DNA of 59,529 nucleotides from NCBI RefSeq assembly GCF_001194135.2, contig NC_068981.1:110185846-110245374 (forward strand), in the 5' to 3' direction. The notes below the pieces were generated by a model. That model was not told where the DNA came from, did no database searches, and worked only from the letters and a program-made list of their open reading frames with translations. The stretch is from Octopus bimaculoides. Lineage: Eukaryota. The position numbers and the translations under genes are program-made. Each line of letters begins with the position of its first letter. Position 1 is the first letter of the stretch. Shown here piece by piece: positions 1 to 59,529 of the stretch.

Positions 1-190
1 TTTCGTGCGGGTGACACGTAAAAGCACCCACTACACTCTCTGAGTGGTTGGCGCTAGGAAGGGCATCCAGCTGTAGAAACTCTGCCAAATCAGACTGGAG
101 CCTGGTGTTGCCATCCGGTTTCACCAGTCCTCAGTCAAATCGTCCAACCCATGCTAGCATGGAAAGCGGACGTTAAACGATGATGATGAT
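1..190 (+). mobile_element. RTE LINE 3' UTR/tail fragment (young subfamily)
   Basis: Ends in cgttaaacga(tga)n. Near-identical to 24905-25020 and to the reverse complement of the tails at 22879 and 28745. Confidence 0.85.
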
Positions 191-609
191 TTCATTAACC
201 AATCATCAGTAAGGCAAACAATGTCATAATATTCTCGTATTTCTCTTTCTAATTTCATTTGTAATCATTAGGAAGATATAAAGCATTTTTTTAAAAGAGT
301 ACTTTTTATTTTGCTTGAATACATTCCAGTTGGTTTTATTTTTAATCATTGCATTTGCAAATTAATTGCTCCTGTATCTTCTGTTTTAAAGATTCTTAAG
401 CCATTCATTTTACCTGATTGTTATTGAGTAAAGAATTTAACCTATATTTGTTTGTGGTTGTTAGGATTGTTGGTCCTTGTGTCAGCAAGCTTTTGCAATA
501 ATTTTCCTGAAAATTATCTCTACTCAAAAGAGAAAAAATGAGCACCTATCTTAATCTATAATCACTACCAAAATTCCTTCCACTTATCTGTTTGTGAGTA
601 GCAATATTA

Positions 610-1332
610 TTATTACCTCTGCCAAGGAAGGAGGTTATGTTTTCATCGGCGTTGGTTTATCTGTCCCTCTGTGTGCAAAATAACCCAAAAAGCTGTTAAC
701 GGTACTTGGTGAAACTTACAGGAAAAGTTGGTAATGACACAAGGAACAGATAATGAAATTTTGGTAGGGATCCAGGAATTTTTATGGATTCTTGAAGGAT
801 TTTTCATTTGTTATATTTACTTTACATGAAGTATTACAATGTTACGTTCTTTCAAGTCTTTCTTTGATTATCTCCCTTGAAAACACGTTCATGGTTTTCA
901 CGTAACCTATGGTGGCGTTGCAGTTTCCAAAGTTTTATTTTCGTTTCTCTATTAGTAATTTTACTCGCATATGTATCTTACTAGAAACTGATTGATAAAG
1001 AGATCAAACTACATAAACAAACGGCAGCGAAGCAGTTCAGAAATTAGATGACACTAACATATTCAAGGGTTGCTAGAAGCAGCAGAGGAGGAGGCAGTGG
1101 TAGCAACAACTGCTGTTGTCATTGATGTATTATAACTGCTTCAGATGATTCCTGTTTTTAGAGGGTTTTTTTTTTTAAATCATAAGGCCGTGTTATTTTT
1201 TTTTACCCCGCCAAGGAAGTTATGTTTTTGCCGGCATTGGTTTGGGAAATTGGGCAAATTTCAGCTTGCGTGTATATGGGTGGAAATGAGCTGCTTAGCG
1301 GAGGTCTGCGCTCTCTGGGTGCTTTTCTAGTT
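610..1332 (+). mobile_element. Helentron-type non-autonomous element (HINE/DINE-1-like)
   Basis: 5' ttattacctctgccaagg...gttatgttt; complementary sub-terminal repeat cttagcggagg near 1294; then hairpin gcgctc..gggtgc and terminal ttttCTAGtt (CTAG 1327-1330). The 5' motif recurs at ~1200. Confidence 0.65.
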
Positions 1333-1749
1333 ATTAATATAATTATTCTTTCAAGTCAGATTTTACTTTGTTTATTTTGAGATAGAGAAAAAAGCTGAAT
1401 GTATAAATTGACTCCCAATTCTTTTAAAAGCTATTAATTTACATTACTAAAAGTTATTTTAAAACTGAATTGTGTGTGTGTGTGTAAAATACAACTGGTT
1501 ATATTGTTGTTTATTTCATTGCTTTATTTTCTTCATAAAATTGAAATGGAGTTCTGCTTCTTGAGGAGAAGTGAAAATAATTACTTTCATCCATAATTAA
1601 GAGAAGAAAAGGAATGCACAGTTAATGAAAAGAAAATGTTCAAAATATGTATAAGTGTGTGTTTGTTAGAGAATGAGAGACAGACAGACACAGAGAGACA
1701 GACACAGGCAGGCAAGCAATTGCACTTCTTTGATTATGACTAGTGTAGA

Positions 1750-2480
1750 GAACAAATTGATACTGTATTGAAATTGCAGAATTCTTGGTTTAAAATGCTG
1801 CAAAGACTTGGATTTTAATTCTTACTTTTGTTGAAGTTCCTCAAATCCTGAATAATCTTTGTGCTTGTCCATTGTCTTAGTCTCTTATAAAACAACTATA
1901 AAAGAAGTCTACTCTTCAGATCTTGCCAGCTGCATCCACTTTAAATCATTACATCCATTTCATTTCAAGCTCTGTAAAATTTCTCATTTTCCCTGAAATT
2001 TTGTACCAAATCAGTTTGAGAATAAAGCCTTTTTGAAATCTTTTCAGTACACTGGCACTTTGTCTAATATCTTAATCATTTGTTTTTCTTTTTATATTTC
2101 TAATCTGAAAAGGCTTCCACAAGCTGGAGGTGTGTCTTAATCCACTTACAGCTATGAACATTTCTGATATGGTTGTATGCTCATGTTTCAATTTAGTGCA
2201 ATCATTTCTAGCAAGATTTCTAATAAGAGAAAATTTTCCTCAATTTTACATTATTTGTAAAAACCGAACCCTTAGCCATGCTGGAGTTTATACAATGAGG
2301 GGAGAGAGATAGCTTTGTCGACAGATAAAATAGTGCAATAGGCGGTTACTAATCCAATAGAGGAAATCTGAGTGGAACCCATAAGCTGGCAGTTTTGAAA
2401 GGAGATTCACTTGCCAGACAAGATCAAAAGCTTTGCTGATGACAGAGGAGAGTAAAGGAGAATGTGAATGTGATGTCATC
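1750..2480 (-). mobile_element. Decayed CR1/L2-type LINE RT fragment
   Basis: ORF 2288-2479(-) reads ISKAFDLVWQVNLLSKLPAYG...WI, the SKAFD-VWH-LL-KL-YG RT motif. A decayed INSGVPQGS-like segment follows. Confidence 0.65.
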
Positions 2481-5052
2481 TGAGGCTGTGTTTATGTTTT
2501 GAGGAAGTATGCGAAGGTCATATGTATACAGGTTGAAATATGTGTGGGAGAGGACAAGTCCTTGTACTACTTCAGGAGAAATAGGAGGAATTGCAAATTT
2601 TGGAATTGTTGTTTTCCTGCACTACACGAACAGTTAAGCTGCAAGTTTGTACTGTTTCTTAAAGCGGTCTTGGGTATTTTGTCTATAAAGGAATAGCATT
2701 GACTGGAGTTGAAAGTTTCACTGGGTGTGTTTCCCTTCTTTGGTTTTGAAACTGTTCTGTATGTTCTGTTTGGTAGTGCAGTGGATAGCTGTAATTCAAA
2801 TGAAAGATGAAGAGTCTCTGATATATTACTCATGTTTTTGTAGTGTTTCAGATTTATAATTTTCCCAGTTTCCAGATTCTGAAGTTTTGTTATCAGAAGT
2901 TGTAAGCCTTGAGGAGTGCAGCAGTCCCTTCAGGCTCTAGGTATTTTAAGTGTAGGTTATGTTTTTGTCAGGCCATTAGACTTTTGAGTTTACATATTTC
3001 CATTTTGCTTTTTTGGCATCTGATGGCAGGAAAGGTTCAGAATACGGTTTCAGTGGAATGTGCATTTTTATAATTTTGTAATACCCTCTTATTTGTTGTG
3101 TATTTTGGTGACTGATTTTTAACAAATGCCTGATAAGGGTCTTTGTTTTGTGTTGCAGGGTGGTTATTTTATTTGAAAAATCTATTTGCATTGGGTATTG
3201 TCTGGCTGCTGTTGTTGATGCTGCTAGATCTTCTATATGGTGTTTTACTGCTTGTATTGGGTACAAATATTTTCCAGTCATTTTCTTTCTTTTAAATTTA
3301 TAGAAGTGTTTTTATTTTGTTCATTCAATAATGACTGCATTGTTATGATAATAAATAGGTGAGCAGAAATGATTTGAAGACTGTTTGCCATATTAGCTGA
3401 ATGTGTCAAGCAGAAAATAATGTCTGACAAACAGGTGTTGTAATTGACATGTATGTGGGTTGTTTAGAATGTACAGAAAGTTGACTTACACTATTATCAT
3501 GCCTCCTAGTGTTGTCATATTGTTTTTGCACCAGGATGATTTATGAGCATTGCAGTTGCCCATACAACTAAAAAAACAATGTTTTTATGATATGCACACT
3601 ATTGAAGAAATTTAATAAATGTGTGTAATTAATTTATACTTAAATGAAATTACACTTTACGATTTTTTTCATTGCCACCTAAGTGCTCTTAAGAGCATTT
3701 TCACGAGAAGTCATCATTTCACTTTACTTTTCTCTTCTCCAAATTAATTAAATATGACATAAGCACTGTTGATGCAACTAGAGAAGCAAATAAGAATATA
3801 GAACAAAATAAAAAGTGTTAAGATTTCCTTATACTTGCATGTTTTATAGTAGTTTATGTTTGCTTTGATTGTTTCTTGAAAAAGTTATGTTAATAATTTT
3901 ATAAAATGTATAAAAGACAGCTTCTAGATATCTTGTATGATTTTTTTATGGCTCAAAGTACTTAATTAGATGGAAGTATGTTTCATAGATATCAATAAAT
4001 ATTATTCCCTTTGGAATAATATTACATAGTGGCTAGAAGGTTTCTTCTCTTTTCATTTCTTCTTTCTGTCTTTATTTCATTTAGAATGTTAGTATATCTC
4101 TTTCATATGAACTGATTGAATGTTTGAAATAATTTGTAATTTGTTATTTATCCCCATGGCTCTGACCTGTGTAATATGGAAAGTGAAATTAAACCACTAT
4201 CATTATTGCTAATTGTATTATTAATGTTCTTAATTTTTGAAATGCTTTAGGATTAAACTGTTTTTAAACAAGCAAAATATAATGAATTACTGTAACAAGG
4301 CTATTATTTTCATCATCACCAATATCTTCATCATTGTTTTAATGTTCTTTATTTTTCACATGAGAGATAATCTGTTGTATGAATTCTATTAAAGTTAAGC
4401 TCCTTTAGAGTAATATTATTATAGCCATCCTCTGCTCTTGTTACTTTCTGATAGGTTTAGATTAGACTTTTGTGGGTTGATGTATTGACAGGTTAAAATG
4501 TTACCCCTCTTCCTCTCCATCTAAAACAACTGCCATTTAGGATACTTTGAAAACGATTTTAGAGCAACAACTTTCACCTTTGTTACTTGACATTTCTTAT
4601 GTTCATATATCTGAACTATATGTACACAAAGGGATTATTCATAAAATTTGGTCTATTTATTTGCATGATGTTTTGTATTATTTTAGTTACTCAAAATATA
4701 ATTGATTTCAAAATTGAGAAGTAGGAGAAACATCGATGTTTTACCATATTTGTGGCTTATCAATATCATGTTCCCCAAAAGGATTGGAGATGAATCATAT
4801 CACCAGTCCATAATTTATATGCATATAGTGTGAAACCTATGTGCTGGTATGCCCAGACACAATGCAAATATAATAAATTCATATATGAAATAGAAGCAGA
4901 GCTAGTGTAATAAACATTATCAAGCATATATACTTAATGTATACACTTTGTGTATTTGCCGGTAGGCTGTGATTTGGTATGGTGGTGAATACTCTCTCAA
5001 AACACTGGTTGTTAAAACACCTGAAAGTCATGGACAGGTGAGATAACTCACC

Positions 5053-5055
<3 letters not shown>

Positions 5056-5093
<38 letters not shown>
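5056..5093. repeat. (TA)n microsatellite
   Basis: Direct reading. Confidence 0.95.
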
Positions 5094-5097
<4 letters not shown>

Positions 5098-5261
5098 ATC
5101 CTTTGATGTAACAACTATAAAGCTTGAAACACGTGTACCGCAGAATCCTTTGTGTTTTTGTTTTTATTTTTTGCATTTACAATTTATTCTTTTACCTCAA
5201 CCACGAGCTGGTATACACAGGTGCTTGCAATTATCAAGTATTGCCTCAAACATTTACTTTA

Positions 5262-5263
<2 letters not shown>

Positions 5264-5300
<37 letters not shown>
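5264..5300. repeat. (TA)n microsatellite
   Basis: Direct reading. Confidence 0.95.
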
Positions 5301-5303
<3 letters not shown>

Positions 5304-5489
5304 AAAAAAAAAACTTAAGATCCCTTTGCTCGATCCCACTCTCACTCTATTTAACTCTCTTTCATGCTCATTTATTACTGTCATTTATTCATTCATTTAT
5401 CTAATTTTGTCATAGTTTGGCTGGCTGCAAACTCTTGCTTATAGTTCTAGTATTTTAAGGATTCAAATTCTATCTCAGTATTATCATCA

Positions 5490-7790
5490 GTATTCTCTCA
5501 CACCGGCAGCCTGACTTTTTGCATGGAGAAGAAGGGTCTGGAAGCTTAAGTATCCTACAAATGGACAGAGATTTAGAGACGTATTACTCGAAGCTTTTGA
5601 CAAAATAGAGGGGGATATAGCATCACATGATGTGGAAGAGAACTGGAAGTTTCTACAGGACAACATGTTGAGAGCTACTGACCAGATCTGTGAATGGTGC
5701 AAAGTCCCAACCAGACCTAGGGTAACATGGTGGTGGAACAATGTAGTTGACAGAGCCATTAGGGAAAAGAAACAGGTATGGAAATACTGGAAGAACGGTG
5801 GTGGCAAAGAATTGTATCAGATTACCAGAAGGGAAGCTAGGAGACAGGTTTACTTAGCCAGAGAGGAAGCAGATAAAAAATAAAATTTGCTAATGTTCTG
5901 CATTGTGAGGACCAAAGGCTTGAAGTGTTTCATGTTGCAAGACTGAGTGTGAGAGAGGATTGTGATGTCATAGTAGAGAAATGTGTCTGCATGGATGATG
6001 GCTCACTTGCATTTAATGCGACTGCAAGGAGAGAGACTTGGAGACACCACTATGAAAGGTTTCTAAATGAAGAGAATGAATGGGAGAAAGAAAGTCTGCT
6101 GAGAGTCCGACAGAGGGACCAGAATTGACAGTACCTTGGTAGATAAAGCAATTAAGGGTATGAAGACAGGGAAAGCCCCCAGCCCGTCAGGAATCGCCAC
6201 AGAGATGCTTAAAATATCTGGCGGTGTCAGCTATAGTCTAATCAACTGTATAGTCAATCAGGTGATACATGAAGGATTCATACCCAATGACTGGTGTAGC
6301 AGCACCGTCAGCTATAGTCTAATCAACTGTATAGTCAATCAGGTGATACTTGAAGGAGTCATACCCAATGACTGGTGTAGCAGCACCATAGTCAATTGCT
6401 ATAAGAGTAAAGGTGATGCATTAGATAAGAATAATTACAGAGGTATCAAGTTGTTGGATCAGGTAATGAAAGTCTTGGAGAGGGTCATAGCCCAACTAAT
6501 TAGAAAGAGAGTCAATTTAGACAAGATGCAGTTTGGGTTTGTGCCAGGGAAAAGCACCACTGATGCTATATTTCTGGGAAGACAGCTGCAGGAGAAATAC
6601 CTAGCCAAAGATAAACCTCTGTACCTGGCTATCCCTAGTTTCCACATTGACCACTTAATGATTTGTGAGAGCTGTACAAGCCATGTACAGGGATGCTATC
6701 AGTAAGGGGAGGGTTGGCAACGAGTATAGTGAAGAATTATAGTTAGGCGTAGGGGTACACCAAGGATCAGTCCTCAGCCACCTCTTATCATAGTCCTCCA
6801 GGCAATAACAGAGGAATTCAAGACAGAATGCTCCTGGGAGCTTCTCTATGCTGATGACCTTGCTCTAATATTCGAGTCACTTCCATTACCTAGGTGACCA
6901 AGTCAGTCGTGGGGATGGATGCTCTGAGAGTGAAGCTGCTAAAATAAGAATATCAAAGAGAGAGCTCCTATCTCTGCTGGTGACAAAGGGCCTCTCGCTC
7001 AGAGTAAAAGGTAGACTGTATGACGCATGTGTGCCAACAGCCATGCTACATGGCAGTGAAATGTGGGCTTTGACTGCTGAAGACATGCATAAGCTTGCAA
7101 GGAATAAAGCCAGTATGCTCTGCTGGATGTGTAATGTCAGTGTACATACATGACAGCATGTAAGCACCCTGAGAGAACAGTTGGACATAAGAACCATCAG
7201 ATGTGGTGTGCAAGAGAGAGGTCTGCACTGGTATGGTCATGTATTTTGTATGGATGAGGACAGCTGTGTGAAAAAGTGTTACACCCTAGCAGTAGAGGGA
7301 ACCTGTGGAAGAGGTTGACCCACGAAGACCTGGGATGAGGTGGTGATGCACGACCTTCGAACATTGGACCTCACCAAGGCGATGACAAGTGACCAAGACC
7401 TTTGGAGATATGCTGTGCCTGAGAAGACCTGGCAAGCCAAGTGAGACCGTAACCGTGGCCTATGCAAGTGCAGCATAACTAGCCCATTTAAGAGTACCCT
7501 TCAATCATTGGCCAATAAACTGTGCTTGCAAAGTCCTGTTGAGGCAAGTGAAGTCGTTGTCGTGGCCGATGACAGTATTGCCTGATTGGCACCCATGTCA
7601 GTGACACGTAAAAAGCACCATTCGAGTGTGATCATTGCCAGTGCTGCCTGACTGGCTCCCGAGCCAGTGGCAAGTAAAAAGCACCATTCAAGCATGGTTG
7701 ATGCCAGTACTGTCTGACTGGCCCTTGTGTCAGTGGCACATAAAAAGCACCCACTACACTCTTGGAGTGGTTGGCATTAAACGAAGTGCT
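5490..7790 (+). mobile_element. 5'-truncated, frameshifted RTE LINE (RT region plus part of 3' UTR)
   Basis: ORFs 5632-6705 carry KTGKAPSPSG, NYRGIKLL and MQFGFVPGKSTTDAIF; YADD is at ~6847. The 3' UTR matches the other copies but stops at ~7790 without a (GAT)n tail. Confidence 0.92.
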
Positions 7791-8761
7791 TGTTTCTCAC
7801 TATCAATATCTTTTTGGCACTTTCACAGAAACTTACTGCTATGGTAGTCCTGATCGCCACCTCGTTCTTCTTTATGTAGCATATGGTGCTTTTGTTGACA
7901 ACACAATAGTGACCTATTGCAGCATAACTTTTACCTGCCTGGAACATATCCAACAGTTGTACCTTCTCATGGAGTGTTATAACCCTTTTCTAGTGCTTAG
8001 GTTCACTGCCAGAAGCCTTGAAAGGTGTAGGGTGTTTGGGCGGCATCTTAAGACTTTAATAATATACTGCGAAAAACACAACACTCAACAAAATACCAGA
8101 GATAGCTACTGGACACAGTTTTTCCAACCAAAAAACCTACAAAAAGAATCTTCATTGTGTCTAATATGTGCATACCACCATTGGGAGATTGAGCAGAGAT
8201 TAAAAATAATCATGGTTTTGAAAAATTTAGTTTGTATTACCACTAGATACAGTAATCTATACTATTATAAAAAGAGGGGGGTTGAGGAGAGAGAGAGAGA
8301 GAAGGACCAGCAAGTAACCTAATTTTAATGAGGCTATATTGGCTTATGACCTTAATATCCTGTTGAAATAAACAGTGTGTATGATCAAATGTAGCGATGA
8401 TTTTTAAAAAAAGCGCTGGATGTCGCTATACTAATTAGCAAGCTTTTATTGAAAGCAGGAATAAGAGATACAAGATACAGTGTACTTCTTTCTAAAAAAA
8501 AGTCAAGCGACGTGTTGCGTGGTTATTCTAATCAGAGGGATCTTCAGCTGCGAAGGGGCGTCAAGTAAACCGGAAAATATGGTTTATTATTATTAATAGA
8601 GTAGCCTTAAAATGTGTGTAAAAGTATATATTGCCACGAAAAATGCCATAAAAAATCGAGGACAATATTTACAATATGCAGTTGTTTCCATGAACAATTA
8701 TTAGTTCTCCAAATAACCAGGACCACAAATGTTGAACTGGGAATAGGCGGGGAGTGCACTG
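7790..8761 (-). mobile_element. Tigger/pogo DNA transposon 5' fragment (TIR plus N-terminus of transposase)
   Basis: Minus strand starts TA|CAGTGCACTCCCCGCCTATTC at 8761. ATG at 8046 gives MPPKHPTPFKASGSEPKH*KRVITLHEKVQLLDMFQAGKSYAAIG...NKSTICYIKKNE, a CENP-B/psq-type HTH. Confidence 0.8.
8256..8600. mobile_element. Unclassified insertion within the Tigger 5' region
   Basis: CpG-richer block that begins TCTATACTATTATAAAA and ends ...ttattattaataga (TCTATTAATAATAA on the minus strand). Confidence 0.4.
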
Positions 8762-8854
8762 TATATGTACAAATATATAAAAATACACAATATGTATATA
8801 TGAAACCATCCCACCCTTGCTAGCTTGGAAGGCATGGATGATGATGATGTATGT

Positions 8855-9035
8855 GTGAAGGCACTACACTTGTGATTATAAGATTGTCATTTTGATTTGT
8901 TGTGTTCCTGTGCAAAACACTTCATTTCAAGTTGCTCCAGTTCTCTCAGCTGGCAAAAATGCGTAATCCTGTGATGGACCAGTGTTCCGTCCAGTGAGGT
9001 GGAACATATATGCCATAGAATCCAAGAAACTGGTC
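8855..9035 (+). mobile_element. Decayed SINE with V-domain-like core
   Basis: tgcaaaacacttcatttcaagttgctccagttctctcagctgg is homologous to the core of 17222-17552. Confidence 0.55.
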
Positions 9036-9066
9036 TTACAAGTCTCTGGTTTTGGAAGGACCCTTG

Positions 9067-9356
9067 ATAAAGAGTATAGAGACTTGTACATCCACAAGAT
9101 TTACAGTTTTATAGTTATATACAGCATATTGTAACAACCTACACATGTTTCGACTGCAGTGGCTACTCACTGTTGCAAATGCAACCTTGCAATGTTGTCG
9201 AGGATGATCCCTGATGAAATTGCACCAACAATATTGCAAGGTTGCATTTGCAACAATGAATAGTTGCTGCAGCAGAAACATGTGTAGGTCATTATAATAT
9301 GCTGTATATAACTATAAAATAAATTTTGTGGATGTACAAGTCTCCATACTCTTTAT
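9067..9356. repeat. ~290 bp foldback palindrome
   Basis: Arms 9067-9198 and 9228-9356 are reverse complements with scattered mismatches; the loop is 29 nt. Confidence 0.9.
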
Positions 9357-9366
9357 TATTTAATAT

Positions 9367-9577
9367 CTGGCAGAATCGTTAGCATGCCAGGTGAAATGCT
9401 TAGTGGTATTTTGTCTGTCCTTATGTTCTGAGTTCAAATTCTGCCAAGGTTGACTTTGCCTTTCATTCTTTCAGGGTTGATAAATTAAGTACCAGTTATG
9501 TAATGGGGTCGATCTTATCGACTGGTCCCCCTCCCCCAAAATTTCAGGCCTTGTGCCTATAGTAGAAAGGATTATTA
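9367..9577 (+). mobile_element. tRNA-derived SINE with Meta-like core
   Basis: Head ggcagaatcgttagc...gagttcaaattc; core gcctttcattctttcagggttgataaattaagtaccag. Confidence 0.7.
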
Positions 9578-11615
9578 ATATTAATATCTCCAGCCAATTT
9601 TTAGCAACCAGCAGTGAGTACACAGAATTATCCATCAGAAGAATTCACAGAGTGACTAACAACTAATTGTAGTCACAGATGTTAGATACTGATTGTTGTG
9701 GTTAGCTGTTAACAGGAACTTAAATGAGAGCTAATATGGTATCCGCCTGGATAATATATCCCTTCAAATTCACTTTTATACATCTATATTGACACTCCAA
9801 TAATACTTTTAATTGAACATTCCAGAAAAAGTTTTTGGTCACTCTAGATAAGAAAAGACTCCTAAATTTGAAGCTATCTTAATAAGTGCCATGCACGAAA
9901 CTCTTGATCTTTGAGTCACATTTGTAACTCTCTGCTAATTAGAAACAATATAAAAGTATGTGTATCATGTGTCTGCAATTGTGTTTGTATATTTGATATA
10001 ATACCACTTGTCAAACTGGAATTGTCTCAAAAGAAGCACAACTTAACCATCCAACAATTGGATATCAATAAAAGAGTTCCAAACATAGAATTGAATTTTG
10101 TCTTGGCTGCAATTGAATAACTAAAACAGTAAAAGAATACGAATTTGATTTGTCCTATTGTATGTAAGCTTTATATGTTTAAGATTTAATAAAATTTAAG
10201 TATCTGTAGAATCAGTCTTGTTTAAATACACCAGTAACACACACTGTTTAGGAATTTCTCTAATCTAAATTTTAAGTAGTGTCACTGGTTTCATTCAAAA
10301 CAAGCAATCCCTAACATTCTCTTAATTATTTTCTTTTATTCTTTACATCTAACAAAGTTCTTTTACTTAGCAAGCATCATATTCTGTTTCTACCTCTCCT
10401 GAAATACAAATTTATAGTATTATGTATGATACAAATGATAGTGTTGATAAGAGACTTTTTATAATATCTAGATACTAACTCTCATTCTTAATCTCCTAAA
10501 CAAGATTTAAGATTATAATCTCTTTACAGACCCCCCCCCCCAATCCCTTTATGATTTTCTCCTGCATTGTACTTATTGAAAGCCACATTGCAATTAAGCT
10601 AATTTCTATTGCCTTCCTCATGGTCCATAAAAGACTTAAAGTTAGCAGCACTTCAATTTTATGAAATTCTTTTCAGTGTTCTGGCTGCTTATAGCTATGA
10701 ATAACCACAATTGCTAGACTATGCTAGATGAAGGCTGTAAGGCGCATTTTGGCTATACACACAGTGTCAACATACAAGGTGTCAACTTTTTAATTTGGTG
10801 TCTAATGCCCTATCAACNNNNNNNNNNNNNNNNNNNNNNNNNNNNNNNNNNNNNNNNNNNNNNNNNNNNNNNNNNNNNNNNNNNNNNNNNNNNNNNNNNN
10901 NNNNNNNNNNNNNNNNNNNNNNNNNNNNNNNNNNNNNNNNNNNNNNNNNNNNNNNNNNNNNNNNNNNNNNNNNNNNNNNNNNNNNNNNNNNNNNNNNNNN
11001 NNNNNNNNNNNNNNNNNNNNNNNNNNNNNNNNNNNNNNNNNNNNNNNNNNNNNNNNNNNNNNNNNNNNNNNNNNNNNNNNNNNNNNNNNNNNNNNNNNNN
11101 NNNNNNNNNNNNNNNNNNNNNNNNNNNNNNNNNNNNNNNNNNNNNNNNNNNNNNNNNNNNNNNNNNNNNNNNNNNNNNNNNNNNNNNNNNNNNNNNNNNN
11201 NNNNNNNNNNNNNNNNNNNNNNNNNNNNNNNNNNNNNNNNNNNNNNNNNNNNNNNNNNNNNNNNNNNNNNNNNNNNNNNNNNNNNNNNNNNNNNNNNNNN
11301 NNNNNNNNNNNNNNNNNNNNNNNNNNNNNNNNNNNNNNNNNNNNNNNNNNNNNNNNNNNNNNNNNNNNNNNNNNNNNNNNNNNNNNNNNNNNNNNNNNNN
11401 NNNNNNNNNNNNNNNNNNNNNNNNNNNNNNNNNNNNNNNNNNNNNNNNNNNNNNNNNNNNNNNNNNNNNNNNNNNNNNNNNNNNNNNNNNNNNNNNNNNN
11501 NNNNNNNNNNNNNNNNNNNNNNNNNNNNNNNNNNNNNNNNNNNNNNNNNNNNNNNNNNNNNNNNNNNNNNNNNNNNNNNNNNNNNNNNNNNNNNNNNNNN
11601 NNNNNNNNNNNNNGT

Positions 11616-11714
11616 GAAGCAGCTGTTGCTGAACCCTTAATTATGTTTATAAATGTAGAAGAACTTTTAAACAAGTTCTTCACCGATAATGGTGTTTACA
11701 TACTGAAGGGCTTG
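11616..11714 (+). other. Candidate coding exon 3' part (5' end in N gap)
   Basis: 33 open codons, EAAVAEPLIMFINVEELLNKFFTDNGVYILKGL, then TTG|GTAAAA. Protein not recognised. Confidence 0.3.
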
Positions 11715-11783
11715 GTAAAAATTATTAATTGTTAATTTATTAATAAATTAATAAATTGATAATCATTTACCCTTTTAATTGTA

Positions 11784-11814
<31 letters not shown>

Positions 11815-11889
11815 CACACACACACACACATATATATATACACGCGTACACACACACACACACACACACACACGCGCGCGCATGTGTGT

Positions 11890-12105
11890 ATGTATCTTTG
11901 TGTTGTGTTTGTCCCCATCACTACTCAACAAATGGTGTTTGTTTCTTTATGTCCCTGGAACTCAGCAGAAAATGATAGAATAAATACCATACTTAAAAAA
12001 AAAAAAAAAGATACTGGGGTCAATTTATTCGACTAAACCCTTTGCGGCAGTACCCTTTTGTACTGTAGTTCATACACTGAAACAAGTAAAAAGATAAAAG
12101 ATAAA
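11890..12105 (+). mobile_element. Main Octopus-type SINE, 3' half
   Basis: gtgtttgtcccc...tactggggtcaatttattcgactaa...tgaaacaagtaaaaagataaaag, preceded by a (TA/CA/CG)n tract. Confidence 0.75.
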
Positions 12106-12620
12106 ACTGGTGATATTTGCATTTTATAACAATAAAATAAAACTTGTTTATATATTTCACCTACTTCATTGAATCTACCTGACATTTCATAGATGATATG
12201 TAGGTCACTCTCTGAGGCAAATTCCTTTTTATTCATCATCTCATGTAAATGTCGAAATTCACAAAATTTCATTCATGCTAGTTTAGGAAAGTAGATTTTT
12301 AGTAATTGATTCCTAAAATATTTAACCTCTCTATAGTATCTGATGAGTATCTCCATCTGAAATTGCCTTTATACATGAAAATTTGTTTTAAACTGAATAA
12401 AACTAGAACAATTCTATTTTGTTTTCTCCTTTTAACTAAATTTGTACTACAGCAGTAATAGTTTAATTGTGAAATATTATTTCCTTCTTTTGTGTGTTTC
12501 TTTTATTTATTCTAATATTTATCTTCCTTCTCTCCAGAATTATTACTAACATTTTTATTTAAATTGTTTGTAATTTATTATCACCATTTAATCATATCTG
12601 CTATAATTTCTTTCATATGA

Positions 12621-12647
12621 TAATTTTTTTTCTATTTTTAGGTAAGT
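12621..12647 (+). promoter_or_regulatory. Juxtaposed 3' and 5' splice sites (candidate recursive splice site, or donor of a 104-nt non-coding exon)
   Basis: taatttttttttctatttttAG|GTAAGT, junction at 12641/12642. A second strong acceptor, cttccttctctccAG, ends at 12537. Confidence 0.45.
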
Positions 12648-14065
12648 AACATCACATGGCAAGAAGTATTGATTGTAGTTAAGTATTTCTTTCTCTTATT
12701 CGTTTTCAAGTTTCTTGCACAGATTACATCAGATATAGAATTTTATATTATGTTTTGCATAATTTTAATAAAATTATGGCTGGAAATTTTCACACCTATT
12801 ATTTCATTTGTGCTTGTTTTCCATAGGGACTTTGTGATCGATACCCTATCATATTGTACATTTAGCTAAGTGTTAAAAGTGATAGAAGTTTGTCTTTTTT
12901 TTTTTGTGTGTGTATGTGTGTGTAAACAAATATTAGCTTATCTTTGAACATACTCCTTTGCAACTTATGACATACCACTATACAATTCCTTTTTTATTAC
13001 ATGTATAAAGACATTCACATGTCTTACAAATAAGTCCTGATATTTATTAAACTATTGTCATAGTTTCTTAGCAATTTTGCTACTTGACTTTCTTTGATTT
13101 GCCATTTTCTTGCATCTCCTATAAACTTGTTAAGTTATTACTGACTACTACATTAACATTGTAACAGAATTTGTGTTGTGTGATGAGAAAGGAAGCTGGA
13201 GCTCATTCAAGGAAAATACTTGAGTTTTCTGATAGGGAGCCTTTCTTGTTAACTCAGTCACTATAAGTAATAGTAATGAAAAGAAGAAATAAGATTTATA
13301 AATAAAAGCCATATTAGGTTTAAAAAGGTAATTGATGAATATAAAGTAAATGAGATAGCATTTTGAAAGACTAGGTAAGAATGCATTTAGCTGAAACTAT
13401 GAATACAGTACTATTTTTTTTAGTGACAAATTAGTCAAGTTGGTGGAGAGCTAATACCACAAAAAATTGATACTTGTTGGTAATAAATATGTCATTCCAA
13501 TAACCAACATACAACTGCCTGTCACTTTCTTACATTACCCGCTCCTCTCACCCTTTCACTTGGTTTCTCCCATTATATTCTCTCTTCTATTCACTCTCAT
13601 GCTCTGATTCTCTACCTATCATCACTCTTTGCTATCCTTCTTGAATGTACAGAGACAGTGTAAAGAGGACTGTTTAGTCTTACTAGGAGCAAAACAACCT
13701 CTTTTGTGCTAAGAGCCTTGATAAAATGCACCCACTACATCCTGTAAAGCAGTGAAGAGGTTGGTGAATGGACAGAAGCAACAGTGTTGAGAAGATTGTT
13801 AGTCATCTCAGGAATAAGACAACTATTCTAGTACCGATGCTGCAATAAAATACTCACTGTACATATTGTCAAATGGTTGGCATTAGAAAGAGCATCCAGC
13901 CATAGAAACCATGCCAAATATGTTTCAGAAGAAATATATTTATACCAATTATAATTACACTCAATGGGACAAACACAACTCTTTGAGTAAATGTATCCTT
14001 TTTTAAAAACTCTCAAAACTTTCAAAGTTATTTTGAAGTTATCAAAGTGAAAACAAAAAAAATAA

Positions 14066-14400
14066 TGCAGACATGGTTGTATGGTTAAGAAGCTTACTTT
14101 GTAGTCAAGTACACTGTGTGGTACCTTGGTAAGTGTCTACTACTACAGATCCAAGACTTGTGAGTGAATTTGGTTGATGGAAACTGTGTGGAAGCCCATC
14201 ATATATGTGTGTGTCCGTGTTTATCCCTCCCCTAATACATGGCAAACCATGCTGATTTGTTTATATCCTTTAACTTAGTTATGTGAAAGAGATCAATAGC
14301 ATAAGTACCAGGCTCAAAAATAAGTACTGGGGTCAATTTGCAGTGCTCCAGCATGGCTGTAGTTCAATGACTGAAACAAGAGATAAAGGTAAATAAATAA
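14066..14400 (+). mobile_element. Main SINE, decayed full-length copy
   Basis: Head gcagacatggttgtatggttaagaagc; tail gctccagcatggctgtagttcaatgactgaaacaag. Confidence 0.8.
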
Positions 14401-14404
14401 AAAT

Positions 14405-14600
14405 TTATTGTTATACTTGGGGATGGCCATATTTTGCCAATTACACACATGCACTTTGGTCTCTACTTCAGCTTTATTATTATTATTATTATTATTATTT
14501 TCGTTTCATTGTCAAAGCTCTTTCTTCACACATTCTGTGACCTCTTCAATGACTCTTTATCCTACGTATCTCCTCTTGCATTGCTAAGTCCATTTTGTCT
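14405..14600 (-). mobile_element. PLE terminal repeat (pLTR) with decayed hammerhead
   Basis: Homologous to 54176-54410 and lies 3' of the minus-strand PLE ORF. 14553-14511(-) reads gtca TTGAAGA g gtcac..gtgaa GAAA gagctt tgac. Confidence 0.6.
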
Positions 14601-14879
14601 TTCTATGGTATGTATCCTTATCTATGCATGCATTTGAATATGTGTGTGTGTGTATGTGTGTGTGCGTGCATATGCATGCACATATATGCATGTGCACATT
14701 TTTGTGTATTTGGTATGTGTGTTTTGTGTGCATGTATGTGAGTTTGCTTATTACACTGTTTGTACCCATGACTTTTATTTAGTTATTTTATTTCTTTGTT
14801 TATTCATTAATTTGATTTTTCTTTCTCAATCCATCTTTATGTATTATACTGTTTGTATCTGTGTCTTTTTTCTTCTGTC

Positions 14880-16000
14880 ATTCTGTCTTCCGTCATCAGG
14901 TTGTGTAGTGTGGCGGAGTGTCATTATTCCATTCATGTTTTCTGTTGAAGTTTGGTCTGTCTATTACTATGTGTACAGCCTCTGTAATCTAAGTGTCATG
15001 TTTGTTCTATGTGTTGATAATATCTTAACATCTGTGTTAAGTATGTTGGTAGAGCACTGGTGAGCTTTTCTCCTCCTTGAGCTGCTGCCAGTGTTCACTT
15101 ATCTGCTCACCTTTGCTACATGCTGTCTCCTCAGTGTTTCTGTACTGTCTCTCAGTACACCATATACTACACATTCCCAATCTTACAGTTTACCTGTGGA
15201 TTCATCCTACATACTATACATTTTCTATTTGTACATGGGGTCCTCTCAAACGTATATGTTCTGCAGATCAGGGATTTTATGGGGTCCCTGGTCTTTCTAC
15301 TACTTTAATCCATAAATTCATCTTATCTAAGGTTTTCCTAAAAAGACATGCTAGTTTGCCACCAGGGGTAGCATGAACGAATGTGACAGTCTGATATTTT
15401 TGATTGTCATACCATGCATTGGCCTTACCTATCTTCTTGGTCCTTTCTATGTTATTCCAGGAGTTACTCCTATATAGTGGGCAGATCCCATTTGCATTAT
15501 TCTCTATGATGGCCTTGTACACTCTGATCCTGACTCTTTGGTTGTGTCTAGAGAACTGCATGCAGTGGATGAAGTGTTGTATGTATCTCTCTAATTCTAT
15601 TAGGTTGCACATGCAGGACATATTTCTCACCACCCTTACCAAGTCCACTGATAGGATATTGAACTTGTTTGTAATAGGTGTGTTCTTGTGGACCAGGTAC
15701 TTAGAGCCCAGGGTTTAGTTATCTGGACCTTATAATTCCTAGTTTCCAGCCAGATTTCTGTGTCTAAGTCTATAGTTAGGGTACTTGCTTGATTAATCTA
15801 CTGTTACTTTAATACTCTGGTGGATGGAGTTAGCTATTTACTGGATGCTCTCCATGATGTTGGCTTCTAGTTCATAGACATTGTCATGTAGGGGTGCTTT
15901 TACCACTATGTTGATATCATCCACATAACAGGAATACATGGTTATGGAGCTCTATTCTAATCATTTTTTTAGTTTCATATCTCACCATTAGCTACATTGC
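14880..16000 (-). mobile_element. Decayed Penelope-like element (RT, thumb/linker, GIY-YIG remnants)
   Basis: FNNKIYTQEEGAAI and YVDDINIVV at ~15900-15990; TVTFVHATPGGKLA...KVVERPG in ORF 15277-15648; decayed GIY-YIG-like segment further downstream. Confidence 0.75.
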
Positions 16001-17221
16001 CAGCAATACTGACCCTGATGGCTGCACCTTCTTCTTGAGTGTATATCTTGTTATTAAACTTGAACAATACATAAACATAAGTAAAAATATATAAACAAGA
16101 AAGAAGATATATCTTCATTAAAAAGACAAAAGGTTGTTCTTAGCTCCCCTCCTCACAGTAACATTTCTGAGGAAATTGTTGCTATTTTAAATGTTTTGCT
16201 GAACATATACTGAATACATTGGGAAGAATGCCTAGTGTATATTACAGCAGTCGCATAAAGTTCTTTGGTAACATAGGTTGATGAGTGTAGGTGTACAGTG
16301 TTTGAAAATAGTGGCCACCAGTAGTCATAGTGGAAATATAGTTAACAGATGACTCAATATGAGTTGTTGAACTAGAAGTCATATTTAATCCAAAATCAAA
16401 CTTGTAGAACTACCTTTAAGTATTCAAACCTATTTCTATCTGAATGTTGTTAGTACTTGTCAGTGTCTGTGGAATTGACAATGTTTTTGACACTTCAGTA
16501 TTTGATTGGTCATATTCTATAATTGCTTGCAACAAATATTTCACTCGAGTTGTTTTCTTAAGACCTATTGTGACATACTTTCACTGTTAAATTGTCATTG
16601 TTTTCTGGCTTAGTTTTCTTAAGATTTGTCAAAATTTTGACTGTTTCTTTTAGCTGAGTTCAGTTTCCCCAGGGTTTGTATTTTAGACTGTTGTCAACTT
16701 CTGACGCTTTTGTTTTTCCAGAGCAAAAGAAGTGGTTAGATTGCTTGAGAAAAATTAGCTTGTAGGATTGATGTGTACAACTGAAGCCACATCTTTTTGT
16801 CATGTACAACTATCTTACAGTAGATATCACTCATTAATGAGTAATATCTTTGGCAGTCTTGGTCTTTCTCCATTTTCTGATATTTTTTAAATCTGAGCAT
16901 TGTATGTTTGGTGATTACCATTATTAGTTGGTATTTATCTAATATTAAAATGTGTCATACCAAATCTTGTATTTGTTGTCATTATAATAAGTCCTATAAA
17001 TATTTATTCAAGTTAAGGAAGTTTCATAGTGAAGTATTTATCTAAGTAAAGCTATAGCTGCACAGGATCCTTTAGCTCAGAAAAACTTAATCAACACAAT
17101 ACCCAAGCTCTCAACAATGAACTGTTAGCCATGTTAAATATTACTGATCACATTGGGTTGAATTACATAGCAGAACAAACAAGTGTAACATTATTTGTAC
17201 AACAATATCAATATTAGAGCT

Positions 17222-17552
17222 GTAAATTGAAGAGCGTCGAGCTTACTATCATGAGGTTGTGAGTTTGAATCACGGATCGGGCTGTGTGTTGTGTTCTTGA
17301 GCAAGACACTTTATTTCACATTGCTCCAGTTCACTCAGCTGTAGAAATGAGTTGCAACGTCACAGGTGCCAAGCTGTATCAGCCTTTGCCTTTCCCTTGG
17401 ATAACACTGGTAACATGGAGAGAGGAGGCCGGTATGCATGGGCGATTGCTGGTCTTCCATAAACAACGTTGTCCGGACTTGTGCCTGGGAGGGTAACTTT
17501 CTAGATGCAACCCCGTGGTCAGTGATGACCGAAGGAGGTCTCAGCAAATTGA
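17222..17552 (+). mobile_element. tRNA-derived SINE with V-domain-like core
   Basis: B-box-like gagtttgaatcac; core ttcttgagcaagacactttatttcacattgctccagttcactcagctgta. Confidence 0.7.
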
Positions 17553-18669
17553 AGAAGGTATACCACATGAACATGAAAACCAGAAACTTCTTTAAAGACC
17601 AACTAGTATAAAGTTTCTTTCTCATAGATTTTTTTTATTCATTAATTTTGTTTCATTTCATTATTTTATTTTCCTCTTTTCAGAATGTATTTTTATCATA
17701 CTTGTATTTGAGAAATTGAAGTGGTAAAGCATCAGTACTTATTTTCTAATTGAAATTTTTATCTCTGTTCTTTAAATTTCTCCTGTTTTACAGACATATT
17801 TAATTCATTCTTTTATGTTTCATTTCTTTCTTATTTCATACTCACTGTGCTTTTCACTTTTGTTTCATTTCCTCTCATAGCTGTCTTTGTCATTTTTCTT
17901 TACTGTATTTTTGATAACTAGATTTTGTTTTCTTTTTAATTTTTAATTATGATTGCTTACTTTAGATAAGATTGATGTTAATAAACATTGCCCTCACGGC
18001 TCTTCTTTTTTTTTACTGGTATATAATAAAGAAACAATATAACCGTTATTTCTAACTACTTTTTTATCATATGTGTGTATATGTATGTGTATGCATATAT
18101 ATTTATGTGTGTGTGTGGTGTGTGTATACACTGGTATTGAACAGTGAGAATGAGTGTTCAACACAGCATTAGTGGATAATTATTCTTTATTTGAGGGTTA
18201 ACAAGACTACCATTGGTTTCATGCTGGAAAAAAATTTCTCAGCAATTATCAAGCCTGGTACTTGTCATTATCTTGAATGAGATTTGGGGGGCATAAACAA
18301 AATGTATTAAAACTTCTAAATTATGTGCACATGCTCAAACACAAGCAATTGAGTGCACACACTCAAACACAAGCAAAAGGAATAATGCAGATGTGTGTGC
18401 CACTGTGTGTATATTTCTGTGTGCACATATTTTGTATGGATATGCATGTTCATATATGTGTGTATTTATATATAGATTTATAAATTTGGTCATGGCCTGG
18501 GCTAATGCAAGGGAGGCAGCAATTAGGTTTTTTTCCCATAAGCTGTCTCCCATGTTCTGTATATTTTTTTATTTACCCCAAAATCCTGTACAGTCTCACG
18601 TAGCTTCATGCAGTGCTATTCAAGATGGAGATGAGTATCAGTGTTCTATGTGTGTGCATATAACTTTTT

Positions 18670-18905
18670 ATTTTTTTACTTGTTTCAGTCACTTGACTGC
18701 AGCCATGCTGGGGCACTGCTTGGGAGGGTTTTAATCAAATAAATTGACCTCAGGATTTATTTTTTAGAGCCTGGTACTTTTTCTATCAGTCTGTTTTACC
18801 AAACCACTAAGTTACGGGGATGTAAACACACAAACACTGGTTGTTGAGTGGTGGTGGAGGACAAAGACACACACACACACACACACACATACATATATGT
18901 ATATA
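18670..18905 (-). mobile_element. Main SINE, 3' half
   Basis: tttacttgtttcagtcacttgactgcagccatgctgg...ggacaaagac(ac)n. Confidence 0.85.
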
Positions 18906-20420
18906 TACAGCGAAGAATTCAGGGTACAAGCTGGGGTTCACCAAAAGTCAATCCTAACCCCACCTCTTGTTCATCATAGGCTATAACAGAGGAATTTGAG
19001 ATAGGCTGTCTCTGGGAGTTCCTCTATGCTGATGACCTTGTTTTTATAGCTGAATCACTACCAGAACATGAGAAGACGTTTCAGGTGTGGAAGCAAGTCT
19101 TGAATCGAAGGGTCTTAGAATTAACCTAGCAAAAACCAAAGTCTTAGTAAGTAGGAAGGCAGACAAACCACAAATCCCTTGCAGTAGATGGCACTGCTCA
19201 ATCTGCTAGAAAGGTATAGGTAGAAACTCCATAAGATGTACTCTGTGTAAGCTATGGACACATAAGAGGTGCAGCAATATCAGAAAAAGGTTAACAGGGA
19301 AAATAGCTTTTTCTCTGGTACAATAAACACTGAAAATGTACAGAAAATAGACTCCATCAATTGCCAGTGGGGTAAGCTAAAGGTAGCAGATAGCTTCTGT
19401 TATCTAGGTGATCAAGTTAGCAGCGGAGGTGAATGCCCCAAGAGCATACCTCTGAGAATAAGATTAGGCTGGGCAAAGTTCAGAGAATGCCTACCCCTGC
19501 TGGCAACAAAGGGTCTCTCCCTCAGAGTGAAAGGCAGATTGTATGATGCCTGTGTGCTAAAAGCTATACTACATGGCAGTGAAAGATGAGCTGTAACAGC
19601 TGAGGACATGCGTAGGCTTGAAATAAATAAATCCAGTATGCTTTGCTGGATATGCAATGTTGGTGTGCGCATGGTCAACAGAGTGTAAGCATCTCGAGAG
19701 AAAAGTTGTGCATAAGAGGCATCAGATGTGGTGTGCAAGAGAGACAACTGTGCTGGTATAGTCATGTGACGTGTATGGATGAGGTACGCGGACAGCTGAG
19801 TAAAGAAGTACCGATCTCTAACTGTGGGAGGAACCTGTAGTAGACGTAGACCCAGGAAGACATGGGACGAGGTGGTGAAGCATGATCTTTGAACTTTGTG
19901 CCTCACAGGGGCAATGACTAGTGATCAAGACTTTTGGCGATATGCTGTGCTTGAGAAAACCCATCAAGCCAAGTGAAGTTGTAGCTGTGGCTGATGCTGG
20001 TGTCATGTAACTGGCACCCAAGCCGGTGGCATGTAAAAAGCACCTTTCAAGTGTTGGGCTTCATGGAGGCAAGGTGGCTGATGCCACTGGCATGTGAAAA
20101 GCTCCTTTTGAGTGTTGGGTTTCATAGACGCAATGACTGAGACCTTTGGCATTATGTCATTCTTGAGAAGAAGACCCATCAAGCCAAGTAAAATCACAGT
20201 TGTGACTGATTCTGGTGTCACACAAATGGCACCCGTACCAGTAGCATGTAAAAGCACCCATTACACTCAAAGTGGTTGACGTTAAGAAGGGCATCCAGCT
20301 GTAGAAACCATTCCAAATCAGACAAGAGTCTGGTGCAGCCTTCCAGCTTACCAACCTTGGTCAAACCATCCAACCAATGCCACCATGGACAAGGGACATT
20401 AAATGATGATGATGATGATG
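18906..20420 (+). mobile_element. 5'-truncated RTE LINE with 3' UTR and (GAT)n tail
   Basis: YADD at ~19026; FCYLGDQVSSGG...AKFRECLPLLATKGLSLRVKGRLYDAC; tail aaat(gat)n at 20401-20420. Confidence 0.92.
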
Positions 20421-20901
20421 ATAATATATTTATATGTATATATAAATACCACATGGGACAAGAATGCAAAACATCAAGACAGTTACGCGATACAAGAAAG
20501 GGAAAAAACATCCAGATAGACGATATAAAGAAAACACGGACAAGTCATTCAGAGTTTTCTCTCTTCAGTCAAGATCCAGATTATCCTTGCAATTTCAGTT
20601 GGTTATTCTCGATATTGCTCCAATCTGGCCAGCCCCAAGGAAAGACTAAGCTAAGAGCATTAGATTCCTTGGAAGAAAGCAGCGAATGTATACAAAAAAA
20701 GGACGGAAGAAAACGAATAATGTTACACAAATACAGTAGGAATAATAACAGGACAAAACCATAGATGTCTTTCGACTAAGGATGAATAAAATTAAGCTGG
20801 CATATATGGAAATAAGGCCTTACAGCCAGGATACAAGGTTTCACAGGCACAGGGAGGAATAACGATGTTGCATGCTCAATGGCATATATATATATATATA
20901 T

Positions 20902-21066
20902 ACAATGGGCTTCTTTCAGTTTCCATCTACCAGATCCACTCACAAGGCTTTGGTGAGCCTGAGGCTATAGTAGACGACACTTGCCCAAGGTGCCATGCAC
21001 TGGGACTGAACCCAAATCATGTGGTTGGGAAGCAAACTTCTTACCCCACAGCAACATCTGTGTCTA
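20902..21066 (-). mobile_element. Main SINE, 5' half
   Basis: gggcttctttcagtttccatctac...cttgcccaagg...gggactgaacc...cttcttaccccaca. Confidence 0.85.
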
Positions 21067-21570
21067 ATAATTAATGGTGTGTGAAAGAGGAGAAGGAGTG
21101 AGAAATAAAGGGTTTGGGGCTAAGTGGAAATGCTGTTCTATAGAGTGAGGGAGTTAATGAGGGAGGAAATGTCAGTTATGTATGTACATATGCTGGAGTG
21201 TATCAATGTTTTAAGAAGGATATAAGAACAGGAACACTGAGTGCATGTGTGGGTGTGTGTTTGTTAGAAAGTTGTGGCAGTAAGGAGGTGAGAAGAAGCA
21301 TGAATATAGAATAAATGAGAAAGCAAGAATACTATGAGGGAATAAATAGAAGTGTATGAAGGGGTGTGGGTATGAAATACTGTAATGTGGAAGAAAGTTA
21401 TGAGGAAGAGATGAGCAGTGCTGGGGCAAGAAAGAAAACAAATTGGGTTCTGTGACTCAGGTGAATATAAGTGTATAAATGAAAAGAAGGTAAGAAGAAA
21501 AATAAAAATAAAAAGTGAGTTCTGGGAGAGAAAAATTGGAGAAAACTGAAGAAAAATTATTGCAATAAAT

Positions 21571-21995
21571 CTTTTATCTGTTTCAGTCATTAGACTGTGG
21601 CCATGCTGGGGCACCACCTTGAAGAACATTTAGTCAGATGAATTGACCCCAGGTTTATCTTTTAAGTCCAGTACTTATTCTGTCAGTTTCTTTTGGTGAA
21701 CTGCTAATTTACAGGGATGTAAACAAACCAACACCAGTTGTCAGGCGGCGGTGGTGGTGAGGGGCAATCACAGGCACAAAGAAACACACACATATTCATG
21801 TATATATGCGTATATACGACAGGCTTCTTTCAGTTTCCAGCTACTAAATCCACTCAAGGATTTGATCAGCTTGATGTTATAATAGAAGACCTTAACTCCA
21901 GGTGCCCACAGCTCAAGTTGCCCAGGCAGTGGGACTGAATCCAGAACCATGAGTTTGGGAAGCAAGCTTCTTACCACACAACCATGCCTGCGCCT
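21571..21995 (-). mobile_element. Main SINE, full-length
   Basis: Both halves and the central TA/CA tract are present; ends accatgcctgcgcc. Confidence 0.88.
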
Positions 21996-22639
21996 ATTAA
22001 GCCATACCTGCACCTATGAAAAGAAGGTTGCTCTGAAGTAGAAAGCAATGCCCATATGTCTTAGAAAGACCAAGTGATTTTTTCTATCCTTGTCAAAAAG
22101 AGTGCTAACCATTTTTCCTTTCACTCATAAAAATAAATAAGTAAATAATGCAATACTGATGGAAAGGCCAGGGATATACACAACTCATGCAAGAAATGGG
22201 GAGATAGAAATGTCCATATCATGGTGAGGAGCTGATAAACAAAACTTAGAAGATAATTGATAGATCTGTAAGTACATGTCAAAGTTTGAAAGTGTTTATA
22301 ATATAAATGGGAAAAGGAGAATGTCCTGAGAATCCAAAGATGATAAAAGGTTGTAAAATCAGCAGAGAGAGGAAAATTGGGAAAATCAGCTGTAGTGACT
22401 TCAGCTTGAATACATGTTTTGGAAAAGCTGGTTTGATCACATGGTAGAGGAAAATGTCAGAAGGAAAAGAAATCTATTACACTGAAGAGTGAAGCGGAAG
22501 AGAGGTAAGAGGACAGGAAAACAGGGACAAGGAAGAAAATATGGGTACAAGTGTGCATGCATATGTTTGTGTGTTAGCGAGCTAATGTGTCAATGGTAGA
22601 GAAGGTAGAAAAGAGAGGGGTCAGGCACAATGTAAAATA

Positions 22640-22876
22640 CATATATATCCTTTATGTTTTATGCATTAGACTGTGGCCATTTTGAAGCACTGCCTCCAGG
22701 AACTTATAGTCAAATACCAGTACTTATTTTTTTATAAAGCCTGGTACATACTCTTTCAGTTTTTTTTGCTGAACTGCTAAGTTATAGGGATGTAAACACT
22801 CAAACACCAGTTGTCAAACGATTGTGGGGGGACAAATGCAGATACAAAAGATAAACACACACACACATGTCTATAT

Positions 22877-22878
<2 letters not shown>
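22640..22878 (-). mobile_element. Main SINE, 3' half (partner at 25021-25097)
   Basis: cattagactgtggcc...ggacaaatgcaga..(ac)n, interrupted by an RTE tail. Confidence 0.8.
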
Positions 22879-22908
<30 letters not shown>

Positions 22909-24871
22909 TTAACGTACACTTTCCATGCTAGCATGGGTTGGACGATTTGACTGAGGACTGGTGAACCAGATGGCTACACCAGGCTCCAATCTGATTGGCA
23001 GAGTTTCTACAACTCGATGCCCTTCCTAACGCCAACCACTACGAGAGTGTAGTGGGTGCTTTTACGTGCCACCGGCACGAAGGCCAATCAGGTGGTATTG
23101 GCAACGGCCACGCTCAAAATGGTGTATTTTATGTGCCACCTGCACAGGAGCCAGTCCAGCGGCACTGGCAATGACTTCGCTTGAATGTCTTTTCATGTGC
23201 CACCGGCACAAGTGCCATTAAGGTGGTGCTAGTACCGATCATGCTCAAATGGTGCTATTTACACGCCACTGGCAATGATCACGCTCAGACGGTGCTCTTA
23301 GCGCTCCACTGGTACAAGTGCCATCACGATTTTGCTTTCACTTGCCCCAACAGGTCTTCACAAGCCGAGTTTAGTGTCCAATGAAGGAGATGTTGGCATG
23401 GGTGCCAGTTGTCGAATTTAGTTCGATTTCAATTTCACTTGCCTCAACAGGTTTTCGCAAGCAGAGTTTAGTGTCCAATGAAGGAAAGGTACACATAAGT
23501 GGGCTGGCTACACCCTTGGCAGAGGCCTTCGATTATGGTCTCACTTGCCGGGACTTCTCATGCACAGCATATTTCCAAAGGTCTCGGTCACAANNNNNNN
23601 NNNTTAGGTTCAACTTTTCTCTCAAGGTACTTACACTCTGTCGAATATGCACATTGACATTACACATCCATCGGAGTATACTGGCTCCATTCCTTGCGAG
23701 CTTATGCATGTCCTCAGCAGTCATGGCCCATGTTTCACTGCCATGTAGCGTAGCTGTTCGTACACATGTGTCATACATTTTGCCTTTTACTCTGAGTGAG
23801 AGGCACTTTGTCACCAGCAGAGGTAAGAGCTCTCTGAACTTTGCCCAGGCTATTCTTGTTCTAGCAGCTACACTTTCAGCACACCCTCCCTCACTACTAA
23901 CTTGGTCATCTAGATAGCGGAAGCTATCAACTACGTCTAGTTTTTCTCCCTGGAATGTGGCAGAAGTTGTTTTCTGCACATTTTCAGTGTTTATAGCTCC
24001 TGAACATCTGCCACATACAAAAACTAACTTCCTAGTTTACCTTCCTTTGATATTGCTGCACCTCTTATGTGTCCATAGCTTACACTGGGTACATCTTATA
24101 GAGTTTCTACCTATGCCTTTTCTACAGATCGAGCAGGGCCATCTACCTGAAGGGGTTTGTGTTTTGCCTACCGTCCTACTTATTAGGACTTTGGTTTTAG
24201 CTAGGTTGACAATAAGGCCCTTCGATTCTAGTCCTTGCTTCCACACCTGAAACTTCTCCCCTAGTTTTGATAGTGACTCAGCAATTAGCGCAAGGTCATC
24301 AGCATAGAGGAGCTCCCAGGGGTATCCCGTCTTGAATTCCTGTGTTATTGCCTGGAGGACTATGATAAATAGGAGGGGGATGAGGACTGAACCTTGGTGG
24401 ACCCCTACCTCTACCCGGAATTCTTTACTGTACTCGTTGCCAACCCTCACCTTACTGACAGCGTCTCTGTACATGGCTCACACAGCTCTCACTAACCATC
24501 CTTCTATCCTTAGTTTTCCTCATTGACCACCAGATAGGGGATCGGGGGCCCTGTCAAAGGCTTTCTACATGTCAACGAAAGCGAGGTACTGAGGTTTATC
24601 TTTGGCTAGGTATTTCTCCTGCAGTTGTCTTACCAGAAATATAGCATCAGTGGTGCTTTTCCCTGGCACGAACCCAAACTGCATCTCATCTAAACTGACT
24701 CTTTTCCTAATTAGTTGGGTTATGATCCTCTCCGTGACTTTCATTACCTGATCTAACAACTTGATACCTCTGTAATTATTTGTATCTAAAGCATCACCTT
24801 TACCTTTGTAGCGGTTGACTATGGTGCTGCTACACCAGTCATTGGGTATGACTCCTTCGTGTATCACCTGG

Positions 24872-24873
<2 letters not shown>
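22879..24873 (-). mobile_element. 5'-truncated RTE LINE with (GAT)n tail
   Basis: ORFs 24565-24867, 24037-24474 (VGVHQGSVL...WELLYADD) and 23533-23979; (CAT)n tail at 22879-22907. Confidence 0.95.
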
Positions 24874-24904
<31 letters not shown>

Positions 24905-24905
<1 letters not shown>

Positions 24906-25020
24906 CGAATCAGATTGGAGGCTGGTGTTGCCATCCGGTTTCACCAGTCCTCAGTCAAATTGTCCAACCCATGCTAGCATGGAAAGCGGACGTTAAACGA
25001 TGATGATGATGATGATGATG
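24905..25020 (+). mobile_element. Short RTE 3' tail insertion
   Basis: Near-identical to 85-190; ends in (gat)n. Confidence 0.88.
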
Positions 25021-25097
25021 AGCTTCTTACAGTTGCCATCTACCAAATCTACTCCCAAGGCTTCAGTCAGTGGTTGGGAAGCAAACTTCTTACCACA
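25021..25097 (-). mobile_element. Main SINE, deleted 5' half
   Basis: agcttcttacagttgccatctaccaaatc...ggttgggaagcaaacttcttaccacag. Confidence 0.75.
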
Positions 25098-25249
25098 GAA
25101 CCACACCTGTGCCTATGTTGGTAAATATCTCATGAGTTAGTACACATCCAGGATTATATCTATATATATAATCCTGGAGGGTTTTCAAAATGCAAATTTG
25201 AAAAAGCAAAATCTATAAAATATAAATAAGCTTCTGTGAACAGCACCAA

Positions 25250-26110
25250 CCAGTGATATTAAAAAAAACCCTCATGTTATCCATACCTGTATACCCATTG
25301 AATTTTTAGTACAAATCACATTAGGCTTTTAGTAAATTCCAACACTATCTTATATACAAGAAGTATATACAGAGGTATGTGTAAGATGCTTTTTGTATCT
25401 TAAGTGCATGTTTTTCATTTTATCATCACTTGCTCATTTTCTTGTCAGTAGCAACAATTTATTTCATTTCGAATAAGATGAATTGCTACTACTGATAAGA
25501 AATTTTCATATATTTGCTTCCAATGTCTGTATATATAAGTTTTCCCTGCCTGACTGGAGTTTATTTTGACTGACCACCTACTTGGAAATTCTAACAAGAA
25601 AAGACATGTAAAAAATAAAGGACATTTTGTTCTTTTTAGCAAATTATGCTCATGCTTTCAACCTTTAGGGCTTAAGTTTTGCAGATTTTTATTGCTCCAG
25701 ATATTGTAAATTGCCTGTAACATATGAATTATAAAGCCGTTGTTTTACCAATAATCCAAGTCCAGCAGTTCCTTGATCCTAGTGAATTAATACATATCCT
25801 GTCATTCCTATAATAATTGTAAAGTCAAAAGTTTATTTTGTGTATTGGATTGCAGGCTATGCATCAATGGTCCATTGTTATTTTATTTCTAACGTATATT
25901 TTTCATCACTTTAACATTTAGTGAGCAATTACCTTTCACAACAGAGCATGCTTTTATTTGCCCCAAATAAAATTATCAGATCAGTTGTACTGTAATTTGG
26001 TTCTATGTTTATTCCTAGGCTTTGCCAATATTTTTTTGATCTATTGCTTTCTATATGTTCATCTTTATTAGTTGCCTTATCGGAAACTAGTATCTACAGA
26101 ATATTCTCTT
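25250..26110 (-). mobile_element. Highly decayed PLE linker/GIY-YIG fragment
   Basis: ORF 25445-25642(-) KRTKCPLFFTCL...GKTYIY resembles the PLE CPL-G-CL...K-YIG motif. RNKHRTKLQYN lies upstream. Confidence 0.45.
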
Positions 26111-26141
26111 GTAGATGGCTAGGATGTGGCTAAAGCCTTCA

Positions 26142-26365
26142 TACTCATTGTATGTGCCTGATAGATAAAAATATGTGTATATCTTTTACTTGTTTCAGCC
26201 ATTAGACTGTAGCCTTCTGGGGCACTGCCTTGAAGAGTTTTAGTCAAATGAATTAACCTCAGTGCTTATTTTTTAAACCTGGTACTTATTCTATTAGTCG
26301 CTTTTGCTGAACCATTAAGTTACAGGGACATAAATATACCAGCATCAGTTGTCAGCAATGGTGGG
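26142..26365 (-). mobile_element. Main SINE, 3' half
   Basis: atcttttacttgtttcagccattagactg...gttgtcagc. Confidence 0.8.
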
Positions 26366-26857
26366 GTATCAGAATACCACTTCCCAGAGATAGGAGCTAA
26401 CATTCCAAAGCCACATATTTCTTACTATTAAAATACACATTGTGAATGCAACGAATATAACAGAAATAAGCTTACCTTGTATGAACCCTTTGTATCACTA
26501 TACTTAAGGCTCATCAGCTGGACTTACTGTATATCATCTATTTTTGAAAATATTCATCACATTACACTATGTGTGTCCTTTCATAGTGTGTATTTTAATA
26601 GTGAGAAATTTGTGGTTTTGGAGTGTTAGTTCCTATCTCTAGGAAGCGGTATATTGATACTCTACTTAATTTATTTGTATATTTTACGTATATAGGTATA
26701 AACTTGCTGGCCACTTTATTATTTTTAATAATGGTAATAATACCTTACTTAATTTTATATATTACTTGTCCTGTTTTCCATTTTTTTCTCGTTGTTTACT
26801 TATTTCATGTTATTTGCACCATTGGTGATATCCTGTTCCCATATATGCATATATATA

Positions 26858-28020
26858 CAGGCGTTGGACAAAATGGAAACACCTAGCATCATAGCATCAT
26901 AATTTTGAAATATCTATAAAACCGTCAAAAGTCTGTTTATTTGTATGTTTTCTTGATTTATTATTAGTATTGCTTAATATGTTTTGCTAAATTGATGTTT
27001 CTTTTCAGATATCATCAGAAAAAGGTAATTAAAATTCATTAAAATGACAGATCTATCAGTTTTTCAAAGAGGTCAAATTGTTGGTACTCGTATGGCAGGT
27101 GCTAGCGTAATGAAAACAGCCGAAATGTTTGGTGTATCAAGAAGTACTGTCTCAAAAGTAACGACAACCTTTGAGAAAGAGGGGAAAACCTCCTTGTCAA
27201 AACAAAACACTGGAAGAAAACCAAAACTTTTAAGTAGGGACTGTCAGACTCTTATGCAAACTGTTAGAAAGGATCACAAAAGTACAACTCCAAAAATTAC
27301 TGCAGAGCTTAATGACCACCTTGAGAATTCAGTTTCCACAAAATCTGTTCGCTGGGAGCTGCACAAAGCTGGATTTCATGGGAGGGCTGCAATCAGAAAA
27401 CCACTACTTTCAAAAACAAATGCTGCAAAGTGTTTAGAGCGGAGTAAAAACCTACAGAATTGGTCCCTAGAGCAGTGGAAGAATGTTATTTTCTCGGATG
27501 AGTCATCTTTTACCTTATTTCCAAATACTGGCCGAGTATTCGTGTGGAGACAGCCAAAAGAAGCATTTGACCCAGACTGCCTTCTTCCAACTATTAAACA
27601 TGGCAGAATTAATAGTCAAGACTATTTAAGCATTTTATCTGATCAAATTTATCCTATGGTTGCAGAACAGTTTCCGGAGGGAAATGCAATCTTTCAGGAT
27701 GACAATGCACCAATTCACACAGCTAAAGTTGGTATGAGGAACATTCTAGTGAAGTTGAACATCTTATCTGGCGAAAACAATCTCCAGATTTCAATATTAT
27801 TAAACATTTATGGTCCATTTTAGAAAAACAACTAAGGAGTCAATATCCTCCACCATGTTTTAGCTGAAGAATAGACAAAAATTCCTCTTGAAACAATTCA
27901 AACTTTGTACAAGTCCATACCTCATAGAATTCAAGCTGCAATTACTGCCAAAGGCAATCCTATCCTATATTAAGATAAATTTGTTTGAAATTTTACGGTG
28001 TTTCCATTATTTTGTCCAAC

Positions 28021-28025
<5 letters not shown>
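26858..28025 (+). mobile_element. Near full-length defective Tc1 (DD34E-type) transposon
   Basis: TIRs CAGGCGTTGGACAAAA-TGGAAACACC and GGTGTTTCCATTATTTTGTCCAACCCCT, with TA flanks. ORF 27044-27823 has paired HTH, FSDESSF and FQDDNAPIH. After a frameshift it reads SPDFNIIKHLW (catalytic E>K). The VMVWG segment is deleted. Confidence 0.95.
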
Positions 28026-28059
<34 letters not shown>

Positions 28060-28182
28060 ATTAATACAATAATGGGATAAACTCTTATATAAGAATTTAT
28101 CAAGTATTTATCATGAAAAAAATTCATAGGGAAGAATCTATCGTTTTTCCCTAAATCATATTTATCTATTTATATATATATA

Positions 28183-28627
28183 AGGGCATAACTATACAAG
28201 AATGCCTCACGTTAACTACCGTAATAAACACATTTTTACCGAATGCGAGGAAATGCAGCCTTAATCGGAATAAAATTCAGCACTGAATATATTCCGGTTA
28301 TATATTTAAAAGACATGGTACCGAAGTGCAGCTCGAAAAGCCCGCCTTTTTCATAGATATATAGGGATAAACAATCTTCTATGTGCTGTCCAGAATACAT
28401 GAGGTGTTCGTTTGGTATGTTGATCTTTTGTTTATTTCTATGTGTCTTGACTATACTATACTGACAAATGAAGATTATATATTACTATAATGATCACGAA
28501 ATCGGCGATCTATAGTTCAGTCTGTTTTTAAAAGGCTAGCTTCTTTGAAGGCTGCATTTCCTCGCATTCGGTAAAAATGTGTTTATTATGGTAGTTAACT
28601 TGAGGCATTCTTGTATAGTTATGCCCT
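28183..28627. mobile_element. 445 bp MITE with 80 bp TIRs in (TA)n
   Basis: 28183-28262 versus the reverse complement of 28548-28627: 78/80 identical by eye. No ORF. Confidence 0.92.
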
Positions 28628-28744
28628 TATATATATATATATATATATTTGTGTGTGTGTATGTATATATATGTATGGGCATGTATATATATGTATATAT
28701 ATATATGTGTATTTATGTATATATATATGTATATATGTGTATGT

Positions 28745-29103
28745 GTCGTCGTCGTTTAACGTCCGCTTTCCATGCTAGCATGGGTTGGATGATTTGACTG
28801 AGGACTGGTGAAACCAGATGGCTACACCAGGCTCCAATCTGATTTGGCAGAGTTTCTACAGCTGGATGCCCTTCCTAACGCCAACCACTCAGAGAGTGTA
28901 GTGGGTGCTTTTACGTGTCACCCGTACGAAGGCCAGTCAGGCGGTACTGGCAACAGCCACACTCATCTCGCTCGAGAAACCTCATGTTTCACCCGCACAA
29001 GAGCCCCAGCCCAGAGGCACCGGCAACGATCCCGCTCGAAAATCCTGCAACAACCCCACACAAGAGCCAGCTCAGGGGCACCAGCAACGATCTCGCTCGA
29101 GTA
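28745..29103 (-). mobile_element. RTE 3' UTR/tail fragment
   Basis: gtcgtcgtttaacgtccgctttccatgctagcatggg...; both flanks are microsatellite. Confidence 0.88.
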
Positions 29104-29113
29104 NNNNNNNNNN

Positions 29114-29150
<37 letters not shown>

Positions 29151-29234
29151 TTGTATATGCATACCTATGCTTGTCTGTGTGTTATATACATGTGCATATA
29201 GATGTGTATATCTATATATGTGTGTGTTGCATAT

Positions 29235-29640
29235 AGGATAACGCTTGCAAAACTCAAGAGAGATTTAAAGAAGAATGTTACGATCGAGAAGGTAAATCAC
29301 AATGACCTTTTTGCGTGCACAGTTTGTGACAGACCATGCCTTTTTTTTACTGGGCTCAAATCTCATTTGCGTACCCATAGAAGACGAACCTCCTCCAATT
29401 ATGTGTCTGTGCACACCTTTGAATGCAATGAATGCCAGAACGTCTGCAAATGTAATGGAGGCCTCAAAAGACATTTTAAGATCCATAATGATCAGTGCTT
29501 AACTGCAGTTCTTGGTGGTCCAAATCGGATTTGAAGTCTATGTGGGTGTCTTTTCAAAACTATTGTCTGGTTTAAAAAGCCATACCTGATGCCATGATGG
29601 TTGTAACGTGTAGCTACAGGAGGTGGTCAAACTCTGCATA
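29235..29640 (+). mobile_element. Likely LINE (RTE-BovB-like) 3' end with tandem C2H2 zinc fingers
   Basis: CTVCDRPCLFFTGLKSHLRTH, CNECQNVCKCNGGLKRHFKIH, and a broken third finger ([10 protein letters not shown]). Confidence 0.55.
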
Positions 29641-29689
29641 AGGAGTAGTAGAGACAACCACTTTACATGCATGTGTGTGTGGATATAGA

Positions 29690-29731
<42 letters not shown>

Positions 29732-30006
29732 TGTGGATATAGGTGTGTGTATATATATATATATATATATGTGTGTATATATATGTAAGTATATATATTT
29801 GTATATATATATATATATATATATATATGGATTAAACTGATCCAGTGGTACTCATGAAAAAGCTCCTTTAGTGGATCAGACTACAGACTGCATAGTAAAC
29901 TAAAACAAAGGGGTGTANNNNNNNNNNNNNNNNNNNNNNNNNNNNNNNNNNNNNNNNNNNNNNNNNNNNNNNNNNNNNNNNNNNNNNTATATATATATAT
30001 ATATAT

Positions 30007-30037
<31 letters not shown>

Positions 30038-30047
30038 TAGATATATA

Positions 30048-30670
30048 TTATTCAGGATTATCTTTGTGAACAGCTTGTACACGTGAGACAGCAGGCATAT
30101 GGGTTGGTAGTTCTTTAGATCTTCTCTATCGCCCTTCTTATATAGCAGGATGGTATTTGACTCTTTCCACTGCGAGGGAATTCTTCCCTCGTCTAGGTAG
30201 TGCATGAATCACTTGGCGAGGATTTTCCAGAGCTGCTCTTTGCCTGACTTTAATACCTCCAATGTTATACCCTCTTTCCCTGGCGCCTGTTCATTTTTCA
30301 TCAAGCCAATGGCTCTTTTGACCTCACTGACAACGGTAGGTGGCACATTTTCTTCCTGTTGTAGTGGTGGTAATGGCTGGACATTTCTGGTAGACTTGAA
30401 GAGCTTGGTGTAGAAGTCTTTGCAAACCTTTTCCATCTCGCTCTTATCATTGACCGGTACTCTATCTGTATTCTTCAGGGCTGTTACCTCCGATCTATAT
30501 AGTGCCATGTCCCTCTTGCATTTCTTGAGGCTCTTCTTTTCCTCTGTGGCCTTCAGGAGCTTCTCCATTTGGTATGCCTCAAAGTCTCTCTTCAGTTGCT
30601 GACGAATCACTCTGCTGAGAAGGGAGTATTCAAAGTGATCTTCAATAGTCCTCTTCATATTCGTCATGTT
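30048..30670 (-). mobile_element. Inverted 5' segment of a second-family RTE LINE
   Basis: EKVCKDFYTKLF...KNEQAPGKEGIT...WKESNTILLYKKGDREDLKNYQPICLLSHVYKLFTKIILN. Confidence 0.88.
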
Positions 30671-30672
30671 AT

Positions 30673-31861
30673 CTTGATGAACAACAATCGAGGGAGCAAG
30701 CCTGCTTCCAGAAGAGCTATAGCACGGTGGACCATATATTTACTCTAACACAACTGCTTGAGCAAGCGAATGAGTACAAGCTGCCTCTTTTCATTGCGTT
30801 TGTAGACTGAGAAGGCCTTCGACAGCATTGAAACCAATGCAGTGCTGAACTCACTACAGAGGCAATGAGTCAAGGCGCAATATGTGCAACTGCTCAGGGA
30901 GGCAAATTCCGGATGCACCACCGACATAGCTCTGCTGTCATCACCTGTATGAGTGCCTGTCGAGAAGGGAGTGAAGCAAGGAGATGCGATCTCTACAAAA
31001 CTTTACACGAGCAGATCATCAGAGGCATCGACTGGCAAGGCAGTGCTAACATCAATGGTGAGCTCCTTACCCACCGCCATTTCGCTGATGACATTGTAAT
31101 CATCGCTGAAACCATGGATCAGCTTCGGACCATGCTGACGGAGCTCGACATCAAAAGCTCTGCAGTAGGTCTCAAGATTAACCGCATGAAAACAAAGGGT
31201 TCATGCGGTCCGACAACGTACCAACAGGTTGAATGGTGGTTGGCAGTGATGAAATAGAGGAGGTAAAGGAATATGTCTACCTAGGACAGGAAGTGAATAT
31301 GTGCCTAGACATCGAAAAGAAGATTTTGCGGAGAATAAGGGCCGGAAGGAAGGTGTTTAATAGCATAGCTCAAGGGAAGGTTGGACAGGACCACCCGCAC
31401 CAACCTCATAAATAGCACAGTTCTACCTGCAATGTTATATGGTAGTGAAACATGGGCTGCAACAAAGAGAGAAGAGCAGAAATTTGTAACGGCTCAAAGA
31501 GCCATGGAGAGGTCAATGCTTGGAATCTCGTTGAGAGAGCACATCAGTAGTGAGGTCATCAAACAGAAGTCTGGTGTGAGGGATGTCATCATAGAATATA
31601 TACGCAGCAAGTTTAGATGGGCTGGACACATTGCCTGGCTCACTGATAATTGGTGGATCTGTGCAGTTGTCGAGTGGTACCCACGTGAGTGGAAACGACC
31701 ACTCGGAAGGCCTCCACAACGGTGGAGTTAAGATTTTAGGAGGGCAATTGGGACAACGTGGATGAGGAAGGTGCAATCCAGAGAGGTGTGGACAGCCTGC
31801 TGTGACCAGCGGTGTCAAATGGACGCCCGACGGACTGGTCGGTCAAGTTGATCATGGTGAT
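30673..31861 (+). mobile_element. Direct 3' segment of the same RTE LINE
   Basis: LDEQQSREQACFQKSYSTVDHIFTL...EKAFDS...KGVKQGD...HFADDIV...YGSETW...KFRWAGHI...KRPLGRPP. Confidence 0.9.
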
Positions 31862-32300
31862 ATATATTTATATGTCTGTTTATCTTTTCTGCATCTATAC
31901 TTATTTATATGGAAATTGATAGGCATGTATATGTACAAGTATATCTAACTTTTATATATATGTGTATATATGAATGTGTTATTATCTGTGTGAAAATAGA
32001 AATATCTTTATTCATGTATATTTATCTTTATTCATGCATATATATTTATGCAATAATTATAATTAGAGAATCAATGACTTGTAGGGACATGGCATTTTCA
32101 TTATGTAACCATAATATACTACAAAGTTTGTAAGTCAATACTGTGTACTACTGTGTTGGCAGTGTTCTTATATCTCATGTTAAGATCATCTCTACAGATT
32201 TTCAATAGAAATTATAGCCAGCACTGATTTTGTTATAATGTTACATATCCAAGACACCAGATGTAAACAAACAATGAGATTGAGAATTAAAGCATGGGTA

Positions 32301-32352
32301 ATGGGTATATATGCCATATTTCAGGAGTTTTTGCTCCTTCATCAGTGCCCAT
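32301..32352 (-). ncRNA. Minimal type I hammerhead ribozyme
   Basis: atgggca CTGATGA aggag-caaaaa-ctcct GAAA tat-ggc-ata TA^tacccat. AUA triplet; one stem I mismatch. Confidence 0.8.
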
Positions 32353-32649
32353 CTAACCTGTTAGTCACCCACAAACATATTGCTTTAATAGTTACTGATA
32401 TACCAATTTACATATCAAATACATTCCTGGAAGCCAGTACATAACTATTAATGACTTGTAGGGACATGGCATTTTAAATGATTTTATAAGTCAATACCAT
32501 GTGATTCTATGTTAGCAGTGCTCCTAAATCACATATTAAGGGCATTTATACAGATTTTCCATAGAAATTATAGCTAGCACTGATTTTGTTACTTTTTGTA
32601 TCCATGACACCAGACGTAAACAATGAGACTGAGGATGAAACAATGGGTA

Positions 32650-32701
32650 ATGGGTGGATATGCCATATTTCAGGAGTTTTTGCTCCTTCATCAGCACTCA
32701 T
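32650..32701 (-). ncRNA. Minimal type I hammerhead ribozyme
   Basis: atgagtg CTGATGA aggag-caaaaa-ctcct GAAA tat-ggc-ata TC^cacccat. AUC triplet; one stem I mismatch. Confidence 0.8.
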
Positions 32702-32999
32702 CTAACCCATTAATCATCCACTACATTGCCACTACATATAGTGGTGTAACATTATTGGATACAATATAGAGATTGGTACATTCTCAAAATTTATTTCCTT
32801 TTATTTTATGGTATGTCATACAACATACTCTTATGGTTACAATGACCTACATGTATTTCTGCTGCACAGAGTACCATAAAATAAAAGAAAATAAATTTTG
32901 AGAATGTACCATATTTCCTATCATTATAATTATTGTTAATATACACTCCAGATAATATTTCAATCCAGTTAAACAAACACAGAATACATATTTGTAGGT

Positions 33000-33685
33000 G
33001 TGTGCAGGTGGGTGCCCATGATGGTTTAATGCTTATCTCCCTTTTATTCATCATAGTCATCCAGGCAATACTGAAAGAGTTTAGACTGGGTGGATATGGG
33101 AACTACTATATGCTGATGATCTCATTCTCATAACTGAATCTTTAGTAGGATTAGGGAAGAAATTCCTGGCGTGGAAGCAAAATCTGAAATCTAAGGGCCT
33201 CAAAGTAAACTTAGCAAAAGCTGAAGTATTAATCAGTATGAAAACTGACTAGACTCTACCACATAGAAATGGCTTTGTTTGATATGTAGAAGTGTGATGG
33301 AATCATGGCCAGGTTAACAGAGAAAGCTGGATTTCTATATAGCAGATGTTCAAGAACAGTAAATAGTAAGGGTGCACAGGACATAGATACTCCCAAATGC
33401 CCAGAAGAATCCCTAGAGGTAATAAGATAGCTTGTTATCTTGGTGACCTAATTAGCAGTGGTGGCAAATGTTCTGAAAGTGTATTACTTAGAGTAAGAAC
33501 AGGCAGATTGTATGGCTTGTGTACAAACTGCAATACTTCATGCTAGTGAGACATGGGCAATGAATACAGAGGAATTGTGATGACTAGATATGCAATATCT
33601 GTGCATGAATGACTGAGCGCAAAACTGGGCATAAGAGTAATTAGATATAGTGTGCAAGAAAGAAGACTACATTAGTTTGGGTACC
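33000..33685 (+). mobile_element. Strongly decayed RTE LINE fragment
   Basis: gaactactatatgctgatgatctc (LLYADDL), caaagtaaacttagcaaaag, gttatcttggtgacctaattagcagtggtgg. Confidence 0.8.
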
Positions 33686-34316
33686 TTTATTTGTATATCG
33701 ATCTATATAATTTCCGAAATATGGAACATTACATTTTCAAATGTAATGTTACAGGTACAACTATATTCAGGTTTAATTTTTTTTATTAAAAATCTTTCAT
33801 GTTTGTTTTGGAACAGTAGCATTCCTAAATCTATTAGTCCATTAATGAGCCAAGACTTTCTCAACCTCATCATCAAAATAAAATGATAGTGTGTTTCTCA
33901 TGTGCTTTGCAGCAGGTTGCCAAGGGTCATGGTGATGCTGTTGTAACAGATATAATAGTCAACACAATTATTATAAATTATATATATAATGATTAGTCCC
34001 TGGTAGATTTCATGGTCCACTTTATGTATGCTGTCAGTGTATGTTGGTTTCTGTTTTGTATTTTACTTTTTTTTAAACTTCCATCATTTACTTATTTTTT
34101 ATAAATTCTGTATAAAATTATACAGTTTTCAACTATTGTTTTTCTATTTAATTTTATTTCATGTACTGTGTTATAAGTTGTAATGGATTCTCGTTTCAAA
34201 TGTATGGTCAACCAAGAAAAAAAGAAGGAAGTGCTGTACCAATGCAAAGTGAGACCAATGCAATACAGTTTACAGCTTTCATGCTTACATATATGGGTGC
34301 ATGTGTAGATAATGAT

Positions 34317-34348
<32 letters not shown>

Positions 34349-34511
34349 GTGATTGTATGTGTGTGTATGTCTTTAATTATTGATACATTCTGAGCAGTAG
34401 AAAATAAATTTAAAATAAAACACTTCTAAGGCACAAGTAATGCTAATTGATCTCTCCAATTTCTGTAATCCCTTACTGGGTTTATAAGTAGTGTCTTTGA
34501 GCAGAACAGTT

Positions 34512-34573
34512 ACAGAAAGGATTTTACTGATGAAATCTTAACACAGAATTGAAACTAGTCTGGCTTTTTCTGT
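34512..34573 (+). ncRNA. Candidate decayed minimal hammerhead ribozyme
   Basis: acagaaaggatttta CTGATGA aatc..gaatt GAAA C-ta-G TC^tggctttttctgt. GUC triplet; distal stem I pairs, proximal stem I is weak. Confidence 0.5.
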
Positions 34574-34658
34574 TAATGTGATTATTTTGTATAGACACCA
34601 GGTGTTTACATCTATCAACTATATATAGTGTTAGCTAAAAATCTGTAAGTATGTGAAT

Positions 34659-34689
<31 letters not shown>

Positions 34690-36604
34690 TACACTTCTAG
34701 AAACATTCCAACTTATCTTAAGTTAGTTGTTTACATGGATAAATAATACTATTGATGCAATGAAGTTTGAACTACTATTGCTTTCAAGATGAATTTTTTC
34801 TTCATTATCTTCTATGATAGTGGCAGTATATTGACTTTACTTTGGCCTAATTTTTAGTTAATCTCATAATGCTGACTAATGTGTAGTTTTGTTCTTTTAA
34901 TGCTGCTATTATTTTGCTTGTATGTATTTGTATAAACATCTCTCTGCACATTGTGATTGCTCTGTATGCATCCTGTTTGCTGCTTTATCTAAATTTATAC
35001 TGTGAAGTGTCTAGATTTTCTCTGAGGGAATTTCTCTCTAAAACCTTCCCAAATTTGTATGTTTATACTTGTTTTAGAAATAATTTTGCATTGTTTGTGT
35101 ATTAACAACTGACATCTGCAACTTGAATGTGGAAATATGCACTACATGCAATTTTTAGTTTTCACACCAATGATACTTTGTTGATAGAAGTGGGGTAAAT
35201 TATTCCTGTCATTATTTTTCTAAAAGGTTTGATACTGCAATCAAGTGCCGTTTTCCTATCCAATAATATGATTTGCTTTTGATATAAACATACCGATGTG
35301 CGTGTGTTCCCCTACATATGCTTACAGATACATGCAGGTGAAAGCAAAGAATCTTATTGGCAGTCAGGATCTTGCATGTATAGTTGTGCACACTGACACA
35401 GATGCATGTATGCAATTAAATGTGCACATGCAAGCATTATTGAATATGCATATGTAGGGCTGCATACAGGCAAACATGCATTCATCAGTGTATGCAGCCT
35501 GTGCATGCTGACACACAGACACAGTTGCACACACCTATGGAAAAAAGCTAAGTATCTGCTGAGTAAGGATAACTTGAAAGAATTTGAATGAAAGAAGAAA
35601 GTAGTGGGAGAGAGGAGCAATTCATCTTCAGGGTTTATTCTTTGATTTCTTTTCAGAATAAAAGAATGACTGAGCAAGTATTCTTTTTGCTTCTTTAGTG
35701 ATGGTGGAGTACACATGTACTGCTCATTTCTATATATCTGTGACAGAAATCTTGAATCAATAGATTATGATAACATTAGTGAAAACAGGGAAGGAAGCAG
35801 ATGTGGGGTATGTTAATTTGATCTAGTAAAGAAATAACAGAAGTGAATGAAGTAGGTAGAAGAATGAGAAATGATCCTGTTGTTGGAAAATTGGTATGGA
35901 GTAGTTATCGTGTGTGTGTGTGTGTGTGTGTTTGCACTTATATTTGGTTAACTGTGTTTGTGTTGTTGTACTGAGAGGAAACAATTGTAAGAGTTGGAAG
36001 TGGAATACAAGCAGTTGTGCATTGTGGTAAAATATTGGTGGAAAGCTCTAGTCATGTCACTCTATCATTGTTGTACCTTGTAAAGATGTCACATATAAAT
36101 CTCTTGTTAAGTTTTGCTGTTTTAAGAAGCTTCTCCATTCTGCTAGATACCTATTCTATACAACATTGCCATAAAATTCCATTATTCTACTATATTTTTA
36201 TTTACTATTCATATACAATTCTATATAATAAAACAAACCCAAAGCTGAAAAATCTTTTATCCCTTTGTATATCATCTTTTTTTCTGTATTTTATGTCCAT
36301 TTTGACCATATTTTCTTTGTTTCTTTTTGTCTTTTCATTGATATCTTATATTTTTACTTATTATTTTTCTGTTGCCTCATTATGATATCAAATTCAACTA
36401 GTTGAAGGCCATTTCTGATGCTTCATGGCTATGGGTGGTTCATTGAAGGAGTAAGTTGTTTGTATCTTAGTATACTGTTTACTTGTTTGTTTCACTGGAG
36501 TTACTTTTAATCTATAAAAGAAATTTTGTCTCCTGTTTACAGAGGCAAGAAAACTCCAGTTTTAAGAAGAGAGAATATGAGATGATATGTTTGTGACTTT
36601 TTTT

Positions 36605-36870
36605 TTTTTGTTATCGAGGCATCATCCCGTCAGGCTGATTGCCCGGGCCAGCCTGACTACTTCTCACCATCCCTCCCAATCTTCCATTTGTGTTTTTAGG
36701 GTTTTCAACTTGATATCCAACACCTTCTGCAAGCTATTGTATATACATCTTCTGTGGTCTTCTAACCACTGTGGTACTATGATTTGGTGTCCACAGCAAC
36801 ACATTACTCACAAGTTCTTTACTTCTCCAGCAGTGGCCAGCAAACATCAATCTTCACTCTTGAATGGTTG
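36605..36870 (-). mobile_element. 3' end of another non-LTR element
   Basis: Minus strand shows a GRPQKMYIQ-like (GRP-TY-D) C-terminal motif, preceded by a decayed HCWR-like segment. Confidence 0.5.
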
Positions 36871-37204
36871 ATGTGAGGCTAACATTTTTACGCTAAAATT
36901 AAGATGTGGGAAGGCAGAATATACACCCTTTTCTTTATGCATTCAAATATGTTTTTTCTTTTTTTTTTATCTCATAGAAATGGTACGTTTAGTTTATAAA
37001 TATCAATAGGTTTCATCACTAAAGAGTTAAGGACATAAAAGGAATGGTTCCGTTTGGGAACCATTTGGTAATTGTGTTATTACTTCATTGAAGCGCTGTT
37101 TATGATTACCATTGAAATATTTCTTACATTGGTACAAGTTCATAAATTTCTGGTGTATATAGTCTGTGAAACTGAGCCTACATGTACCTGGTACTTATTT
37201 TATT

Positions 37205-38050
37205 GACCCAGAAAGATGACTAGAGCATCTTTCAAGGATATAGATATCTTTGGCTTAATCATATGTTACCATCAACATAAGAAAGTCTATATCCTGAATA
37301 CAACCCTAGACTTTGAGAGGCAAGTACAATCCCTACAGAAAGCTCAGTGAAGAAATCGTTTATAATTATAGATACCCTCCCTTACCCATAACTACAAACC
37401 TAGTCACAGATATCAGCAGAAGAATTTTATCCAATTTATCAGCAGACTAGTGAGGTCTTCAACAGGGCCATACAAGGTGCTAGCAAGAAGTACTCATAAG
37501 TTAGGGCATAAACCTGAAGAGGGTTAGAAAGAAAAAGGAAAGATAATCTGATTCCATCCTCCATTCAATCTGGATGTTTCTCGACTCTAGTTGGTCAGCA
37601 TTTCCCAACTTTCTGAAGATCAAGATCAGGTACTTGTGTTTTGGTAATATTACTTCCAACAATACACTGTACAACACATGCACTGACATAGTCTTCACCC
37701 AACACTCTAACCTGTAATTACAAAAACTCTATCAAGTTTCAAACTGGGAGGATCCTGTTTCTCAAAGACTGGGGTCTATAGAGCTGTCTTCACATTATCC
37801 AATGGCATCACAAAACCTTACACAAGCATGACAGCCAATTTAAAGGAAGATTCATGCAACATATACACTGCTTCAGGTGTAAAGACAGGGAAAACCCCAC
37901 CTCCTTGTTTCACTTTGGAGATTCTAGGGAATTGGAGACAACTACTATTATATAGAGCATCATTGACAGGACTTGCTCTTACACATGTAGAATTTGTAAT
38001 TGTCAACACTAGTTCCATGAGATATTGTACCCGCAGTATCCGTCAATAGG
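37205..38050 (+). mobile_element. Decayed Penelope-like element (thumb plus GIY-YIG)
   Basis: GKYNPYRKL; LGGSCFSKTGVYRA...PYTSMTA; FKGRFMQHIHCFR..ENPTSL. Confidence 0.7.
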
Positions 38051-38684
38051 ATAACTGGCTTATATAGTTGTTACCAGAGATACATTCTGTCAACAAACTT
38101 GTAGCCATTGGCAGCTGATGACCCAGAAATACCATTGTAATACTATCTGATACACAGCAGCAGAGTATATAATTCCAGCTGTCCATATTAAAATTACAGC
38201 TACTATCACCCAGCAGCCATGCAAATTCATATGTGACCTGATGCCATCAAACTGTTTACTCCTCCATGTGATAACTGTTGTCACTGAACTATCGCACTTG
38301 ATAGAATACTGACTGATATCAACATCCTGTCTGCTTTACCATGCAATGAAAAAATTTATGTCACTAATATAGATTAAAGACCCATGTGGCTTGAACTAAA
38401 CAATGGAAGCCTACTCTCACCTAGAAGCTATTTTAAATTTCTCTTAAATTCTCTCTACTCTAAATCTGAATATTTGATGGTATGGATGTGGTTATGCAGC
38501 ATACTTCTTAACTATTACAGCTATGCTTGCTCCTTGCACGATTTTCCACAGATACATCTTGTATTCATTTTGTGTCAATATCTGTAAAATCTGTTAGGAA
38601 TCTTATTCTCATCCCACTCTTAGGATCCCCTAGGAGTATGCCTCATGGTTTGCAAGTCATGATACTGGCCCAACCTAACCTGGA

Positions 38685-39060
38685 TCATCAACATCATTTA
38701 ACATCCAGATTCTATGCTGACATTGGTTAGACAGTTCAGAATCTGATGAGTTGGAGGATTGGATCATATTTCAGTGTCTGTTTTGGGTTGTTCTTTATGG
38801 CTGGACACCCTCTCTAGATCCAACCACATTACAGAGTGTACTTGGACTTTTATCGTGGCACAAGTACTAGTAAGGTTGCCAAGTAACACACAAGACACAT
38901 ACTAGGACAAAAAGTTCCCTCAACTAAATAGGGGTATATTAGGGAGGGAGATGACTTTATGCTAGATATTGAAAGGCTAAAGTATGATTGTCTTACTGTA
39001 GAGAAGATACATGATAATCCTGCATAATTTAAGGATAGGAGGGAGTAGCTAGAAAGAGAA
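38685..39060 (-). mobile_element. Decayed interspersed repeat carrying an RTE-type 3' tail
   Basis: catcaacatcatttaacatcc...ctttatggctggacaccc...caaccacattacagagtg. Confidence 0.6.
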
Positions 39061-42000
39061 ATGATATGCATACGTACGTACAGGTGTATGTATATATGTG
39101 TATTGCCTAATGGGTATTTGGATAAGGTCATGGGCTTAATTGATTGAGCAGCTCGTTTTATCCTTGCACAATTCAGTTAATTTCACTTTGTTCCTGTATA
39201 CTCAGATGAAAAGAGCATCAGCCAATGCTAGCGTAGCTCTCTTTCCCACTAGCTGTCACACACACACACACACACAATATTTTATTGGACCGAGCGTGGA
39301 GTGTCGAGATTATGTCTGCCCGATATAACTCGAGGCACTTTAGATTATTTATTAAAACTTAGTACATACTACCAAATTATACTAGCTTGCGAGTGATAGT
39401 TATGGTGGTAATGCATTTCTATGCACGCACGTCTGCACATCTATCAATCCATGTAGCTGTCCGTCTCTCCCTATGACATGTACATTTCGTTATTATCCGC
39501 ATAGACCTATAATGCTTTGTTTATTTCTAACGATGGGTCTTTCTACCTGAAATATAGCAGATTATTAAATTTATTCCTGTTTTCGCATTGTAAGAAATTC
39601 TCCGTCTTCACTCATTTTACACACACACATAAACGCATGTATACATAGATAAGTGTGTCTATATATATTTAGTTGTGTCCTTTTGTCTAATTTTCATTCT
39701 ACATTGGATTTTTCAAAAGCAAATGTTGAAAATCTATGAATTTTATCTTTCTTCTCTTGGAGGATACATCTAGCAGTTCTATGCCGACAATGTAAACATG
39801 AATTAACTAAACTGCAATAAGGCGCAACTGTTAAAGTATTAAAGGAAAGTATAGCTGTATGATAGTGAATGTTTGGCGTGTAGTAGTATCATTTTTATGT
39901 AGTTACACAACTGAAAAAGCGAGCTATTGAAAATTTTGGTTATAAATATTAATTCCTATCACTCCTCTAAACGTAGTATCCAAATTGAGTTGGAAATTAT
40001 GATTTCATACATTAAAGATAGGAATTCTATTAGACTGTAAAACATCTCTTTTGCCGTTTAATCTAAAGTCTGCCATTTGAACATAGTGACCCACTTATTT
40101 TCCATCATAACTGGGGTGATAGCAGTTAATTTCTGTCTGAAAAAAATAATTGCATTTACTTATAGAAATTAATACTTTAATCAGTTGTAACTGTAATAAA
40201 TAGCCATTTTTTGTTCTATTGTTTAGCCCTTTTTATGTTCAGAAACCAATTACAATTAATTATTTATATTTAATCTTTTACTAAATTAAATTACCCAATT
40301 ATTCTTTTTTCTTGCACATGGAACGGAACGAAATGCAGTTATTTCTTTAATGAATATTGCGCTTTTCATCTTCGAACAAAATGTTCAAATATTCAGTTCC
40401 ACTATGCTCGTCTACAGAGCTTAGTAAATCTCTAAGATATGCAATTATCCATTTCTTCAGTGAAACTACGTAAAAACCTGTTTAATGACAAGCTAGCTAT
40501 ATTTTGTTTCCTCCTGAGCTCATTAAATTATCAAGAAGATACAGAGAATCTGTTATAATTTCGCCTGAGACTTTAACCTTCTTATTTCTTCTCACCAGTT
40601 CTTAATATACAATATTTCTTAGTCGTCATACGAAACTATTCAATTCTGTGAGCTGGCTTTTGTTTATGCAGTGTCTGTAACTGGTTTTCTTCGACTAGCG
40701 TATCTGTCCACTTAAGTTTATAAGAAATGTTTCTTAGCTAAATGTTATGTACTTGTTATTTAATATTACGTACAGTACTGAGTGAGTTTCATATTTGCAG
40801 TCATGTATATTTTTATATTAAAGATTGCTATTAATAATAATAAAATACCATTCAGTGTATAGTGAAAATATTCCTAGAAAAGATAGAATGAAAGAAATTG
40901 TAAACCCAATGTAAGAGTTTTGTCCCTTGACTTCCGAACTGGCTTGGAATCATTTACAGAATAGTTATTCCGTATTATGTAATTTTCTCGTGTTTATTTT
41001 AGCAACCACCATACAGACTAACTTGTAGTTGGAGTCTAGACATTTAGTGTTTATATTAGCAACTTATACGTAAACAATTGTTCTTTATAACCGTCGATAT
41101 TTACTTGACGTAGATAAAGGAAAATAAATAATGGTAGTTGTTTTCATAACAGCGGTTCCTTTCGAAGCGTTTTGACATGTGGAAATATGGACATCTTATT
41201 AGTTATCCGATCAAACAAATGTTATTTATCAGTCTTGATTGCTATCTCAGCACCAAATTCTGTTTAGGCTATAAACATTTTAACAGCCCTTTTTATCTAT
41301 CGTACTCCATAACCTGTTGCAGTGTAACATCCGTACCGCATTACAAGATTAGTGGGAATGGCTTTTTTCTTCTTTTTAATTCAAATATTTTAAATCACCT
41401 CCTACATGTTCGTTATCTTAAAGTACTTAAGGACTAGTTGGTAGTTTTCGCTACATGCCATTTTATATTTAATTTTCGTAAATAAGTCAAACTTATTGAG
41501 GTATAATTGGCACCGCAATTTTTACCATATTTAGTGTGAAGATATTTTGTACTCTCACTTCTAGAAATTATAAAAATAAATGCCATTAACTAAGAGCCTG
41601 CCGATATTACACAGTAAATGCGTAAATTAAATTTTTAGAAGTGAATATATCTTTTACCATTATATATGAATTCAAATAGTGTTCATTCTTTTTCTTAACC
41701 CCATTTAATTTAATGCAGAGAAGGTTTAGTTAGAAGTCGAAATGCGTATGATGACTAGCAACACTTTTGAGTAATAATGTGTCTATTTGCAAGTAACAGT
41801 TGTTAACTAGAACAGAAAGTAACTGAACACATGAGTAGATAAAATCTCAAGTATTCATCACGTTCACAACCTTTCAGCTCCTTCGGAGTCCTTTAAACAA
41901 ATAATTTAAAGTTTAACTAAAGGCATTAATACTTCAAAATATCACTCTATCTCATCTATAAATATCTGGTACATTTTGTTATTTTAAGAAATCAGTGTTA

Positions 42001-42701
42001 TGCAAGCATGAATGAAAAAAGAGCAAAGTAGTTATAATGTTTTAAAGTGGATTTGCTCTATTATGAATTAGACTGTAAATATTTGGTTAGAAACAATGGA
42101 TTTCACTGATTACAATTGATTTCATTCTCAAGTTTCTGTATAGTGATTGAGGAAAACAAGTTCTATTTCACACGCAGTTAGTTAATTTGGAGATAAAGCA
42201 TTTTAGAATTTACATATATTACTTCAGCCAAGTTTAAATCTTGATCAGGAAAAAAAATTTGTTATGTTAGCCAGTTCTGTTCAATTAGCAGAACATTTTA
42301 GGATGGGATTTTTAAAAAATGGAGATAAGGAAGTTAACAATTATTTTTTCTGCTGAAATGAATTGATAGGTCCACATATAACATCCCAAGGTACATCTTT
42401 TTTTTCTCTGGTGAAATTATGCTCATATCACATAAAGGCAAATTTAATGTACAAATTTGTAATTAAATTACTGAGTATTAATTGAAACGGTTGTAAGAAT
42501 CACAGACGACCAATTTGTTAATAATAAATAATTGTTAACTTCATTATCTCCATTTTATTTTACTTTTTAACTGGATATAAATTATATGCTTAATATATAC
42601 CTATTGTTTTAAGGGAATTTCATTCCCCAACTATACTGGGTATTGAACCAATATTTCCTTGGATGCAACCGTCCCTTCACGAGGCTAATATATCCTCCAA
42701 T

Positions 42702-42738
<37 letters not shown>

Positions 42739-43525
42739 NNNNNNNNNNNNNNNNNNNNNNNNNNNNNNNNNNNNNNNNNNNNNNNNNNNNNNNNNNNNNN
42801 NNNNNNNNNNNNNNNNNNNNNNNNNNNNNNNNNNNNNNNNNNNNNNNNNNNNNNNNNNNNNNNNNNNNNNNNNNNNNNNNNNNNNNNNNNNNNNNNNNNN
42901 NNNNNNNNNNNNNNNNNNNNNNNNNNNNNNNNNNNNNNNNNNNNNNNNNNNNNNNNNNNNNNNNNNNNNNNNNNNNNNNNNNNNNNNNNNNNNNNNNNNN
43001 NNNNNNNNNNNNNNNNNNNNNNNNNNNNNNNNNNNNNNNNNNNNNNNNNNNNNNNNNNNNNNNNNNNNNNNNNNNNNNNNNNNNNNNNNNNNNNNNNNNN
43101 NNNNNNNNNNNNNNNNNNNNNNNNNNNNNNNNNNNNNNNNNNNNNNNNNNNNNNNNNNNNNNNNNNNNNNNNNNNNNNNNNNNNNNNNNNNNNNNNNNNN
43201 NNNNNNNNNNNNNNNNNNNNNNNNNNNNNNNNNNNNNNNNNNNNNNNNNNNNNNNNNNNNNNNNNNNNNNNNNNNNNNNNNNNNNNNNNNNNNNNNNNNN
43301 NNNNNNNNNNNNNNNNNNNNNNNNNNNNNNNNNNNNNNNNNNNNNNNNNNNNNNNNNNNNNNNNNNNNNNNNNNNNNNNNNNNNNNNNNNNNNNNNNNNN
43401 NNNNNNNNNNNNNNNNNNNNNNNNNNNNNNNNNNNNNNNNNNNNNNNNNNNNNNNNNNNNNNNNNNNNNNNNNNNNNNNNNNNNNNNNNNNNNNNNNNNN
43501 NNNNNNNNNNNNNNNNNNNNNNNNN

Positions 43526-44499
43526 ATATTATTTATTATGTAGATTCCGAATATACAAAAATTTTCGGTGAAAGTGTTTTGGGAGGGGGTGGGAGACAAT
43601 TTTCGGAAATTCCACTTAAATTCCTCTTAACTTCCAGGAAAATGAATATTTTTTCATGAAATTTTCTACAAATATACCTTGATGTATATAAATTTCAAGC
43701 ATGTAGGAATTTTGAAGGAAACCACTACAGGTTATTTTTGAGAAGTGTTCCCCACTCAGTGGTGTTTCGGAGCAAGTCGTCCATATTTGTTTCATTTTTC
43801 TCTGTTATGTGCATCCGTAGATTTCTAATGAAGTAATAGGCAGTAAAGAGAAGCCGTCATAAGAAAACTTTTAACTACCTCTTTTCCTTTCTCCCCTTCT
43901 CTCTACCTCTTCCTCTATCGCTCTCTCAAACGCATACACGTGCAAGTACACAATCATTCAGTAAAATATAACTCATGTTCGTCAATGTTTTGTAAATATA
44001 CCACGATTTTCACTAGGGTGTTAGGGTTTTAGGGTCAGGGTTACGGTTTTAGGGTTAGGATTAGGGTTGGGTAATCGTGCGGGTGTTAATCTGNNNNNNN
44101 NNNNNNNNNNNNNNNNNNNNNNNNNNNNNNNNNNNNNNNNNNNNNNNNNNNNNNNNNNNNNNNNNNNNCAGCAATTGCTTCATCAGAAATTGCCATCCTA
44201 GCTCCTGCGAAAAGGGATTACCCTGCTATGTATAATCAGGGCAGCGCAAAAAGTTGTTTTGCACAAGCATTTCTATAGCCAATTAGATGGATGAAATTTA
44301 CATACGCTTAATAATTTTACGCAAAACAGCCTTCAGACTTTTCCCTATTAATTTCATCGTCTTTTGAATTATGAACATATTTACATCATAAGGGTCTTTT
44401 CATTGTAAGGCTTTCTTTCTTAGTTGATTTTCACCTAGCAAGACTTATCATAGATGGCGTAATAAGTCACACCCGGACAAGGTCGGGTTATACTGCTAG
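43526..44499 (+). mobile_element. Non-autonomous Helitron-like element; 3' end clear, 5' boundary uncertain
   Basis: Hairpin ACCCG(44471-75)..CGGGT(44484-88), then CTAG (44496-99)|T, followed by (AT)n. Confidence 0.65.
44014..44071 (+). repeat. Degenerate TTAGGG-like repeats inside the Helitron-like element
   Basis: tagggtgttagggttttagggtcagggttacggttttagggttaggattagggttggg. Confidence 0.85.
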
Positions 44500-45025
44500 T
44501 ATATATATATATTTGTGTGTGTCAAACAAACTAACATAGTGTTAAACTTATACAATCTATTGTAACAAAAGAAAACTAATTTTTGATCATTGAAAATAAA
44601 AGGAATAAGCAAACTTATTGTTAACTTTTGTATTTAACTATGATGGAATGAAGTGAAAAAGGACATTACATGGTTGTTACTAAACAACAAACTAATTAAA
44701 TAACAATTGAAATAAAGGAAAATTGCAAATCATAATTGCACAAACTTAGTAAGCATGTGTTGCATTTACAGTGAGATCAGTGTATCTAAATGTATATATG
44801 TAGTTTGAAAATGATTAAAATCATGGATAAACTTTCAACAATTGATTAATGTAAGAAATTAAATAACAGGAGTAAACATACATGAACAATTGCATACTAA
44901 ACCTATGTTTTAACTACTAATAAATTGGAATTAAAGAAAACAATAAATTCATTACTCTAGTGTTACTTAAACTATAAACCGAACTAAAATTACAATGTAA
45001 AAGACACATGAACCACCAAACTTAC

Positions 45026-45086
45026 CTGCATTGCATGCAACTGTCCAATCACGTCAAAGATCAACTATTTATCTCAACACCATCAG
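45026..45086 (-). other. Candidate 61-nt non-coding exon
   Basis: ttttgatattttcAG|CTG...CAG|GTAAGT; stops in all three frames. Confidence 0.5.
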
Positions 45087-45592
45087 CTGAAAATATCAAA
45101 ACCAACTAGCAACAAAAACAAGGAGTGAATAAACATTTCCCAAATCACAAGAAACTTCCATTGCTGACATAGCAAGGCAAAAGACTTAAAAATTAGTTTA
45201 AAATTACTTAATCAAAAAATCAAAGTTTAATAGTAAAGTGTAGGCTTGAAATAACACCATATTTTTTCAGTAAATCTTTGTTTACCAAAGTAACTGTGAA
45301 CATTTTTAATGAATTATATATATATTGGTTTCTGTTTATATGTTTCATCAACTGTTTTATCTATAATACATTAACAGTGTTTATTATATTGCTGAATTCT
45401 AATAATCTGATTGGAACACATGTTATACTCTATTCTAATTGGGATGCAGATTGATGCAAATGACATTACTGCAACTTGTAATTTAAAATTATTGGTTTTA
45501 TTGTAAACTTTAGTTATAATTCTGTTGTTAGTGTGCACTATTGTAAAGTATAAATAATTGACTCCATCAACAGTATCACCTGTTCTGCTTAC

Positions 45593-45729
45593 CTTCAGAT
45601 TACTTGGATAAATTCTACCTATTAATGATTCAAACTAACTGTAATTGGTTGGGACCAAAAACATCATCAGGATATCTGCAGTGGCCTCCAAGCTGTTTAA
45701 CCAAACCCAGTTTTCTCTTCCATCATCAA
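45593..45729 (-). other. Candidate 137-nt exon
   Basis: gtttcattttcttaatAG|TTG...AAG|GTAAGC. Best frame reads DDGRENWVWLNSLEATADILMMFLVPTNYS*. Confidence 0.5.
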
Positions 45730-47164
45730 CTATTAAGAAAATGAAACTCACAAGAATATAAATACAAATCAATTAATAGCAGACTACAATTAGGAATTCC
45801 TTTAACTAACCTAGAAACCTGTAAAAGTTATGTAGGCATTATTAATTAAAGAAAAAACTAATTTCATTTTTAATTCTTAGTCCAACAAGTTTACTCATAT
45901 CATATCCTAGTCTGAAACTCTATTATTTTTCATTGAGACATACTTAAAGTTGTATCCAAAAATATCTACTATTTTAAATATGCCTTCCTCCATTTTATGT
46001 ATTTCCAAATTTGTATAAAGCATGAAAAATTCATTCTCATGCATAGTGTGAATTAAAGAAAAGCTTAACCATTTCCAGAAATTCCCTGCTATATCTAATG
46101 CTCCCAAATTAACTTGCACCTAAATTCTTGTGAATAGTTTTGTAATATTTTGCAAAAGTTGACCTAGTATACTTCCTAGCCCTAGAGTCTATTTCTACAA
46201 GGTACCTCATATAATTTTGGAATTCAGAGCAATCTAGAAGTGCATCTATTTTTTTCCTCAATTTTAAAAGCCATTTTTTTTCTCAACTTCAGTTATTAAC
46301 TTGCTTATTAATTCATTAATATCCACTAACATCACTATGTTATAGTTACTATCTAATTCTAACTCATTAACTAATACTGTAGCATATATTTTTTTTTACA
46401 TATGACCCTGAAATTCCTTGCAACTTTATCTGCCAGAATCACATGTTTGTCATGCAATTCATTAATATATTGTTTAACCTCATATTTTCCAAGAACTGAA
46501 TCAATCTTCAACTTTAACCCATGTTTCTGATGCTTTCTCAAGTTAATCTGTAAGTGTGTGTATTTGTGTGGTGGGATTTATGTGTATTTGTTGATGTATG
46601 TATATATGCATAAGCATATAGTTGTATATGCTTGTATGTATATAGAAATGTGTATATATGTTTATATGTATGCATAAATATAGTATACATTTATTCATTC
46701 TAATTTTGGATTATAGTTTTTGAGGTTGACTATATAGTACATGTAATGTCAAATGCAATATTTTTCTTCATTTTTAACATTTATTTAAATTTCAATTGCT
46801 TAAGAAATAATGGTTATTACATGAACATATAATATATCGATTATTGAAATGTGTAGAATGGTAATTTGAGTAAATGCTTATGAGTATATGTACATGTGTA
46901 TATATGTCTGTGGATATATATGTGGTAATGAACAACCTTATTCTTAGGAATAAAGAACATGTAAAACCTCCCAGTGTACAAAAAATCACAAATGCCTATC
47001 TGTGTCTCTATAAATGTAAAATATCTGTAGTCTTTCTCCTTCTTCAGTCATCTGATTTACTTCATTCAGTGCCTATCTGTCGCAATGTTACAGTTTGGAT
47101 TTTTTAAAGATCCCTTCATCTTTGATTTACTTTTGCTCATTCCTGTTATTTCTCTCTCTACATT

Positions 47165-47275
47165 AAGGATACACGTGTCTGTGGAGTGCTCAACCACTTG
47201 CACGTTAATTTCATGAGCAGGCAGTTCCATTGATTGGATCGACTGGAACCCTCGTCATGATAAATGACAGAGTGT
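47165..47275 (+). mobile_element. Short SINE-like interspersed repeat fragment
   Basis: gtctgtggagtgctcaaccacttgcacgttaatttcatgagcagg...gactggaaccctcgtc, recognised as a common Octopus repeat. Confidence 0.5.
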
Positions 47276-48426
47276 TGTAGTAAATATATATATTTGTGTA
47301 TGCACACACACACACACCTCAAAATACAGCTTGATTTAATTGCTTACTTTGGTAAAATGCATAACATTTCAGAAATTCAATCTTTTAGCATCAAATCTAT
47401 TGGAAATTTATCAGGTTATTGTATATACACATAAAGTCAATTTTAGTTAATTGCATTCAATTCTGAGTAAAATGTAGCATTTGATTTGATATGAATAAAT
47501 TGATTCTGGAGGTTTCTGTTTTTGTGGTGAGTTAAAATGAAAGCAGTCAGCACTTTGTGTTAGCAAACAACAGATGTCAAACAAGTCAAATATATTCAAA
47601 TTATTTTTAGCATTTCAGTGAATTAAAGACTAACAAAATTAAGTCTATTTTAATCTTATTTTTTATTCTTCAATATATATCTATAGCAGGAAAATAATTT
47701 TGAATTAACTCTCTAATTTCTGAAGTGCATTCCCAATCCTGTTAGAAACTACAGATTTTGATGAAATGTAGTTACTTCTGTATTAAAACCATAAAAATCC
47801 AACTTTTGCATGAATTTGGATGATATTTAGTGATAGGATATAAATTGGTGTACATTGAAAATGTCATTTTACTTGTTCTTGCTAATCTTTACCTGTTGTC
47901 ATATCACTTTCACCTTCTCAAGTAGATTAAATATAAATAAGTTGATTACATATCAGTGTTTTCACACATATTTAGAAAATACAATCAATTTCTTGTCTCA
48001 GCTGAATTTATACCTCAATAGTTTCTGTGAGCAGCAAACTACACAGCCCTCATTAGAAAAAGTATTCCAAGATATGCCTTCATGTACTTCATTCAAAAGT
48101 TTTGTAACAAATCAATGTTATTTTTATTACAATAATTACAATTTCCTCATAAACCCATCAGTATGCAGAGACATTACATTTAAACATTAAAGGTTTGTAG
48201 GTACATGGCACTTTGTTATACAAACACAATATACTATGAAGTATACTAAATGTTTTTATAAGTCAGTACCATGTCCTGCTGTGTCAGCAGTGCTTGTTAC
48301 ATTATTTTTAAGGTTGTTTCTACAGATATTCTATAGAAACTATATCCAGCACTGACTTTTGCTACAACATTTCATATCGAGATGTCAGATGTAAACAAAC
48401 AATGAGACCAGAGACAAAAATGGGTA

Positions 48427-48478
48427 ATGAGTGTATATGCCATATTTCGGGGGTTATTGCTACTTCATCAGCACCCAT
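48427..48478 (-). ncRNA. Hammerhead ribozyme copy with disrupted stem II (probably inactive)
   Basis: atgggtg CTGATGA agtag-caataa-ccccc GAAA tat-ggc-ata TA^cactcat. Confidence 0.6.
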
Positions 48479-48749
48479 CTAACCCACTTCTATCCAAACA
48501 AATTGCTTATATAGCCACCACATACAGCAGTGTTAAGTTATTGGATGTGGTACTGACTTATAAAAACATTTTGTATATTTCATAGTATATTGTGTTTGCA
48601 TAACGAAGTGCAACATACCTACAAGCCTTTAATGTTTACATACCAGTTCCAGGAATGTGTCTAATATGTTAATTGGTATATCCAATAACTTAACACCACT
48701 GTATGCAGTGGCTATATAAGCAATGTGTTCGGAGACAGAAGGGGGTTAG

Positions 48750-48801
48750 ATGGGTGCTGATGAAGGGGCAACAACCCCTGAAATATTGCATATACATTCA
48801 T
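48750..48801 (+). ncRNA. Intact minimal type I hammerhead ribozyme
   Basis: atgggtg CTGATGA agggg-caacaa-cccct GAAA tat-tgc-ata TA^cattcat. All three stems pair; predicted cut after 48794. Confidence 0.85.
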
Positions 48802-49715
48802 TACTCATTTTTGTCTCCAATCTCATTGCTTGTTTACACCTGATGTCTCAATACAAAATGTTGTAGCAAAAATCAGTGCTGGCTATAGTTTGTATAGAAT
48901 ATCTGTTGAAACAGCCTTAAACATACTACATTTAAAATATATCAGTAAATTAATGGTTCCTTTTAATTTTTGCCATTCATTAGCAAAAGCATTAATGCAA
49001 CATCAAATGATGTGGTCATTCCACTCCATTCTACTTCCTAATATAAACTCTACACTAGTGTATACAGATAGAATATCACTTGATTATTTTCTCAAATCTA
49101 AGCTCTGTTTCTGAAGTTAAATCATAAATAAATAGTTTCTCTATATTTTAAATCACTGTTTGTGGTATTACTTGCCATGGTGCTTAAAACAGTGAAGGAA
49201 AACAAATCTGAAGAAATTTACTGATAAATTGCAAAAAAAATGACATTGTGTATACAGGAAATTCTCTCTAAGAGGAAGTTAAACATTGTTTTTCACACAG
49301 AAGAGTGCTTAGTTCTGTTTTTTTATCTCTACTGCCAAACTATTTGAATTTCAGTTGAAAATTTGACAAGAACTGCATTTACTTGAGATACAGAACTTTA
49401 ATATTTAAGCAGTGAGTGGAAGTTGTTTTTTTCCCCCCTACTATGTCTTGGGATTGATCTAATTAAGTGTTCCTTAATCAGTATAACTCTAGTTGTTATT
49501 CAGTTAGTCAAAATGTGTGGAGGTCATTGTTGAAAAGTGTGAAATCTGGTTGAAGAATATTAAAGAAAAATCCTATAAGCAATTGCCATTATCATTTAAA
49601 AAGTAGCTTGAACAGAGTGGAAGGTAATTAAATTGTGTTCACATTTGTTGTTTTGTAGAATACTGAACTTAATATTAAATGAGCTATGAATTTTTGAAAA
49701 TGTTTAAATGTAATC

Positions 49716-49876
49716 TAGGAGTGGCTGTGTGGTAAGTAGCTTGCTTACCAACCACATGGTTCTGGGTTCATTCCCACTGCGTGGCACTTTGGGCAAGTGT
49801 CTTCTACTATAGCCTCAGGCCGACCAAAGCCTTGTGAATGGATTTGGTAAACGGAAACTGAAAGAAGCCTGTCATA

Positions 49877-49935
<59 letters not shown>

Positions 49936-50144
49936 CTGTGTATGTGTGTCTGTGTTTGTCCCCCCAACATCGCTTGACAACCGATGGTGGTGTGTTTATG
50001 TCCCCGTAACTTAGCGGTTCGGCAAAAGAGACCGATAGAATAAGTTCTAGGCATCCATAGAATAAGTACTGGGGTCGATTTACTCGACTAGAGGCGGTGC
50101 TCCAGCATGGCCACAGTCAAATAGCTGAAACAAGTAAAAGAGTA
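49716..50144 (+). mobile_element. Main SINE, well-preserved full-length copy
   Basis: A-box tggctgtgtggtaag, B-box ggttcattccc, central (TA)n, tail gctccagcatggccacagtcaaatagctgaaacaagtaaaagag. Confidence 0.92.
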
Positions 50145-51239
50145 TCTTTTATTGGAGAGCATTAAAAAAAAAACAAATTTTGATATCTCATTTATGAAAT
50201 TTGGGTGAATATTTGAAGAAATATGACAATTTGAATGGTCAGTGAATTGGTGGAAATCATGCCTGATTAGCCTAAATAATTAGCCATGTTTGTGATGTCA
50301 TATCTTTGAAACTGAGGTGATAATCATCTTCAAATTACATAAATTAATAGTGACCATGGGATAGTGGTTGCCTATTCTTTTTTCAGGTTCTTGGAAAGAA
50401 AACTTTATTTTGGCAATTTTTTAAATATTTATATAAAACCTATTTTGTTACTTGTCACAGTCAATTTTGCATATTTGTTGTAGGTATAGAACTAAATAAA
50501 GCCTGAAATTTTGGGGTATGACATCATTGCAATAAAATTTTAATGGAATATTTAAAATGGCAAAAACTGGCAGTTTCAAATCAGAATATGTTGAATTTTC
50601 TCCGTTTTGATTGGGACTTTTTCTTGTTTTCATTTAATTTTTTTAAATTTTGTTTTGGATCATGATCTTGGAAATAATGGGAGTAATCTTTTCATGAAAA
50701 AAGTTTTGAAAATTTGTGATTTTCTCCTACCCACTTCCCTCTGGACCAATTTTGGTCCATTTTTTTTTTCTTTCACAGTACACACTTAAAAATTATGGGA
50801 GAACCCCTTTTGGTTAAAAATGAAAAAAATTTTTGAAAATATTTTCAAATGAAAAGGTGTGTTATTTAAGGGAGATCTAACTGTTGTTACTAGCGTGTCC
50901 CATGACCACCTGGTACTTTTCTCAGAATTGCATGTACACCTAGATTAAAAAACAAACAATATGTGAAAACTAATTCCTTGCTTTAAGCATTAAAAGCATA
51001 AATTAAAGACATTTAAAACATCTATAACTTACAGCAAATTCATTAAGTAGGAGAGAGGAGAGAAAAAGCCAAAACACATATGTACATGCTACTGACTGTA
51101 TTTAAAATCGGGAAAAAAACAAACATCACACCTGATTTTAATAGTCTACAAAATTTTATTCATTGCACAATATAATTTTTATTGGTGAAATTTGGCCAAT
51201 ATTTCTCCAAAAACAAAAATGAAATTTACACAAGTATAT

Positions 51240-51865
51240 CTACTTCCTCTCTTCACTTCTACCCACCTTCTCCCTTCCACCCTCTCCCTTCCACCCTCTC
51301 CCTTCCACTCTCTCCCTTCATCGTCACCCCCTCCCTTGTTACCCCACCCCTACATATTCCAACCCCACCATCCCTATACATCTCATCCCACCCCACCCTT
51401 TGCTTCCCCTCTCGTCTCCCCAACACCACTACACCACACACCACCATACCACACCACATCACACCACCCCGCACACACTAGCACCCACACCAGCGCACAC
51501 ACTAACACTGACCACTTCCCAGCACCTACACCATCATCCACACACCTACACACGCACACGTCAATGTCACCAGCCCCCTTCCACAGGCACATACATGCTC
51601 TCACATACACATGCATGCGCACCTTCATTTTGGGATCACCACTACTTTATTATCTCCCCTTCTTCCTAGCTCTCCTGTGTGACCCCCCTCTGTCCGGCAT
51701 TTTCTGTTTTCTCTCCCTGTTTATTTTTGTGTTCCTTTCTATCGAAGAGCGTAGGCTCGAAACGTAAAAAGACTTTCTCACTTCCTGAGCATTAAACTAA
51801 TACATCTGTTTGTTGTTTACACACCCGTCTTCATCTTTTGTTTTTTTGTAAATTCTCACTATATC
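51240..51865 (+). mobile_element. Low-complexity C/A-rich repeat ending in a PLE-terminal-like segment
   Basis: Pyrimidine and CAC tracts, then tcgaagagcgtaggctcgaaacgt...tgtaaattctcactata. Confidence 0.45.
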
Positions 51866-54150
51866 TGTTAGGTTTACCTAGCGACTCTCCACACATTGTT
51901 GTTAAAACAGCAAGGGGAAATAAACAACATTCTGAATACAACAATTTCATACTAAGTTTGGGCTCAATTTAGAGCATTTTTTTGTAGAAATATGTTTATT
52001 GGTGATTAGTTTGTCCTTTTCTTGAAATTCTGGCTCAAACTCAATATTCAGCTCCTAAGACTCATACTCTGCTTGATCTTTCACCATGCATGAATACATC
52101 AGTCTGGCGAGTAGCATCAGTATACCACCCTCTTTACTAACTTTATATTTTTTCGCCATATTGTGGCCAGATTCAGCAATAACCATATTGAATTTGTGAG
52201 AAATTTTTGTTATAATGTAAAAATCTTGAAAATATGCTCTTTTCTAAGTGAAAATTAAGAATAAAATTGTAACTTTTATATTTCATAAAGATTATCTGAC
52301 CTATCTCCATCGATTTTTATATCAAAACAAAGCAAAAACATTCCTCTTCAACACTGTCTGATTTTCAACACAACTCAATGAACTAGAATGAGGGCTACTG
52401 TTCAGCAGTCAAAAAGAAAGAAAAGAGAAGAGAAGAAAAGAAAAAAAAACGGAACAAATTTTGTAATTGCATGAAAATACCAGGATGTTTGTGGGACCCT
52501 AAAACGATATGTGGTTGTTGGATTTTAATTAAAATTACATGATAAAATTCACATCCAGAACTTTCAAATGATATATAATTTTCCATGGAAATGATGAAGC
52601 AAAAATCGTGCTTTTGCATCTTCAAACTGTGTTTGTCTCCATTGTACGATGCCCTATAATGATACCTACTTGGAGTAAATTTTCATATCACCTGTCCTTA
52701 TTAAACCTACTGGATCTCTGTTCATATATTCATACATGGTTTAAGGAGATAGAATAAAAAAGAATAGCATTTGGAGAAAAAGAAACTGATCAATGTAAGA
52801 GATTCTAATAACACCAGAAGTTATCCTAGACAGATGTAGCAAAGAAATTGGAGACTACTCTATCTCAAATCTCAGACCAGTCTTGAACAAAGGAAAATTG
52901 ATATCATTGCATCATCTTGATATGCCAGTCCAAACAAAAACAAAAAGGCAAAAATCCAGAAAAATGAGTGAATCATTATTCCAGTGTTTCACCATTGTCA
53001 AATCCAGAGACATTCTTTTATCAGGATTAACGTTGTTAGAGAGCCAAAGAATTAGCAGACCATTTGAAAAGAGAAGTGAATAGGTGTCCTGATGGAAAGA
53101 AGCTCAATAACATCTGGTTTAAGTACTTTTTTCATGAGAAGTAAAAATGTAGGTCTAAATGAAATCTGAGTTCCTTAATCATCTTGATATAAAATATCTA
53201 TTTTAAAGTGTTTCCATTGTTGCACAAACTTTTATGAAAGAACCTTTGTATTCCAGACACCAATTTTTGTTTATTTACAAAATTAACTGAAATACAATAA
53301 ATATTTTTTATCAGAAATATGGTTACAATAGGGTTACAACTGTTTATTTTATCATTTCAATAAAAATCATTGTTGAAGTTAAATCTTGATAATTACTACT
53401 TATAACATAATTTCAGTCATTTTCATCATGAGTTAAGATTTAAAATTTTCTGCTTTGATATCTACCAAATTGCAGCTGTTCTCTGAAAATTTCAGCTTGC
53501 TGTCAAAGCCATAGATTAAAAGTTCAAAAGTATTGTCTTCATGTAAGGTTTTTGTTGAAGGTCATTAGTTTGAGTCTATTCATCTTCCAAATCATCAGTT
53601 TCTAAAGATTACTAATTTCCTGTCTTCAATTTTGTTTTTCAATTCAATATTTTTGTTACTTCCATGGTTGGTATTTATAATTATATATAACAATCAACAT
53701 CATATAGTGATTCCTGTTATTTTCATTTCATTTAATTATGTAAAGAGAAAAAAAAAACAACCCTAAAAATACAATATTTATGCATCTACTAATAATTGCA
53801 TAGGAATACCAACAGTAATCTGTGTTTACTGCTTAACTATTTCCCTCCAGCTGAAGGAAATAAAATTGTATTCTGCACATACATGGACAGATTCATTTTT
53901 GTCAGATGTGTATAAATATGTGCATGCATATGTATATGTCTGTCAGTATTTATATATATCAACCTTTCATTAATTTATACATATTTTCTGTTTTTAATTG
54001 GCAAAAGTTACAAAGTAACTTAAGGGGCAAGGGTTTTGTGCAATTACCAAACTGATTTCATAGTAGACTAATTTGTAGATATACGATTGTAATTTTATTT
54101 CAATTTGCATAATATTATATTGGTATATATGTATATATGTGTGTATGTAG

Positions 54151-54175
<25 letters not shown>

Positions 54176-54181
<6 letters not shown>

Positions 54182-54410
54182 ACTTGGGGATGGTCATATT
54201 GCCAGTTTAGCCAATAAAAACACACGCACTGTATATTTGGTGTTAATTTGCTTCAGCTTTATATTACATTAATCTTAATCTTATTTCGGCCAGAGTTCTT
54301 TCGTCACACTTCTGTGACCTCATCAGTGGTCCTTTGTTTCCTTCCTTCTTATGTGTGTCTCACCTTGCTAAATATCAGCCATTTTGTATTTTGTATTCCT
54401 ATTGTATGTG
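54176..54410 (-). mobile_element. Solo PLE terminal repeat (pLTR)
   Basis: Homologous to 14405-14600 (tacttggggatgg-cata...cttcagcttt...tctgtgacctc). Confidence 0.65.
54288..54332 (-). ncRNA. Minimal type I hammerhead with an extra G after the CUGAUGA core
   Basis: ggacca CTGATGA g gtcac-agaagt-gtgac GAAA G-aa-C TC^tggcc. Confidence 0.65.
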
Positions 54411-54430
54411 TCTACATATATATATATATA

Positions 54431-54770
54431 GGCACAGGCATGGCTGTGTGGTAAGAAGCTTGCATCTTCTACTATAACCTTTGGGCCAACCAAAGCCTTG
54501 TGAGTGGATTTGGTAGACGAAACTGAAAGAAGCCCATCATATATATACATATATGTTTGTGTGTGTGTGTGTCTGTGTTTGTCCGCCCACCATCACTTGA
54601 CAACTGATGTTAATATGTTTATGTCCCCTTAACTTAACAGTTCAGCAAAAGCGACTGATAGAATAAATATCAGGCTTACAAAGAATAAGTCTTGGGGTTG
54701 GTTTCTATGACTAAAAGATGGTGCTCCAGCATGGCCACAGTTAAACAACTGAAACAAATAAAAGAAAATA
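54431..54770 (+). mobile_element. Main SINE with internal deletion
   Basis: ggcacaggcatggctgtgtggtaagaagc...gctccagcatggccacag..tgaaacaaataaaaga. Confidence 0.88.
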
Positions 54771-54874
54771 CATGTGTATGTGTATTTATATATGTGTGTG
54801 TGTGTGTATGTGTGTATTTATATATATATATATATATATATATAGTCACCCATATTGTAAACCAGGTAGTTCAA

Positions 54875-57355
54875 GATGAGTAAAGGTGATGCTTTAGATA
54901 GAAATAACTGAAGGGGTATCAAACTGTTATATTCCTGGTATGGCAACTGCAGGAGAAATACCTAGCCAAAGATAAACCCCTATACTTGGCTTTTGTGGAC
55001 TTGAAGAAAGCCTTTAACAGGGTCCCCCAATCCCTTATCTGGTGGGTGATGCGGAAACTGGGGATTGACGAATAGTTAATAAGGGCTGTACAGGCCCTTT
55101 ACAGAGATATCATTAGCAAGTTTAGGGTTGGCAATGAGTATAGTGAAGAATTCCGGGTAGAAGTAGGGGTCCACCAAGGATCACCCCTCAACCCCCTCTT
55201 ATTCATCAAAGTCCATCAGGCAATAACAGATGAATTCAAGACAGGTTGCCCCTGGGAGCTCCTCTATGCTGATGACCTGGCCCTCATAGCAGAATCACTA
55301 CCAGAACTAGAGAAGAAATTTCAGGTTTGGAAGCAAGGTTTACAATCGAAGGGCCTAAGAGTCAATGTTGCAAAGACCAAAGTTCTAGTAAGTAGGAAGG
55401 CGAACACATCACACAACCCTTCAGGTAGATGGCCCTGCTCGATCTGAAGAAAAGGAGTAGGTAGAGACTCCATAAGATGTACCTAGTGTAAGCTATGGAC
55501 ACATAAGAGGTGCAGTAACATCCAAAAAAAGATTAACCAGGAAGATAGATTTCGTGTACGGCAGATGCATTGGGGCAATAAACACCACAGATGCTCAGAA
55601 AACAGATTCCATCACATGCCAGGTGGAGAAACTAGAAGTAGTGGATCTATTTTAAAACGGGAGCCACACTTTTCATTAATGTTTTACGTAGTGTTTTTGG
55701 TACCGAAAGACTTTCAAACTTCGTATACTTATCTATTTTGTGTTATAGAACAGAAAAATATTTTTGTATTCGAATTTATTTCATGTAAAAAATTGTCTTA
55801 TTTCGATAATTTCAACCAATCACTGACAAGTATTCAGTTGTTTACATTTACTCCTTTGGCTGATTAAGCGGTGTAAAGCGTATTTAATCTCCATAACTTC
55901 TGACATTTGCAGAGAGGCAACAACCCTAACCCTAACCCTAGCCATTTTTTGACATGGAAATAATAATTTTNNNNNNNNNNNNNNNNNNNNNNNNNNNNNN
56001 NNNNNNNNNNNNNNNNNNNNNNNNNNNNNNNNNNNNNNNNNNNNNNNNNNNNNNNNNNNNNNNNNNNNNNNNNNNNNNNNNNNNNNNNNNNNNNNNNNNN
56101 NNNNNNNNNNNNNNNNNNNNNNNNNNNNNNNNNNNNNNNNNNNNNNNNNNNNNNNNNNNNNNNNNNNNNNNNNNNNNNNNNNNNNNNNNNNNNNNNNNNN
56201 NNNNNNNNNNNNNNNNNNNNNNNNNNNNNNNAAAAAGATGTTTTATATGACACATTCTACCAGTGTTCCAAGTTTCAAAGTGTTTCGTTAAGAAAATACT
56301 GTGGCCCCCGTTTTAAAATAGATCCAAAGTAGTTGATAGCTTCCGCTACCTAGGTGACCAAGTCTGTAGTGGGGGTGGATGCTCAGAAAGTGTTACCACT
56401 AGAATAAGAATAACCTGGGTAAAGTTCAGAAAGCTTCTACCCATACTGGTGACAAAGGGCCTCTCGCTCAGAGTGAAAAGTAGATTGTATGATGCATGTG
56501 TGTGAACTGTCATGCTTCACAGCAGTGAAGCATGGGCCATGACTGCTGAAGACATGTGTAAGCTCGAAGGAAATGAAGCTAGCATGATCTGCTGGATGTG
56601 TAATGTCAGTGTGCACACGACAGAGTGTAAGCGCCCTGAAAGAAATGTTGGACATAAGAAGCATCAGATGTGGCGTGCAAGAGACATTTGCATTGATTTG
56701 GTCATTACTACGGATGGATGAGGAGATCTGTGTGAAGAAGTGCGACTCCCAAACAGTTGAAGGAATCTGGGGTAGAGGTAGACCCAGGAAGACATGGGAT
56801 GTCGTGTTAAAGCATGACCTTTGAACATTGGACCTCACAGAGGCAATGACGAAAGACCGAGACCTCTGGAGGTATGCTGTGACTGGGAAGACCCAGCAAA
56901 TAAAGTGAGTTCACAGCTGTAACCTACACCAATATCACATAACCAGCTCACTCAAAAGTACCATGGATCGTAGGGTGACATGCTGTGCCTGAGACCTATT
57001 GAGTCAAGTATATCAACATCGAAATCAAAATCAAATGGAAATTGTAGTTGTGATCTCTGTGCCGGTGGCACGTAAAAAGCATCATCTGAACGTGGCCAAT
57101 GCTTCCGTACTGGTGGCACATAAACAGCATCAACCGATTGTGGTTGTTGCCAGTCTCCTCTGGCCACTGTGCCGGTGGCATGTAAAAAGCACCCACTACA
57201 CTTTTGGAGTGGTTGGCATTAGGAAGGGCATCCAGCTGTAGAAACATGGCCAGAGCAGACTGGAGCCTGGTGCAGCCTCCTGGCTTCCCAGACCCCAGTC
57301 AAACCGTCCAACCCATGCCAGCATGGAAAACGGACGTTAAATGATGATGATGATG
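54875..57355 (+). mobile_element. 5'-truncated RTE LINE interrupted by a MITE
   Basis: QEKYLAKDKP, VGVHQGS, WELLYADD, FRYLGD, GRGRPRKTW; 3' UTR and (gat)n tail. Confidence 0.93.
55643..56325. mobile_element. MITE with 26 bp TIRs (Merlin-like?)
   Basis: GGATCTATTTTAAAACGGGAGCCACA / TGTGGCCCCCGTTTTAAAATAGATCC (1 mismatch). TSD gaagtagt/aaagtagt. Internal (CCCTAA)3. Confidence 0.88.
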
Positions 57356-57357
57356 TT

Positions 57358-57516
57358 CTGGCAAGGCTGTGTGGTAAGAAGCTTGCTTCCCAACCACATG
57401 ATTTCCAGATTCAGTCGCACTGCATGACACCTTGAGCAAGTGTCTTCTGATATAGCTTCAGGCCAACCAACTACTTGTGAGTGGATTTGGTAGATGAAAA
57501 CTGAAATAAGCCCATC

Positions 57517-57520
<4 letters not shown>
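57358..57520 (+). mobile_element. Main SINE, 5' half (remainder in gap)
   Basis: ggctgtgtggtaagaagcttgcttcccaaccacatg...gaaataagcccatcg(ta)n. Confidence 0.88.
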
Positions 57521-57558
<38 letters not shown>

Positions 57559-58280
57559 NNNNNNNNNNNNNNNNNNNNNNNNNNNNNNNNNNNNNNNNNN
57601 NNNNNNNNNNNNNNNNNNNNNNNNNNNNNNNNNNNNNNNNNNNNNNNNNNNNNNNNNNNNNNNNNNNNNNNNNNNNNNNNNNNNNNNNNNNNNNNNNNNN
57701 NNNNNNNNNNNNNNNNNNNNNNNNNNNNNNNNNNNNNNNNNNNNNNNNNNNNNNNNNNNNNNNNNNNNNNNNNNNNNNNNNNNNNNNNNNNNNNNNNNNN
57801 NNNNNNNNNNNNNNNNNNNNNNNNNNNNNNNNNNNNNNNNNNNNNNNNNNNNNNNNNNNNNNNNNNNNNNNNNNNNNNNNNNNNNNNNNNNNNNNNNNNN
57901 NNNNNNNNNNNNNNNNNNNNNNNNNNNNNNNNNNNNNNNNNNNNNNNNNNNNNNNNNNNNNNNNNNNNNNNNNNNNNNNNNNNNNNNNNNNNNNNNNNNN
58001 NNNNNNNNNNNNNNNNNNNNNNNNNNNNNNNNNNNNNNNNNNNNNNNNNNNNNNNNNNNNNNNNNNNNNNNNNNNNNNNNNNNNNNNNNNNNNNNNNNNN
58101 NNNNNNNNNNNNNNNNNNNNNNNNNNNNNNNNNNNNNNNNNNNNNNNNNNNNNNNNNNNNNNNNNNNNNNNNNNNNNNNNNNNNNNNNNNNNNNNNNNNN
58201 NNNNNNNNNNNNNNNNNNNNNNNNNNNNNNNNNNNNNNNNNNNNNNNNNNNNNNNNNNNNNNNNNNNNNNNNNNNNNNNN

Positions 58281-58770
58281 GTCATCAATGTAAGAGTTTC
58301 GGATGTTGTTTTGGGAATGCTAAAGTCAATGAGAGGAGTGGATGAGAGCAGACCAAAGAAGAGATGAAAGAAGTTGAATGTTACCCCTGGCAAAAGTATA
58401 AGTGCAAAGGATATCAGTGCTTCTGGTAGTGAAATGATGGCCGCCAGTTCATCAACAGTTATAGAGAAGCATGGAGAAAGAGAGCAGCAAAAGAATTTGC
58501 ATGATGAAGGGCTAAGCTCTGTGGATAGTGATGTTTCTATGAATGAATGTGACAGGTACTTGGGTACTTCAGACATGGCAAGAGCAGAAAACACAGAAAG
58601 ACAAAGTAGTTTTGTTGGAAATTTTGTCATTGTGAGGTACGAAGGGCAAACATTTCTCAGTCAAGTGATCTCAACTGGAAGTGATGGAGCACTTGTGTCA
58701 TCATTGACAAAATGTAAAAAGGTAGGGTGGAGGTGACCACTGAAGGAGGATAAATTTGTCTATGACTGAG
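58281..58770 (+). mobile_element. Decayed C-terminus of a pogo-like DNA transposase
   Basis: KKR*KKLNVTPGKSIS, acidic linker, VGNFVIVRYEGQTF...GWR*PLKED; resembles the tails of invertebrate pogo/DDE_1 transposases. Confidence 0.55.
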
Positions 58771-59529
58771 AAGATGTGGTAGAAATGATGGAAATGTTGA
58801 CCTTCTATGTAGAAACTACCTACTTCAGTATGGACACTGATATATATCGACAAGAGGAGGGTTTAGTTATGGGTTCGCCATTATCACCGGTAATAGCCAA
58901 TATATACATGGAATACTTTGAGAATTTGGCTTTAGAATCAACACCACTAAAACCAACACTATGGCTACGATATGTTGATAACACCTTTATACTCTGGCCC
59001 CATCAGGAAGATGTCCAAGTACTGTTAGATCATGTGAACTCAATAAAGCCATCCGTACACTTCACAATGGAAAAGGAAAAAAAGACAATCAGCTGGCATT
59101 CCTGGATGTATTAATAGCATGCACCAAGTATGGATTCAGGACATCCGTATACCGCAAGCTGACGATACCTGGACGATACCTCAACTTCAATTCCCACCAT
59201 CCATACAGTGTAAAGAGACGGATTGCTCAGTGCCTAAAACATCGTGCAAAGAATATAAGTAGCGATCATGATATACACCACAAAGAAATGATCTGTTAAG
59301 CAACAACTACACCAAAAGTATACTATCCACTCCAATTATGAAGAAGAGAGAGGACGAGGCCCATAAACTGTCCACAGTCTGTCTACCTTATGTGAAAGGC
59401 CTCTCCGAAAAGATATATAAGATTTGCAGCCCATATGACAACAGAACAGTAAAACCACCAATAGAGGAGAATATGACCAAAAACTGCGTGTACTGCATTT
59501 CATGCAGCTGTAGTAGGTTATACATTTAT
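58771..59529 (+). mobile_element. Penelope-like element RT to GIY-YIG (frameshifted; runs off the window)
   Basis: TTYF...YRQEEGLVMGSPLSPVIANIYME...WLRYVDNTF...FTME; AFLDV; RYLNFNSHHP; CLPYVKGLSEKI; NCVYCISCSC. Confidence 0.93.

What the first reader, a model, noticed from the sequence alone, without database searches (positions are those of the whole stretch)
32073..32765. Retrozyme-like tandem unit: two type I hammerheads 349 nt apart could excise a monomer that circularises
Seen: a non-coding ~350-380 bp unit in tandem. Each copy carries, on the minus strand, CUGAUGA, a 5-bp stem II, GAAA, a 3-bp stem III, an NUH triplet (AUC or AUA) and stem I. Predicted cuts are at 32657/32656 and 32308/32307. 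Four family copies occur in the window, and stem II covaries (aggag/ctcct versus agggg/cccct), consistent with conserved RNA structure. Established: metazoan non-LTR retrozymes (amphibians, corals, mussels) are tandem repeats of a few hundred bp with minimal type I hammerheads; they yield circular RNAs and are linked to Penelope-like elements. Inference: this is a cephalopod retrozyme family, possibly mobilised by the PLE RTs common in this genome. I cannot say whether it has already been catalogued.
Basis: partly seen in the sequence, partly recalled or inferred. Interest (0 to 1): 0.88.

Follow-up and report, generated by a model that had tools for sequence, protein, structure and literature searches.

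The report
Octopus hammerhead-ribozyme tandem repeat (retrozyme relic)
A short non-coding repeat in an octopus-like genome carries an intact-looking self-cleaving hammerhead ribozyme in each copy and looks like an old, decayed member of the "retrozyme" class of small circular-RNA retroelements, which is already known from mussels, corals and amphibians. That makes it a real but fairly ordinary find.

Summary
On the minus strand at 32070-32760 lies a 1.9-unit head-to-tail repeat (unit 349 nt). It holds two complete type I hammerhead motifs, with predicted cuts at 32657|32656 and 32308|32307. A second locus (48185-48926) holds two more copies head-to-head. One has an intact hammerhead and the other has a broken stem II. 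An exact 10-bp direct repeat flanks this pair (TACATTTAAA, empirical p about 0.003).

A strict hammerhead descriptor finds exactly the three intact motifs and none in 200 shuffles. Helix III alone is unstable, but two copies co-fold into a double hammerhead (-40.5 against -36.2 kcal/mol). Rfam's hammerhead models do not score any copy. Covariation (two compensatory pairs) has no statistical power with four sequences.

The window shares many repeats with Octopus sinensis and contains one degenerate Penelope-like RT fragment, which is not adjacent to either locus. I read this as relic insertions of a non-LTR retrozyme-type element, probably integrated by Penelope-like machinery. Cleavage, circular RNA and expression are untested. 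The copies are 10-20% diverged, so these loci are probably dead. It is a new member of a known kind and of moderate interest.

The parts
32070..32760 (-). Array 1: a 1.9-unit head-to-tail tandem of the hammerhead repeat. It consists of a 5' partial unit (32760-32657), a full 349-nt unit (32656-32308) and a 3' partial unit (32307-32070). The 5' edge may extend to 32783.
   Evidence: BLAST of the unit against the window, nhmmer, MAFFT alignment, and flank alignments.
32643..32710 (-). Hammerhead A (type I). Stem I is 8 bp, then a 2-nt bulge, then 6 bp. Then follow CUGAUGA, stem II AGGAG/CUCCU, GAAA, and helix III A-U plus UAU/AUA with loop GGC. H17 is C at 32657, so the predicted cut is 32657|32656.
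32294..32361 (-). Hammerhead B (type I), with the same core. Pair 1.1-2.1 is A-U here instead of G-C. H17 is A at 32308, so the predicted cut is 32308|32307.
32308..32656 (-). The 349-nt monomer that cleavage at both hammerheads would release. It is 34% G+C and has no coding capacity.
   Evidence: One search found no protein homologue for any open frame across the motif.
48185..48546 (-). Copy M: 0.9 unit in the inverted orientation. Its hammerhead (48420-48487) is defective, with stem II AGUAG/CCCCC.
   Evidence: It fails the descriptor.
48547..48926 (+). Copy P: 0.92 unit, joined head-to-head to M. Its hammerhead (48741-48808) is intact, with stem II AGGGG/CCCCU. H17 is A at 48794.
48175..48184 (+). 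Left copy of the candidate target-site duplication TACATTTAAA flanking the M+P pair.
   Evidence: exact 10-bp direct repeat. A repeat of 10 bp or more occurs in 0.33% of 20000 random 41-nt window pairs.
48927..48936 (+). Right copy of the candidate target-site duplication TACATTTAAA.
58785..59451 (+). Degenerate Penelope-like RT fragment (GSPLSP...RYVDN motifs, with stops and frameshifts). It is a candidate relative of the mobilising enzyme and is not adjacent to either hammerhead locus.

Best explanation
These are two old insertions of a short non-coding retroelement of the non-LTR retrozyme kind, in an Octopus-like genome.

Inferred mechanism:
- A tandem source locus is transcribed into a multimeric RNA.
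- Each unit carries a type I hammerhead whose helix III is too weak to fold alone. Two neighbouring hammerheads pair through their near-palindromic AUAUGGCAUAU segments into a double hammerhead and cut after H17.
[quoted passage not shown] The long stem I holds these ends together, and a host RNA ligase could join them into a circle.
- Multimeric or circular RNA is then copied into AT-rich DNA by the RT/endonuclease of an autonomous Penelope-like element. This gives more-than-unit tandem copies (array 1) or, when both DNA strands prime, head-to-head inverted copies flanked by a 10-bp duplication (locus 2).

What is shown: the motif, the tandem and inverted architecture, the flanking repeat, the predicted preference for the dimeric fold, and the presence of a PLE RT fragment.

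What is inferred: cleavage, circularisation, transcription and the identity of the mobilising enzyme.

The copies seen here are probably inactive relics.
For: - **Motif:** The complete hammerhead core and three helices are present in 3 of 4 copies. A strict descriptor gives 3 hits against 0 in 200 shuffles, and the sequence pattern gives 4 hits against 0.01 expected.
- **Pairing across copies:** All 13 core positions are invariant, and 91% of the pair cells are standard base pairs. When the 3' partners are slid by 1-3 columns, only 30-51% pair.
- **Compensatory changes:** There are two, at pairs 1.1-2.1 and 10.4-11.4.
- **Conservation:** The hammerhead segment has no indels and 86% identity. 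The unit body has 80% identity plus 100 gap positions (p = 0.017).
- **Dimeric fold:** The helix III hairpin has a free energy of 0 kcal/mol, while the duplex of two copies gives -10.1. The co-fold minimum-energy structure of A+B is a double hammerhead at -40.5, against -36.2 for the two monomers.
- **Retrozyme features:** The unit is 349-408 nt, 34% G+C, has no tRNA head, no protein homologue for its open frames, and no Pfam-bearing ORF nearby other than unrelated LINE fragments. These match the description in PMC7229834 (150-450 bp, under 50% GC, TSDs longer than 4 bp; mussel units 350-390 bp).
- **Retroposition:** Locus 2 is flanked by an exact 10-bp direct repeat (p about 0.003). Its target contains ATT.
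- **PLE-type integration:** The head-to-head arrangement matches the inverted 5'-truncated copies typical of PLE insertions (PMC8557442). It also matches the finding that a PLE protein cleaves and extends both DNA strands at AT-rich sites and starts reverse transcription at internal AC-rich sites (PMC11167929). Array 1 and copy M end within 5 nt of each other in an AC-rich segment.
- **Host genome:** The window shares 61 repeat matches with a 20.8-kb Octopus sinensis locus, and a PLE RT fragment lies at 58.8-59.4 kb.
Against: - No Rfam hammerhead family scores any copy, even at E<=10 on stretches of 131-451 nt.
- Pair 10.1-11.1 is A-U, not the highly conserved G-C.
- The hammerhead fold is 4-7 kcal/mol above the monomer minimum free energy.
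- The circular monomer is not more stable than shuffles (z = -0.95), whereas most described retrozyme circles are reported as highly self-paired.
- Covariation is not significant with four sequences.
- Only 1.9 units are in tandem, Tandem Repeats Finder did not call them, and array 1 has no convincing TSD (6 bp, p = 0.34).
- No further copies could be retrieved. There were none in 20.8 kb of O. sinensis, none in metagenome or viral collections, and none via translated ORFs.
- No expression data were available.
- No intact PLE was available to compare its terminal repeats with the unit.
Confidence: 0.72

Rival explanations
1. The units are not an independent non-autonomous family. They would be leftover pseudo-LTR pieces (solo or partial-tandem terminal repeats) of a coding Penelope-like element whose ORF has been deleted or lies elsewhere. 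The hammerhead would then be simply the PLE's own pLTR ribozyme.
For: PLE pLTRs carry type I hammerheads and occur in partial tandems with inverted 5'-truncated copies (PMC4209133, PMC8557442). In Xenopus, retrozyme families are sister to PLE pLTRs (bioRxiv 10.64898/2026.07.22.740005). The window contains a PLE RT fragment.
Against: tblastn with 120 PLE fragments finds PLE coding sequence only at 58.5-59.4 kb, which is 10 kb from locus 2 and 26 kb from array 1. The units follow each other directly at 349 nt with no room for an ORF. Homology stops at the unit edges. The unit hammerhead lacks the PLE min-HHR signature (no unpaired base after A9, helix II only 5 bp). A separate motif at 54288-54332 does have that signature.
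Confidence: 0.13
2. This is an ordinary dispersed or satellite-like repeat, spread by segmental or tandem DNA duplication, in which the hammerhead-like sequence is a fossil or a coincidence that never cleaved RNA.
For: Rfam is silent. A10.1-U11.1 departs from the consensus. Only about two units are in tandem. The copies are old. Minimal metazoan hammerheads often cleave poorly in vitro (PMC4209133).
Against: A full hammerhead descriptor match is not expected by chance (0 of 200 shuffles). The core is invariant and free of indels across copies that are otherwise 20% diverged with many indels. Stems keep pairing through G-C, G-U and A-U changes. The 10-bp flanking repeat and the permuted, less-than-unit copies point to insertion via an RNA or cDNA intermediate rather than DNA duplication.
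Confidence: 0.1
3. It is a C/D-box small nucleolar RNA-like gene, or a hairpin small-RNA precursor, embedded in a repeat.
For: There are weak Rfam matches to archaeal C/D sRNAs over the CUGAUGA...CUGA stretch (19.9 bits against a gathering score of 42). There are also sub-threshold miRNA-precursor matches over the M/P inverted repeat (85 bits against 230).
Against: All scores are far below the gathering thresholds. The supposed C and D boxes are only 12 nt apart. The miRNA-like match is only the generic long hairpin formed by two inverted copies.
Confidence: 0.02

Closest known systems
Metazoan non-LTR retrozymes (Cervera & de la Pena 2020, PMC7229834), especially the Mytilus galloprovincialis family (350-390 bp units)
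   Same: Both are non-coding, AT-rich tandem units of a few hundred bp with a type I hammerhead in each unit. Both lack LTR, PBS and PPT, have a TSD longer than 4 bp, and co-occur with Penelope-like elements. The host phylum (Mollusca) and the unit size are also the same.
   Different: Only 1.9 units are in tandem here, and the copies are old and partly decayed. Helix I is long (14 bp, interrupted) and pair 10.1-11.1 is A-U. The predicted circle is not unusually self-paired. No expression or circularity data exist. I could not compare the sequence with the mussel units.
Newt satellite 2 and axolotl retrozyme hammerheads (dimeric type I hammerheads)
   Same: Helix III is short with a small near-palindromic loop and is unstable as a monomer. 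The active form is predicted to be a double hammerhead formed by two tandem copies (principle in PMC4209133 and PMC7229834).
   Different: The host is an invertebrate. PMC7229834 reports that most invertebrate retrozyme hammerheads cleave efficiently as monomers, so a dimer-dependent design in a mollusc would be the less common case. This is untested here.
Penelope-like element pLTR minimal hammerheads (Cervera & de la Pena 2014, PMC4209133)
   Same: Both are type I hammerheads with a weak helix III, associated with tandem or inverted insertions in AT-rich DNA.
   Different: The unit hammerhead lacks the unpaired nucleotide between A9 and 10.1, lacks the 6-8 bp helix II and lacks G10.1-C11.1. 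No PLE ORF lies between or next to the copies. A separate motif at 54288-54332(-) does fit the min-HHR description.
Schistosoma Sm-alpha SINE-like hammerhead repeats
   Same: Both are short non-coding dispersed and tandem repeats carrying a type I hammerhead with an internal loop in stem I.
   Different: No tRNA-like head or poly(A) tail was found here. This comparison rests on my own knowledge and was not tested.

Membership tests
Hammerhead ribozyme, type I | Conserved catalytic core: C3-U4-G5-A6-N7-G8-A9, G12-A13-A14, A15.1-U16.1, and H17 at the cleavage site | tested here: met
   The core is present and invariant in all four copies. H17 is C in copy A and A in copies B, M and P.
Hammerhead ribozyme, type I | Three helices around the core, with helix I open and helices II and III closed by loops | tested here: met
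   The descriptor match covers A, B and P. Helix I is 8+6 bp, helix II is 5 bp, and helix III is 4 bp including 15.1-16.1. In copy M helix II is broken.
Hammerhead ribozyme, type I | G10.1-C11.1 closing pair of helix II (highly conserved) | tested here: not met
   The pair is A-U in A, B and P and A/C in M.
Hammerhead ribozyme, type I | Match to the curated covariance model (Rfam hammerhead families) | tested here: not met
   No hammerhead family was reported at gathering score or at E<=10 on short stretches. The PLE-type motif at 54.3 kb is also missed, so the models seem insensitive to such minimal variants.
Hammerhead ribozyme, type I | Site-specific self-cleavage | not testable with these tools
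   This needs in vitro transcription of monomer and dimer constructs.
Hammerhead ribozyme, type I | Covariation supporting the helices | tested here: inconclusive
   Two pairs change on both sides. 173 of 500 shuffles reach the observed score, and four sequences give no power.
Non-LTR retrozyme (metazoan) | Tandem repeats of 150-450 bp, each with a type I hammerhead | tested here: met
   The period is 349 nt, with two hammerheads in 1.9 units. The array is short.
Non-LTR retrozyme (metazoan) | Non-coding, low GC (under 50%), no LTR | tested here: met
   G+C is 34%. ORFs are at most 86 aa and have no homologue among 5.8 billion proteins. Homology ends at the unit edges.
Non-LTR retrozyme (metazoan) | Dispersed copies with target-site duplications longer than 4 bp | tested here: met
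   An exact 10-bp repeat flanks locus 2 (p about 0.003). The result for array 1 is not convincing (6 bp, p = 0.34).
Non-LTR retrozyme (metazoan) | Expressed as linear and circular monomer RNAs | not testable with these tools
   No transcriptome data could be reached. The translated-ORF search that might have hit transcriptome assemblies found nothing.
Non-LTR retrozyme (metazoan) | Circular RNA predicted to be stable and highly self-paired | tested here: not met
   The circular minimum free energy is -74.5 kcal/mol, against -69.2 +/- 5.6 for dinucleotide shuffles (z = -0.95). 62% of bases are paired.
Non-LTR retrozyme (metazoan) | Co-occurrence with Penelope-like elements in the genome | tested here: met
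   A PLE-type RT fragment lies at 58785-59451.
PLE pseudo-LTR | The repeat flanks an ORF encoding RT plus a GIY-YIG endonuclease | tested here: not met
   There is no PLE coding sequence within 10 kb of either locus. The neighbouring ORFs are LINE fragments.
PLE pseudo-LTR | Sequence homology between the unit and the terminal repeats of a resident PLE | not testable with these tools
   No intact octopus PLE could be fetched. The only PLE copy in the window is truncated by an assembly gap and by the window end.
tRNA-derived SINE | tRNA-like 5' head | tested here: not met
   ARAGORN finds no tRNA-like structure in the window.

The most novel reading that the evidence does not exclude
The three insertion copies may preserve a direct footprint of how retrozymes are integrated.
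- Two independent insertions (array 1 and copy M) end within 5 nt of each other in an AC-rich segment about 250 nt downstream of the cleavage site.
- The same two insertions possibly begin at the same base.
- All three copies are an integer number of units minus about 30-47 nt.
- One insertion is a head-to-head pair with a 10-bp duplication at an AT-rich, ATT-containing site.

If these patterns hold genome-wide, they would be genomic evidence that a Penelope-like enzyme copies non-LTR retrozymes by internal initiation at a fixed RNA site and by priming on both DNA strands, as shown in vitro for one PLE. They could also show whether the template is a multimer with a fixed transcription start or a circle.
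Probability: 0.25. Interest if true: 0.6.

Novelty: new member of a known kind. Interest (0 to 1): 0.36.

Why it matters
If confirmed genome-wide and in RNA, this would extend hammerhead retrozymes to cephalopods, whose genomes are rich in repeats and whose RNA biology attracts much attention. It would also add a mollusc example whose ribozyme seems built to work only as a dimer. The most useful aspect is practical. The defined ends, the inverted twin copy and the clean 10-bp duplication give testable predictions linking retrozyme integration to Penelope-like reverse transcriptases, a link that has so far rested on co-occurrence and sequence relatedness. In itself the locus is a decayed copy of a known element class and has no evident host function.

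Tried and rejected
- **Rfam scans.** I ran cmscan at gathering score on the whole window and at E<=10 on four short stretches. There was no hammerhead hit. Only weak C/D-box and miRNA-like matches appeared, and I reject them as side effects of the CUGAUGA/CUGA boxes and of the inverted repeat.
- **Tandem Repeats Finder.** It did not call the 349-nt period.
- **More copies from public collections.** An exact-pattern scan of metagenome contigs gave two chance hits without a stem II. The scan of viral contigs gave none.
- **More copies through translated frames.** I aligned the open frames that cross the hammerhead in all copies and searched 5.8 billion proteins, hoping to hit gene calls on octopus or transcriptome contigs. 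Nothing scored at E<=10.
- **Intact PLEs with terminal repeats.** The homologues of the window's PLE fragment are all short fragments on contigs of ENA assembly ERZ21867824. Those contigs share no other repeats with the window and hold no hammerhead unit.
- **Locating the window's own assembly.** An exact look-up of a window ORF is not on record.
- **Octopus sinensis.** The one locus I could fetch (20.8 kb) has no copy of the unit.
- **TSD for array 1.** Only a 6-bp repeat was found, which is not significant.
- **Palindrome at 32780-32911.** It is unique in the window and unrelated to the unit.
- **Stability of the circular monomer.** It is not distinguishable from shuffles.

Full report
**Observation**

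Read on the minus strand, window 32760-32070 is a head-to-tail repeat. BLAST of the segment between the two predicted cleavage sites (32656 to 32308, 349 nt) against the window shows three pieces in register. Unit positions 285-348 lie at 32721-32658, the full unit follows, and positions 2-210 lie at 32306-32070. nhmmer places the outer limits at about 32764 and 32067.

Each of the two unit junctions carries the same motif. It reads CUGAUGA, stem II AGGAG/CUCCU with loop CAAAAA, GAAA, UAU-GGC-AUA, then UC or UA, followed by a strand complementary to the sequence just upstream of CUGAUGA.

The same motif occurs at 48434-48471(-) and 48757-48794(+). That is four matches against 0.01 expected from shuffles. 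The coordinates, the 349-nt spacing, the triplets AUC and AUA and the count of four copies are therefore all confirmed.

**Is it a hammerhead?**

I wrote a strict type I descriptor. It required helix I of 6 bp with at most one mismatch, CUGANGA, a perfect helix II of 4-8 bp, GAAA, a helix III hairpin, UH, and the 3' strand of helix I. It finds exactly three places in the window (A, B and P) and none in 200 composition-preserving shuffles. Copy M fails because three substitutions have destroyed helix II (AGUAG/CCCCC).

In an alignment of the four 73-nt motifs, all core positions are invariant. 91% of the pair cells of the proposed structure are standard pairs, against 30-51% when the 3' partners are slid by 1-3 columns.

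Helix I is long: 8 bp, a 2-nt bulge, then 6 bp. It is maintained through G-C, G-U and A-U changes.

Two pairs change on both sides: 1.1-2.1 (G-C in A, M and P; A-U in B) and 10.4-11.4 (A-U in A and B; G-C in P). With four sequences this has no statistical weight, since 173 of 500 shuffles do as well.

There are three departures from the textbook motif:
- Pair 10.1-11.1 is A-U rather than G-C.
- No Rfam hammerhead model reports any copy, even at E<=10 on stretches of 131-451 nt.
- The hammerhead fold lies 4-7 kcal/mol above the monomer minimum free energy.

The Rfam models also miss a second, PLE-type minimal hammerhead in the window. I therefore read the Rfam silence as low sensitivity to minimal animal variants rather than as disproof. 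It stays on the record as a failed test.

**Monomer or dimer?**

The helix III segment does not fold as a hairpin (0 kcal/mol). Two copies pair through AUAUGGCAUAU into a 10-bp duplex with one G-G mismatch (-10.1 kcal/mol). Co-folding the two 73-nt motifs of array 1 gives a double hammerhead as the minimum-energy structure, with an extended helix III, both helices II and both helices I. Its energy is -40.5 kcal/mol, against -36.2 for the two separate folds.

This is the design described for newt and axolotl repeats and for PLE hammerheads (PMC4209133, PMC7229834). It predicts cleavage in multimeric transcripts and stability of the monomer.

**The element**

The unit is 349 nt in array 1 and about 408 nt in the second locus. 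The array unit has two deletions of about 25 nt. It is 34% G+C.

It has no tRNA-like head. Its open frames are at most 86 aa, and an alignment of the frames that stay open across the motif finds no relative among 5.8 billion proteins.

Homology ends at the unit edges. The neighbours are an RTE-like LINE fragment, a microsatellite, a unique 130-nt palindrome and another LINE fragment.

The hammerhead segment is better preserved than the body: 86% against 80% identity, with no gaps against 100 gap positions (p = 0.017). This is what one expects if much of the divergence arose in lineages that had to keep the ribozyme.

The predicted circular monomer is not more stable than shuffled sequences (z = -0.95). 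This does not match the highly self-paired circles described for most retrozymes.

**Second locus**

Copy M (48546 down to about 48185, minus strand) and copy P (48547 to about 48926, plus strand) are joined head-to-head. Each spans a hammerhead and is about 0.9 unit long. They are each other's closest relatives (86-88% identity), as expected for one insertion event.

The pair is flanked by an exact 10-bp direct repeat, TACATTTAAA, at 48175-48184 and 48927-48936. Repeats of 10 bp or more occur in 0.33% of random pairs of 41-nt windows at similar spacing. I take this as a target-site duplication.

The architecture matches the inverted 5'-truncated copies typical of Penelope-like insertions (PMC8557442). 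It also matches the in vitro finding that a PLE protein cuts and extends both DNA strands at AT-rich ATT sites and starts reverse transcription at internal AC-rich RNA sites (PMC11167929). Array 1 has no convincing duplication (6 bp, p = 0.34).

**Ends**

I number a 408-nt unit from the cleavage site.
- Array 1 runs 296 (or about 272) to 408, then 1 to 408, then 1 to about 246.
- Copy M runs 296 to 408, then 1 to about 249.
- Copy P runs 161 to 408, then 1 to 132.

Array 1 and M thus end within 5 nt of each other, in an AC-rich stretch (CCATGTMCCTACAAR), and may start at the same base (ATCCAATAA). All three copies are a whole number of units minus 30-47 nt.

Two models fit this pattern. In one, transcripts of a tandem source have a fixed start and reverse transcription initiates internally. 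In the other, a circle is copied with the last stretch occluded. With three copies and boundaries good to about 10 nt this is a lead and not a result.

**Host and helper**

A 20.8-kb Octopus sinensis locus (GCA_006345805.1) shares 61 repeat matches at 70-92% identity with the window. Three loci (about 60 kb in all) from ENA assembly ERZ21867824, which is unrelated in repeat content, share only the coding parts of two transposons. The window is therefore from an Octopus-like genome.

One degenerate PLE-type RT fragment (GSPLSP...RYVDN) lies at 58785-59451(+). tblastn with 120 homologous fragments finds no other PLE coding sequence in the window. The units are therefore not terminal repeats of a coding PLE here. 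I could not fetch an intact octopus PLE to test whether its terminal repeats are related to the unit.

**Comparison and novelty**

The features match the definition of metazoan non-LTR retrozymes (PMC7229834): tandem units of 150-450 bp, a type I hammerhead in each, under 50% GC, no LTR, larger TSDs, and co-occurrence with PLEs. Mussel units are 350-390 bp. A 2026 preprint argues that such elements are non-autonomous PLE derivatives (bioRxiv 10.64898/2026.07.22.740005).

Full-text searches found no report of hammerhead repeats in cephalopods. However, the class is described as widespread from molluscs to arthropods. I cannot check Repbase or Dfam.

**Verdict**

This is a new member of a known kind. 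The copies in this window are 10-20% diverged and one ribozyme is dead, so these loci are most likely relics. Cleavage, circularisation and expression remain untested.

Noticed in passing
window 54288-54332 (-): A second, different hammerhead-like motif of the PLE 'minimal' type: GGACCA / CUGAUGA / unpaired G / GUCACA-GAAG-UGUGAC / GAAA / GAAC / UC^UGGCC. My relaxed descriptor finds it once in the window and never in 300 shuffles. It is solitary, has no PLE ORF beside it, and is not scored by Rfam.
   Followed up: partly
window 22019-22131 (-): A U6atac minor-spliceosomal snRNA match at 54.9 bits (gathering score 33), with two 7-nt deletions relative to the model. It could be a gene or a pseudogene copy.
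   Followed up: no
window 58785-59451 (+): A degenerate Penelope-like RT fragment with stops and frameshifts. An assembly gap (57559-58280) precedes it and it runs towards the window end. Its closest relatives are short fragments (about 76% aa identity) on contigs of ENA assembly ERZ21867824.
   Followed up: partly
window 32780-32911: A 130-nt near-perfect palindrome (predicted hairpin -42.5 kcal/mol) lies directly 5' of array 1. It is unique in the window and absent from the fetched loci. Its last bases overlap the uncertain 5' edge of the array.
   Followed up: partly
window 48456-48772: The head-to-head M/P copies form a long inverted repeat that draws sub-threshold Rfam matches to plant miRNA precursors (85 bits against a gathering score of 230). 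This is generic hairpin resemblance, though such a hairpin could yield small RNAs if transcribed.
   Followed up: no
window 32643-32710 vs 32294-32361: The two hammerheads of the same array differ by a compensatory change at pair 1.1-2.1 (G-C against A-U). This is unexpected if the units were identical at insertion and then drifted neutrally.
   Followed up: no
window 26837-28050 (+): A Tc1/mariner transposase remnant (HTH_Tnp_Tc3_2), 82-85% identical at the DNA level to a copy in Octopus sinensis chromosome CM016861.1.
   Followed up: partly
window 10818-11613, 42739-43525, 57559-58280 and five shorter runs: Eight runs of N (assembly gaps). Long 'ORFs' listed across them are artefacts.
   Followed up: yes
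window 24174-24477 (-), 33006-33243 (+), 55076-55444 (+): Fragments of one LINE family whose RT is followed by a PHD/C1-like zinc finger. One fragment lies 250 nt from array 1 but on the other strand, and it is unrelated to the unit.
   Followed up: partly
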